From: a virus
Taxonomy: Duplodnaviria; Caudoviricetes
IMG/VR virus record: IMGVR_UViG_3300025778_000032
Span: 1 to 41,523 of that record
Reading direction: 5' to 3' (one strand)
Length of the DNA: 41,523 bases
A program made the position numbers and the translations under genes. Positions 1-41,523 of the stretch are shown here, piece after piece (the stretch's first letter is position 1; each line of letters opens with the position of its first letter). A model generated the notes under the pieces. It was not told the DNA's origin, searched no databases, and saw nothing but the letters and a program-made list of their open reading frames with translations.

Positions 1-6
1 GCATTT

Positions 7-762
7 ATGGCGAACATCAATTCTCTAAAAGCACGCGGTCTCAATGCTGATTACATCAAGCAACTTATATCCGCTGGTATTGCATCTTCTGGCGATACCG
101 TTTCTGCACTTACGACAGCCAGTAATGCACAAATTTCTGCCATTAACAGCACGTATAGCCAAATCACTAGCATCTCTAATGATTTTGCAAACACGACTGG
201 AGCAAACCTTTACGATTCTGGAATTACAAATCTTCAACAATATATTGATGGTTTAAAGAGCCAGCAAACAGCCGTTCAAAACCAAATGAACCAAATCACG
301 GCTAACATGACTACACAACTTAACGCCATGGTTCCTATGTCGGCAAACGTGGGAACTGATACAGCGACCGCCCTTCTTACAAACCTTGCCACTTATATTA
401 ACGATCCTAAAAATCAAACGGCTGTACTTGCCAACGCCACCGCGCTTGCAGATAAAATCAAATCAATTTTAGCCGACGCTATGTCGACTGGAAGCCCTAC
501 CCCTCAATCAAATAATAATTCTGGTTCCGCAGATTTAGTAACTGCAACTGGCGCAGTAATTAAGCAGGCAACCGCTGGGCTTAACGCATTGGGCGGTCAA
601 AAAGATTTATCTAACTATGGCGGAACCCCAAATGTAACAATTACCATTGGTCAAGGAGCCATTACTCTTGACGCCAATGGAAATCCTATTGTCGATCCTT
701 CAAAGGTCGCAGGAACTATCGATTACACCAGAGTTAGCGGTCTTAGAATGGTCGGGCTTTAG
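7..762 (+). CDS. C-terminal part of probable tail tape-measure protein (probably begins upstream of window)
   Basis: Ala/Thr/Asn/Gln-rich helical sequence at the window edge, directly upstream of minor tail genes. Confidence 0.6.
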   Translation: MANINSLKARGLNADYIKQLISAGIASSGDTVSALTTASNAQISAINSTYSQITSISNDFANTTGANLYDSGITNLQQYIDGLKSQQTAVQNQMNQITANMTTQLNAMVPMSANVGTDTATALLTNLATYINDPKNQTAVLANATALADKIKSILADAMSTGSPTPQSNNNSGSADLVTATGAVIKQATAGLNALGGQKDLSNYGGTPNVTITIGQGAITLDANGNPIVDPSKVAGTIDYTRVSGLRMVGL

Positions 763-772
763 GAGATAAATT

Positions 773-3340
773 ATGGCAACCACAGCGATCACTCCCGTAA
801 CAACAGCAGTATTTGGCAACCCATTATGGAGAAACGCGACCACTACCCCGCTTGCAAACACCGCGCTTCCCGCTGCCATTGCCTCGGCTACTCCAATTTA
901 CAAAATTTCCACTACGCAATCCGCGGAACTTCTTCTCGCTTTGCAGTCCATTTCCCTTACGGCGATCATCACGTCTTTGCAGGTTGTGATAACACAAGGA
1001 ACCCAAGTTACGGCACCTAATTTGCCAACAATCGTTTCCTTGGGTGTGCTGACAAACGGTACTTATCAATACACCAATTCCCGACCCCTAACCCTTGGCG
1101 TAGTTAACACTTTAACTTTTAACTCAAAGCCAGATGGAACTCCATGGACAACGGCTGATATCCCTAACACTGTTATTAAAATAATTGACCAATCCACTGG
1201 CGGTTTAGGAAACTTGTCTTCTTTGGCTGTTAACGCAATCTCCACGACCATCCCAGTTGCAACAATTAACTCAATTACTACAATTACTTCTTCAACCCCG
1301 CAAATTACTTGGTCGTATTCAGACGGAGATTTAGCACTTCAAAATGGATACCAAGTACAAACAATTGACATTTCTTCTAACAATATTGTTTTTGATAGTG
1401 GTTTCATTCTTGGTCTTGATACCGCTTATACGATTCCAGCCAACGTTACGCTTCTAAACCATTTGATCCCAGCCGTTGTAACTTTTAGCGTAATTTCTGG
1501 AACAAGCAGTTATGCGTGGACTTCGGTAATTGCTTCCGCCGATGGGTCGCACGTTTATGCCGTTGCTAGCAGCGGTGGAATTTTTACTTCTACAAATTAT
1601 GGAGCAACATTTGCGCTAATTGCAGGCACAAGCGGATACACGTGGACTTCCATCGCGTGCTCGTCTGACGGTACAAAGGTTTACGCCGTTGCAGCAAATT
1701 TAACAAATGCAATTTTTGTGTCTACAAATTCAGGCGCTTCGTTTGTATCGGTAGCCAACTCTGCTGGAACAGGTTTTACGTATGTCGCCTGCTCTACGGA
1801 TGGAACCAAGGTATTCATCACAAACCAAGCAGTATGGGTGTCATTAGATTCTGGAGCGACATTTACGGCGGCTACTGGCACTTCTGGGCTTAACTTTTCT
1901 ACGGTTCATTGTTCGTCTACTGGAGCAATTGTTTACGCTGGAACCACGACTGGCGGATTTTATACTTCCACAAACACTGGAACATCTTTTACTTCCTCAA
2001 CCGTTAACGGCACTGGATTAAGCACCATCAATGATATTTTTTGTTCGGCAGATGGTACAAAAATTTATATTGCCGCACGCGAGGCAACTACCAATATTTA
2101 TGCGATTTGGCTTTCAGACAATTCTGGCGCTTCATTTTCTGAAGAAAGCAGCACAGTAGGCATTCCTTTTCAAGACATTCAAGGATCAAGCGATGGCTTA
2201 ACCATTTTTGCTGGAGCATATGATTCGACTTTAACTAGCGTCAGCGGAGTTTATAGCGGAACCTATGGAACAATAACAGCGTTTCTTGATGGCGGAACTT
2301 CTACTGCTGTTGCAACAGTTTTTTACGATGGCGGAGTCGCAACGACTACTTCTTGGACTAGCACTATTGATGCTGGCACTTCTGCGGCTAATGAAGTTGT
2401 ATTTAGCCTAGACGCTGGAACGGGCGGCTCTTATTGGGACGCCATAACTTCGTCTTCCGATGCTCTTCGAGTTTATGCGGGAGTAGATGGCGGCTCTTTG
2501 TGGAAATACACAAACAGTTCGCAATACAAGTATCAAGTTCGAGTATGCAAGACCGTAAATGGATATAACAATTTTACGTCTTATTCTTCGTTCTCTCCTT
2601 CATCTACTTCGTATAGCGATACAGTTCCAACGGTTGCCATTACCACGTCTGGTAACGACCCTCTTATTAACGTAACCCTTCCAGACGTTTCGGCTTTGGG
2701 TTATACAAGGCGCGATATAGTCATACTTCGCCTTTGGTCTAATGGATATGGCGTAATCCGTAATGGTTTAATTACGAACGTTGGTCTTACTGCTGGATCG
2801 GTTTCTCTTATTGATTATGAAAATCCAACCAATAAAACTGTTTCTTATGCAGTCAAAGCCATTTATTATGATTCTTCAAATAACGAATACGTCGGCTCGC
2901 CTGTTTACGCTTCGGTAGCAGTACCAGCCTTGCCATCTTGGTGGATTCAAAAATGCGATGGCTTAGACAGCGGTATGGCGATTAAGGCTTTGCTTTCTGG
3001 AGGTCTTACTTTAAATCGCACCCGCCCGCAAACACATATGTATCCACTTGGATCACGTTACCCAATTACGACCAGCGGTACCGTTCAAGGCTACGATGGA
3101 GATTTGACGGTTTACTTCGATAATCAACCAGCCTTTATCAACTTCTTGCCTTATCTTGACTATATTGGCAAACTTATGATTAGCGCACCAAACGGGGCGT
3201 ACAAATACATAACTTTGGACAAGGATGAAGTTCAAAAATCATATAGCCGTGGAACGGATATTTTGCGAGAAATGAAACTAAGTTACACAGAAGAAGATTC
3301 TGGACTTGGATTCAACGAACCTACTGTTTATGAGTTCTAA
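773..3340 (+). CDS. Minor tail protein with Asp-box/BNR-like beta-propeller repeats
   Basis: Repeated S-x-D-G-x-K-V-Y-A and S-T-N-x-G-A-[TS]-F units; Ser/Thr-rich beta-type sequence; GGAG SD upstream; follows tape measure. Confidence 0.7.
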   Translation: MATTAITPVTTAVFGNPLWRNATTTPLANTALPAAIASATPIYKISTTQSAELLLALQSISLTAIITSLQVVITQGTQVTAPNLPTIVSLGVLTNGTYQYTNSRPLTLGVVNTLTFNSKPDGTPWTTADIPNTVIKIIDQSTGGLGNLSSLAVNAISTTIPVATINSITTITSSTPQITWSYSDGDLALQNGYQVQTIDISSNNIVFDSGFILGLDTAYTIPANVTLLNHLIPAVVTFSVISGTSSYAWTSVIASADGSHVYAVASSGGIFTSTNYGATFALIAGTSGYTWTSIACSSDGTKVYAVAANLTNAIFVSTNSGASFVSVANSAGTGFTYVACSTDGTKVFITNQAVWVSLDSGATFTAATGTSGLNFSTVHCSSTGAIVYAGTTTGGFYTSTNTGTSFTSSTVNGTGLSTINDIFCSADGTKIYIAAREATTNIYAIWLSDNSGASFSEESSTVGIPFQDIQGSSDGLTIFAGAYDSTLTSVSGVYSGTYGTITAFLDGGTSTAVATVFYDGGVATTTSWTSTIDAGTSAANEVVFSLDAGTGGSYWDAITSSSDALRVYAGVDGGSLWKYTNSSQYKYQVRVCKTVNGYNNFTSYSSFSPSSTSYSDTVPTVAITTSGNDPLINVTLPDVSALGYTRRDIVILRLWSNGYGVIRNGLITNVGLTAGSVSLIDYENPTNKTVSYAVKAIYYDSSNNEYVGSPVYASVAVPALPSWWIQKCDGLDSGMAIKALLSGGLTLNRTRPQTHMYPLGSRYPITTSGTVQGYDGDLTVYFDNQPAFINFLPYLDYIGKLMISAPNGAYKYITLDKDEVQKSYSRGTDILREMKLSYTEEDSGLGFNEPTVYEF

Positions 3341-4536
3341 TGCTTCCTACAACTCAAACATTTAAGAACGCGGTTAAGGCATCGCACCAAGTTATTACCA
3401 AAATAGAAGTACGCTCGCCCAGCGGAATCCTTCTTTACACGTTGCCGTTCAGTGCTGGCGTGGATCAAGGCGGAGCACAATTAAGTTCTGGAAAAGTAAC
3501 GCTTGATGGCGAAAATAACATTCGCCGTTCTGTTTCTATTAGTATTTTAACCGATCCCAATAACACCCTTGTCCCGCTTAACTATGCTGGTCTTTTGGCT
3601 CCGTTTGCTAACGAATTATGGGTGTACCGTGGCATTCAATATCCAAGCGCAATAACGCTTTTAAGCGGAGATATCAGTAATCAAGAATTTGTCCAAGTTG
3701 GAACATTCCGCATCACTTCTTTTGTTGCTAAACAAACCAACGACGGTATCGCTATGACAATCAATGGTGAAGATAGGTCAAATTATATTTCTCGCAACAC
3801 GTGGCAAGTGCCATATCAAATGACCAATGGCGCTGAATTCAGTGTTGCTCTTAAAAACATGATTTCGTTTTTATACCCAGCCTGTACCTACAATTTCACC
3901 CCAACCACTTTTACAATTGGGACTGTTGTGTTTGGCACAACAATTGGCGGCGATCCTTGGGCGGACGCGGTTCGTTTGGCAAATCTTTGCGGTCAAGATT
4001 TATTTTTTGATGCAAACGGAATTTGCAATTTAAGACCTTTGCCTATTCTTGCTAACTCTGTTCCTATTTCAACCCAAATTCAAGGCACTCAAGGTTTCTC
4101 GATTGTCGAGGCATCAAGAGCGATGGACAATAAAAACGTTTTTAACAATATAGTGCTTGATGTGCAACCCAGCGATGGCACAGCCCCTTACCGAGTCATT
4201 GCTTCTGACCAAAATCCTACTTCCCCTACTTATGTTGGCGGAAATTTTGGAATTGTCACTAAAAATATTACAACCTCTGTTCCAACAAGCAAGGCTCAAG
4301 CGACAACCGTAGCCTTGTCTCTATTGAACCAAAATATCGGCGCTCAAGACGCTCACACCTATTCCATGGTATGCGATCCGTCTCTTGACGTTTTTGATAT
4401 TTTGCAAGTCAGCATTGCTGGTTTAAATATCAATAATAACCTCATACTTGACTCGGCGGATATCCCGTTGGATGTTTCCACCCCCGCTACGGTTACGTGT
4501 CGCACAATCATTCAAAGAAACACGGTGGTCTCATAA
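3340..4536 (+). CDS. Minor tail / baseplate hub-like protein (DUF5047-like)
   Basis: TAATG coupling; actinophage-like motifs LLAPFANELWVYRGI, GEDRS, DPWAD, FFDANG, CDPSLDVFD. Confidence 0.65.
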   Translation: MLPTTQTFKNAVKASHQVITKIEVRSPSGILLYTLPFSAGVDQGGAQLSSGKVTLDGENNIRRSVSISILTDPNNTLVPLNYAGLLAPFANELWVYRGIQYPSAITLLSGDISNQEFVQVGTFRITSFVAKQTNDGIAMTINGEDRSNYISRNTWQVPYQMTNGAEFSVALKNMISFLYPACTYNFTPTTFTIGTVVFGTTIGGDPWADAVRLANLCGQDLFFDANGICNLRPLPILANSVPISTQIQGTQGFSIVEASRAMDNKNVFNNIVLDVQPSDGTAPYRVIASDQNPTSPTYVGGNFGIVTKNITTSVPTSKAQATTVALSLLNQNIGAQDAHTYSMVCDPSLDVFDILQVSIAGLNINNNLILDSADIPLDVSTPATVTCRTIIQRNTVVS

Positions 4537-4805
4537 TGAATGAAGAAACTCGCTCATTTGTGCAGGTGCTTGCCAATACCGAAAAATTGATTATGAAAAT
4601 TGGAACTGTAACGGCGATCACTTCCCCGACTATCTCATGCAAGATCGGTGGGGACATTGTGGACGCCTCTGGAACTGTCATTACGGCAGCCCCCGTCATC
4701 ACTGGAATTAGAAAACTTGCCTCCTATACCCCAACCGTGGGCAATGTCGTGGTTTTGCTTATCGATGAAAAAAAGCAACTTTTTGTGGCGATCGGCAACA
4801 TTTAA
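4536..4805 (+). CDS. Small tail/baseplate protein
   Basis: TAATG overlap puts the start at 4536; GTVTAI...LASYTPTVGNVV motif is typical of the gene after the hub protein. Confidence 0.55.
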   Translation: MNEETRSFVQVLANTEKLIMKIGTVTAITSPTISCKIGGDIVDASGTVITAAPVITGIRKLASYTPTVGNVVVLLIDEKKQLFVAIGNI

Positions 4806-4866
4806 AGATTTTCGCGTGTAGGTTTTGTATACTTCCATCATGACGACGCGAAACGCTTTATAGGTT

Positions 4867-5280
4867 ATGCACGCCTTTCTAACTACATCCCTTAATCAGT
4901 ACCAAGGGACAATTGAGTTAATTGCCTTGCTCGCCGTTTTAAGTCCGTTTTTATTCCCCCGCGTGAGAAAATTCTTTTCCAGAAAAGATTTGAATGACCG
5001 CATGGATGTATACGAATCAAATCAAAAAAGTCTACAGGCAAGTATTGAAATAATTGTAAAAGAATTAACCCAAAACGGTGGGGTGGGCGGTCTCAAGACC
5101 TCCACCATGAAAGACAATATTGGCAAGGCTCTACGGGATATCGCAGCCGTAAGCGAGCAGGTAGCCGAGAACAATCAAGACATCAAAGAATTGAAAACTG
5201 AAACATCCGATATCCGATCCGATCTTTCACGCGTCGAGGGTACGGTTCAAATGCTAGTCACGGATTACGCCAAAGGTTAG
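4867..5280 (+). CDS. Membrane-anchored coiled-coil protein (phage membrane / holin-associated type)
   Basis: N-terminal hydrophobic helix IELIALLAVLSPFLF; ELTQNGG motif; coiled-coil C-terminus. Confidence 0.5.
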   Translation: MHAFLTTSLNQYQGTIELIALLAVLSPFLFPRVRKFFSRKDLNDRMDVYESNQKSLQASIEIIVKELTQNGGVGGLKTSTMKDNIGKALRDIAAVSEQVAENNQDIKELKTETSDIRSDLSRVEGTVQMLVTDYAKG

Positions 5281-5293
5281 TTATCCACAGGTC
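5280..5293. promoter_or_regulatory. DnaA-box-containing element
   Basis: TTATCCACA at 5281-5289; GTTATCCACAGGTC is the exact reverse complement of 10551-10564. Confidence 0.5.
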
Positions 5294-5330
5294 GGGATAA
5301 CCAATTGCAAAACAGGGGTAATCTTGCCCC

Positions 5331-5660
5331 ATGATTACTTCATACAAAAAAGATATTTTTCGTTTAGCCCTCGCCATGGTGGGAGTAGGAATTATCCCCG
5401 CCGAAAAAAATAACTGGATTGAGCGCGTTTTGACGCTTGCCGTAGTTATTCTCGTATTGATCCTTTCATTTTTGCTTGACCCAAATGATGTACGCAACCG
5501 CAATCGCGTGCTTAACCCACGTTTTAAAGTAAAAACAGACCCCACTCCGATTAAGTTTTTTGCTCCAGACTCAGATGAAGAAGTAGAGGAAATTTCCTTT
5601 TTTGATTTCATCAAAGAAAATCCTGCTCCAAATTCTTCTGAAACCCCAGAGCAAAATTAA
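5331..5660 (+). CDS. Hypothetical membrane protein
   Basis: Two hydrophobic segments and an acidic tail; TAATCT-N6-ATG suggests a leaderless start. Confidence 0.5.
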   Translation: MITSYKKDIFRLALAMVGVGIIPAEKNNWIERVLTLAVVILVLILSFLLDPNDVRNRNRVLNPRFKVKTDPTPIKFFAPDSDEEVEEISFFDFIKENPAPNSSETPEQN

Positions 5661-5680
5661 GTAAACTAGCCTCACCAATA

Positions 5681-5723
5681 CCCGCCCCTCTATCAGTCTC
5701 AACTGTTAAGGGCGGGTTTTTTT
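5681..5723 (+). terminator. Intrinsic terminator
   Basis: CCCGCCC...GGGCGGG stem followed by a T7 run. Confidence 0.75.
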
Positions 5724-5737
5724 ATCCCCTAACGTAT

Positions 5738-5766
5738 TTGCATCTATTGTGTACACGCGCTAGGCT
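5738..5766 (+). promoter_or_regulatory. Promoter of recombination/replication operon with inverted GCGTGTACA motif in spacer
   Basis: TTGCAT-N17-TAGGCT; TGTACACGC at 5750-5758; TAGGAGA SD before ATG 5797. Confidence 0.55.
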
Positions 5767-5796
5767 CCAACTACAACCGATCGATTAGGAGAAAAC

Positions 5797-6549
5797 ATGG
5801 AAAATCAAAATGACCGCTTACTTCACGCGGTTCCAGATACAGACCAAGAAGCAACTATTGAAGAGTCAAATCTTCAAAATGGTGGCGACTCGGAAGAAGC
5901 AGTAGTGCTTGAAGATTGGTGGATTTCATCTTTGCCATCAGGAATTCGAGAGAATGTCAGCCGTGAAGGTTGGCGCGTAACTTCTCCCGATGCTGCCCAA
6001 TGGGTTGAAGAGCGTTACTACGAAACTTTCACACGCAAGCGTGTTAATGATTTGCAGGCAGACCATGCCGTGAAATTGCTTGAAGACGAGATTGCTCGTA
6101 TTAAGCGTCGTAACGAGGAACGCAATGAGCCGTTCGTCAAGGCACTTAATTGGTGGGGAAGCCATCTTCTCGATTACACGCTCCAATTGCGTCAGCAGGA
6201 TGAAAGCGTGAAGTCATGGAAGGGTCTTTACCTTGAGGTAGGCACACGCGCCTCTCAAGCAAAGTTTGAAGTTCTCGATGAAGCACTATTTGAAAAGTGG
6301 CTTGTCGATAATAAGAAAACAGACTGGTACGAGACCTCGATCAAGCCTAAAAAGGCTGTAATCAAGAAAGAAATCCAATATCAAGATGACAAGGTAATTG
6401 ATTCCGCTACTGGGACTATCATCGATGGTCTAGTGGCTGAACCAGCAAAGATCGTCGCAAAGATCGATATTGAGGAAGAGGTCGATGCCGATGGCAAGCC
6501 ACTTCTTCACCCAATCCGTCAGTTATACGTTTTTGGAGAGGATAAGTAA
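5797..6549 (+). CDS. Mu Gam-like host-nuclease inhibitor
   Basis: Coiled coil then KSWK...VGTR...DEALFEKWL...KKAVIKK...VIDSATGTIIDGL; adjacent to ERF. Confidence 0.6.
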   Translation: MENQNDRLLHAVPDTDQEATIEESNLQNGGDSEEAVVLEDWWISSLPSGIRENVSREGWRVTSPDAAQWVEERYYETFTRKRVNDLQADHAVKLLEDEIARIKRRNEERNEPFVKALNWWGSHLLDYTLQLRQQDESVKSWKGLYLEVGTRASQAKFEVLDEALFEKWLVDNKKTDWYETSIKPKKAVIKKEIQYQDDKVIDSATGTIIDGLVAEPAKIVAKIDIEEEVDADGKPLLHPIRQLYVFGEDK

Positions 6550-7268
6550 TGGCTACAACAGAACAAAAAGGTGACGACATCAAGCAAGTAGTGAATATTG
6601 GTCAAGGAAAAATCTTTCAGGCTCTTTCCGATGTGATGGCGGACGTCACCGCCGTCGGCAAGGATTCGCAGAATAAGGCTCAAGGATTTAACTTTCGAGG
6701 AATCGATGCGATTCTTAACATGGTCGCACCCGCACTTCGAAACCACGGGGTCACTGTCGTGCCGATTGTTGAAGATAAGCAGTACGACCTAGTTCCTACA
6801 AAATCTGGCGGAACCATGGGTCACGCTGTTTTGACAGTCCGATATCGCTTTACTGCTGTAGACGGCTCATACATTGAGACAGTCGTTTATGGAGAGGCTA
6901 TGGACAGTGGTGACAAGACCTATGCCAAGGCTATGAGTGTGGCTTTTCGAACAGCCCTCATTCAATGCCTAGCGATCCCGACCAATGACCGTGACCCAGA
7001 TGAAGATTCTTACGAACGTGGAAATTCCCACCAACAGGAATCCAAGAAGGTCGAACTTCCAGCCGATCTAGTCGCCTTGCTTGATAGCGCGACGACAACC
7101 GAGGAACTGGTAGCCATTGGCGCCCAAGTCCGTAATACGCCGAACCTTGACCCAGCGGTAAGCAAGGCTTTGGGATACAAGTGGCAGAAGAGAATGCAGG
7201 AGATCAAGGATTCTGGTTCCAAGGCAACCCAAGAAAACCCAGCAGAAACCCCTCCAGAGACCGTCTAA
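6549..7268 (+). CDS. erf: ERF-family single-strand annealing protein
   Basis: VGKDSQNKAQGFNFRGIDAI, GEAMDSGDK..KAMSVAFR, DRDPD motifs. Confidence 0.85.
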   Translation: MATTEQKGDDIKQVVNIGQGKIFQALSDVMADVTAVGKDSQNKAQGFNFRGIDAILNMVAPALRNHGVTVVPIVEDKQYDLVPTKSGGTMGHAVLTVRYRFTAVDGSYIETVVYGEAMDSGDKTYAKAMSVAFRTALIQCLAIPTNDRDPDEDSYERGNSHQQESKKVELPADLVALLDSATTTEELVAIGAQVRNTPNLDPAVSKALGYKWQKRMQEIKDSGSKATQENPAETPPETV

Positions 7269-7371
7269 GAGGGTTTAACGGTAAGGGTGGGGTAAATACC
7301 ACTCCACCCTTCCACAAAGGCTTTACAGAAGATTTAAAGTGCAGGGCTTGCATATATTCAAAGGAGACCAA

Positions 7372-8151
7372 ATGAGCCTCGAAGCAATGAACCACGTATG
7401 GAAGCATACAAATTATCCAGCCGCGCAGTCTTACATTCTTCAGGCGATAGCAGACGTGGTAAACGATACGTATGAGCACAGATTTTTTATGACCGTCTCT
7501 GCCCTTGCTCAAAAAACCAAGTGCTCGGATAGAACGATTCAACGCACTCTTTCTCAGTTCGTTTCCGACGGGTGGCTTTCAATTGAGGTCGAAGGCGGTG
7601 GGCGAGGCAACGCTACTGAGTATCGATTTCATTTTCTAAAGGGTGACAACCTGACGGGGTTTGCAGAAAGGGTGACAGGTGAAACCGTAAAGGGTGACAA
7701 CTCAGGTACCGAAAGGGTGACAAATGAGGTTTCTATACATCTATTAGAACTAAATAATAACTCAACTAATAACTCAAATACCTCCAAGGTATTTTCGGAT
7801 GAAGTTATTTCACTTGGAGAATATTTTTCTCAGTCATTGATGGCTCTAGGGTGTGCAGAGAAGCCAGTGACCTCAAAGTGGCTTTCGGCATTCGAAAAGA
7901 TGATTCGATTGGACGGACGGACAGCCGAGCAAATTCGCAAGGCGATCGACTGGGCGCACGGTAATTCATTTTGGGCGCCTAATATCCAAAGTCCCGAAAA
8001 ACTTCGTGACAAGTACGACCAGATGCGCCTACAGGCTATTCAGGCAAAGAAGGGCAAGGGCGGACAGGGATTCGACCTTATGAAGCAGGAATTCGAAAAA
8101 GAGCAAGCCAAGGAAAGGGCTGAAATGCTAATGATTGGGGAGGGAAACTAG
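7372..8151 (+). CDS. Replication initiator (N-terminal HTH, lambda O-like organisation)
   Basis: AAGGAG SD before ATG 7372; HTH LAQKTKCSDRTIQRTL; C-terminal FWAPNIQSPEKLRDKYDQ; internal iterons. Confidence 0.8.
   Translation: MSLEAMNHVWKHTNYPAAQSYILQAIADVVNDTYEHRFFMTVSALAQKTKCSDRTIQRTLSQFVSDGWLSIEVEGGGRGNATEYRFHFLKGDNLTGFAERVTGETVKGDNSGTERVTNEVSIHLLELNNNSTNNSNTSKVFSDEVISLGEYFSQSLMALGCAEKPVTSKWLSAFEKMIRLDGRTAEQIRKAIDWAHGNSFWAPNIQSPEKLRDKYDQMRLQAIQAKKGKGGQGFDLMKQEFEKEQAKERAEMLMIGEGN
7638..7780. repeat. Probable replication origin: four 11-bp iterons plus AT-rich tract
   Basis: AAAGGGTGACA at 7638, 7667, 7689 and 7712, followed by AT-rich DNA containing AATAACTCAA twice. Confidence 0.75.
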
Positions 8152-8724
8152 ATGTTGGCTCGTAAATCGATAATTCAGGCTCTAGGACTGGCTACGGCTA
8201 CTTTTCCTAACTATCCCGCCACAAAGGAGATGATCGACTCTTACAGCCTGTTATTAGGCGATTTGGAGGTATCTGAGGATCAGTTAATGACAGCCATGGC
8301 TAACGTGCTTAAATCTCAGCCGTTTTTCCCGACTGTTTACTCGATCCGCGCCGAACTGGTTTCGTCGCTTTTCGTACTGGCGCCTTCCAGCGCGGAGGCA
8401 TGGAGAGAGATTCTGGAAATGAGGGATTACCGCCGAGATAAGATTCATAACCTTCAATTCATAGCCTCTGGGAGCGTTGAGTGGAATCAGTACAAAGATA
8501 GTTTAGATTGGCGCCGTGCTTTCAATCCCAGATGGTCACACAAGGCTATTGCGGACACGATTGAGACTCTGGGCGGGTGGAGCGAGGTTTATTCGGTGAT
8601 CGACAAGAATGAAGGGATTTCCACATTCCGCTCGCAATTGTGGAAAATTTACAAAGAATATTCAGAAGCGGAAGATCGAAATGTTTATCTCGGTCGGACT
8701 CAAACTCGAAAGGAACTTGCATGA
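8152..8724 (+). CDS. Replicative helicase loader/inhibitor-like protein (G39P-like)
   Basis: Directly after initiator; FFPTVYSIR, SSAEAWREI, LGGW, FRSQLWKIY pattern. Confidence 0.55.
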   Translation: MLARKSIIQALGLATATFPNYPATKEMIDSYSLLLGDLEVSEDQLMTAMANVLKSQPFFPTVYSIRAELVSSLFVLAPSSAEAWREILEMRDYRRDKIHNLQFIASGSVEWNQYKDSLDWRRAFNPRWSHKAIADTIETLGGWSEVYSVIDKNEGISTFRSQLWKIYKEYSEAEDRNVYLGRTQTRKELA

Positions 8725-9068
8725 TTACACCATCACAGGCGGAATCACGTCTGTTCAATCTTTCGTTAGACATCCAAAAAGCAACAAAAACTCTCGTTGA
8801 TTGCAGCATGGAATACCACACGAAAGATGCCGAATTAACTATTGCTCTGGCTAAATCAAGAGTTAAAAGTTCTCACTCGGACATGAAGATGACCGTAGCA
8901 ATGCGTACAGATAATGCGCTGATAGAAAATGAGCACCTGTTTCTTGCCGTCGCGTTGGCTGAAGCAAAGAATAAGGCTGCCGTAGCAGTCGTAAATGAAA
9001 TCAAAGTACAGGTAGATATTGCTCGCAGTATTTCCGCGTCGATAAGAAACGAGATGATGTCATCATGA
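8721..9068 (+). CDS. Hypothetical coiled-coil protein
   Basis: ATGA overlap gives start 8721; helical sequence. Confidence 0.55.
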   Translation: MITPSQAESRLFNLSLDIQKATKTLVDCSMEYHTKDAELTIALAKSRVKSSHSDMKMTVAMRTDNALIENEHLFLAVALAEAKNKAAVAVVNEIKVQVDIARSISASIRNEMMSS

Positions 9069-9286
9069 GTAATACAAAAAACCAATATTGCGGAACCCAG
9101 TATGGCTACCGAAAGCACAAAAAACTGGGAACGCTGGTATGCGAACCATGCCGCGTAGCGATGAATACCGTAAATACTCTTTCTCGAAAGAAAAACCACG
9201 AAAAGGAACTAGAGCGTCATCGCAAATATCGTGAAAAAATTCGGGAAGAAAAAACAAAAAAGCAGGCTCAATCGCCTACCATGTAG
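9065..9286 (+). CDS. Small Cys/His zinc-binding protein of actinophage type
   Basis: CGTQYGYRKH...CEPCRVA motif, basic tail. Confidence 0.6.
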   Translation: MSNTKNQYCGTQYGYRKHKKLGTLVCEPCRVAMNTVNTLSRKKNHEKELERHRKYREKIREEKTKKQAQSPTM

Positions 9287-9289
9287 GTC

Positions 9290-9712
9290 ATGCTCCTACT
9301 CGTCGTCGACTCCACTAAAGAGGGAATGCCTTTACGCTCCCTTTTTAGTGATTTCGTGGCTATTAGAACAGGTGTTCAAGTGCATGGGTGTTCTTTATGG
9401 ATCAAGCCTTATGACCCAACTCCGTTGGTAGTCTTCAATCCCAACCATGCCGATATTGCGGTTGGCGAAATCATCCAAGCACCGAGCATGGAAAGGCTTT
9501 TAGATTTCATCAATATGCAATCGTGCCTTTATCCGTATTCACAAAGAATGATTTTGGAAGCCACTGGAACCTCGGTTAGTTTTTTTTATTCGCAAAAGTT
9601 TATCCCAGACCTTTCTACCGAATATGCAAAATTGGAAAGCGGAAACTTTTCTAAAGAAGAGCATGACGCCTTGTGGAATGACGTAATTACAGATAGTGTC
9701 TGGCTGGAATAG
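9290..9712 (+). CDS. Hypothetical protein
   Basis: ORF fills the operon gap. Confidence 0.5.
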   Translation: MLLLVVDSTKEGMPLRSLFSDFVAIRTGVQVHGCSLWIKPYDPTPLVVFNPNHADIAVGEIIQAPSMERLLDFINMQSCLYPYSQRMILEATGTSVSFFYSQKFIPDLSTEYAKLESGNFSKEEHDALWNDVITDSVWLE

Positions 9713-9726
9713 GAGAAAGGTTTATT

Positions 9727-10191
9727 ATGTCAATCGCATTAGAAATCATTGCTGAAGATGGAAGCAGTATCGATCTTGACCCATGGTGTCATTATGCAAA
9801 AGTTTCTGGTCGTAAACTTATAGGAAATATGAGATTTGGTACAGAAATTATTGGCACCGACTCTCCAGAAATTGTTGCGATAAAGCGCAAAGAGGCTGGC
9901 GATCAATGCGATATTTTCTTAGAAACAGTTGAGCCTTACGTTGGCAAAATTGTCACCATTATTTATGAAGCGACAAAAATTGCCTTGGTTAAGATTCCAG
10001 AAGATTTTGGTCTTAGCCTAAACGGAGACAAAATTGAATGGGAACTGGCGGAAAATATTTCTGCCCCCGCCACTAAAAAAGAAGTTTATGTGGAGCCGTT
10101 AGAAAATAATGAATTTCTTTTTTCAGTAAAAAGTCTTGAGGCTGCAATACGAGAATTGATTGAGGCAATACGTGGGAACCGCAAAAAGTAA
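9727..10191 (+). CDS. Hypothetical protein
   Basis: AGGAGAAAGG SD; co-oriented. Confidence 0.6.
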   Translation: MSIALEIIAEDGSSIDLDPWCHYAKVSGRKLIGNMRFGTEIIGTDSPEIVAIKRKEAGDQCDIFLETVEPYVGKIVTIIYEATKIALVKIPEDFGLSLNGDKIEWELAENISAPATKKEVYVEPLENNEFLFSVKSLEAAIRELIEAIRGNRKK

Positions 10192-10552
10192 ACCTAACTG
10201 GGAAAAGTTACGCCTTGCGCTGGCTATCCGCGCTAGCATGAGATGTGAGGGGTGCGGACTGCCTTTCGAACCTCATCCTGTTTATGGATTTAGCGCAAGC
10301 CATCGTATGCCTCGCGGTGCTGGCATTAAAGCGCCGTGGATTCATGGATTGGCAAATCTTGTTTTGCTTTGCGGTCAAGGATCGGAAACAAATACTTGCC
10401 ACGGAAAATGCAAGGCTGAATTTGATGAGTCACTTGCTAATGGGTGGGTAATTTCACGTTACGACAAGCGCCTGCCTAGTGAGATTCCCGTGCTGCTCCA
10501 TAGCGGGTGGTATCTGCTCGACGACGAAGGAAACAAAACAAGAATAGGTTGA
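10160..10552 (+). CDS. HNH-like endonuclease
   Basis: CEGCG...SHRMPRG...ANLVLLCG...CHG; WYLLDDEG tail; start uncertain. Confidence 0.7.
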   Translation: MRQYVGTAKSKPNWEKLRLALAIRASMRCEGCGLPFEPHPVYGFSASHRMPRGAGIKAPWIHGLANLVLLCGQGSETNTCHGKCKAEFDESLANGWVISRYDKRLPSEIPVLLHSGWYLLDDEGNKTRIG

Positions 10553-10601
10553 CCTGTGGATAACCATTTGCCTTGTCAGTGGTTATTAGTAGCCTTGCCT
10601 A

Positions 10602-10727
10602 ATGCAAAACCCATTTGAAAAATTTCTCAAGACTCAAAAAGAAGAGTCCGCAAAGATTTGCCAAAGCGAAAAAACAGTTAATCAAGCCATGGAAACCCTT
10701 TTGGAAGAAAGCGAAAATAAATCATGA
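10602..10727 (+). CDS. 41-aa hypothetical protein (not in ORF track)
   Basis: TTGCCT-N16-TAGCCT-N6-ATG; stop overlaps ssb start (ATGA). Confidence 0.45.
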   Translation: MQNPFEKFLKTQKEESAKICQSEKTVNQAMETLLEESENKS

Positions 10728-11161
10728 GCACACCAATAACAATTACAGGAAATTTAACAAACGATCCCGAAATTAAATTTAGTGGGAACGGGGTAGCAAT
10801 TGTCAATCTTTCAATTGCCGTTAATGATAATAAATTTAACAAAGAAACAAATACATGGGAAGACGGCAATACAACCTTTTTCCGATGCACCGCGTTTAAG
10901 CAATTGGCGGAAAATATTGCAGATTCTCTTGAAAAAGGAATGCGCGTCATGGTTCGCGGAAAGATCGAACAAAATTCTTATGTAACTAAAGAAGGTGAAA
11001 AGAGAACAGATTTTCAAGTAGTCATTGAAGATGCTGCACCGTCTTTAAAGAATGCGTCTGCAAAAGTTAATCGCAATCCAAAAAACAATAACACGCTTGC
11101 AAATTCATCACAGCAAGATGATCCATGGGCTGCACCGCTTGTAGATGTTGCGCCTTTTTAA
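10724..11161 (+). CDS. ssb: Single-stranded DNA-binding protein
   Basis: ITITGNLTNDPE, LAENIADSLEKGMRVMVRG, C-terminal DDPW...APF. Confidence 0.95.
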   Translation: MSTPITITGNLTNDPEIKFSGNGVAIVNLSIAVNDNKFNKETNTWEDGNTTFFRCTAFKQLAENIADSLEKGMRVMVRGKIEQNSYVTKEGEKRTDFQVVIEDAAPSLKNASAKVNRNPKNNNTLANSSQQDDPWAAPLVDVAPF

Positions 11162-11264
11162 AGATGATTTGAAGTAAATTGTCACAATTTGGTCAATTAT
11201 TAAATTCCAGAAAGGGGATTATTCACTTGACTCGTCCCCTTTCCCTACCCTTACCCTATTAACC

Positions 11265-11708
11265 ATGAGCAGATATAAAAAAAATTGGCGAATCATTTTG
11301 TCATTGATGTTGGCGTTTCATTTCACGCTAGTGTCACCATCAAACGCACAACCAATTATCCACGTACAACAAATGGCTTTTCAAAAGAAAATGCCCTTTG
11401 TTATGGGATGGGGAGTCAAATATATTGCTAAGTTTCAATCCGCAAAATATGGTTGGGACGCAAAACAATTTTCATGCTTAAATATTTTATGGACGCAGGA
11501 AAGCCATTGGAACTTTAAAGCCCGCAATGGTGCTTCTGGAGCCTTTGGCATTCCTCAAGCACTTCCAGCAGACAAAATGAAAATTATGGGAGCAGATTGG
11601 CGCACAAACCCCACTACGCAGATCAAATGGGGAATCCTTTACATCAAATTAAGATACAAAACCCCATGCAACGCCCTTAAGCATGAATTTAAGGTCGGCT
11701 ACTACTAA
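11265..11708 (+). CDS. Secreted lysozyme-like transglycosylase (SLT-like)
   Basis: Signal peptide; QFSCLNILWTQESHWN...SGAFGIPQALP...TQIKWGILYIKLRY. Confidence 0.85.
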   Translation: MSRYKKNWRIILSLMLAFHFTLVSPSNAQPIIHVQQMAFQKKMPFVMGWGVKYIAKFQSAKYGWDAKQFSCLNILWTQESHWNFKARNGASGAFGIPQALPADKMKIMGADWRTNPTTQIKWGILYIKLRYKTPCNALKHEFKVGYY

Positions 11709-11747
11709 TCACTTGCCCAATTTGGGTAATTCACATAAAATGCCGTC

Positions 11748-11978
11748 ATGTATTCAGGCATGGAAATAGTAAAAGAAGTCGTCGGACTTCGTGCTACCGT
11801 CGTGCTGCTTTATGACCCAGAATTAAAAAGATGGAAAGTCGCGTCAAAGCGTGGCGGGATAAATTATTCGACAACTACATATTCAGATGAATTCGAAGCG
11901 CATCAAGCGTTTAAAAAACGAATTATCCTCGCAAACAAAGAATTGGCTCTCACTAGCATTACTCCTAGTGCAAAGTGA
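11748..11978 (+). CDS. Hypothetical protein
   Basis: TTGCCC-N17-TAAAAT-N6-ATG leaderless-type start. Confidence 0.55.
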   Translation: MYSGMEIVKEVVGLRATVVLLYDPELKRWKVASKRGGINYSTTTYSDEFEAHQAFKKRIILANKELALTSITPSAK

Positions 11979-12079
11979 TCGACGGAGCGCGGGTCTGGCG
12001 TGCCAATGACAGACAGTGGGGGTAGGCATTCCGTTAAGGGTTGTTGCCTACCTTCACCTAACTAAAGGAGAAAGCCACA

Positions 12080-12337
12080 ATGGTCGCTACACGCAAAATA
12101 GAATTTGAAGTTGCCAATTTAGAGCAATTTGACGAAGCAATTAAAAACCGCGTGCAAGTATTTTTAATTAACCCCAAAAAGAAAACTTCAGTGCGTGGCT
12201 ATTTGCTCCAATGGCTAGACCGCGACGAGGGCAAGGAATCCGCACTCTTTAAGCCATTTTTTAAACGTGATGTTCAAAAGGTCAAACTCGGTAGCGTTTA
12301 CATTCAAAAGAAAGCCCCAAGTGGATCAGCCGAATAA
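12080..12337 (+). CDS. Hypothetical protein
   Basis: AAGGAG SD. Confidence 0.6.
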   Translation: MVATRKIEFEVANLEQFDEAIKNRVQVFLINPKKKTSVRGYLLQWLDRDEGKESALFKPFFKRDVQKVKLGSVYIQKKAPSGSAE

Positions 12338-12463
12338 ATCCAAAAGATCGGCTTTGGCAAAGGTATCACGGGCTAATTTGCGCTCAACCTTGGCTAAACC
12401 TACCCCTCAAAAGACGCTCACCGACAAGCCCAAACAAGAGTCAAAAAAGGGTCATAAATAGAT

Positions 12464-12533
12464 TTGACATGGGTAGGCAAGCGTGTACAATTGGAATGTA
12501 GCCAACCGAAGGCTACTGAACTAGGAGATCAAA
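12464..12533 (+). promoter_or_regulatory. Conserved promoter/leader element, copy A
   Basis: TTGACA, AGCGTGTA 16 nt after the -35 start, TACAAT, hairpin GTAGCC-aaccgaa-GGCTAC, TAGGAGATCAAA-ATG. Confidence 0.8.
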
Positions 12534-13022
12534 ATGACTCATTACATTTCAACAGTAGATACGGCAAAGCACATCCGTAAGGCTTTGAAGTTGAATTTTC
12601 CAAATACCAAGTTTTCGGTTCGTTCCGATATTTACAGCGGCGGGTCATCGATCAATGTTTCTTGGACGGATGGAGAATTCGAAAAAGAAGTTGCAAAGGT
12701 TGTTAAATTTTATGAGGGTGCGTCTTTTGATGGTCAGATCGATTTGAAGTCTTACCACACCACAACTTTTGCGGTTGAAGGTCAACCAACTGAAGTACAT
12801 TTTGGCGCTGATTATGTATTTACTCACCGCGATGTCTCTCCAGAATACAAGGCTCAATTGATCGAGAAGTTTGAAGAGATTTCGGGCGAAAAGTACGAAG
12901 ATGAAAAAAGTTACCCTTCAGAAAAGTTTGATTTTGTACGAGGGGTTCCCACCGCTTACGGTTGCCAGATTATTCACAAGATGTCTTACGAATTTGCACC
13001 TAAGCAATTAGTCTCCGCTTAA
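12534..13022 (+). CDS. LPD29-like (large polyvalent protein-associated domain) protein
   Basis: TAKHIRKALK..FP.TKFSVRS..YSGGSSINVSWTDG...FDGQID. Confidence 0.7.
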   Translation: MTHYISTVDTAKHIRKALKLNFPNTKFSVRSDIYSGGSSINVSWTDGEFEKEVAKVVKFYEGASFDGQIDLKSYHTTTFAVEGQPTEVHFGADYVFTHRDVSPEYKAQLIEKFEEISGEKYEDEKSYPSEKFDFVRGVPTAYGCQIIHKMSYEFAPKQLVSA

Positions 13023-13028
13023 ACAGTT

Positions 13029-13071
13029 AAAAAAAGAGTCCCCGTTCCTAATCGAGCGGGGATTTTTCTTT
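13029..13071. terminator. Intrinsic terminator, possibly bidirectional
   Basis: A-tract, TCCCCGTTC/GAGCGGGGA stem, T-rich tail. Confidence 0.75.
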
Positions 13072-13140
13072 ACCATTTTCTACGGGTTGCTTATGGGATT
13101 CTCTTCAAGTATGGGTTAAGATTTATCCCAAGGAGGCACT

Positions 13141-13383
13141 ATGTCATTAGCAGAAGATTTTGAAAACGTATCCAAATTTATGCCTAACCATGGGTTGAAG
13201 TGCAAACTTTGCACCATCTTAACAGAATTGTCCAAGGAAGACGCCAAGATCATTAACGCAAAAGTTGCCGATATGAAAATTACTGGCGAGGCAATTAGCC
13301 GAATTCTTATCAAAAATGGACATGAGATAAACGCCAACGTGGTCAACCGTCACCGTCGCAAAGGATGTTTGCGTGCCGATTAA
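13141..13383 (+). CDS. Small Cys/His protein paired with metallophosphoesterase
   Basis: CKLC...RHRRKGC; AGGAGG SD. Confidence 0.6.
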   Translation: MSLAEDFENVSKFMPNHGLKCKLCTILTELSKEDAKIINAKVADMKITGEAISRILIKNGHEINANVVNRHRRKGCLRAD

Positions 13384-14467
13384 AGATGATTTTGAGCGAG
13401 AAGAATTTGAGCAGCATCCACGCGTCATCGAATTAAAAAGAATTGCCGACGAGGTAACTGGCGCTCTTCTTAATACTCAAAAGCAATTGGCAAAAGTCAA
13501 GAAAAGTAAAGATGACTTTACCTACGCGGTTGTAAGGGCAGCGCATGACGCCATGCTTTCCTTGGGAGCCGTTCCACCAGTGCCAGCCCCTAAGGTGGAT
13601 AAACGTAAAGCCAAAGAAGAAGTCGCACTTTTACACTCTACCGATTGGCAATTAGGCAAGCGAACTCTTACGTATGACACGGCAGAATGCGAACGTTTGG
13701 TTAAACAAAGCATCGAGACAACAATACGTATTACGGATATTCAGAGGCAAGATCACCCCGTCAAAGAAATTTATTTAATGCTTGGTGGGGACATTGTAGA
13801 AAACACGACAATATTCCCCTCACAGGTTTATGAAGTGGACTCAGATGTTATGGCGCAATTTGTCGCAGCGTCTCGCATCCTTGTTGACATTGTGCGAACT
13901 CTTTTGGCTAATTATGAAAAAGTTACCGTGGTGTGTGAGCCTGGAAATCACGGACGCATGGGCAAACTTGGCGAACTTCCAAAAGATGTTAACTGGGATA
14001 AATTGGTTTATATGTTTGCGGGTGAAACTTTAAGAGATGAAAAGCGTTTAACTTGGCAAATGTCCAAGGAAGATATTCAACGCGTACACATTCCAGACCC
14101 TACGGGCAAGGGCGGCGGATATAAAGCCCTGCTCATTCATGGAGATGAAATCCGTTGGGGTACAGCCTCAACTATCGTGCGTTTCGCTGATCGATGGAAG
14201 TCTGGCGCCTATAAGTTTTTTGATGAAGTAGACAAAATCACTAAAGGTTTTGATTTTCGTGATCTTTATATCGGACACTTTCATCAGCACCAGTCTTGGA
14301 ACATGGCTAATGGCGAAGGGTCGGTCTTTATGAGCGCAGCGGTTGAATCTGGCAATCGTTACGCAAGAGATTTACTTGCGTCTAATGGAGAACCGTCGCA
14401 GCGCCTTCATTTTGTCGATCCGATCAAGGGACGCGTAAGCGCAGAGTACAGATTGTGGCTTGACTAA
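13373..14467 (+). CDS. Calcineurin-like metallophosphoesterase
   Basis: TDWQLG, GGDIVE, PGNHGR, IHGD, GHFH motifs. Confidence 0.85.
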   Translation: MPIKDDFEREEFEQHPRVIELKRIADEVTGALLNTQKQLAKVKKSKDDFTYAVVRAAHDAMLSLGAVPPVPAPKVDKRKAKEEVALLHSTDWQLGKRTLTYDTAECERLVKQSIETTIRITDIQRQDHPVKEIYLMLGGDIVENTTIFPSQVYEVDSDVMAQFVAASRILVDIVRTLLANYEKVTVVCEPGNHGRMGKLGELPKDVNWDKLVYMFAGETLRDEKRLTWQMSKEDIQRVHIPDPTGKGGGYKALLIHGDEIRWGTASTIVRFADRWKSGAYKFFDEVDKITKGFDFRDLYIGHFHQHQSWNMANGEGSVFMSAAVESGNRYARDLLASNGEPSQRLHFVDPIKGRVSAEYRLWLD

Positions 14468-15069
14468 ATATCTGTATTAGTCGGGCAACGCTGTACTTCG
14501 ATGACGATAGGTAGGGCACAATAAGCGTTCCACTTGCAAGCCTCTTCGATTGCTTTCTTGACAATTATTTTTGCTTTTTTTTCGTCATTTTTGCATTTTT
14601 CAATTCCGAGACCAGCCATCACCCCAAGGGCAACTTGACCTCCGCTACCGTTTGAATAAATTCCTCGGATATCACGATCCCACGAATAGTCATTGAAGAT
14701 CGGGTAGATGATTCCCTGAACCGCAACTAAGAAATTCGTATCGTGCATAGCCGATTGACCGTCAAGTGAAATTCCTTCGTAGCCTTGTTCGACAAAATGA
14801 TTACGCAACTGAGTAATGAAGTCACGCGTCATAAATTTATCTAATTCGTCAATACCTTGCCATGTAGGTGGGGTAGGTGCATCAAATCCTTGTTGGAGCA
14901 GGTTGCCTCCACGTGTGGCGCCAGTAATCGCAAAAAGGTAATTGTCATGGTCGTCTCTGGTTAATTTTCGATTTGCAAGGATGAAATGATCTCCATTGCT
15001 ATCGGTAGCCCTTGAGTCCGCCGCAATAATGGCGAAGCCGTTTCCTTGGAATGCCGCGAGAACTGTCAT
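14464..15069 (-). CDS. Ntn-hydrolase, proteasome beta-subunit/HslV-like threonine protease
   Basis: Start at ATG 15069 gives M-T-V-L-A-A...AADSRAT...RK...GSGG, matching Thr1, DS, Lys and GSG motifs. Confidence 0.8.
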   Translation of the reverse strand: MTVLAAFQGNGFAIIAADSRATDSNGDHFILANRKLTRDDHDNYLFAITGATRGGNLLQQGFDAPTPPTWQGIDELDKFMTRDFITQLRNHFVEQGYEGISLDGQSAMHDTNFLVAVQGIIYPIFNDYSWDRDIRGIYSNGSGGQVALGVMAGLGIEKCKNDEKKAKIIVKKAIEEACKWNAYCALPIVIEVQRCPTNTDI

Positions 15070-15139
15070 AGGTGGAATCCTCTCATAAAGCCTGTGGATT
15101 AACACTTGCCCCTGTATGAATTTTGTGTAGAGTCGCGCC

Positions 15140-15790
15140 ATGACACACGCTTACTTATCTGGAGCCATGACTGGCATTGAAAAATTCAACTACCCAGCAT
15201 TTTTGGAGGCAGCCCAAATTTTGCGTAAGCGCGGGTACACGGTTTTTAACCCAGCGGAAACTTTCGATGGGGACGACACCCGACCTTTTTCTGACTACAT
15301 GAGGGTTGATATAGAGGCTCTTTTGGACACGTCCGAGGTATTCGTATTGGATGGGTGGGAAAAGTCCGTTGGAGCCGTTACAGAGGTGCTTATAGCCCTA
15401 TCGCTTGATTTGCCGATTAAAACCATGGATGAAGAAAATCCGTTTGAGGGAATTTCGAACCGCTTTGCTATGAAACTGCTTTTGAACCTTCAAGATGAGA
15501 TAGCAAAGAAAGACGAAACCATATTGGAAGAGGCTCAACGCCTCGTACATGGGGACAGAGGCGCCTCATATGGTCATCCATATGATGATTTTGGCAAGAC
15601 AGCCCTTATCTGGTCAGCAATCTTTGGCATTCCCGTAAGCCGCGAACAGGTAGCCCTCGCCATGGTCGGGGTCAAGATAAGCAGAGAGGTGAACCAGCCT
15701 AAGCGCGATAATCGCGTAGACGGAGCGGGCTACTTCGAAACTTTGGACATGATCGCTCAAAGGCAAGAGGAACTAAAGCACCAAATTTGA
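15140..15790 (+). CDS. Fusion of DUF4406-like (nucleoside deoxyribosyltransferase-like) and DUF6378-like domains
   Basis: YLSGAMTG..FNYPAF...FNPA...GWEKSVGA.TE; ILEEA..LVHGDRGASYGHP...KISRE...DNRVDGAGY. Confidence 0.7.
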   Translation: MTHAYLSGAMTGIEKFNYPAFLEAAQILRKRGYTVFNPAETFDGDDTRPFSDYMRVDIEALLDTSEVFVLDGWEKSVGAVTEVLIALSLDLPIKTMDEENPFEGISNRFAMKLLLNLQDEIAKKDETILEEAQRLVHGDRGASYGHPYDDFGKTALIWSAIFGIPVSREQVALAMVGVKISREVNQPKRDNRVDGAGYFETLDMIAQRQEELKHQI

Positions 15791-15857
15791 CTTTTGGCTG
15801 GAAGCGTGTACGTTGTACCCATAAGCCCAGCCGAGGGTTTATAGATTAGGAGAAAAA
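15787..15857 (+). promoter_or_regulatory. Conserved promoter/leader element, copy B
   Basis: TTGACT, AGCGTGTA, hairpin ATAAGCCC-agccga-GGGTTTAT, TAGGAGAAAAA-ATG. Confidence 0.75.
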
Positions 15858-16148
15858 ATGTCATTCAGTCCCAAGCCAGTGAAATGGATATTTACTTGCG
15901 ACCGTTGCGGCAACACCGCTGATTTTTACCACGGGATGTCAACATTTTCGATAGGCAAAGAAAAAGAAACTTATTGCTCAGAAATTTGCGTTCATGCCGT
16001 GATCCGCGAACGTGGTGAAGTGCCATATGAAATCACAAATGCAACAGTGTTTGAAGAGGAACCCCTGAAACCTGTTATGCACCCAACTTGGAACACAATC
16101 AAGATCAAAGACCAAAACTATGAAGCGTTTCAGGTCATTTATGAATAA
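15858..16148 (+). CDS. Hypothetical Cys-rich protein
   Basis: CDRC and CSEIC; strong SD. Confidence 0.6.
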   Translation: MSFSPKPVKWIFTCDRCGNTADFYHGMSTFSIGKEKETYCSEICVHAVIRERGEVPYEITNATVFEEEPLKPVMHPTWNTIKIKDQNYEAFQVIYE

Positions 16149-16260
16149 CCAAATGAGAATGGAATTGAATCCCGAATACGCCAGAATGTCTGTAGAACGA
16201 ATTGGATTGGGTGCTGAACTTCAAGCAGACATAGCCCAACGATTAGACGAGGTGATGTAA
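16141..16260 (+). CDS. 39-aa hypothetical protein (not in ORF track)
   Basis: Fills the gap with overlaps on both sides; C-terminus DIAQRLDEVM matches DITQRLDEVM of 18203-18469. Confidence 0.5.
   Translation: MNNQMRMELNPEYARMSVERIGLGAELQADIAQRLDEVM
16227..16259 (+). repeat. 33-bp gene-boundary repeat (second copy 18436-18468, 1 mismatch)
   Basis: AGACATA[G/A]CCCAACGATTAGACGAGGTGATGTA. Confidence 0.9.
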
Positions 16261-16457
16261 TGGAAACCGAAATTAAACACCGCCACAAATACGAGTGGAG
16301 CATGTACGACATGGGTGAAGGTATTTACAAATCATGCGGAAAATGTGGCTTTGTTCCAAAAAACGCAATCAATAAAGATTATTGGGCTTATGTCGAATCG
16401 GGTCGCGTAAGTTGTATCGTTATTTTGCATAGACAACAAAGCGAGGTGGAGAAGTGA
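16260..16457 (+). CDS. Hypothetical protein
   Basis: TAATG coupling, GAGGTG SD, CGKCG. Confidence 0.55.
   Translation: METEIKHRHKYEWSMYDMGEGIYKSCGKCGFVPKNAINKDYWAYVESGRVSCIVILHRQQSEVEK
16441..16457 (+). repeat. 17-bp gene-boundary repeat (second copy 19686-19702)
   Basis: GCGAGGTGGAGAAGTGA contains SD plus GTGA start/stop overlap. Confidence 0.85.
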
Positions 16458-16756
16458 ATATTGCAGTATTTAGCGCAAACGAATTAGATACTGGAAATCC
16501 ATTATTTATCGTCAAAGATGAAGATGGAAACCAACTTTATGAATTGAGAGATAAGGGTGTTTTCCCTTGCGGTTTGTTAAGTGTCTATGCAAATGTTCAG
16601 CCACTCGCAAGCCGCGAGCAAATAGCGCAGGAGATTGAGGCATCAACGCTTGCTTACATCCATGAGGATGCTATTCGCTTAGATAACGGCACATGGCCAG
16701 GACTAAAGGTTATTGCCGTTGAAGATGCCGCCGCTATCGCTAGGGGTGAGAAGTGA
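16454..16756 (+). CDS. Hypothetical protein, REQIA-EIEA family
   Basis: REQIAQEIEA...AAAIARGEK, paralogous to 19699-19887. Confidence 0.6.
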   Translation: MNIAVFSANELDTGNPLFIVKDEDGNQLYELRDKGVFPCGLLSVYANVQPLASREQIAQEIEASTLAYIHEDAIRLDNGTWPGLKVIAVEDAAAIARGEK

Positions 16757-16986
16757 AAAATCTTCCTAAATGGTTTACCTTTTTTATGATTGTGCTACCT
16801 ACCCTTTTCGTGTGGTTCGTAGTTCATGCAGCAACATCTGATAATCTTAAAGAGCCTACTGATTCACGATTGGGAATGGTATCTATTCCAAATACGCTTA
16901 TATATAAAATTTGCGATGGAACAACACTTGTCTATTCAAAAGGCGGGGTAGTAGTTAATAGTCCAGAATGTGAGCCAAAGAAATGA
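16753..16986 (+). CDS. Small membrane protein
   Basis: N-terminal hydrophobic helix; KICDGTTLVY...NSPEC. Confidence 0.6.
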   Translation: MKNLPKWFTFFMIVLPTLFVWFVVHAATSDNLKEPTDSRLGMVSIPNTLIYKICDGTTLVYSKGGVVVNSPECEPKK

Positions 16987-17240
16987 GATTAACGCTTAAA
17001 AAGAACCGAATCGCAAAAAATACTTGCATAAATAGTTATGACATTATGGGATTCAAAGGTTTGGGTACTTGGTTTAATGCTTATGGAGTTAGTTACATTG
17101 GCACATTAGATGATTATGATAAACTGCTTAAAACCAATGATTTAACTCCGTTTAATTTGATACAAGACTTTAACTTTTTGGGTAGATTTCACATAAACAA
17201 TTTATCAACCAAGTTTGGGAAGTGGGTAGATACAGAGTGA
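16983..17240 (+). CDS. Hypothetical protein
   Basis: ATGA/GTGA coupling; AT-rich. Confidence 0.5.
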   Translation: MRLTLKKNRIAKNTCINSYDIMGFKGLGTWFNAYGVSYIGTLDDYDKLLKTNDLTPFNLIQDFNFLGRFHINNLSTKFGKWVDTE

Positions 17241-17494
17241 CCCACGATGAATTGCTGGCTAGATTGAGCGAAAAAGCAGTTGTGACTGAAACCTTCAACA
17301 ATAGAGCCGTTGCTCGCGCCCTTCGTGCAGTAGTTGAATTGCATAAGCCAGAACCACGATTAGATGAAACGCTAATACGAAAAAAAGTAATGGTTTGCGG
17401 GCATTGTTGGATTAATAAAAGCACTTGGGAACAGGCTTACCGTTATGTGTATCCATGCCCCACTATTCAAGCAATTGAGAAGGAGTTGCTATGA
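17237..17494 (+). CDS. Hypothetical protein, H...CxxC...YPCPT family
   Basis: GTGA overlap start; THDELL, ELHKP, CGHC, YPCPTIQAI. Confidence 0.65.
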   Translation: MTHDELLARLSEKAVVTETFNNRAVARALRAVVELHKPEPRLDETLIRKKVMVCGHCWINKSTWEQAYRYVYPCPTIQAIEKELL

Positions 17495-17820
17495 CCGACC
17501 TAGAGATTGTCCAAGAGGCGCGAGAACTGATTGAAAGCAGAATCAAATCTAAAAAATTAGACCTTAAAGAGTTAGATGAAATGCAATCTGCTCTTGGACT
17601 TACCAATCTTAGTTTTGAAACTTCAAGAATCACTTACACCGCCGACCTTAACATTTTGCTCGCCCACAAAGCGTTCTTTGAGAGGCATTATCAAAAAGAT
17701 TGTGGACAGGAATGTCTATGCGATTATGGTTGTGCCGTAGATGGCGAAACTTATCCCTGCCCTGAATCAGTAGCACAAGCCAAAGCGATTATGGGGGTGG
17801 ATGGTGAGCGTTCACTTTAA
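17491..17820 (+). CDS. Hypothetical protein, H...C...YPCP family
   Basis: ERHYQ...CAVDGETYPCP. Confidence 0.6.
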   Translation: MTDLEIVQEARELIESRIKSKKLDLKELDEMQSALGLTNLSFETSRITYTADLNILLAHKAFFERHYQKDCGQECLCDYGCAVDGETYPCPESVAQAKAIMGVDGERSL

Positions 17821-18206
17821 GTCACAATCAGTTGATTGGGCGACTCCTAAAGCCGTCTATGACGAGTTAAATAAGGAATTTGTTTTCAACTTTGATCCTT
17901 GTCCGCTGGGGGGGGGTGGCGTTTATGAACGGCCTTGAAATGGATTGGGGAACTTCAACTTTCGTCAATCCACCTTACGGGCGCGAAATTGGTAAATGGA
18001 CAAAGAAAGCAGTTGAGGAAGCCGACAAAGGTAAAACGATTGTTCTCCTAATTCCAAGCCGAACAGATACGCGTTGGTGGCAAGAGGACATTATGAAAGC
18101 GCAAGAAATTCGTTTCATAAAAGGCAGATTGAAGTTTGGGAGTGCAACTAATTCTGCTCCGTTTCCAAGCGCATTAGCGATCTTTAAGAAAGGACTTTCC
18201 AAATGA
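17801..18206 (+). pseudogene. dam: Phage Dam-type DNA N6-adenine methyltransferase, frameshifted at G9 tract 17908-17916
   Basis: Frame from 17801 encodes SVHFKSQSVDWATP...FNFDPCPLGG; the +1 frame continues with GLEMDW...FVNPPYG...LLIPSRTDTRWW...IRFIKGRLKFG...SAPFPS; removing one G fuses them. Confidence 0.8.
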
Positions 18207-18469
18207 CTAAACCCCAACCCACTCACGATGAAGTTATAGCGTGGATTGATGAACAAGAATCAAGCGACAAATTGATTAATGCTTTACGCCTAGCCAACCG
18301 AGATGTGTTGGAGAGGCATAAGGCTAATCCCGACAATGTGCTGACTCAACTTTATGGCGATAAAGAGTTTTACACAGAAAAGCACAATGCTTGCCTAACT
18401 TGTCGTACGGTTGCATTCCCCTGCCCTACCTACCTAGACATAACCCAACGATTAGACGAGGTGATGTAG
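18203..18469 (+). CDS. Hypothetical protein, H...CxxC...FPCPT family
   Basis: THDEVI, LERHK, CLTC, FPCPTY. Confidence 0.6.
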   Translation: MTKPQPTHDEVIAWIDEQESSDKLINALRLANRDVLERHKANPDNVLTQLYGDKEFYTEKHNACLTCRTVAFPCPTYLDITQRLDEVM

Positions 18470-19702
18470 GTGATTAAGCGCACCCTTATTAACTCTGACT
18501 GCATCACCGCCATGCGTGAAATGCCAGACAACTCGGTGGACTCAATCGTTACCGACCCTCCCTATGAACTCGGCTTCATGGGTAAGAGTTGGGACTCATC
18601 AGGCATCGCTTTCAATGCCGAGGTCTGGCGTGAGGCATTGCGTGTCTTGAAGCCAGGAGGACACCTTCTCGCCTTCTCTGGCTCTCGCACTTATCACCGA
18701 ATGGCAGTTGCGATTGAAGATGCAGGCTTTGAAATCCGCGATCAGATTATGTGGGTGTATGGGTCGGGGTTCCCGAAGTCGCACAACATCTCGAAGGCAT
18801 TGGACAAGATTGAAGGAGTTGCGCCAACAATTGTTGGGGAAAGAATGGCGCAAGGTGGCGCAAGGAAAATCAAAGGAACAAACGCTGCCGCAAACAAGAT
18901 TCCAAATTCAGGAAGTCTTGAGTATGACGAAACTATTATCTATGAAACAACGGCAACATCCGACATTGCAAAGCAATGGCAAGGTTGGGGAACGGCGCTC
19001 AAACCAGCGCATGAGCCAATGGTTCTCGCTCGCAAACCTCTTATCGGAACTGTCGCCAATAATGTGCTGACCTTTGGTACAGGTGGGTTGAACATTGACG
19101 GAAGTAGGGTTGGCAGGGCTGATGATGATGTTTCCAAAGGCGGTTTTGGGAATGGTGGCATAGGAATTGGAGCAGTTGGTGAGGATAACGGAGAAGGCAA
19201 GAACGCCGAATGGGTTGAATCAACACAAGATCGCTGGCCAGCCAATTTCATTCATGACGGCAGCGGTGAAGTCAATGAATTACTTGGCGAACCTGCCCGA
19301 TTCTTTTACTGCGCGAAGGCAAGCAAGCGTGATCGCAATGAGGGGCTTGATGGGTTTGAGGAAATTCAACTTACAGGTGGCGGTGGGCTAACTGCTGAAA
19401 TGCGCGAAGATGGAACTTTGGAAACGGCAAGTGCTGGTGGCAAGTACGGCTCAATAAAAGCAAAGAAAGCCAACTATCACCCGACAGTAAAGCCGACATC
19501 GTTGATGCAATACCTTGTGCGCTTGGTTACACCGCCCAACGGCACAGTGCTTGACCCTTTCATGGGTTCAGGTTCAACGGGCAAGGCGTGTGCCTATGAG
19601 GGATTTAACTTCATCGGCATTGACCAAAGTGCCGAGTATGTGGAGATCGCCAGAGCGCGGATTGAATACGCAAATCAGCAAATTGGCGAGGTGGAGAAGT
19701 GA
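18470..19702 (+). CDS. DNA amino-methyltransferase (N4-C/N6-A, beta class)
   Basis: DSIVTDPPY, WVYGSGFPKS, HPTVKP, VLDPFMGSGSTG. Confidence 0.92.
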   Translation: MIKRTLINSDCITAMREMPDNSVDSIVTDPPYELGFMGKSWDSSGIAFNAEVWREALRVLKPGGHLLAFSGSRTYHRMAVAIEDAGFEIRDQIMWVYGSGFPKSHNISKALDKIEGVAPTIVGERMAQGGARKIKGTNAAANKIPNSGSLEYDETIIYETTATSDIAKQWQGWGTALKPAHEPMVLARKPLIGTVANNVLTFGTGGLNIDGSRVGRADDDVSKGGFGNGGIGIGAVGEDNGEGKNAEWVESTQDRWPANFIHDGSGEVNELLGEPARFFYCAKASKRDRNEGLDGFEEIQLTGGGGLTAEMREDGTLETASAGGKYGSIKAKKANYHPTVKPTSLMQYLVRLVTPPNGTVLDPFMGSGSTGKACAYEGFNFIGIDQSAEYVEIARARIEYANQQIGEVEK

Positions 19703-19887
19703 GCAAATCAGAACTGCGCCGAATAGAGATAGTTGCTCCTAATGCTATTAAACAACTCCGCGAGCAGATAGCACGGGAAATCGAGGCTATCGATCTAACG
19801 GAGGCGAAAACAATCTCGTCTGATTGGTATGCCGCAAGCGTTCGTTTAAAAACCGTTGCTGCAATTATTGCGAGGGGCAAGAAATGA
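19699..19887 (+). CDS. Hypothetical protein, REQIA-EIEA family
   Basis: REQIAREIEA...AAIIARGKK. Confidence 0.6.
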   Translation: MSKSELRRIEIVAPNAIKQLREQIAREIEAIDLTEAKTISSDWYAASVRLKTVAAIIARGKK

Positions 19888-20063
19888 TGTGGGATAGCGG
19901 AGGAATGAAACTCAAAAATCGTTTAGGCGAAAAACGCACAATTTTGAAGTTTTATTGGTTTCCAACTCAATTCACAACAAAATGGGTTTGGTTAGAAAGT
20001 TTTCCAACCAATCAAGAAATTCAAGATGTTTTGTCGTTGCGTGGCGTTTACAAATATAAATGA
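19884..20063 (+). CDS. Hypothetical protein
   Basis: ATGA overlaps at both ends. Confidence 0.45.
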   Translation: MMWDSGGMKLKNRLGEKRTILKFYWFPTQFTTKWVWLESFPTNQEIQDVLSLRGVYKYK

Positions 20064-20242
20064 AAAACAGTTTCAATTACCCCAAAAAAGGAGTTGCTAT
20101 GAATGCAGGCTCAGTAATTGCTTGGTCTATGATGACGGTAGTGGCATTGCCAGTTATTTATTTTGTCTTTTTGGTGCCGCTTGCTTTAATAATCGGTGGG
20201 TTTAGACAGATGATCCTTCAAATTAAGAATAGGTCAAAATGA
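20060..20242 (+). CDS. Small membrane protein
   Basis: Long hydrophobic segment; real start may be the internal ATG after AAGGAG. Confidence 0.5.
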   Translation: MKNSFNYPKKGVAMNAGSVIAWSMMTVVALPVIYFVFLVPLALIIGGFRQMILQIKNRSK

Positions 20243-20925
20243 AAAAATATCTTCTTACCAATGGAAACAGATAACTTAGGGCAGACGGCATTTTTACATG
20301 GTCATTGCCAGCACTTGCTGCCAAACTTTCAAATGGCAAAAATGTGCTCGTATGCCCTAGCGCGGGAGTGTGCGCTCAACTTTGTTATGCACGCTCTGGC
20401 ACGTACAACTTTTCCAATGTGAAAGCCGCCCATGTAAGAAACCTTGAATATATTCTTGATTATCCAGATAAATGGAAAACCGAGATGAGCGAAGAATTGA
20501 AAGCAAAGCGTTACCAAGGCGGCAAATCAGTGCGTATTCATGACGCTGGCGATTTCTTTTCAGAAGATTATTTTAAATTGTGGGTAGAAATTGCTAAAGA
20601 AAACCCAACGGTATTCTTTTACGCGTACACCAAAGAAGTGGCTATGGTTAAACGTCATGTTTTGCCAGATAACCTAGTCATTATCTTCTCCATGGGTGGG
20701 AAACAAGATCATTTGGTAGACAAAGAAAAAGATCGTCACGCCGATGTATTTCCAACCTTGGAAGCGTTAGAAGAGGCTGGGTACACGGATCAAGAGCATT
20801 CAGATTTGCTTGCCGCTACTTTGCCCACCAATAAAATCGGAATTGTTGTCAACAATATCCCTCACCTTAAAAAACGCCAAGGTCAAGATACTTTTGGCGG
20901 TCTACAAGTAAAGGCTCACGCGTGA
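20239..20925 (+). pseudogene. GP88-like phage protein with in-frame TAA at 20272-20274
   Basis: ATG 20239 overlaps previous stop and reads MKKYLLTNGNR*LRADGIFTWSLPA, in frame with CPSAGVCAQLCYARSG...VRIHDAGDFFS...FYAYTK. Confidence 0.65.
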
Positions 20926-21107
20926 AAAAACGTAATCAAATATTGACCCCGCTCCAAGTAAGGGCTATCCGCGCCGAATATAAAGTAGTTCGAGAAGGCG
21001 GCATTCTCAAGGCTGTGAACGTAATTGAATTGGCACGCAAATTCAACATCTCTCAATTGCTCGTCCGTGACATAGCAAACGGTCGCAAATATAAGAATGT
21101 CGCATGA
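20922..21107 (+). CDS. Small HTH-like DNA-binding protein
   Basis: LTPLQVRAIR...ELARKFNISQLLVRDIANGRKYKNV. Confidence 0.6.
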   Translation: MKKRNQILTPLQVRAIRAEYKVVREGGILKAVNVIELARKFNISQLLVRDIANGRKYKNVA

Positions 21108-21143
21108 TAAATACATGGAAGAGGTCTAAAGCCAACGCCAACC

Positions 21144-21344
21144 GTGTACGTGACTCTTGCCCCTAAACCAGCGCATGAAGTTATTCATACCGTTTATCGC
21201 ACTCAATTTGTTCCAACTGACAAGATTGAAACCATTGTTGCATTGGCAAAAATTAAATATCAAGCCAGCGTTTACAAATCTGCTTATGCGGCTATGCGTG
21301 CAAAGTATCTTGCTTTAGCAAAAACTGAAAAAACAGAAAAGTAG
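21144..21344 (+). CDS. Hypothetical protein (start uncertain)
   Basis: Open frame extends back to 21111 with no clear start; abuts the convergent gene. Confidence 0.35.
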   Translation: MYVTLAPKPAHEVIHTVYRTQFVPTDKIETIVALAKIKYQASVYKSAYAAMRAKYLALAKTEKTEK

Positions 21345-21677
21345 TTATTTAAGCAATCCGCTATTGATCTTGACGACCTGCTTGACGTCCGTTCCTTCCG
21401 CCTTGTAAGCAGTTGTAACGGGCGTCAAAGGCGCACCGCCGTCATTGATGTTCGCCAAGTATGGCGTTTCAATATGAGAAGGCGGCGTTATATTTGGATT
21501 AGCCATAGAATCATGCGACACCAATCCGCCAGTAATAAACCCAACCAAGATATAACCCAAGTGCGGCATATCGTGTTGGAATCCAGTCGCCGCCCAAGTT
21601 GAGAAAGCGCCAGTCATGGCGATCGTTAATTGCTTTGCATCAAATATGCGAAATTTAAAATGGTCTTTTACTTTCAT
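21345..21677 (-). CDS. Holin-like membrane protein
   Basis: Two hydrophobic segments; ATGA-coupled downstream of endolysin. Confidence 0.5.
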   Translation of the reverse strand: MKVKDHFKFRIFDAKQLTIAMTGAFSTWAATGFQHDMPHLGYILVGFITGGLVSHDSMANPNITPPSHIETPYLANINDGGAPLTPVTTAYKAEGTDVKQVVKINSGLLK

Positions 21678-22528
21678 AGTGAACCTTTCAGTTCATCATA
21701 AATAATTTGAGGCAATGTCCCTACAACCTTGATTCCCTGTTTAGCCTCATATTTTGTCAACGCTTTTTCGGTTTGGGCATTCATTATTCCCGTCACGTAT
21801 TGAGCAGGAAGTAAGCCAGCCTTAGCCAAAGCCTTTTCAACAGCCATTACCGCTGCATTCTGCTGCCCGATATTAAACGCGGTTTTGCTAATCGGAAATG
21901 GAGGTGCGACGAAAACAGTTGTCGATTTAGTATTAGCGGTAGGGGTAGTCGTAAGCATTCCGCTGTGCATGACTCCAGTGGCTCCAGCGATTACCGTGCC
22001 AGTTCCGCCAACTACGGCGGTTGCCTTCTTGCTCGTCACTCCCTTAGATACGGGAACAAGCGGTACGGGGTATTTTGGTCTGACAATTGCGGCAATAAAA
22101 AGATAGGGGCGATGGACTCTCCAGCATCCACTTTCATGGACTGCATCGTTGGGGTTTCCAGTATTAAATCCGATGGTGGTAATTCCATCGGGAGAGGCAG
22201 CCTCGATCATTTCAACGTGATCTACAACGCCGTCATTATTCCAATCATAAAAAACTAGATCGCCTGCTTGCGCTTGATATTTATTGACGACAAGCCCTTG
22301 ACGCTGAAACCAAGGCAAGGCGGCTGGGTTGTATGCAAATCCTTTTACGGTCTGAGCCGCTACTAAATGTGATAAACCAACTTGTGCAAAGCACCAAGAA
22401 ACTCCCATGGCGCAATAAGGTGCGTTTTTGATTCCATACCAATCGCCGTAAGGATTTTCGTCTTGGGCGCCAGCGTGAAAACCCAATTGGCTTCTGGCGA
22501 CATTGAGAACATCTTGCGCGGTTGACAT
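21674..22528 (-). CDS. Endolysin: CHAP-type amidase plus C-terminal peptidoglycan-binding domain
   Basis: ARSQLG...NPYGDWYG...PYCAMGVSWCF...GDLVFYDW..DGVVDHVE...GFNT; C-terminal AVMAVEKAL...TGIMNAQTEKALTKYE. Confidence 0.85.
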   Translation of the reverse strand: MSTAQDVLNVARSQLGFHAGAQDENPYGDWYGIKNAPYCAMGVSWCFAQVGLSHLVAAQTVKGFAYNPAALPWFQRQGLVVNKYQAQAGDLVFYDWNNDGVVDHVEMIEAASPDGITTIGFNTGNPNDAVHESGCWRVHRPYLFIAAIVRPKYPVPLVPVSKGVTSKKATAVVGGTGTVIAGATGVMHSGMLTTTPTANTKSTTVFVAPPFPISKTAFNIGQQNAAVMAVEKALAKAGLLPAQYVTGIMNAQTEKALTKYEAKQGIKVVGTLPQIIYDELKGSL

Positions 22529-22547
22529 GATCCATCCTTCCTAAACA

Positions 22548-22575
22548 GAAACCCCCAACCAAAGTCAGGGGTTTC
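22548..22575 (-). terminator. Hairpin / probable terminator between holin-like gene and endolysin
   Basis: GAAACCCC...GGGGTTTC stem followed by TGTTT on the minus strand. Confidence 0.5.
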
Positions 22576-22613
22576 AAGACATAAGATAAAACTTATATCG
22601 ATGTAGTTAAATT

Positions 22614-22931
22614 TTACTGCTTTGTTGGATTTTTTGCTGCCTCGGCGTTAACAATTTTGTTAGCATCCGCAAGCGCGGTATCCACTGCTGCTTGAACCAA
22701 TGGTGCAGGTGCGCCAGTGTCTTTTGAAATTGTGTTGACCAATGACTTTGGGTTAACGCGTGCGATAAGTGGTGCAAGCAATCCACCTACCAATGCAGCG
22801 ATAACTAAATCCTTGATGGTGATGTGGCGGTTGTACTCATATGAACCGTAACCAGCGGCGACGATACCGTAACCGTAATGCTCCAAAAGAGCCTTTTCCT
22901 TTGCGGTCAGGTTTAATTTAAACTTAGCCAT
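22614..22931 (-). CDS. Holin-like membrane protein
   Basis: Hydrophobic helices, LLAPLIARVNPK; upstream of endolysin. Confidence 0.55.
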   Translation of the reverse strand: MAKFKLNLTAKEKALLEHYGYGIVAAGYGSYEYNRHITIKDLVIAALVGGLLAPLIARVNPKSLVNTISKDTGAPAPLVQAAVDTALADANKIVNAEAAKNPTKQ

Positions 22932-23068
22932 CTATTCCTTCTTTCAGATTAGGGTTTACAGAGCATAACAGGAGCCAATGTCACAATCGAGGGGGGCAAC
23001 ACTTAAAACGCCCAGATTAAAAAATCTTCATTTGGTAAAATTGTTTTTCTAACGGAAAGGTCAAAATT

Positions 23069-23512
23069 ATGGCTAACGATTCAATTACTCCAGCACACGA
23101 TCAAAAAGTTACCCATAGTTATACATTGGCTTACCCAGAACACAGCCCGCGTGAAGGCGATCCCGCTTATGCAGATTTTCACGCGTTCAAAGAAAACCGC
23201 AAAAAGTCTGGAACCTATTATTGCGATTTTGCTCATGAATTCCGTGACGGCGATACATCTGAATGCACGCTCGACAAGCCTCTCGAAGCCCATCACAAAC
23301 ATATAGAATGGGCAATGCTCAACGAGGTCGACTTATCGCTACTCGAAAAGCATTACGAAGGCGTCTCGTCCATGGGCGTAGGTAAATGGGTCGAATCCGC
23401 CGAAAACCTCGAACTGCTTTGCGTGTGGCATCACCGTTCCCATGCAGGAAAACACACTGCCGCGTTCGCAGATTTTGAGGCTCAAAAGGATATCCGCAAA
23501 CTAATCTCCTAA
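23069..23512 (+). CDS. His/Cys-rich HNH-like protein
   Basis: YCDF...C...LEAHH...NLELLCVWHHR...GKH. Confidence 0.5.
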   Translation: MANDSITPAHDQKVTHSYTLAYPEHSPREGDPAYADFHAFKENRKKSGTYYCDFAHEFRDGDTSECTLDKPLEAHHKHIEWAMLNEVDLSLLEKHYEGVSSMGVGKWVESAENLELLCVWHHRSHAGKHTAAFADFEAQKDIRKLIS

Positions 23513-23586
23513 ATCCGCAGGTCAGAGCCCATATTGGCTCGCAAACAATGTGCGCTTTTTGTATAGAAATCTGTACAGAAATGGAT

Positions 23587-23662
23587 TTGCATTACCTTGC
23601 AAAGCGTGTATATACTAATCCTGTAAGCCCAGCCGAGGGATTACAGAAAATAGGAGATCAAA
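23587..23662 (+). promoter_or_regulatory. Conserved promoter/leader element, copy C
   Basis: TTGCAT, AGCGTGTA, TATACT, hairpin CTGTAAGCCC-agccga-GGGATTACAG, TAGGAGATCAAA-ATG. Confidence 0.8.
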
Positions 23663-24028
23663 ATGGCTGCTTATGGATCATTCGTTAACTTGGTTTCAGA
23701 CCGCGTGGCTGCATTCGAGCCAGAGGTAGGCATGGGTGCTACTCAACTTGGCTGGTCTGATCGTTACGCTTACACCGTTGTCGAGGTCGTGCGCTTTGTC
23801 TCTGGCAAGAAAAAGGGCGAAGTTAAGGGTGTTTACGCAACCCGCGATATTGCAACCCGCGTGGACAAAAATGGCATGAGCGACTGTCAAGATTGGTCTT
23901 TTCAAACCGATTCAAATGCACAGCGTCGCTGGTTCCCGAAGCGCAAAAATGGTTCTTACTCTTCTGGCGTTAACAGCGGGGTCTTGGTCATTGGATACCG
24001 TTCCGAATATTACGATTTTTCCTTCTAG
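23663..24028 (+). CDS. Hypothetical phage protein
   Basis: Strong SD; PEVGMGAT..WSDRYAYTV...YYDFSF. Confidence 0.7.
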   Translation: MAAYGSFVNLVSDRVAAFEPEVGMGATQLGWSDRYAYTVVEVVRFVSGKKKGEVKGVYATRDIATRVDKNGMSDCQDWSFQTDSNAQRRWFPKRKNGSYSSGVNSGVLVIGYRSEYYDFSF

Positions 24029-24063
24029 GCTTGAAATTATCTGGGAAGTTCGAACAAATGGTT

Positions 24064-24135
24064 TTGACTTCCTAGATAGAGCGTGTATATAATAAGAGCG
24101 TAGCCCACCGAAAGTTACGAGATTAGGAGATCAAA
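24064..24135 (+). promoter_or_regulatory. Conserved promoter/leader element, copy D
   Basis: TTGACT-N18-TATAAT with AGCGTGTA, hairpin CGTAGC-ccaccgaaa-GTTACG, TAGGAGATCAAA-GTG. Confidence 0.8.
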
Positions 24136-24375
24136 GTGAGACTTGTTCCAACTACAGAAAAAGTATCGATCCAATGGTTTGCTGTTTTGCACGATGGATC
24201 GAAGGTTCGCAACAATGCTGGTTTTATCCACAACGCTTGGGACGTTAAGTGTTCTTGCGGTTGGGAAACTTGCACGGGTGGGGCTATCAAGTCTTACATA
24301 ACAGATGAAATTTTCAAGCACAAGCGTTTTGACCACAATTACGAAATCGTTTTTGGAAGGAAAAACTCAAAATGA
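24136..24375 (+). CDS. Hypothetical protein
   Basis: Strong SD; WDVKCSCGW...HKRFDH. Confidence 0.65.
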   Translation: MRLVPTTEKVSIQWFAVLHDGSKVRNNAGFIHNAWDVKCSCGWETCTGGAIKSYITDEIFKHKRFDHNYEIVFGRKNSK

Positions 24376-24806
24376 AAATCAATGCAATCAATTTCAAAGA
24401 CATTTATGGAAATCTTGCGCTGGTCTGTTCCAATTGTGGAACAAAAATTCACAAAGCCACTTCGAAGGCAGGAAATTCTTATTGGGGAGAGGCTGCAAGA
24501 AATTCGATCCATGGCGGATATTTTTCCCCAGCGCATGATTGCTCAAGTTATGCGGAAAATGATTCTTCCCTTCACTTTCAGGAAAAAGCAATCGCGGCGG
24601 GTGAAATGATCGTTGGTCAAACCGTTGAAGTTGTAAAAGGCAGGAAAGTCCCCAAGGGCACAATTTCAAAAGTTCTCTGGTACGGCTGGAACGGCTTTAG
24701 TGAGTCAGTCAAACTTTCTTTGCCAGATGGAACCGAAGTTTTTACCAATGTCGCAAATGTCGAAATAAGAGTTCAAGAGGAGGAATCAAGTGGCTATGAC
24801 ATCTAA
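24372..24806 (+). CDS. Hypothetical protein (Zn-ribbon plus SH3/KOW-like C-terminus)
   Basis: CSNCG...HDC; VEVVKGRKVPKGT. Confidence 0.6.
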   Translation: MKINAINFKDIYGNLALVCSNCGTKIHKATSKAGNSYWGEAARNSIHGGYFSPAHDCSSYAENDSSLHFQEKAIAAGEMIVGQTVEVVKGRKVPKGTISKVLWYGWNGFSESVKLSLPDGTEVFTNVANVEIRVQEEESSGYDI

Positions 24807-25050
24807 AGGCGAAACCATTCAACTGGCTATCGTCTGCCGTCGCAAAGGAAATAACCCTCGGCACATAGTTGTCGGGGGTGAGAAATTGTGTAAACGTAAG
24901 GTCAACTTTGATCTTGGTGATATACACGTGCGTCATTACAAAACCATGGAGACACTTCTATCGAATGAAGTCGTATGTCCAGACTGCCATAAAGAAGCAA
25001 AACCCCAAGACGGCGACCTCCGTGATGGTCAGATTGATGTGGAACTGTGA
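24790..25050 (+). CDS. Hypothetical Cys/His protein
   Basis: HIV...LC...CPDC; GAGGAGG SD. Confidence 0.55.
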   Translation: MAMTSKGETIQLAIVCRRKGNNPRHIVVGGEKLCKRKVNFDLGDIHVRHYKTMETLLSNEVVCPDCHKEAKPQDGDLRDGQIDVEL

Positions 25051-25343
25051 CATCCCTTAAGCCGATCATTCCAGAGATTTATACCCTCATCGTCGAGAAG
25101 TTGGACGCAATTCCCTCGAACCTTGACCCAAAACTCATTAACGATACGCGTGAGATCGCGTGCCAATTTTGCGATTGGGTAGGAAAAGTCGAGTGCTCGA
25201 CTGAAGATACAATTGAGTACCAAGATGGGTTTAACGGCAGTCATTTCCAAACAGCCGTAAATTGCAAAACGTATTACACCAAGTTCTATTGCCCATTTTG
25301 CATGAAGGAAAACGAGTACGAATACCTTGAGGCAATCGATTAA
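25047..25343 (+). CDS. Hypothetical Cys-rich protein
   Basis: CQFC and CPFC; GTGA overlap. Confidence 0.55.
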   Translation: MTSLKPIIPEIYTLIVEKLDAIPSNLDPKLINDTREIACQFCDWVGKVECSTEDTIEYQDGFNGSHFQTAVNCKTYYTKFYCPFCMKENEYEYLEAID

Positions 25344-25366
25344 CGCGTAAAAGATTATTCTTAAAA

Positions 25367-25446
25367 ACGTGTACAAAGATTGACACCGATGTATATACAC
25401 GTGTATCTTTCTAGTGTTAGGCAGTTCACACTAGGGAGGTAGAGAA
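25367..25446 (+). promoter_or_regulatory. Promoter with three CGTGTA motifs and a leader hairpin
   Basis: ACGTGTACA 25367; TTGACA 25380-N18-TATCTT; TATACACGTGTAT overlapping inverted pair; stem CTAGTGT/ACACTAG; GGAGGT SD. Confidence 0.6.
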
Positions 25447-25584
25447 ATGCTTTTATGTGATTGGGTGTATCAAGCAGTCTGTTGCAAGACACGTGTGATC
25501 CCAGAAGAGAACGCGTTAGTACCTTTACATCCGTGCTCTGAATGCGGGAAGGTACCTAACTTAGTATTCGCTGGTCAACGCTAA
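25447..25584 (+). CDS. 45-aa Cys-rich protein (not in ORF track)
   Basis: GGGAGGT SD; MLLCDWVYQAVCCK...HPCSECGKVPNLVFAGQR. Confidence 0.55.
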   Translation: MLLCDWVYQAVCCKTRVIPEENALVPLHPCSECGKVPNLVFAGQR

Positions 25585-25585
25585 A

Positions 25586-25601
25586 CGTTCCACGTGAAAC
25601 A
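25586..25601. promoter_or_regulatory. parS-like palindrome
   Basis: CGTTCCACGTGAAACA, 15/16 match to TGTTNCACGTGAAACA; intergenic. Confidence 0.6.
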
Positions 25602-25657
25602 AACACGCTTTTAGTTACAGGGTTGTGATTCAACACGCGCTTTGATACGGTTAAGGA

Positions 25658-26452
25658 ATGGCTAAGACCGTGCTCAAGGGCAAAACAGACACGCTTGAAA
25701 ACGAAAATCTGCCCAAGGTAGGCAAGAGCAATAAAGCCACGCTTGCAGCACGTAGGGATATGGATAGACGCGAGCGCGAAGTCTTCATTATGCGTAGAGA
25801 CGGATGGACGTTCCAAGAGATCGTCGACTATCTGGTAACTAGAGCAGAGCAGAAATTGGAAGACACGGGAAAGGAGCCAGATCACTTTGCTAGTATCTCA
25901 AGCGTCAAAGATGCCTATGACCGTTACATCATGCGCTGTCCCGAAAGGTTCGACTTAACGGGACGCAAGGAGCAACTTGAACTAGCGATCCAAAGGGCTG
26001 AAGACAATTACAAGAATGCCCTCGAACGCTCACGTAATGACGCGCTAGAAGACTCCGAACGGGCTAGATGGTCTGAACAGGCAGGTAAGTGGTTCGACCG
26101 ATTGAGTAAGTTGAGAGCGTTGACAGAGGATTCAGTCATCATCAATAACTTCACGCAAAACAATCTTGTACTCAATGACTCAGACCTTATGGCAAAACTG
26201 ACAGCATCAGCCTCGGACTCGGTTATCAATGTGCCCAATTTCGATGAATACAAGTCAGCCGATACCTTGCCCCCAATGATTGACGCTCCAGTTGAGGCGG
26301 CTAGTGTGGACGACGCTGAGATAGTTTTGGATGACGAATTCGCAGAGGAAGAGCCCCCAGCGACAATCGATATCACTCAGCCTACGGGGGATGTCTCTCA
26401 CGAACAGATTAAACCTACTGGGATCATGACCAATATCAGTATCAACATATGA
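25658..26452 (+). CDS. Probable terminase small subunit
   Basis: HTH-like MRRDGWTFQEIVD; helical core and acidic tail; coupled to large terminase. Confidence 0.6.
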   Translation: MAKTVLKGKTDTLENENLPKVGKSNKATLAARRDMDRREREVFIMRRDGWTFQEIVDYLVTRAEQKLEDTGKEPDHFASISSVKDAYDRYIMRCPERFDLTGRKEQLELAIQRAEDNYKNALERSRNDALEDSERARWSEQAGKWFDRLSKLRALTEDSVIINNFTQNNLVLNDSDLMAKLTASASDSVINVPNFDEYKSADTLPPMIDAPVEAASVDDAEIVLDDEFAEEEPPATIDITQPTGDVSHEQIKPTGIMTNISINI

Positions 26453-28182
26453 ACCTAACTCATGACGCCGTAGCCAAATTTAGGCAGATGCCAGAGGCTC
26501 AACAAATTTCGATTATCCAAGGTTTATCGATGGATGAGAAGCGCAGATTAGCCAAATTGATCGACGAGATGGTGGTCAACCCTTACGCGAAGTACATAAA
26601 CGATCCCGTGGGATTCATCGCGGACACAATGGGGCTAGACGAGACGATTTGGGGGAAGCAGAAAGAGATCGCCTATTCACTGGTCGAGTATCGCCGTACA
26701 GCCTGCAAAGCCTCTCACTCGAACGGCAAAACATTCCTATTCGGTCGCTTAGGCGTATGGTGGCTAGTCACTCGTCCATTAGGCGAGGCAATGCTGCTCA
26801 CTACGGCGCCAACTAACCGACAGGTCGAGCATATTCTTTGGAAAGAGATCAGGCAGACCCATCACCGTGCATTCTTGAAGTCCAAGGGGTTCGGTGACGT
26901 GCTTACGAAACAATGGAAGTACGGGGCAAACACGATTGGCTTAGGAGCCTCACCTAGCAAACACGACGAGTCTTCATTTCAGGGATTCCACTCGCCCAAC
27001 CTGCTCATTCTGGTCGACGAAGCAGGCGGTATCCCTCACCTATTTGGTAATGCGCTCGAAGGTATTACTACAGGCGCCAACACGAAGGTCGCACTTATTG
27101 GCAACCCGCCAACAGATGAAGAGGGATCATGGTTCCAAAAGCAATGCGAGAGCGGGCTGTACAACGTAATTTCGATTCCAGCCACGTCTACCCCTAACTT
27201 TACGGGTGAAAAGACTGGGCGCTGTAAGACCTGTTCGCCAGAGTCGCCAGAGCATTTAATTAACGATCACCTCGTAGACAAGAAATGGGTGAGAGATGCA
27301 ATCAGAACTTTCGGCAAGGATTCTAATTTCGTCCGCGCTCGCGTGTATGCCAAGTTTCCTACATCATCATCATCCAAGGTATTGCCTTCAGACTGGCTCG
27401 AAAGTGCTTGCCTCAATGAGAACCCTGTCAAGGGCGATTCATTAGAAATCGGCGTGGACGTGGCAGCAGATGGTGGAGATGAATTCGTTATTGCGGTTCG
27501 AGATGGATGGACTGGCAAAATTGTTCACAGGTCGTCTGGTTCAGAAAATAACAATACGATCCTGCTTGGTCAGACAGTGCTCAAATGGATTCTCGCTTGC
27601 CAGAAGATACACGCGCAACGTGATAACAAAACTCGTATTAGGGTCAAGATCGATGAGATCGGTGTAGGTCGAGGATTAACTGACTGGCTCAAACTGGAAC
27701 TATCACGCAAAACCCATAACGCTGAGATTATCGGCATTAACGTGGCTGAAAGCGCGCGGGACTCTCAAAGATTCGCCAATAAGCGAGCAGAGATGTGGTG
27801 GAATATGCGTGACTTGATTCAGCCAGATAGCCAAGGGGCGCAAAAGGCTAAGTTGCAACTGCATCGCGGGGAACGCGAAGACGGCACGAAGATCATCGAC
27901 TACGAAATGCTGGCTCAATTTGCAGCACCAACCTACAACTCTCGAAGCAATGGAACAATTGCTATTGAAAGTAAGGCTGACATGAAAAAGCGTTTAGGGC
28001 GTTCACCCGACTCCGCTGAAGCAATGCTGTTAGCCTTCTACAACCCAACTCCAAAAATTGATAACATTGATACCGACAATAGTTCCCTTAATGTCAATCC
28101 TGTGGTTGACTTCAGTTATGCCAATGACTTAGGGGCATTCGATATGGGATTTAATGGCGAGTACAGCGGAGGAATTTTATGA
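26449..28182 (+). CDS. terL: Terminase large subunit
   Basis: Walker A-like ASHSNGKT, TAPT..Q, Walker B ILVDEAG, IGNP, nuclease IGVDVA..G.D, IDEIGVG, FANKRAEMWW, RSPDSAEA. Confidence 0.93.
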   Translation: MNLTHDAVAKFRQMPEAQQISIIQGLSMDEKRRLAKLIDEMVVNPYAKYINDPVGFIADTMGLDETIWGKQKEIAYSLVEYRRTACKASHSNGKTFLFGRLGVWWLVTRPLGEAMLLTTAPTNRQVEHILWKEIRQTHHRAFLKSKGFGDVLTKQWKYGANTIGLGASPSKHDESSFQGFHSPNLLILVDEAGGIPHLFGNALEGITTGANTKVALIGNPPTDEEGSWFQKQCESGLYNVISIPATSTPNFTGEKTGRCKTCSPESPEHLINDHLVDKKWVRDAIRTFGKDSNFVRARVYAKFPTSSSSKVLPSDWLESACLNENPVKGDSLEIGVDVAADGGDEFVIAVRDGWTGKIVHRSSGSENNNTILLGQTVLKWILACQKIHAQRDNKTRIRVKIDEIGVGRGLTDWLKLELSRKTHNAEIIGINVAESARDSQRFANKRAEMWWNMRDLIQPDSQGAQKAKLQLHRGEREDGTKIIDYEMLAQFAAPTYNSRSNGTIAIESKADMKKRLGRSPDSAEAMLLAFYNPTPKIDNIDTDNSSLNVNPVVDFSYANDLGAFDMGFNGEYSGGIL

Positions 28183-28688
28183 GTGAGAATTTCGAGGCTA
28201 TAGGCAGAAATGCCAAAGGCGAAGAGGTAGCGTCCAACGGAACCATTTCTATGGAATTCGGTGGAAGAGACGCAATTACCATCAATCAGGCAACGGATCG
28301 AGAGATCGACGCCAACATCAAGCGCACAAACTCAGATGGAACTGACTGGAAGATCGTCTATGACACTCCAGAAAATCCTTCAACCTATTTCTTGGCTGCA
28401 CGCGCTCACGGATATTTTGGAATGGGCACACGTGCGGTTATCGTTCCCCTAAGTCAATTAGAAGCATGGCAACGCGGGGTAATCCAAGACCCACCTCGCC
28501 CACGCAACGATCACATTTTTGACAACAAAGCCGCAGCGTTTGATTGGCTGCATACACTGACTCCCTCGATCAAAGAGGATTTTATGCGCGATAGAAACAT
28601 TCTCGTACCGTCTGCCGTCCGCGCTACTGGAGAAGCAGGAATGCAGTCACTTGCCACTTTGAGGGAACGCGTAAATCCTTTTAGATGA
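28179..28688 (+). CDS. Hypothetical protein
   Basis: ATGA-coupled on both sides. Confidence 0.6.
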   Translation: MSENFEAIGRNAKGEEVASNGTISMEFGGRDAITINQATDREIDANIKRTNSDGTDWKIVYDTPENPSTYFLAARAHGYFGMGTRAVIVPLSQLEAWQRGVIQDPPRPRNDHIFDNKAAAFDWLHTLTPSIKEDFMRDRNILVPSAVRATGEAGMQSLATLRERVNPFR

Positions 28689-28969
28689 AACAGCCCAAGG
28701 CGGTACCCGTTCCTTGTCAGGAAACAGACCCAGAGATTTTCTTCACCGATGTCAATGGTCTCTCATCTATCTACACAATTAACACCGCCAAAAGTCTTTG
28801 CCAATCTTGTCCCATAACGCAGCAATGCCTAGACCTAGCACTCTCATTCGGAGATGTGTGGGGAATATGGGGCGGTAAAACAAGACTTGAAAGGCGTAAG
28901 ATTGCAAAGCAAAGAGGAATTACTTTGTCGAAGTATTACGCCAATAACAAAGGCATAAACAATGAATGA
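28685..28969 (+). CDS. whiB: WhiB-family transcription factor
   Basis: C..TDPEIFF...AKSLCQSCP....CL..AL...WGIWGG.T..ER. Confidence 0.93.
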   Translation: MKQPKAVPVPCQETDPEIFFTDVNGLSSIYTINTAKSLCQSCPITQQCLDLALSFGDVWGIWGGKTRLERRKIAKQRGITLSKYYANNKGINNE

Positions 28970-29040
28970 TACGCCTGTCAGCATGATTACTGCTCGGCGT
29001 TTTGTTACCCTATTCCATAACCGAAACAAAAGGATGAGGC

Positions 29041-30648
29041 ATGGCTGACAAGAATGAACACGCGCCACTGACTAGCGATGCCATCGGACAAGGTGGCAAC
29101 GTAGATCGTTTTGATGTCAATGAAGGTATCAACTTTCCAACAGATACAAACGTTCCAGGGTCGGCTGGTGCGACTATTGCCAATCGTTTCGATGAAAAGA
29201 TTATTTTCGATGTTGAATATGCGACATCAGGTTTACAGCGTGCAGGCGGATTTATTTCCGATGACTTCATTCCTGCCTTGCGTGGCGTTAATGGTCGTCG
29301 TACTTACCGCGAAATGTCTGACAACGATCCAATCGTCGGCGGCGTCATGTCTGCCTATCGTCGTGTGCTATCTCAACTCAATTACTATTTCGATCCTGCC
29401 GATAAATCAGTTGAAGCGCACCAAATCCTCGAATTCGTTGAAGAGGCTTGGAACGATATGCGTAAGCCTTGGGACAACACCGTTTCGGCTATCGCCACAA
29501 ATCTAATTTATGGGTGGTCTCTGTTCGAGATTCTGTTCAAGAAGCGTGAAGGCTATAACCGCAACTCTCGTCTTTCATCTAAGTACGATGACGGCAAATG
29601 GGGATGGCACGATCTAGTTATCCGCTCACAGGAAACAATCTTGCGCTGGGAGATCGATCAATACGGCTCATATGGCGATGGCATTATCGCCTACCAGATG
29701 GTTGACCCATCGGGCGCGGGTCTCTTGCGTATCCCACGCGCTAAATTCTTATTGTTCACGGTTGAAGATTACAAGGAATCACCAGAGGGTCGCTCAATCT
29801 TGCGTAACGCTTACGTGCCTTACTACTATAAGAAGCGCATTCAGGAACTCCAAGCCATTGGTATCGAGCGCGATCTCGCTGGTTTCCCAGTAGTCACAGT
29901 TCCAGCAGAATGGATGACTTCAGACGCTCCAGCAAACGTGAAGCAGTCAGTCAACTCTCTTAAGCAGTTCGTATCAAACGTAAAGCGCAACTCCCAAGAG
30001 GGCGCCGTATTGCCGATCATGTACGATGAAAATGGCAATCAACTGATTAAGTTCGAACTCCTTACTTCAGGCGGTTCACGTCAACTTGATATCGACGCCG
30101 CTCTGAAGCGTTACGACGATGCTATTGCCATCTCACTGCTCGCAGGATTCTTGACCCTCGGACATGATGGAACAGGCTCGCTCGCTCTAGGCGTATCAAA
30201 GACAGATTTATGGCTTATGGCTATTCAGGCTATGGGTCGTGGAATTTGCGACGTAATCAATAAGGAACTTATTCCTCAAATTCTCCGTATTAACGGAATG
30301 GATGACTCACTTGCGCCAAAACTCACATTCGGTAATATCTCCGACGATGATCTCGCGCCGATATTTACAGCAATCGCAGGCATGGCAAAGGCTGGCGTCA
30401 TTACTCCAGATAATCCTCTTGAGGATTGGATTCGTGAGTCAATGGGTGCACCTGCTCAAGAGAACCCTGTTACAGATGAAGAGCGAACGGCAACTGCTAC
30501 GTCTTCATCAACTCCAGACTCTAAGGCAACTCCAAAGGCTCCAGATGCAGGCAAAGTTGCCCAACAAACCGCCACAAGTGAAGCGAAATCTTCAGATGCT
30601 CCGACAGATGAGAAAGACGGCGAAACCACTTACTCAACGAAGAAGTAA
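29041..30648 (+). CDS. Portal protein (DUF935 / Mu gp29-like)
   Basis: LRGVNGRRTYREMSDNDP, YGWSLFE, IRSQETI.RW, PEGRSILRNAY, IGIERDLAGFPV; follows terL. Confidence 0.88.
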   Translation: MADKNEHAPLTSDAIGQGGNVDRFDVNEGINFPTDTNVPGSAGATIANRFDEKIIFDVEYATSGLQRAGGFISDDFIPALRGVNGRRTYREMSDNDPIVGGVMSAYRRVLSQLNYYFDPADKSVEAHQILEFVEEAWNDMRKPWDNTVSAIATNLIYGWSLFEILFKKREGYNRNSRLSSKYDDGKWGWHDLVIRSQETILRWEIDQYGSYGDGIIAYQMVDPSGAGLLRIPRAKFLLFTVEDYKESPEGRSILRNAYVPYYYKKRIQELQAIGIERDLAGFPVVTVPAEWMTSDAPANVKQSVNSLKQFVSNVKRNSQEGAVLPIMYDENGNQLIKFELLTSGGSRQLDIDAALKRYDDAIAISLLAGFLTLGHDGTGSLALGVSKTDLWLMAIQAMGRGICDVINKELIPQILRINGMDDSLAPKLTFGNISDDDLAPIFTAIAGMAKAGVITPDNPLEDWIRESMGAPAQENPVTDEERTATATSSSTPDSKATPKAPDAGKVAQQTATSEAKSSDAPTDEKDGETTYSTKK

Positions 30649-30651
30649 GCG

Positions 30652-32634
30652 ATGAGGGTCTATCGCAAAGCGAAGGATAAGAGCAAGAAGCCCACTAAGC
30701 CACGGGTGAGTAAAGGAACGCGTCAACCCGCGAAACCTTTAACTCCTGTCGAACAGCAGGTTTCTACTCATGTCGCGGATACCTTGGTCACGCTACGTGC
30801 AGCAGTTGGCAGCGAAGCAGTACAAACGGCTATAGCGAGCGGTCACGTCAATACGTCTACTGATTCGTTTCCTTGGAACATTTTTGACACTCAGTTAATG
30901 GCGGTGGCTGATCCAATTGCTGAATTAACACGCAGGTCGCTAGTCATTCCTCACCTCATGCCTAAGTCAGCGGTGATCCAAACCAATTTCAACCACCTCG
31001 ACCCACGAGTAGCAATGAGCGCACGCACGCAGGCGTCAAAACTTTCTGCTGCTATGACTAAAGAGCAATACGCCAAAGTTCGCACGATTATCGGCAATGG
31101 CGTAGCAAAGGGCGATACGGTCAAGCAGATTTCATCTTCCTTGCGAAACCATATTGGACTGTCCGCTCGTCAAGATGCTCAAATGACTTCAGCCGTATTG
31201 GACGCTACTCAATCGGGAATCGATGCAGGGCTAACTGGCGAAGAGTTAATGGCTCAAGTTCAAAATACAGCGGACTCTCTTTACAGCCGTCTCATCAATG
31301 TCAGGGCTAATATGATTGCCCGTACTGAAACAATGCAGGCACAGAATTCAGGTCTACTGATCGGGATACAGCAGGCAGTCGAAGACCCACAGTCGAGCGT
31401 CGACAACACTTACCTCAAGCGATGGATTGCCACAGATGACGAACGCACGTGTGAAACTTGCGGGGCGCTAGATGGTACTGAAGTTCCATTAGACCAAAAC
31501 TTTTCAACTGACAATGGCGATGAGATCGGCTATCCGCTTGAGGATGGCTCAACGCCTCACCCTAACTGTCGCTGCACTGTAGGCATAGTTCCTCCAGATA
31601 CAAATATCAATGATTACCTCAACCAAGATACTCAAGATGCTACGGCGTCAGATGTAGTCCCAACCGATTCAGCGGATATGGTCGATATCGCCGCGTCATT
31701 AAAGCCAAGCCAAGACATCATAAACATGGCTCTGCAAATGTTTAACAAGGAATTCAACCCAGATCAGCCACGTGATGACCACGGGCGTTGGACTTCTGGC
31801 GGGTTCACAGGGGATCAACTTGCCGCGCACCAAGAAAAATATTATGAAACTTATGGACAAGACAGATATGGGCAACTGGCTGGAATAACTAAAGAGCAAT
31901 TTCAAGCCATTAAGGGATATACAAGCAATGGCTATAAAGACGTCAATGGTTATCTACGCACTGGCGCTCCAGTTGTGCCAGATAGCGGGAAATATCCTGC
32001 CGTAGAAGTTTATTCAGCCGTTTATTCTAAAATTGTAGATTCGCTCTCAGGTGAAAGCGTGCTCCCTCAAAGCCTAACTAACGCGATCGATGAGGCTGGA
32101 GGAATTGACAATCTTGATTTTGATTTTGAAAATATTGCGAAAGCATACGTAAAGAGCAACCCAGACGAAGCAATCCAAATGTACATAGATCAGAAATCGG
32201 CACCATTAGATAAAATTGTCTCCAATCTTGATTCGCTTATTGCTACTGCTCCATCTATGGGAGACGCCACGCTTTACCGCGTTGTCGATAACAGCGTTTT
32301 GGACAAACTCAGCGTTGGAAGCATAATGACCGATAAGGGCTACACGTCTACGACGACTACTGACATAACTCATGAATCGAATTTGTCGACAAGAATTGGT
32401 TTGGGTTCCATCAGTAATTCAGTCGATACGGTCGCAATCATCCAACCTAATCCTTCAGGTAATAACCCAGCGTTAGGCGTACAGCAGTTATACGTGGCGA
32501 CTACTTCTGATTCAGCACTTTCTGCAAACGAGCAAGAAGTTCTACTCCCACGCGATACCTCTTTGAAGTTTATGGGATATCAGAATAACCTTGGTACTCA
32601 GGCTAAGGTCGCTATATTTCAAAGGGTGGGATAA
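30652..32634 (+). CDS. MuF (Mu gpF / SPP1 gp7-like) minor head protein fused to C-terminal ADP-ribosyltransferase
   Basis: RANMIARTE, KRWIATDDERTCETC..LDG, PHPNCRC; then YTSNGYKDVNGYLR, LYRVV, DKGYTSTT, EQEVLLPR (R-S-ExE). Confidence 0.88.
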   Translation: MRVYRKAKDKSKKPTKPRVSKGTRQPAKPLTPVEQQVSTHVADTLVTLRAAVGSEAVQTAIASGHVNTSTDSFPWNIFDTQLMAVADPIAELTRRSLVIPHLMPKSAVIQTNFNHLDPRVAMSARTQASKLSAAMTKEQYAKVRTIIGNGVAKGDTVKQISSSLRNHIGLSARQDAQMTSAVLDATQSGIDAGLTGEELMAQVQNTADSLYSRLINVRANMIARTETMQAQNSGLLIGIQQAVEDPQSSVDNTYLKRWIATDDERTCETCGALDGTEVPLDQNFSTDNGDEIGYPLEDGSTPHPNCRCTVGIVPPDTNINDYLNQDTQDATASDVVPTDSADMVDIAASLKPSQDIINMALQMFNKEFNPDQPRDDHGRWTSGGFTGDQLAAHQEKYYETYGQDRYGQLAGITKEQFQAIKGYTSNGYKDVNGYLRTGAPVVPDSGKYPAVEVYSAVYSKIVDSLSGESVLPQSLTNAIDEAGGIDNLDFDFENIAKAYVKSNPDEAIQMYIDQKSAPLDKIVSNLDSLIATAPSMGDATLYRVVDNSVLDKLSVGSIMTDKGYTSTTTTDITHESNLSTRIGLGSISNSVDTVAIIQPNPSGNNPALGVQQLYVATTSDSALSANEQEVLLPRDTSLKFMGYQNNLGTQAKVAIFQRVG

Positions 32635-32735
32635 TGAGTAGATTCGTCACAAAACTAGATGAAGTAACCATTACCGACACGATTCCCGATAAAAAGGAAG
32701 ATCAACCAGCGAAAACGAAAGACGAGAACAAATGA
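32634..32735 (+). CDS. 33-aa peptide coupled to MuF-ART (not in ORF track)
   Basis: TAATG and ATGA overlaps; MSRFVTKLDEVTITDTIPDKKEDQPAKTKDENK. Confidence 0.55.
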   Translation: MSRFVTKLDEVTITDTIPDKKEDQPAKTKDENK

Positions 32736-35221
32736 CAATCGACGCTCAGTTCCTAGCCACTTTCGCTAAAACCTTAGACCCAGAAGAGCGCACTCAGTTT
32801 TTCCTCGATCTCATGAGCGGTGATCTCGACTTTGCCAAGTTCAATGACAATCATGACGACAAGGGAAGATTTGCTAGTGGCGATGGGTCTGGTAATGCTC
32901 TTGTAATTCCCGAAAACGGATGGTTTTCACAACATAATTCAGTATCAGCCACCTATCCCCACGTAGGTCTTTCCGATAAAGCAAAAGATATTGCCTCCCG
33001 TATTGGTAATGTTAAAACTGAAGTAAAAAATGAAAATGGCGTTAAGACCACAAATAGCACAGCCACGTACATGACTAAAGATGGTCGAATTATGAATATG
33101 ACTTTAGTTGAAACGAACGAAGGGAATCAAGGCAATAACAGTCATTTATTGGAAGGCAACGTATCTGTTGAACAAGACGGAAACCGCGCTAACTTGACGT
33201 ATCACACGTTGAGAGATGACTTTAATCCTCTTTCCACGCCAGCCAGCCTTGTCGCAAGAATTGGTTCGTCTTTTTCTCATACTGGTCTAGGCACGGCGAT
33301 GCTTGAATATGCCCGCTCTGTTTCTGAATATCCAATTCTGCATTCAACAAAATTAAGCACTGAAGGTCAAGCCTTTGCCTCTACCACAAAAGGATTATTC
33401 CAAAAGTTTAACGAAAACCACGACGAGAAAGGTCGGTTCGCCCCGTCTGATAATTCAGGATCAACCGCACCTGCCGATTACCGAATGCAGCACCAAGCGC
33501 CTACCCGCGCTGATGATTTTGGCTCTCCTGCCACGAACATCGAAGAGATGATGCCCAACTTTTACGACAATCCAAAAATGTATGGATCGAGTTACGACAA
33601 GGCTGACCAAGAATCTCGAAATGCAATCATGGCTATCAAAGACAAGCCAGATGCTCAGGTCACGATTTATCGAGCCGTCCCTAGTGACGTCAAGGGAATT
33701 AACCAAGGCGATTGGGTAACCCTTTCCCCCACTTATGCCAACGAGCACAATCAAAGCAATCTCAACGGCGAGGGTCACGTAATTAGCCAGACGATCCCAG
33801 CAAGAGATTTATGGTTCGACGGCGACAGCGTTAATGAATTTGGATATGACCCTCAAGGTAATGGCGCAATTGCTAAAGCATTGTTCCTTAAATACAACCC
33901 AGACCAGCCTAGAGACCCAAATGGGCGTTTTGCGTCAGGAGATGGCATATCTAGTGGTCAAGCAGGCGATCTAGCCTCACAAGCCATGCAGGGCGGTTTT
34001 TCCTATAACCCTACAACTCACGCGGCACCTACAACTGGCTACATGGTCGCACGCGTGGGCGCAACAGTTGACGTACCAGCAGGTAATTTGCAAGAAGCAA
34101 AAAATGGGCTAAAGTCGTTCGTGGACAGCCACATGGCAATGTTCGCGGCTGACCCAAATCTCCACATCGGAGGATGGGTTGCCGATGGCAGGCTATATAT
34201 CGAACCGTCGGATAATGTACAAAGTCTGGATCATGCAACGTCGCTAGGCAGCGCAAGAGATCAGATCGCAATTTGGGATGTAGCCAATGGACAAGAGATA
34301 AATACAGGAGGCTCTGGTGGACAAAATGCAAAAGCAGGAAGCAACGACCCTAACTTCGGCAAAGCGTTACATGGCGATTCCCGAAAATTGGGGAACGATG
34401 ACGGAGGATCAGAAGGATCAGTGGGCGGAGGATTTCTTGGTCAAGTCTGGGATATTCTCAGCGCCAGAGAAGGCGTAGCCGAAACTTTAGGTTTCGTTAA
34501 AGAATTTAATCCCGAACAAGCGCGTGACGATCATGGACGCTGGACTTCAGATGGTTCGTCGAGCAGTGGAGCAACCGCTGGTAGCCTAGCCAAAGGTGTA
34601 TACGACCGCGCTAAAGCCCTAGAACCAAGCCTTACTAAGACGATGCAAGGTCTTGCCGACAAGCACGGCGCCACTCTCGCAGGGCTAAAATATGCAGTCA
34701 AAGAGCAAGGGTCGCTGACAAACAAAATTCAAGATGTTGCCGACAAGCAATATCACGGTGACGTGCAAGAAGCGGCGCAACACATATCAGACGCCAACCG
34801 CTACACAATGCTTGCAGACCCAAGTACTTATATCGATACTGCCAGACAAGTCACGCAAGATTTGCAACAGCAAGGGTTCGATGCCAGAGTAAAAAACTAT
34901 TGGACAGACGGCTCAAATTACAAAGGCATTAACGTCGCCCTTACCGATCCTCAAGGCAATCAGATCGAACTTCAATTTCACACGCCAGAATCGCTAGCAG
35001 TCAAGGAAGGCGATAATCACCCGATCTATAAGGAATACAGCCTTATGACCGAGGCTCAACAGGCTACGCCTTACGGCAAAGACCTCAATCAGCAAATGGT
35101 CAATAACGTGGCTAATTTAGTAACCCCTGCCAATGTTCAGTCATTCGGTACTCTCAAGATCGGCAAGAGTTTGTTCAATATTGATATACACGCTACACTC
35201 AACTTAGGAGGTAGAAAATGA
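32732..35221 (+). CDS. Multidomain (polyvalent) protein: GNAT-like, ART-like, unknown/SAM-lyase-like and RelA/SpoT-like domains, each preceded by a conserved tag
   Basis: Tags at 32831, 33398, 33884, 34493; GLGTAML...HS..LS.EG.AFA; TIYRAVP...GDWVTLS..YA...E.GY; GGW..DG.LYIE...QIAIWD; K..SL..KI...D..RYT...YKGIN...ELQFHT. Confidence 0.75.
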   Translation: MTIDAQFLATFAKTLDPEERTQFFLDLMSGDLDFAKFNDNHDDKGRFASGDGSGNALVIPENGWFSQHNSVSATYPHVGLSDKAKDIASRIGNVKTEVKNENGVKTTNSTATYMTKDGRIMNMTLVETNEGNQGNNSHLLEGNVSVEQDGNRANLTYHTLRDDFNPLSTPASLVARIGSSFSHTGLGTAMLEYARSVSEYPILHSTKLSTEGQAFASTTKGLFQKFNENHDEKGRFAPSDNSGSTAPADYRMQHQAPTRADDFGSPATNIEEMMPNFYDNPKMYGSSYDKADQESRNAIMAIKDKPDAQVTIYRAVPSDVKGINQGDWVTLSPTYANEHNQSNLNGEGHVISQTIPARDLWFDGDSVNEFGYDPQGNGAIAKALFLKYNPDQPRDPNGRFASGDGISSGQAGDLASQAMQGGFSYNPTTHAAPTTGYMVARVGATVDVPAGNLQEAKNGLKSFVDSHMAMFAADPNLHIGGWVADGRLYIEPSDNVQSLDHATSLGSARDQIAIWDVANGQEINTGGSGGQNAKAGSNDPNFGKALHGDSRKLGNDDGGSEGSVGGGFLGQVWDILSAREGVAETLGFVKEFNPEQARDDHGRWTSDGSSSSGATAGSLAKGVYDRAKALEPSLTKTMQGLADKHGATLAGLKYAVKEQGSLTNKIQDVADKQYHGDVQEAAQHISDANRYTMLADPSTYIDTARQVTQDLQQQGFDARVKNYWTDGSNYKGINVALTDPQGNQIELQFHTPESLAVKEGDNHPIYKEYSLMTEAQQATPYGKDLNQQMVNNVANLVTPANVQSFGTLKIGKSLFNIDIHATLNLGGRK

Positions 35222-35445
35222 AAGAAACTAAGTGGTTTCTAGGTCAAAATTCAAAGCGCGTCTTTTCCGTCTACAAGGCAGACTTCGAAGGTTCGACTAT
35301 TACGAATCAACAGCAATGGTTAATTCCAAATAAAGATACTGGCTGGCGTAAAACTAATCAGGTTATGGATTGGTATTTCGTCGGAGAAGATGATTTGTAC
35401 CCTTGCACAGAGGATGAAGCAAAGAAGTATCTCAGCGCGAGTTAA
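35218..35445 (+). CDS. Small protein coupled to RelA/SpoT-like domain (candidate antitoxin)
   Basis: AGGAGG SD, ATGA overlap; ends TEDEAKKYL. Confidence 0.6.
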   Translation: MKETKWFLGQNSKRVFSVYKADFEGSTITNQQQWLIPNKDTGWRKTNQVMDWYFVGEDDLYPCTEDEAKKYLSAS

Positions 35446-35504
35446 CGCGAAATTGTTCCCTCTATTGCCCTATCCTTTCACTATCCAATTCGAGAGGGAA
35501 AGCA

Positions 35505-36941
35505 ATGACCGAGTTCGCCAAGAGAGACTTCACACAAGACGAGCGCGACGCGTTAGCCGCTAAAGGTCATGCGATGCCCGATGGATCGTATCCAATCTCG
35601 ACAGTAGCCGATCTTGATAATGCTGTACAGGCTTTTGGTCGTGCAAAGAATCCAACTGCAACCAAGAAGCACATCATTTCTCGCGCTCGCGCACTCAACG
35701 CTGTAGACCGTCTGCCGCTTAAGTGGAACGTATCTCAGGAAAAGACAAAGGCTAGCGAAATTTCAGATGCACTTGGTATTTCTACCGAGCCTGCAAAATT
35801 GAACGATAAGCACATCCCAGCAATTGACGATATGCACGACGCTATCGGCGCAACCAAGGTCGACCAGCAAGGTAAAGGCAACTACGCGACAAGCACTCAC
35901 CTTTCAGCCGCTCAACGCCATCTCAAGGATGCAAAGTCTGTACTTGATACGAAGGCACTCAACTCTGACACAAAACACGTTCTCGCTAAGGCTGCACTTG
36001 GTAAGGCTAGCCAATCTTTAACTCACGCTACCCGTGAGGCATCGGCACCAGATAAGAGCGCGATCCACGATCACAATGAAAATTTGCGTGCATTTGCTGC
36101 AAACCCTCCTGCCGATTTTGCTAAGTACAACGATAATCATGGCGAAGGCGGACGTTTTACTTCTGTCGATGGAACCACTGGCGTTCCTGTCAATGGGGGT
36201 CATTCTGGCTCACTTAATGCCACAGTTAACGCTATGCGTGATGTTCACCGCACCTATGCCGATAAAGTTCGCGCAACGCAGATGTCTGGCAAGCCAATGT
36301 CAGCGGATATGCTCGATACGGCTCAAACCAAAAATGATGCTACGGGTCATCTCGCGGATGCCATCACTAGCCTTCAACACGATGACGCAGAAGCGGCACA
36401 CGAATCCTTGCGTAATGCTGCTAGCACGCTTTCTGGAGATAAGGCGTTTTCATCCCACGCTGACACCGTTAACGGCATCGCAGACACTCTAGGCAAGAAG
36501 ATCGGCAAGTCGCTTTCCCTTAATTTTGCGGAAATCGATTTTGCAAAGATGAATGAAAATCATGATGAAAAGGGACGATTTGCCGCTGGAGATGCAATTG
36601 CTAATTCCGCCGCTGGACTTTCTGTCCATGCCGAGACAAAGGCAAAGCAATTCGCTGACCACTATACGGCTACAAATGACAAGCAGGCTTTCCACGCCGC
36701 CAACAAGATGGCAATGGCTAAGATTTATGCTGATGCTGCACAAAAGGCAGCCGAAAGTGGAAATCTGAAAGATGCCGCCGCTAATTTAGCAAACGCCCAT
36801 CAGACTGCTTACTCAGCCGCTAAAAACTTGGAGTCATCTAGCAACCCAGACACCAATCGTTTATCAGAAAAGTTAACGATGCCGTATGGTCGCGCTCAAG
36901 CAGAAGCACAAAGCGCGGTTACACAACACAACGCTTGGTAA
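35505..36941 (+). CDS. Multidomain head-module protein (DUF6582-like N-terminus, two tagged Ala/His-rich helical domains)
   Basis: AMPDGSYPI...DL.NAVQAFGRA...HI..RA.AL; tags at 36117 and 36540. Confidence 0.7.
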   Translation: MTEFAKRDFTQDERDALAAKGHAMPDGSYPISTVADLDNAVQAFGRAKNPTATKKHIISRARALNAVDRLPLKWNVSQEKTKASEISDALGISTEPAKLNDKHIPAIDDMHDAIGATKVDQQGKGNYATSTHLSAAQRHLKDAKSVLDTKALNSDTKHVLAKAALGKASQSLTHATREASAPDKSAIHDHNENLRAFAANPPADFAKYNDNHGEGGRFTSVDGTTGVPVNGGHSGSLNATVNAMRDVHRTYADKVRATQMSGKPMSADMLDTAQTKNDATGHLADAITSLQHDDAEAAHESLRNAASTLSGDKAFSSHADTVNGIADTLGKKIGKSLSLNFAEIDFAKMNENHDEKGRFAAGDAIANSAAGLSVHAETKAKQFADHYTATNDKQAFHAANKMAMAKIYADAAQKAAESGNLKDAAANLANAHQTAYSAAKNLESSSNPDTNRLSEKLTMPYGRAQAEAQSAVTQHNAW

Positions 36942-36950
36942 AGGATAGGC

Positions 36951-37328
36951 ATGAGCCTTAAATACAACAAGGTCAAAGGGAGCAAGTTCGAAACTGATCT
37001 TGTTGACTATTTGCGCGAGAAGTTCCCCGATCATTCGGCGAATATTCAGCGTATGCGCCTGTCTGGAAACGCGGATCAAGGCGACATAATCGCCACTCTT
37101 CCCCTCGGCAACCATATACGCCACATCATCATCGAGGCTAAAAACGTTCAAGAGTATGCCCTGTCTCAATTCGTAGCAGAGGTAACGGTCGAGGTCGAGA
37201 ATTGGACACGCGCCGTAAAGTCATCAGGCAAGGCGTCTGGAATCGTCATCATTAAGCGCCGCAATAAACCTATTGGGCAGTCTTATGTCATTCACACACT
37301 CGATTCATTTTTGGAACTACTTGGATGA
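36951..37328 (+). CDS. Holliday junction resolvase-like PD-(D/E)xK nuclease
   Basis: NKVKGSKFE..LVDYL...DQGDI...IEAKN...IIKRR. Confidence 0.8.
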   Translation: MSLKYNKVKGSKFETDLVDYLREKFPDHSANIQRMRLSGNADQGDIIATLPLGNHIRHIIIEAKNVQEYALSQFVAEVTVEVENWTRAVKSSGKASGIVIIKRRNKPIGQSYVIHTLDSFLELLG

Positions 37329-38131
37329 GCCAACTTATAGCCGACATCGGATTAAAAGATTTCTTATTCCTTAAGTACAACGAAAACCATGACGCAAAAG
37401 GTCGTTTTGCCACGGCTGATGGCGTGGGCGGTAGTGGGCTGTCTCTTCGAGAAATGAACAGAATTTCTAGCCGTAGCGATAAATACAAAAGCAAAGTTTA
37501 CGCAGCCGAACATTCAGTAAGAGATGGTCAGCAAGAAATCCGAGGAACAATACCCAAGCCAGAAGCCCCTGCTTATCCAAGAGAAGCCATAGCCGCTGCT
37601 CGTGCCAATGGCGATCTTGCTACTTCTTATAGATTGTCTGACCAATACCAAAAAGATTACAACAAATATTCACGCGATTTCAGCAAGTACCAAAATGATT
37701 ACCAAGTCGTGAATAAGCAATCTGATCTCGCACAGCAATACTTGGATGGTACTAAGGCTGGGGTATCAAATTACGTTAATGCCGTCACGGGGCAAGATTG
37801 GTTTAAGCAAGCCTATACTGATGGGGCAACAATAGGAATGCCCGACGTAAAAATTACGAACGTCAAGGGATATGCTGGTCAATATACATTCGGAACGGAT
37901 GGCGCTAACCGAATTTCGATTAACGCTCCTTACGCCACAAACGAACCTACGATCCTTCACGAAATCGCTCATTATGCTCAAACGGTTAGCGCCACTTATT
38001 CTTATGAGGCTCATGGCGTAGGCTTTGCTCAAATTAACCTTCATATAACGGACAATGTAATCGGCGGAGCGCAAGCCAACAGACTTGCGGATGCCTACCT
38101 AGCAAACGGGGTGCCAATTGCCACAAAGTAA
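37325..38131 (+). CDS. Tagged protein with zincin-like metallopeptidase domain
   Basis: Tag at 37367; TILHEIAH...AHGVGF. Confidence 0.7.
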   Translation: MSQLIADIGLKDFLFLKYNENHDAKGRFATADGVGGSGLSLREMNRISSRSDKYKSKVYAAEHSVRDGQQEIRGTIPKPEAPAYPREAIAAARANGDLATSYRLSDQYQKDYNKYSRDFSKYQNDYQVVNKQSDLAQQYLDGTKAGVSNYVNAVTGQDWFKQAYTDGATIGMPDVKITNVKGYAGQYTFGTDGANRISINAPYATNEPTILHEIAHYAQTVSATYSYEAHGVGFAQINLHITDNVIGGAQANRLADAYLANGVPIATK

Positions 38132-39254
38132 AGAATTCACAATTACTGACCCAATCCCAGACCCAGAATTGGTTCAAGAGCCGATCGACCCAGAATTTCT
38201 CAAGTCGTCCCCAATCTCTGTGGCGTACCTTCAATACAATAAATCCAATTATGGATATACGGTCAAGTCATTAGACAGCGAGACGATCCATGAATGCTCT
38301 ACGCGCTATGACGCAATGAAGACCTTGCGAGATGAAGTGCTCAAATCGATTTCTGCTGGAAGTGTCCATGTCGATACTACGGGCTGGAAGGCACGCGATC
38401 TACGCGATAATTTCGAGAAGGCTATGGAAAATGATGGCGTCGGTGAATTAGGAAAGAAGCACGACCTACTCCACGAATTGTCAGGCGATGACGTGACCAA
38501 GGATCAGGCGTTATTGCATCACTTCATTACGTCCAAATCATCCGAGATGGGTGAACCTATCGATTGCGATGGCGGCGCTCTTTCTCAGCCTGTCATTTTG
38601 GATTACAAGCGCGATGTAGATATCAATGAAGCGATCTCAGAAGGATTGGTTTTAGAGGCAGACGGCAAGGAAGCAATCAAAGACGGCGTTACCAAGGCTG
38701 ACTTAGCGACGCTTATGGACAGCGACGGCGTTTACATGGCAATCATTCCTAAAGAAACTAACGATATTGCCAAGGCGTTAGGAATTGAAAATGAAAAGAT
38801 TTTTTTGCCATTCCTAGATTTCTCTAAGGCTGATACGCCAAAAGTTCTCACTGAAGTTGTCGATGATGGTAAACCAGATCAATACACGCTTGCTCCGTAC
38901 TACGTACCTAATCAATTAGATGGTCATGATGAATGGGTAGAAACCCGCGATTTGGAAAAGGCTGTTAATGAATGGTCGCTGTTTTCGCCTAACCGAAATG
39001 TTTTCTTGCAACACAATGAAGACATCGTGGCTGGAACTTGGACTCAACTTATCGTCATGCCGTGGGAATTCGATGCTGAACTAAAGCAAGCCGATGGTTC
39101 GACAAAAGTTCACCACTTCCCTAAAGGAACTGTTTTGATTGGCGTAGTTTGGAAAAATTGGGCATGGGAAATGATTCTCGATGGGCGAATTGCTGGAATG
39201 TCTATGGGCGGAATGGCTCAAGAAAAATCAGAAACTCCGCCTCCATCGAATTAA
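38118..39254 (+). CDS. Prohead protease, XkdF-like (C-terminal domain) with long N-terminal extension
   Basis: YTLAPYYVPNQLDGHDEW...LEKA...LQHN...KGTVLIGVVW...W..I..G.I.G.SMGG. Confidence 0.8.
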   Translation: MPQSKEFTITDPIPDPELVQEPIDPEFLKSSPISVAYLQYNKSNYGYTVKSLDSETIHECSTRYDAMKTLRDEVLKSISAGSVHVDTTGWKARDLRDNFEKAMENDGVGELGKKHDLLHELSGDDVTKDQALLHHFITSKSSEMGEPIDCDGGALSQPVILDYKRDVDINEAISEGLVLEADGKEAIKDGVTKADLATLMDSDGVYMAIIPKETNDIAKALGIENEKIFLPFLDFSKADTPKVLTEVVDDGKPDQYTLAPYYVPNQLDGHDEWVETRDLEKAVNEWSLFSPNRNVFLQHNEDIVAGTWTQLIVMPWEFDAELKQADGSTKVHHFPKGTVLIGVVWKNWAWEMILDGRIAGMSMGGMAQEKSETPPPSN

Positions 39255-39331
39255 CTTTCCGCGCTTTACGCGATTAAAAGATTGTTTTCTGCCATTATTA
39301 GGACTTAGCGCGTCCGATGAAAGGGAATTCC

Positions 39332-39697
39332 ATGACTGTCGTAGTACCTACTACCTTCTCACTTGTTATGGCAGGTGGCGTCGACTGGCAGATCGGTTTT
39401 ACTCTTTTTCAAATTGTTGACGGCGTTAAAGAGCCGATTGACCTCACGGGCTACACAGCAAAACTGCAAATGCGATTGGCTTATGACTCTCCCGATGCTG
39501 TTCTAACGCTGACTGATGGTGCTGGAATTACTTTAGGCGGGGCGGCTGGAACAGTTCTCGTCCATGCAACTTATGAGCAGGTCAACGCAATCCCAGCAGA
39601 AACTTACGAGATAGGTCTTCAAATTATGTCGAGCGGGGAAGTGAAATACTCACTTCTTGAGCAGCAAATCGACAAACTTGAAACAGCGGTGCAGTAA
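39332..39697 (+). CDS. Virion structural adaptor (BppU-N-like)
   Basis: PIDLTGYTAKLQMR...LTLT...GITLGGAAGTV; precedes fibre gene. Confidence 0.6.
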   Translation: MTVVVPTTFSLVMAGGVDWQIGFTLFQIVDGVKEPIDLTGYTAKLQMRLAYDSPDAVLTLTDGAGITLGGAAGTVLVHATYEQVNAIPAETYEIGLQIMSSGEVKYSLLEQQIDKLETAVQ

Positions 39698-41070
39698 TGA
39701 CCGAATATTTCGAAGTTGTCATCGATCCATCAAATTTTGACGTTACGGTTTCACCTACCCAGACCATTATCGAACTCACCGACGTCGGTTTTCAGGGCGC
39801 TCAAGGCGCTCAAGGCGTCCAAGGGACTCAAGGAACTCAAGGAATTCAAGGCTTGCAAGGTACAACAGGCTCACAGGGCGCTACTGGAACCCAAGGCGCT
39901 TTAGGAACCCAAGGCAGCATTGGAATTACTGGCGCTCAGGGCACTCAGGGCACTCAGGGAACTCAGGGAAATACTGGAACTCAAGGAGCAGTTGGAACTC
40001 AAGGTGCAATCGGCGCAACTGGCTCGCAAGGAACTCAGGGTGCTATCGGCACTCAAGGCGCGGTTGGATCGCAAGGATCGATTGGAGCAACTGGCGCACA
40101 GGGTACGCAAGGAATTACAGGTTCCCAAGGTGCGATTGGAACTCAGGGCGCAATTGGCACTACGGGTGCACAAGGAACTCAAGGTACAGTCGGAGCGATT
40201 GGAACTCAAGGCGCTCAAGGAACGCAGGGTTCAATAGGAACTCAAGGTTTCACTGGCGCCCAAGGTACGGTCGGTACGCAAGGTACGACAGGTACGCAGG
40301 GAACGCAGGGATTACAAGGTCAAGCGATCCAAGGCGCACAAGGCACAACTGGCTCAACGGGTGCTGGCGGAACTCTTGCTTACTACGGTTCTTTCTACGA
40401 CACGACGACACAAACTGCCACAAGTGCTAACACCGCCTATGTCGTAGGAATCAATACAGTTGCGGAATCAAATGGTTTAAGTATCGTTAGCGGAAATCAA
40501 ATAAAGTTTGCTAACGCTGGAACTTACAAGATCGATGTATCGCTTCAATTCTACGTTTCTTACAATTCTGGAACCGCTAACTTTTGGTTGCGTAAAAATG
40601 GCACTGACTTAATTGATACGAATAGCGAAGTAACTTTTTCTAACCAACTTCCGTATCAACTTGGTAACGCGCCGTTTGAAATGACTCTTAACGCTAATGA
40701 TTACATCCAAATTGTTTGGGCGGCCAATACTGCATCGTCACAAATCGTGGCTCAAACTGCTACAACTACGCCTTACGTTTCTCCTGCCGTTCCAAGCGTT
40801 ATTGTCGCCGTAAGCCAAGTTGCTTATGCAATCCAAGGAACGCAAGGAATCCAAGGAACGCAAGGCGTGCAAGGTTTTGGCTACGCTCAACTTCAAGGAA
40901 CCCAAGGAACACAAGGTATTCAAGGTACCCAAGGTATTCAAGGTATTCAATCAACCCAAGGAACAACTGGACTTCAAGGTCTGCAAGGACTTCAGGGCGT
41001 ACAAGGACTACTTAACACGGTAATCTATGATTCTGACCAAGGCGTTATTTCACAACAGATGTTCAGTTAA
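39697..41070 (+). CDS. Collagen-like fibre protein with C1q/TNF-like head domain
   Basis: Long G-x-Q/G-x-x triplet tracts flanking YYGSFYDTTTQTA...AGTYKI..SLQF...WLRKNG. Confidence 0.8.
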   Translation: MTEYFEVVIDPSNFDVTVSPTQTIIELTDVGFQGAQGAQGVQGTQGTQGIQGLQGTTGSQGATGTQGALGTQGSIGITGAQGTQGTQGTQGNTGTQGAVGTQGAIGATGSQGTQGAIGTQGAVGSQGSIGATGAQGTQGITGSQGAIGTQGAIGTTGAQGTQGTVGAIGTQGAQGTQGSIGTQGFTGAQGTVGTQGTTGTQGTQGLQGQAIQGAQGTTGSTGAGGTLAYYGSFYDTTTQTATSANTAYVVGINTVAESNGLSIVSGNQIKFANAGTYKIDVSLQFYVSYNSGTANFWLRKNGTDLIDTNSEVTFSNQLPYQLGNAPFEMTLNANDYIQIVWAANTASSQIVAQTATTTPYVSPAVPSVIVAVSQVAYAIQGTQGIQGTQGVQGFGYAQLQGTQGTQGIQGTQGIQGIQSTQGTTGLQGLQGLQGVQGLLNTVIYDSDQGVISQQMFS

Positions 41071-41079
41071 GGAGAACAC

Positions 41080-41430
41080 ATGGCAACTTATAGCAAGCAA
41101 GCGTTATCAGCCGCAACCACAGGCGTTCCAATCCCCGTTGTCGCTATCGCCTCAACTGGTACACCTATCCACGCAACAGGCACATCAGCCATTGACGAAG
41201 TGTGGCTCTATGCCACCAATACCGATTCAGCGGCTCGCACACTCACTATTCAATTTGGTGGAACTGCAACACTCAACCAGATTCAACAAACTATCCCTGC
41301 TAACTCAGGTCTGACTCTTGTAATTCCTGGGCTAATCCTTGCCCCATCAGGCTCGGCATTAACTGTCTATGCCTACGCCTCAGTAGCAAGCGTTGTAAAC
41401 ATCTCAGGCTATGTAAACCGAGTCGCATAA
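41080..41430 (+). CDS. Virion structural protein (fibre-associated)
   Basis: AAGGAG SD; IHAT...DEVWLYATN...IPGLIL...ISGYVNR. Confidence 0.6.
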   Translation: MATYSKQALSAATTGVPIPVVAIASTGTPIHATGTSAIDEVWLYATNTDSAARTLTIQFGGTATLNQIQQTIPANSGLTLVIPGLILAPSGSALTVYAYASVASVVNISGYVNRVA

Positions 41431-41523
41431 TGGCAGAGGGATTCAAGCGCGGAGAAGTTGGCTCGCAAGTCAATTCATGGATGCCATCTACTAACACAGT
41501 TACACCAAGCGGATTTACTTCCT
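41430..41523 (+). CDS. Start of next gene (truncated by window end)
   Basis: TAATG coupling; open to the end of the window. Confidence 0.5.
   Translation, partial: MAEGFKRGEVGSQVNSWMPSTNTVTPSGFTS

What the first reader, a model, noticed from the sequence alone, without database searches (positions are those of the whole stretch)
30652..39254. Candidate system: tagged, protease-processed effector polyproteins in the head module
Seen: eight copies of one peptide tag in four genes, each at the start of a new, unrelated domain: FNKEFNPDQPRDDHGRW (31741), FAKFNDNHDDKGRF (32831), FQKFNENHDEKGRF (33398), FLKYNPDQPRDPNGRF (33884), FVKEFNPEQARDDHGRW (34493), FAKYNDNHGEGGRF (36117), FAKMNENHDEKGRF (36540) and FLKYNENHDAKGRF (37367). 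Codons differ between copies, so conservation is at protein level. Every copy begins F-x-K, and the cluster lies between the portal and an XkdF-type prohead protease. Known: MuF-toxin fusions and phage polyvalent proteins exist, and T4 packages Alt and internal proteins that its prohead protease matures. Inference: F-x-K is a cleavage site and N..D..GR[FW] becomes a shared new N-terminus acting as a capsid-loading or ejection address. That would allow one cassette to package a swappable set of anti-host effectors. I cannot verify from sequence alone that this is undescribed.
Basis: partly seen in the sequence, partly recalled or inferred. Interest (0 to 1): 0.92.

Follow-up and report, generated by a model that had tools for sequence, protein, structure and literature searches.

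The report
Cut-and-tag cargo system in phage heads
This phage strings unrelated enzymes into its head-region proteins, each starting with the same short peptide placed right after what is likely the cutting site of its own head protease, so the enzymes are likely packed into the capsid, cut apart and injected with the DNA; the same peptide does this in hundreds of other phages, but no cut or binding partner has been measured.

Summary
All eight tags are real (8 found, 0.003 expected by chance), conserved as protein, and sit at module boundaries between a Mu-type portal and an XkdF protease. The tag occurs in hundreds of viral contigs. The residue before it follows the head-protease clade in 60 of 66 phage groups (K, R, N or D). 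With tags masked, the same motif is enriched in scaffold/capsid N-termini and precedes the protease domain, so F-x-K is likely this phage's cut site. Cargo: VIP2-type ART on MuF, GNAT-like, ART-fold, unknown-fold, Tas1/SAS-like and SprT modules, reshuffled at tag boundaries in relatives. Unlike T4's targeting sequence, the tag would stay on the cargo; I favour a retention/ejection anchor, untested. New here: a conserved small gene nested in the +1 frame of the 829-aa gene (likely antidote); the protease lacks its last strand, which relatives carry on the scaffold; cultured cluster H mycobacteriophages carry the tag on a homolog of a proven Patience virion protein; orphan tagged toxin-immunity pairs sit in alphaproteobacterial chromosomes. 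No paper or family found for the tag. The scan noted this system before on other DNA. New variant of known head-cargo systems.

The parts
29041..30648 (+). Portal protein, Mu type; no tag
   Evidence: PF06074 E 1.4e-40
30652..32634 (+). 660-aa MuF (aa 182-310) + tag + VIP2/Alt-type ADP-ribosyltransferase (aa ~392-642)
   Evidence: PF04233 E 7.6e-17, PF03496 E 1.7e-11; phrog_802
31741..31791 (+). F-x-K site + tag 1
32732..35221 (+). 829-aa polyprotein: conserved 36-aa leader, then four tagged modules M1-M4
   Evidence: second-sample contigs
32831..32872 (+). F-x-K site + tag 2, ahead of M1 (GNAT-like; indirect, through homolog P0079)
33398..33439 (+). F-x-K site + tag 3, ahead of M2 (predicted ADP-ribosyltransferase fold; PHROG label 'ParB C-terminal')
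   Evidence: best Z 5.4, most listed hits ART-superfamily
33884..33931 (+). F-x-K site + tag 4, ahead of M3 (124-aa domain, confident model, no clear known fold)
34317..34478 (+). Nested 53-codon gene in the +1 frame of the M3-M4 linker, AGGAG ribosome site 6 nt upstream; likely antidote or chaperone of M3
   Evidence: same small ORF follows M3 homologs in the +1 frame in L196, L316, L229, L058, L221, L143
34493..34543 (+). F-x-K site + tag 5, ahead of M4 (RelA/SpoT-like small alarmone synthetase domain, aa ~614-804)
   Evidence: SaSAS 8vx3 E 3.3e-11, Tas1 6ox6 E 4e-4
35218..35445 (+). 75-aa ORF overlapping the stop of the 829-aa gene; candidate immunity protein of M4 (position only)
   Evidence: no family hit
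35505..36941 (+). 478-aa protein: F-x-K at aa 4-6, DUF6582-like domain, then helical modules of unknown function, two of them tagged
36117..36158 (+). F-x-K site + tag 6 (variant with G for D)
36540..36581 (+). F-x-K site + tag 7
36951..37328 (+). RusA-like PD-(D/E)XK nuclease, untagged
37325..38131 (+). 268-aa protein: 17-aa leader, tag 8, SprT-like HExxH metallopeptidase
   Evidence: PF10263 E 5.5e-6; TIGR04338
37367..37408 (+). F-x-K site + tag 8
38118..39254 (+). XkdF-type prohead protease (domain aa 252-369; H299 and S362 match the recalled catalytic pair); untagged F-x-K at aa 27, 99, 235; last beta-strand of the fold missing
   Evidence: PF14550 32.6 bits, cut-off 24
38820..38828 (+). 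Untagged F-S-K just ahead of the protease domain, at the position where K-clade relatives have hydrophobic-x-K and R-clade relatives E-x-R

Best explanation
The four genes encode chains of unrelated enzyme modules, each beginning F-x-K plus a conserved 11-13 residue tag, that are likely drawn into the prohead, likely cut after the lysine by the phage's own XkdF-type head protease, and likely injected with the DNA as separate tagged effectors. Shown: tags, their place at module boundaries, module shuffling at those boundaries, and the match between the pre-tag motif and the protease lineage. Inferred: (1) loading, through the MuF fusion or an N-terminal leader that is cut off; (2) cutting at F-x-K during head maturation; (3) the tag, left as the new N-terminus on a Gly/Ser tether, holds each freed module inside the head, most likely on the DNA or inner head surface, so that it is not lost with the propeptides and leaves with the genome; (4) small partner genes (nested 53-codon ORF, 75-aa ORF) neutralise toxic modules in the producing cell.
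For: Pre-tag residue matches the protease clade's commonest residue in 60 of 66 phage groups (permutation mean 43.2, maximum 48 of 20,000): XkdF 22/22 K, second clade 14/17 K, an HK97-type clade 7/7 R, DUF2213-like clades 4/4 D and 6/7 N. The scan patterns did not include that residue. With tags masked, the same motif is enriched in the protease tail plus the first 150 aa of the next two ORFs: K 272/206.6 and 198/120.6, E-x-R 44/13.0, N 87/44.8; off-diagonal ratios 0.67-1.26, other ORFs 0.84-1.13. The protease domain itself is preceded by that motif. HK97's protease cuts K103/S104 (PMC10275583, passage) and SPN3US/T4 proteases cut P3-x-P1 motifs in ejected head proteins (PMC10052503, PMC9026906, passages). 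Relatives recombine the modules at tags: P0002 M2+M4, P0008 M2+the MuF-type ART, P0043 M3, P0003 portal+M2+M3+M4. Of 208 tagged proteins 61 are fused to portal, MuF or protease; 58 of 75 viral loci of 15 kb or more hold a head marker. G+S is 43% in the 10 residues after tags against 15% overall. Predator gp14 starts with the tag and is 50% identical (E 1e-50) to Patience gp18, listed as a mass-spectrometry virion protein (PMC4324244 Table 1).
Against: No cleavage, packaging or ejection is measured for any tagged protein. The 66 groups fall into about five lineages, so the permutation p overstates independence, and the tree is the quick one. 56 of 125 tagged groups had no protease found and were not tested. 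The first motif test, with one hydrophobic class for all clades, supported only K (1.64x) and not R (0.65x), D or N; the classes were then redefined from the pre-tag residues, and D (68/59.3) and the mixed S78 group (73/71.4) still show nothing. Patience gp18 itself lacks the tag, so that support is indirect. 23 of 48 GTDB loci lack head markers and several are ordinary chromosomal sites. The modules are neutral to acidic and the tag is about neutral, which does not favour DNA binding. The scaffold and capsid genes are not in the window, so the cut motif could not be checked on this phage's own capsid.
Confidence: 0.6

Rival explanations
1. The tag is the loading signal itself: it binds the scaffold or prohead core before cutting, like T4's capsid targeting sequence but on the retained side of the cut.
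For: 147 of 208 tagged proteins are free-standing; some start with the tag and have no leader (L048, L263; Predator gp14); on homologous bodies it alternates with another N-terminal header found on several Patience virion proteins.
Against: Modules fused to portal, MuF or protease, and every internal module of a polyprotein, carry their own tag although one signal would load the chain; scaffolds, portals (PF04860, PF06074, PF06381, PF05136) and capsids differ between tagged lineages; a separate conserved leader exists in the 829-aa family.
Confidence: 0.18
2. The tag is a prime-side docking element that makes the protease cut efficiently at module junctions and has no role afterwards.
For: It lies 0-2 residues after the predicted cut in nearly all cases.
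Against: The predicted sites in scaffold, capsid and protease have no tag; one tag serves proteases of different clades and P1 residues; it also occurs at untrimmed N-termini.
Confidence: 0.1
3. The chains are not cut; they are intact polyvalent proteins and the tag is a spacer or interaction loop, the preceding lysine motif being a lineage habit.
For: [quoted passage not shown]
Against: Clade-matched motif before tags, before the protease domain and in scaffold/capsid N-termini.
Confidence: 0.08
4. The tag is only a DNA-level recombination junction for cassette swapping.
For: Modules are exchanged at tags; orphan tagged toxin-immunity pairs resemble polymorphic-toxin cassettes.
Against: 72 of 119 same-residue codon pairs differ within this one genome; the peptide is kept across bacterial phyla and in an archaeal provirus.
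Confidence: 0.04

Closest known systems
T4 internal proteins and Alt with the capsid targeting sequence, processed by gp21 (PMC9026906, passages)
   Same: Non-structural cargo, including an ADP-ribosyltransferase, predicted to be loaded into proheads, trimmed by the head protease at a short motif and ejected.
   Different: T4's conserved sequence is N-terminal to the cut and removed; here the conserved peptide follows the predicted cut, is repeated inside polyproteins, and is shared across unrelated head modules.
MuF polymorphic toxins, including Apk2/IapK (PMC5576092, PMC12226406, PMC3482391, passages)
   Same: MuF fused to a toxin domain in the head cluster; an alarmone-synthetase-like domain followed by a small ORF.
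   Different: Only one of the four proteins has MuF; the synthetase sits in a MuF-less polyprotein; the passages read describe no junction tag or protease cut.
Phage-type polyvalent proteins (PMC5512222, PMC9503650, passages)
   Same: Several unrelated effector domains in one late-gene polypeptide, predicted to be packaged; effectors fused to MuF, portal and head protease.
   Different: Processing was proposed through built-in metallopeptidases; the passages read name no repeated tag or head-protease site.
Pre-toxin junction motifs of Rhs and CdiA toxins (DPxG, VENN; recalled, from no call)
   Same: Short conserved peptide marking where a swappable toxin module starts, with orphan toxin-immunity cassettes.
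   Different: Different sequence and delivery route; here the cut would be made in trans by a phage head protease and several modules are chained.

Membership tests
MuF polymorphic toxin (660-aa protein) | N-terminal MuF domain | tested here: met
   PF04233 62.5 bits, cut-off 29.6
MuF polymorphic toxin (660-aa protein) | C-terminal toxin domain, gene in head cluster | tested here: met
   PF03496 44.2 bits, cut-off 23.4; gene follows the portal
MuF polymorphic toxin (660-aa protein) | Downstream immunity gene; temperate phage | tested here: inconclusive
   Only a 97-nt gap follows the gene; no integrase among the 30 proteins scanned, but the genome is incomplete
Apk2 (p)ppApp synthetase toxin | MuF fused N-terminal to the synthetase | tested here: not met
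   Synthetase domain is the last module of the MuF-less 829-aa protein
Apk2 (p)ppApp synthetase toxin | RelA/SpoT-like synthetase domain | tested here: met
   SaSAS E 3.3e-11, Tas1 E 4e-4
Apk2 (p)ppApp synthetase toxin | Makes (p)ppApp; blocked by IapK | not testable with these tools
   Needs assay; 75-aa ORF has no family hit
Phage polyvalent protein (829-aa protein) | Two or more unrelated effector domains in one late-gene polypeptide | tested here: met
   Four unrelated modules between portal and protease
Phage polyvalent protein (829-aa protein) | Present in virions and injected | not testable with these tools
   Uncultured phage; no proteomics
T4 capsid-targeting-sequence system | Conserved signal N-terminal to the cut and removed on maturation | tested here: not met
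   The conserved tag follows the predicted P1 residue
T4 capsid-targeting-sequence system | Cargo trimmed by the prohead protease at a P3-x-P1 motif | tested here: inconclusive
   Strong comparative support, no measured cut
XkdF-type prohead protease (PF14550) | Profile match above curated cut-off | tested here: met
   32.6 bits, cut-off 24; groups with XkdF clade, support 96
XkdF-type prohead protease (PF14550) | Complete fold, including the last S-x-V-D strand | tested here: inconclusive
   Strand absent from the window; in 16 of 22 XkdF-clade groups it heads a separate scaffold-like ORF, which here would lie outside the window

The most novel reading that the evidence does not exclude
The tag is a portable, lineage-independent address for riding out of a capsid with the genome, read by something all tailed phages share (the DNA or the ejection channel). 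Phages of many phyla and an archaeal provirus use it with whatever cut site their protease has, and bacteria keep orphan tagged toxin-immunity pairs that hitchhike in phage or phage-derived heads in trans. It would be a general protein-delivery code and a sequence handle for finding injected anti-defence enzymes.
Probability: 0.25. Interest if true: 0.92.

Novelty: new variant of a known kind. Interest (0 to 1): 0.72.

Why it matters
How enzymes fused to or encoded beside head genes get packaged, separated and delivered is open for MuF toxins and polyvalent proteins. A tag plus a predictable cut site makes this testable and marks exact module boundaries, so injected effectors of unknown fold (such as M3) can be listed by a simple pattern: about 310 and 290 stored IMG/VR stretches hold two narrow forms. 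The pre-tag residue also predicts head-protease specificity by clade. Cultured Mycobacterium smegmatis phages of cluster H1 carry the tag, so genetics is possible now. If the tag works on a reporter it is a tool for loading proteins into phage heads.

Tried and rejected
No family for the tag: eight 28-aa tag windows gave no NCBIfam hit at E 1 and one Pfam hit at E 0.1 (Big_2; rejected). Literature: ten searches of the held library; none listed a paper describing the tag; the literal-motif search was swamped by unrelated acronyms and is weak; subscription journals and the supplements of PMC5512222 were not seen. The search for related loci found no close viral relative of the protease or the 829-aa protein. 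The held genome is only the window, so scaffold and capsid were not available. My guess that M3 is a SAM lyase is not supported: best Z 4.0, SAM hydrolase 7ock rank 26 at Z 3.0. Foldseek gave no significant hit for M2. Rhodococcus phage E3 shares M1/M2-like domains but no tag. Closest cultured protease relatives (Laroye, Ottawa, ValentiniPuff, B83) show no tag in the head proteins translated. N-degron idea (cut exposing F/Y/W) rejected because many sites have an A, E, D or G spacer, including two in this window. Careful tree did not finish. No RNA holder listed. Complex prediction of M3 with the nested ORF was not available. Capsid comparison with PDB did not locate a cut for the XkdF clade and only loosely for the R clade.
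Full report
Observation. The window is part of a tailed phage, probably of Actinobacteria (WhiB gene; closest cultured protease relatives are Arthrobacter and Microbacterium phages at 37-43% identity), held in freshwater metagenome runs. After terminase and a Mu-type portal come a 660-aa MuF-ART fusion, an 829-aa protein, a 75-aa ORF, a 478-aa protein, a RusA-like nuclease, a 268-aa SprT-like protein and an XkdF-type protease. All eight tags are at the stated positions. A post hoc regex finds 8 in six frames against 0.003 in shuffles, and 72 of 119 same-residue codon pairs differ. F-x-K is enriched in the four cargo proteins and protease (16 against 4.3; 8 against 3.1 outside tags) but not elsewhere (21 against 22.5). 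A second sample's contigs confirm the sequence, one spanning 33918-38008 without difference. Scaffold and capsid genes are outside the window, which is all the genome held.

Cargo. The MuF protein ends in a VIP2/Alt-type ART. In the 829-aa protein, M1 is GNAT-like on indirect evidence (it matches repeats of P0079, a protein with Pfam GNAT hits). M2 folds confidently (pLDDT 92.7) and most of its listed structural neighbours are ART-superfamily proteins at low scores (best Z 5.4; nothing significant by Foldseek). M3 folds confidently (96.2) but has no clear known fold. M4 is a RelA/SpoT-like synthetase domain (SaSAS E 3.3e-11, Tas1 E 4e-4). The 478-aa protein starts with F-x-K and a DUF6582-like domain followed by helical modules with no relatives in my data. 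Relatives carry the same modules in other combinations, joined at tags: P0002, P0003, P0008, P0043.

Spread of the tag. In the 337 loci there are 353 distinct tags; the residue before is K in 187, and F at -3 in only 11. A looser pattern adds 75 more against about 11 by chance. Of 208 tagged proteins in loci over 3 kb, 147 are free-standing, 28 portal, 15 MuF, 13 protease and 5 MuF+portal fusions; G+S make 43% of the ten residues after the tag. Portals belong to four Pfam families. Head markers from my own limited profile set lie in 58 of 75 viral loci of 15 kb or more and 25 of 48 GTDB loci. Twelve marker-less GTDB loci were listed: most show a leader-K-(A/G)-tag-toxin-like ORF in ordinary chromosomal surroundings, and 2 of the 5 neighbours scanned hit immunity-type or DUF2019 families. 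The tag is also at the end of the portal of archaeal provirus Pro-Nvie1, ahead of a Rel/Spo-like gene.

The cut site. Of 125 tagged phage groups, 69 had a protease by local profiles; 67 long enough were put on a quick tree with the window's protease and 66 had a scorable pre-tag residue. It matches the clade's commonest residue in 60 (permutation mean 43.2, maximum 48): XkdF 22/22 K, a second clade 14/17 K, an HK97-type clade 7/7 R, two DUF2213-like clades (label recalled) 4/4 D and 6/7 N, mixed S78 7/9 K. These are about five lineages, so this is a handful of independent switches. As a separate test I masked tags and counted motifs in protease and scaffold regions. With one hydrophobic class, only K was enriched (584/356; R 11/17, D 20/14.8, N 21/15.6). 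With classes taken from the pre-tag residues and counted in the protease tail and the next two ORFs, the diagonal is enriched for K (1.32, 1.64), E-x-R (3.39) and N (1.94), not for D (1.15) or the mixed group (1.02); other ORFs give 0.84-1.13. The protease domain is itself preceded by hydrophobic-x-K in K clades (F-S-K at aa 235-237 here) and by E-x-R in the R clade. HK97's protease cuts after K103 (PMC10275583) and SPN3US gp245 after A-x-E (PMC10052503). I put the cut-site reading at about 0.8. The window's protease lacks the last strand of the fold; in 16 of 22 XkdF-clade groups this strand heads a separate scaffold-like ORF (also Laroye gp24), which matters for any assay.

What the tag does. 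It would remain on the cargo, the reverse of T4's targeting sequence (PMC9026906). It is repeated on every module even where a portal or MuF fusion already gives entry, and the 829-aa family has a separate conserved leader before the first site; both point to a job after cutting. Cultured phages help: twelve records of cluster H1 mycobacteriophages and Nocardia phage P3.1 have the tag at the very start of basic proteins in the head region. Predator gp14 is 50% identical to Patience gp18, listed as a virion protein by mass spectrometry (PMC4324244 Table 1; supplement not read), which has a different header shared by several Patience virion proteins. The only notable PDB match to a tag profile is a loop of the baseplate hub of phage 7-7-1 (E 0.016), possibly chance. 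I commit to a retention/ejection anchor (about 0.45 for this step alone); loading signal, protease docking and no-cut readings are the rivals.

Nested gene. A 53-codon ORF at 34317-34478 lies in the +1 frame of the M3-M4 linker, with AGGAG 6 nt upstream formed by the codons ending M3. Of 15 other loci with an M3 hit, six have the same small two-helix ORF in the +1 frame (L196, L316, L229, L058, L221, L143), one a diverged form, and two a similar peptide fused in frame. It is likely an antidote carried with the cassette and read through by the polyprotein; binding is untested.

Comparison and novelty. The system works like T4 internal-protein processing and overlaps MuF toxins and polyvalent proteins; the 660-aa protein meets the domain criteria of a MuF toxin, the 829-aa protein those of a polyvalent protein, while Apk2 and T4-CTS membership fail on architecture. 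I read passages (find mode) of 15 papers: PMC3482391, PMC5512222, PMC5576092, PMC9503650, PMC12226406, PMC10052503, PMC9026906, PMC7150772, PMC12796354, PMC7302621, PMC4324244, PMC12991175, PMC4351075, PMC10275583, PMC5052747; none of the passages describes the tag, ten searches listed no such paper, and Pfam and NCBIfam have no model for it. Coverage is limited to open papers. Five earlier notes of this scan describe the same or similar tag-and-cut systems on other genomes; they are not independent support. Verdict: real, a new variant of known head-cargo systems, interest 0.72.

Noticed in passing
window 34317-34478 (+1 frame inside the 829-aa gene); L196:3990-4106, L316:731-853, L229:10425-10553, L221:11001-11141, L058:10138-10272, L143:8869-8979: Conserved nested small gene after M3 homologs, with its ribosome site formed by the last codons of M3; candidate antidote.
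   Followed up: partly
window 38118-39254; L223:13285-14397, L191:5722-6852, L465:17436-18278: XkdF-clade proteases are split or permuted: the last strand of the fold heads the scaffold ORF in 16 of 22 groups, or the protease's own N-terminus (L020, phage B83).
   Followed up: partly
L349, L352, L358, L359, L361, L365, L371, L379, L382, L409 (GTDB Alphaproteobacteria): Orphan leader-tag-toxin-like genes, some with immunity-type neighbours, next to housekeeping genes and away from phage head genes.
   Followed up: partly
L469:7995-8756 (Predator gp14), L339:11246-12699 (Nocardia P3.1), L472:7300-11075 (Patience): The protein annotated 'capsid maturation protease' in cluster H1 phages is a very basic protein starting with the tag, with no Pfam hit; Patience has a family of basic virion proteins with a different shared header.
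   Followed up: partly
L471:3903-5267 (phage 7-7-1 gp113, PDB 9RKU chain Af aa 82-96): Tag-like peptide with Gly/Ser tail inserted in the baseplate hub.
   Followed up: partly
P0051, P0076: A second header type (His-rich, H-x-x-G-x-H-D-Q) follows hydrophobic-x-K in front of the same M1, M2 and M3 modules.
   Followed up: no
window 33461-33865; phrog_2579: The family labelled 'ParB C-terminal domain' (also in cluster E mycobacteriophages) is predicted to have an ADP-ribosyltransferase fold; likely mislabelled.
   Followed up: partly
L340:4429-6445 (Nitrososphaera provirus Pro-Nvie1): Portal ends in a tag and is followed by an overlapping Rel/Spo-like gene.
   Followed up: no
window 39697-41070 and 12534-13022: A collagen-repeat gene follows the protease where scaffold and capsid genes are usual; an LPD29 polyvalent-protein domain gene lies in the early region.
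   Followed up: no
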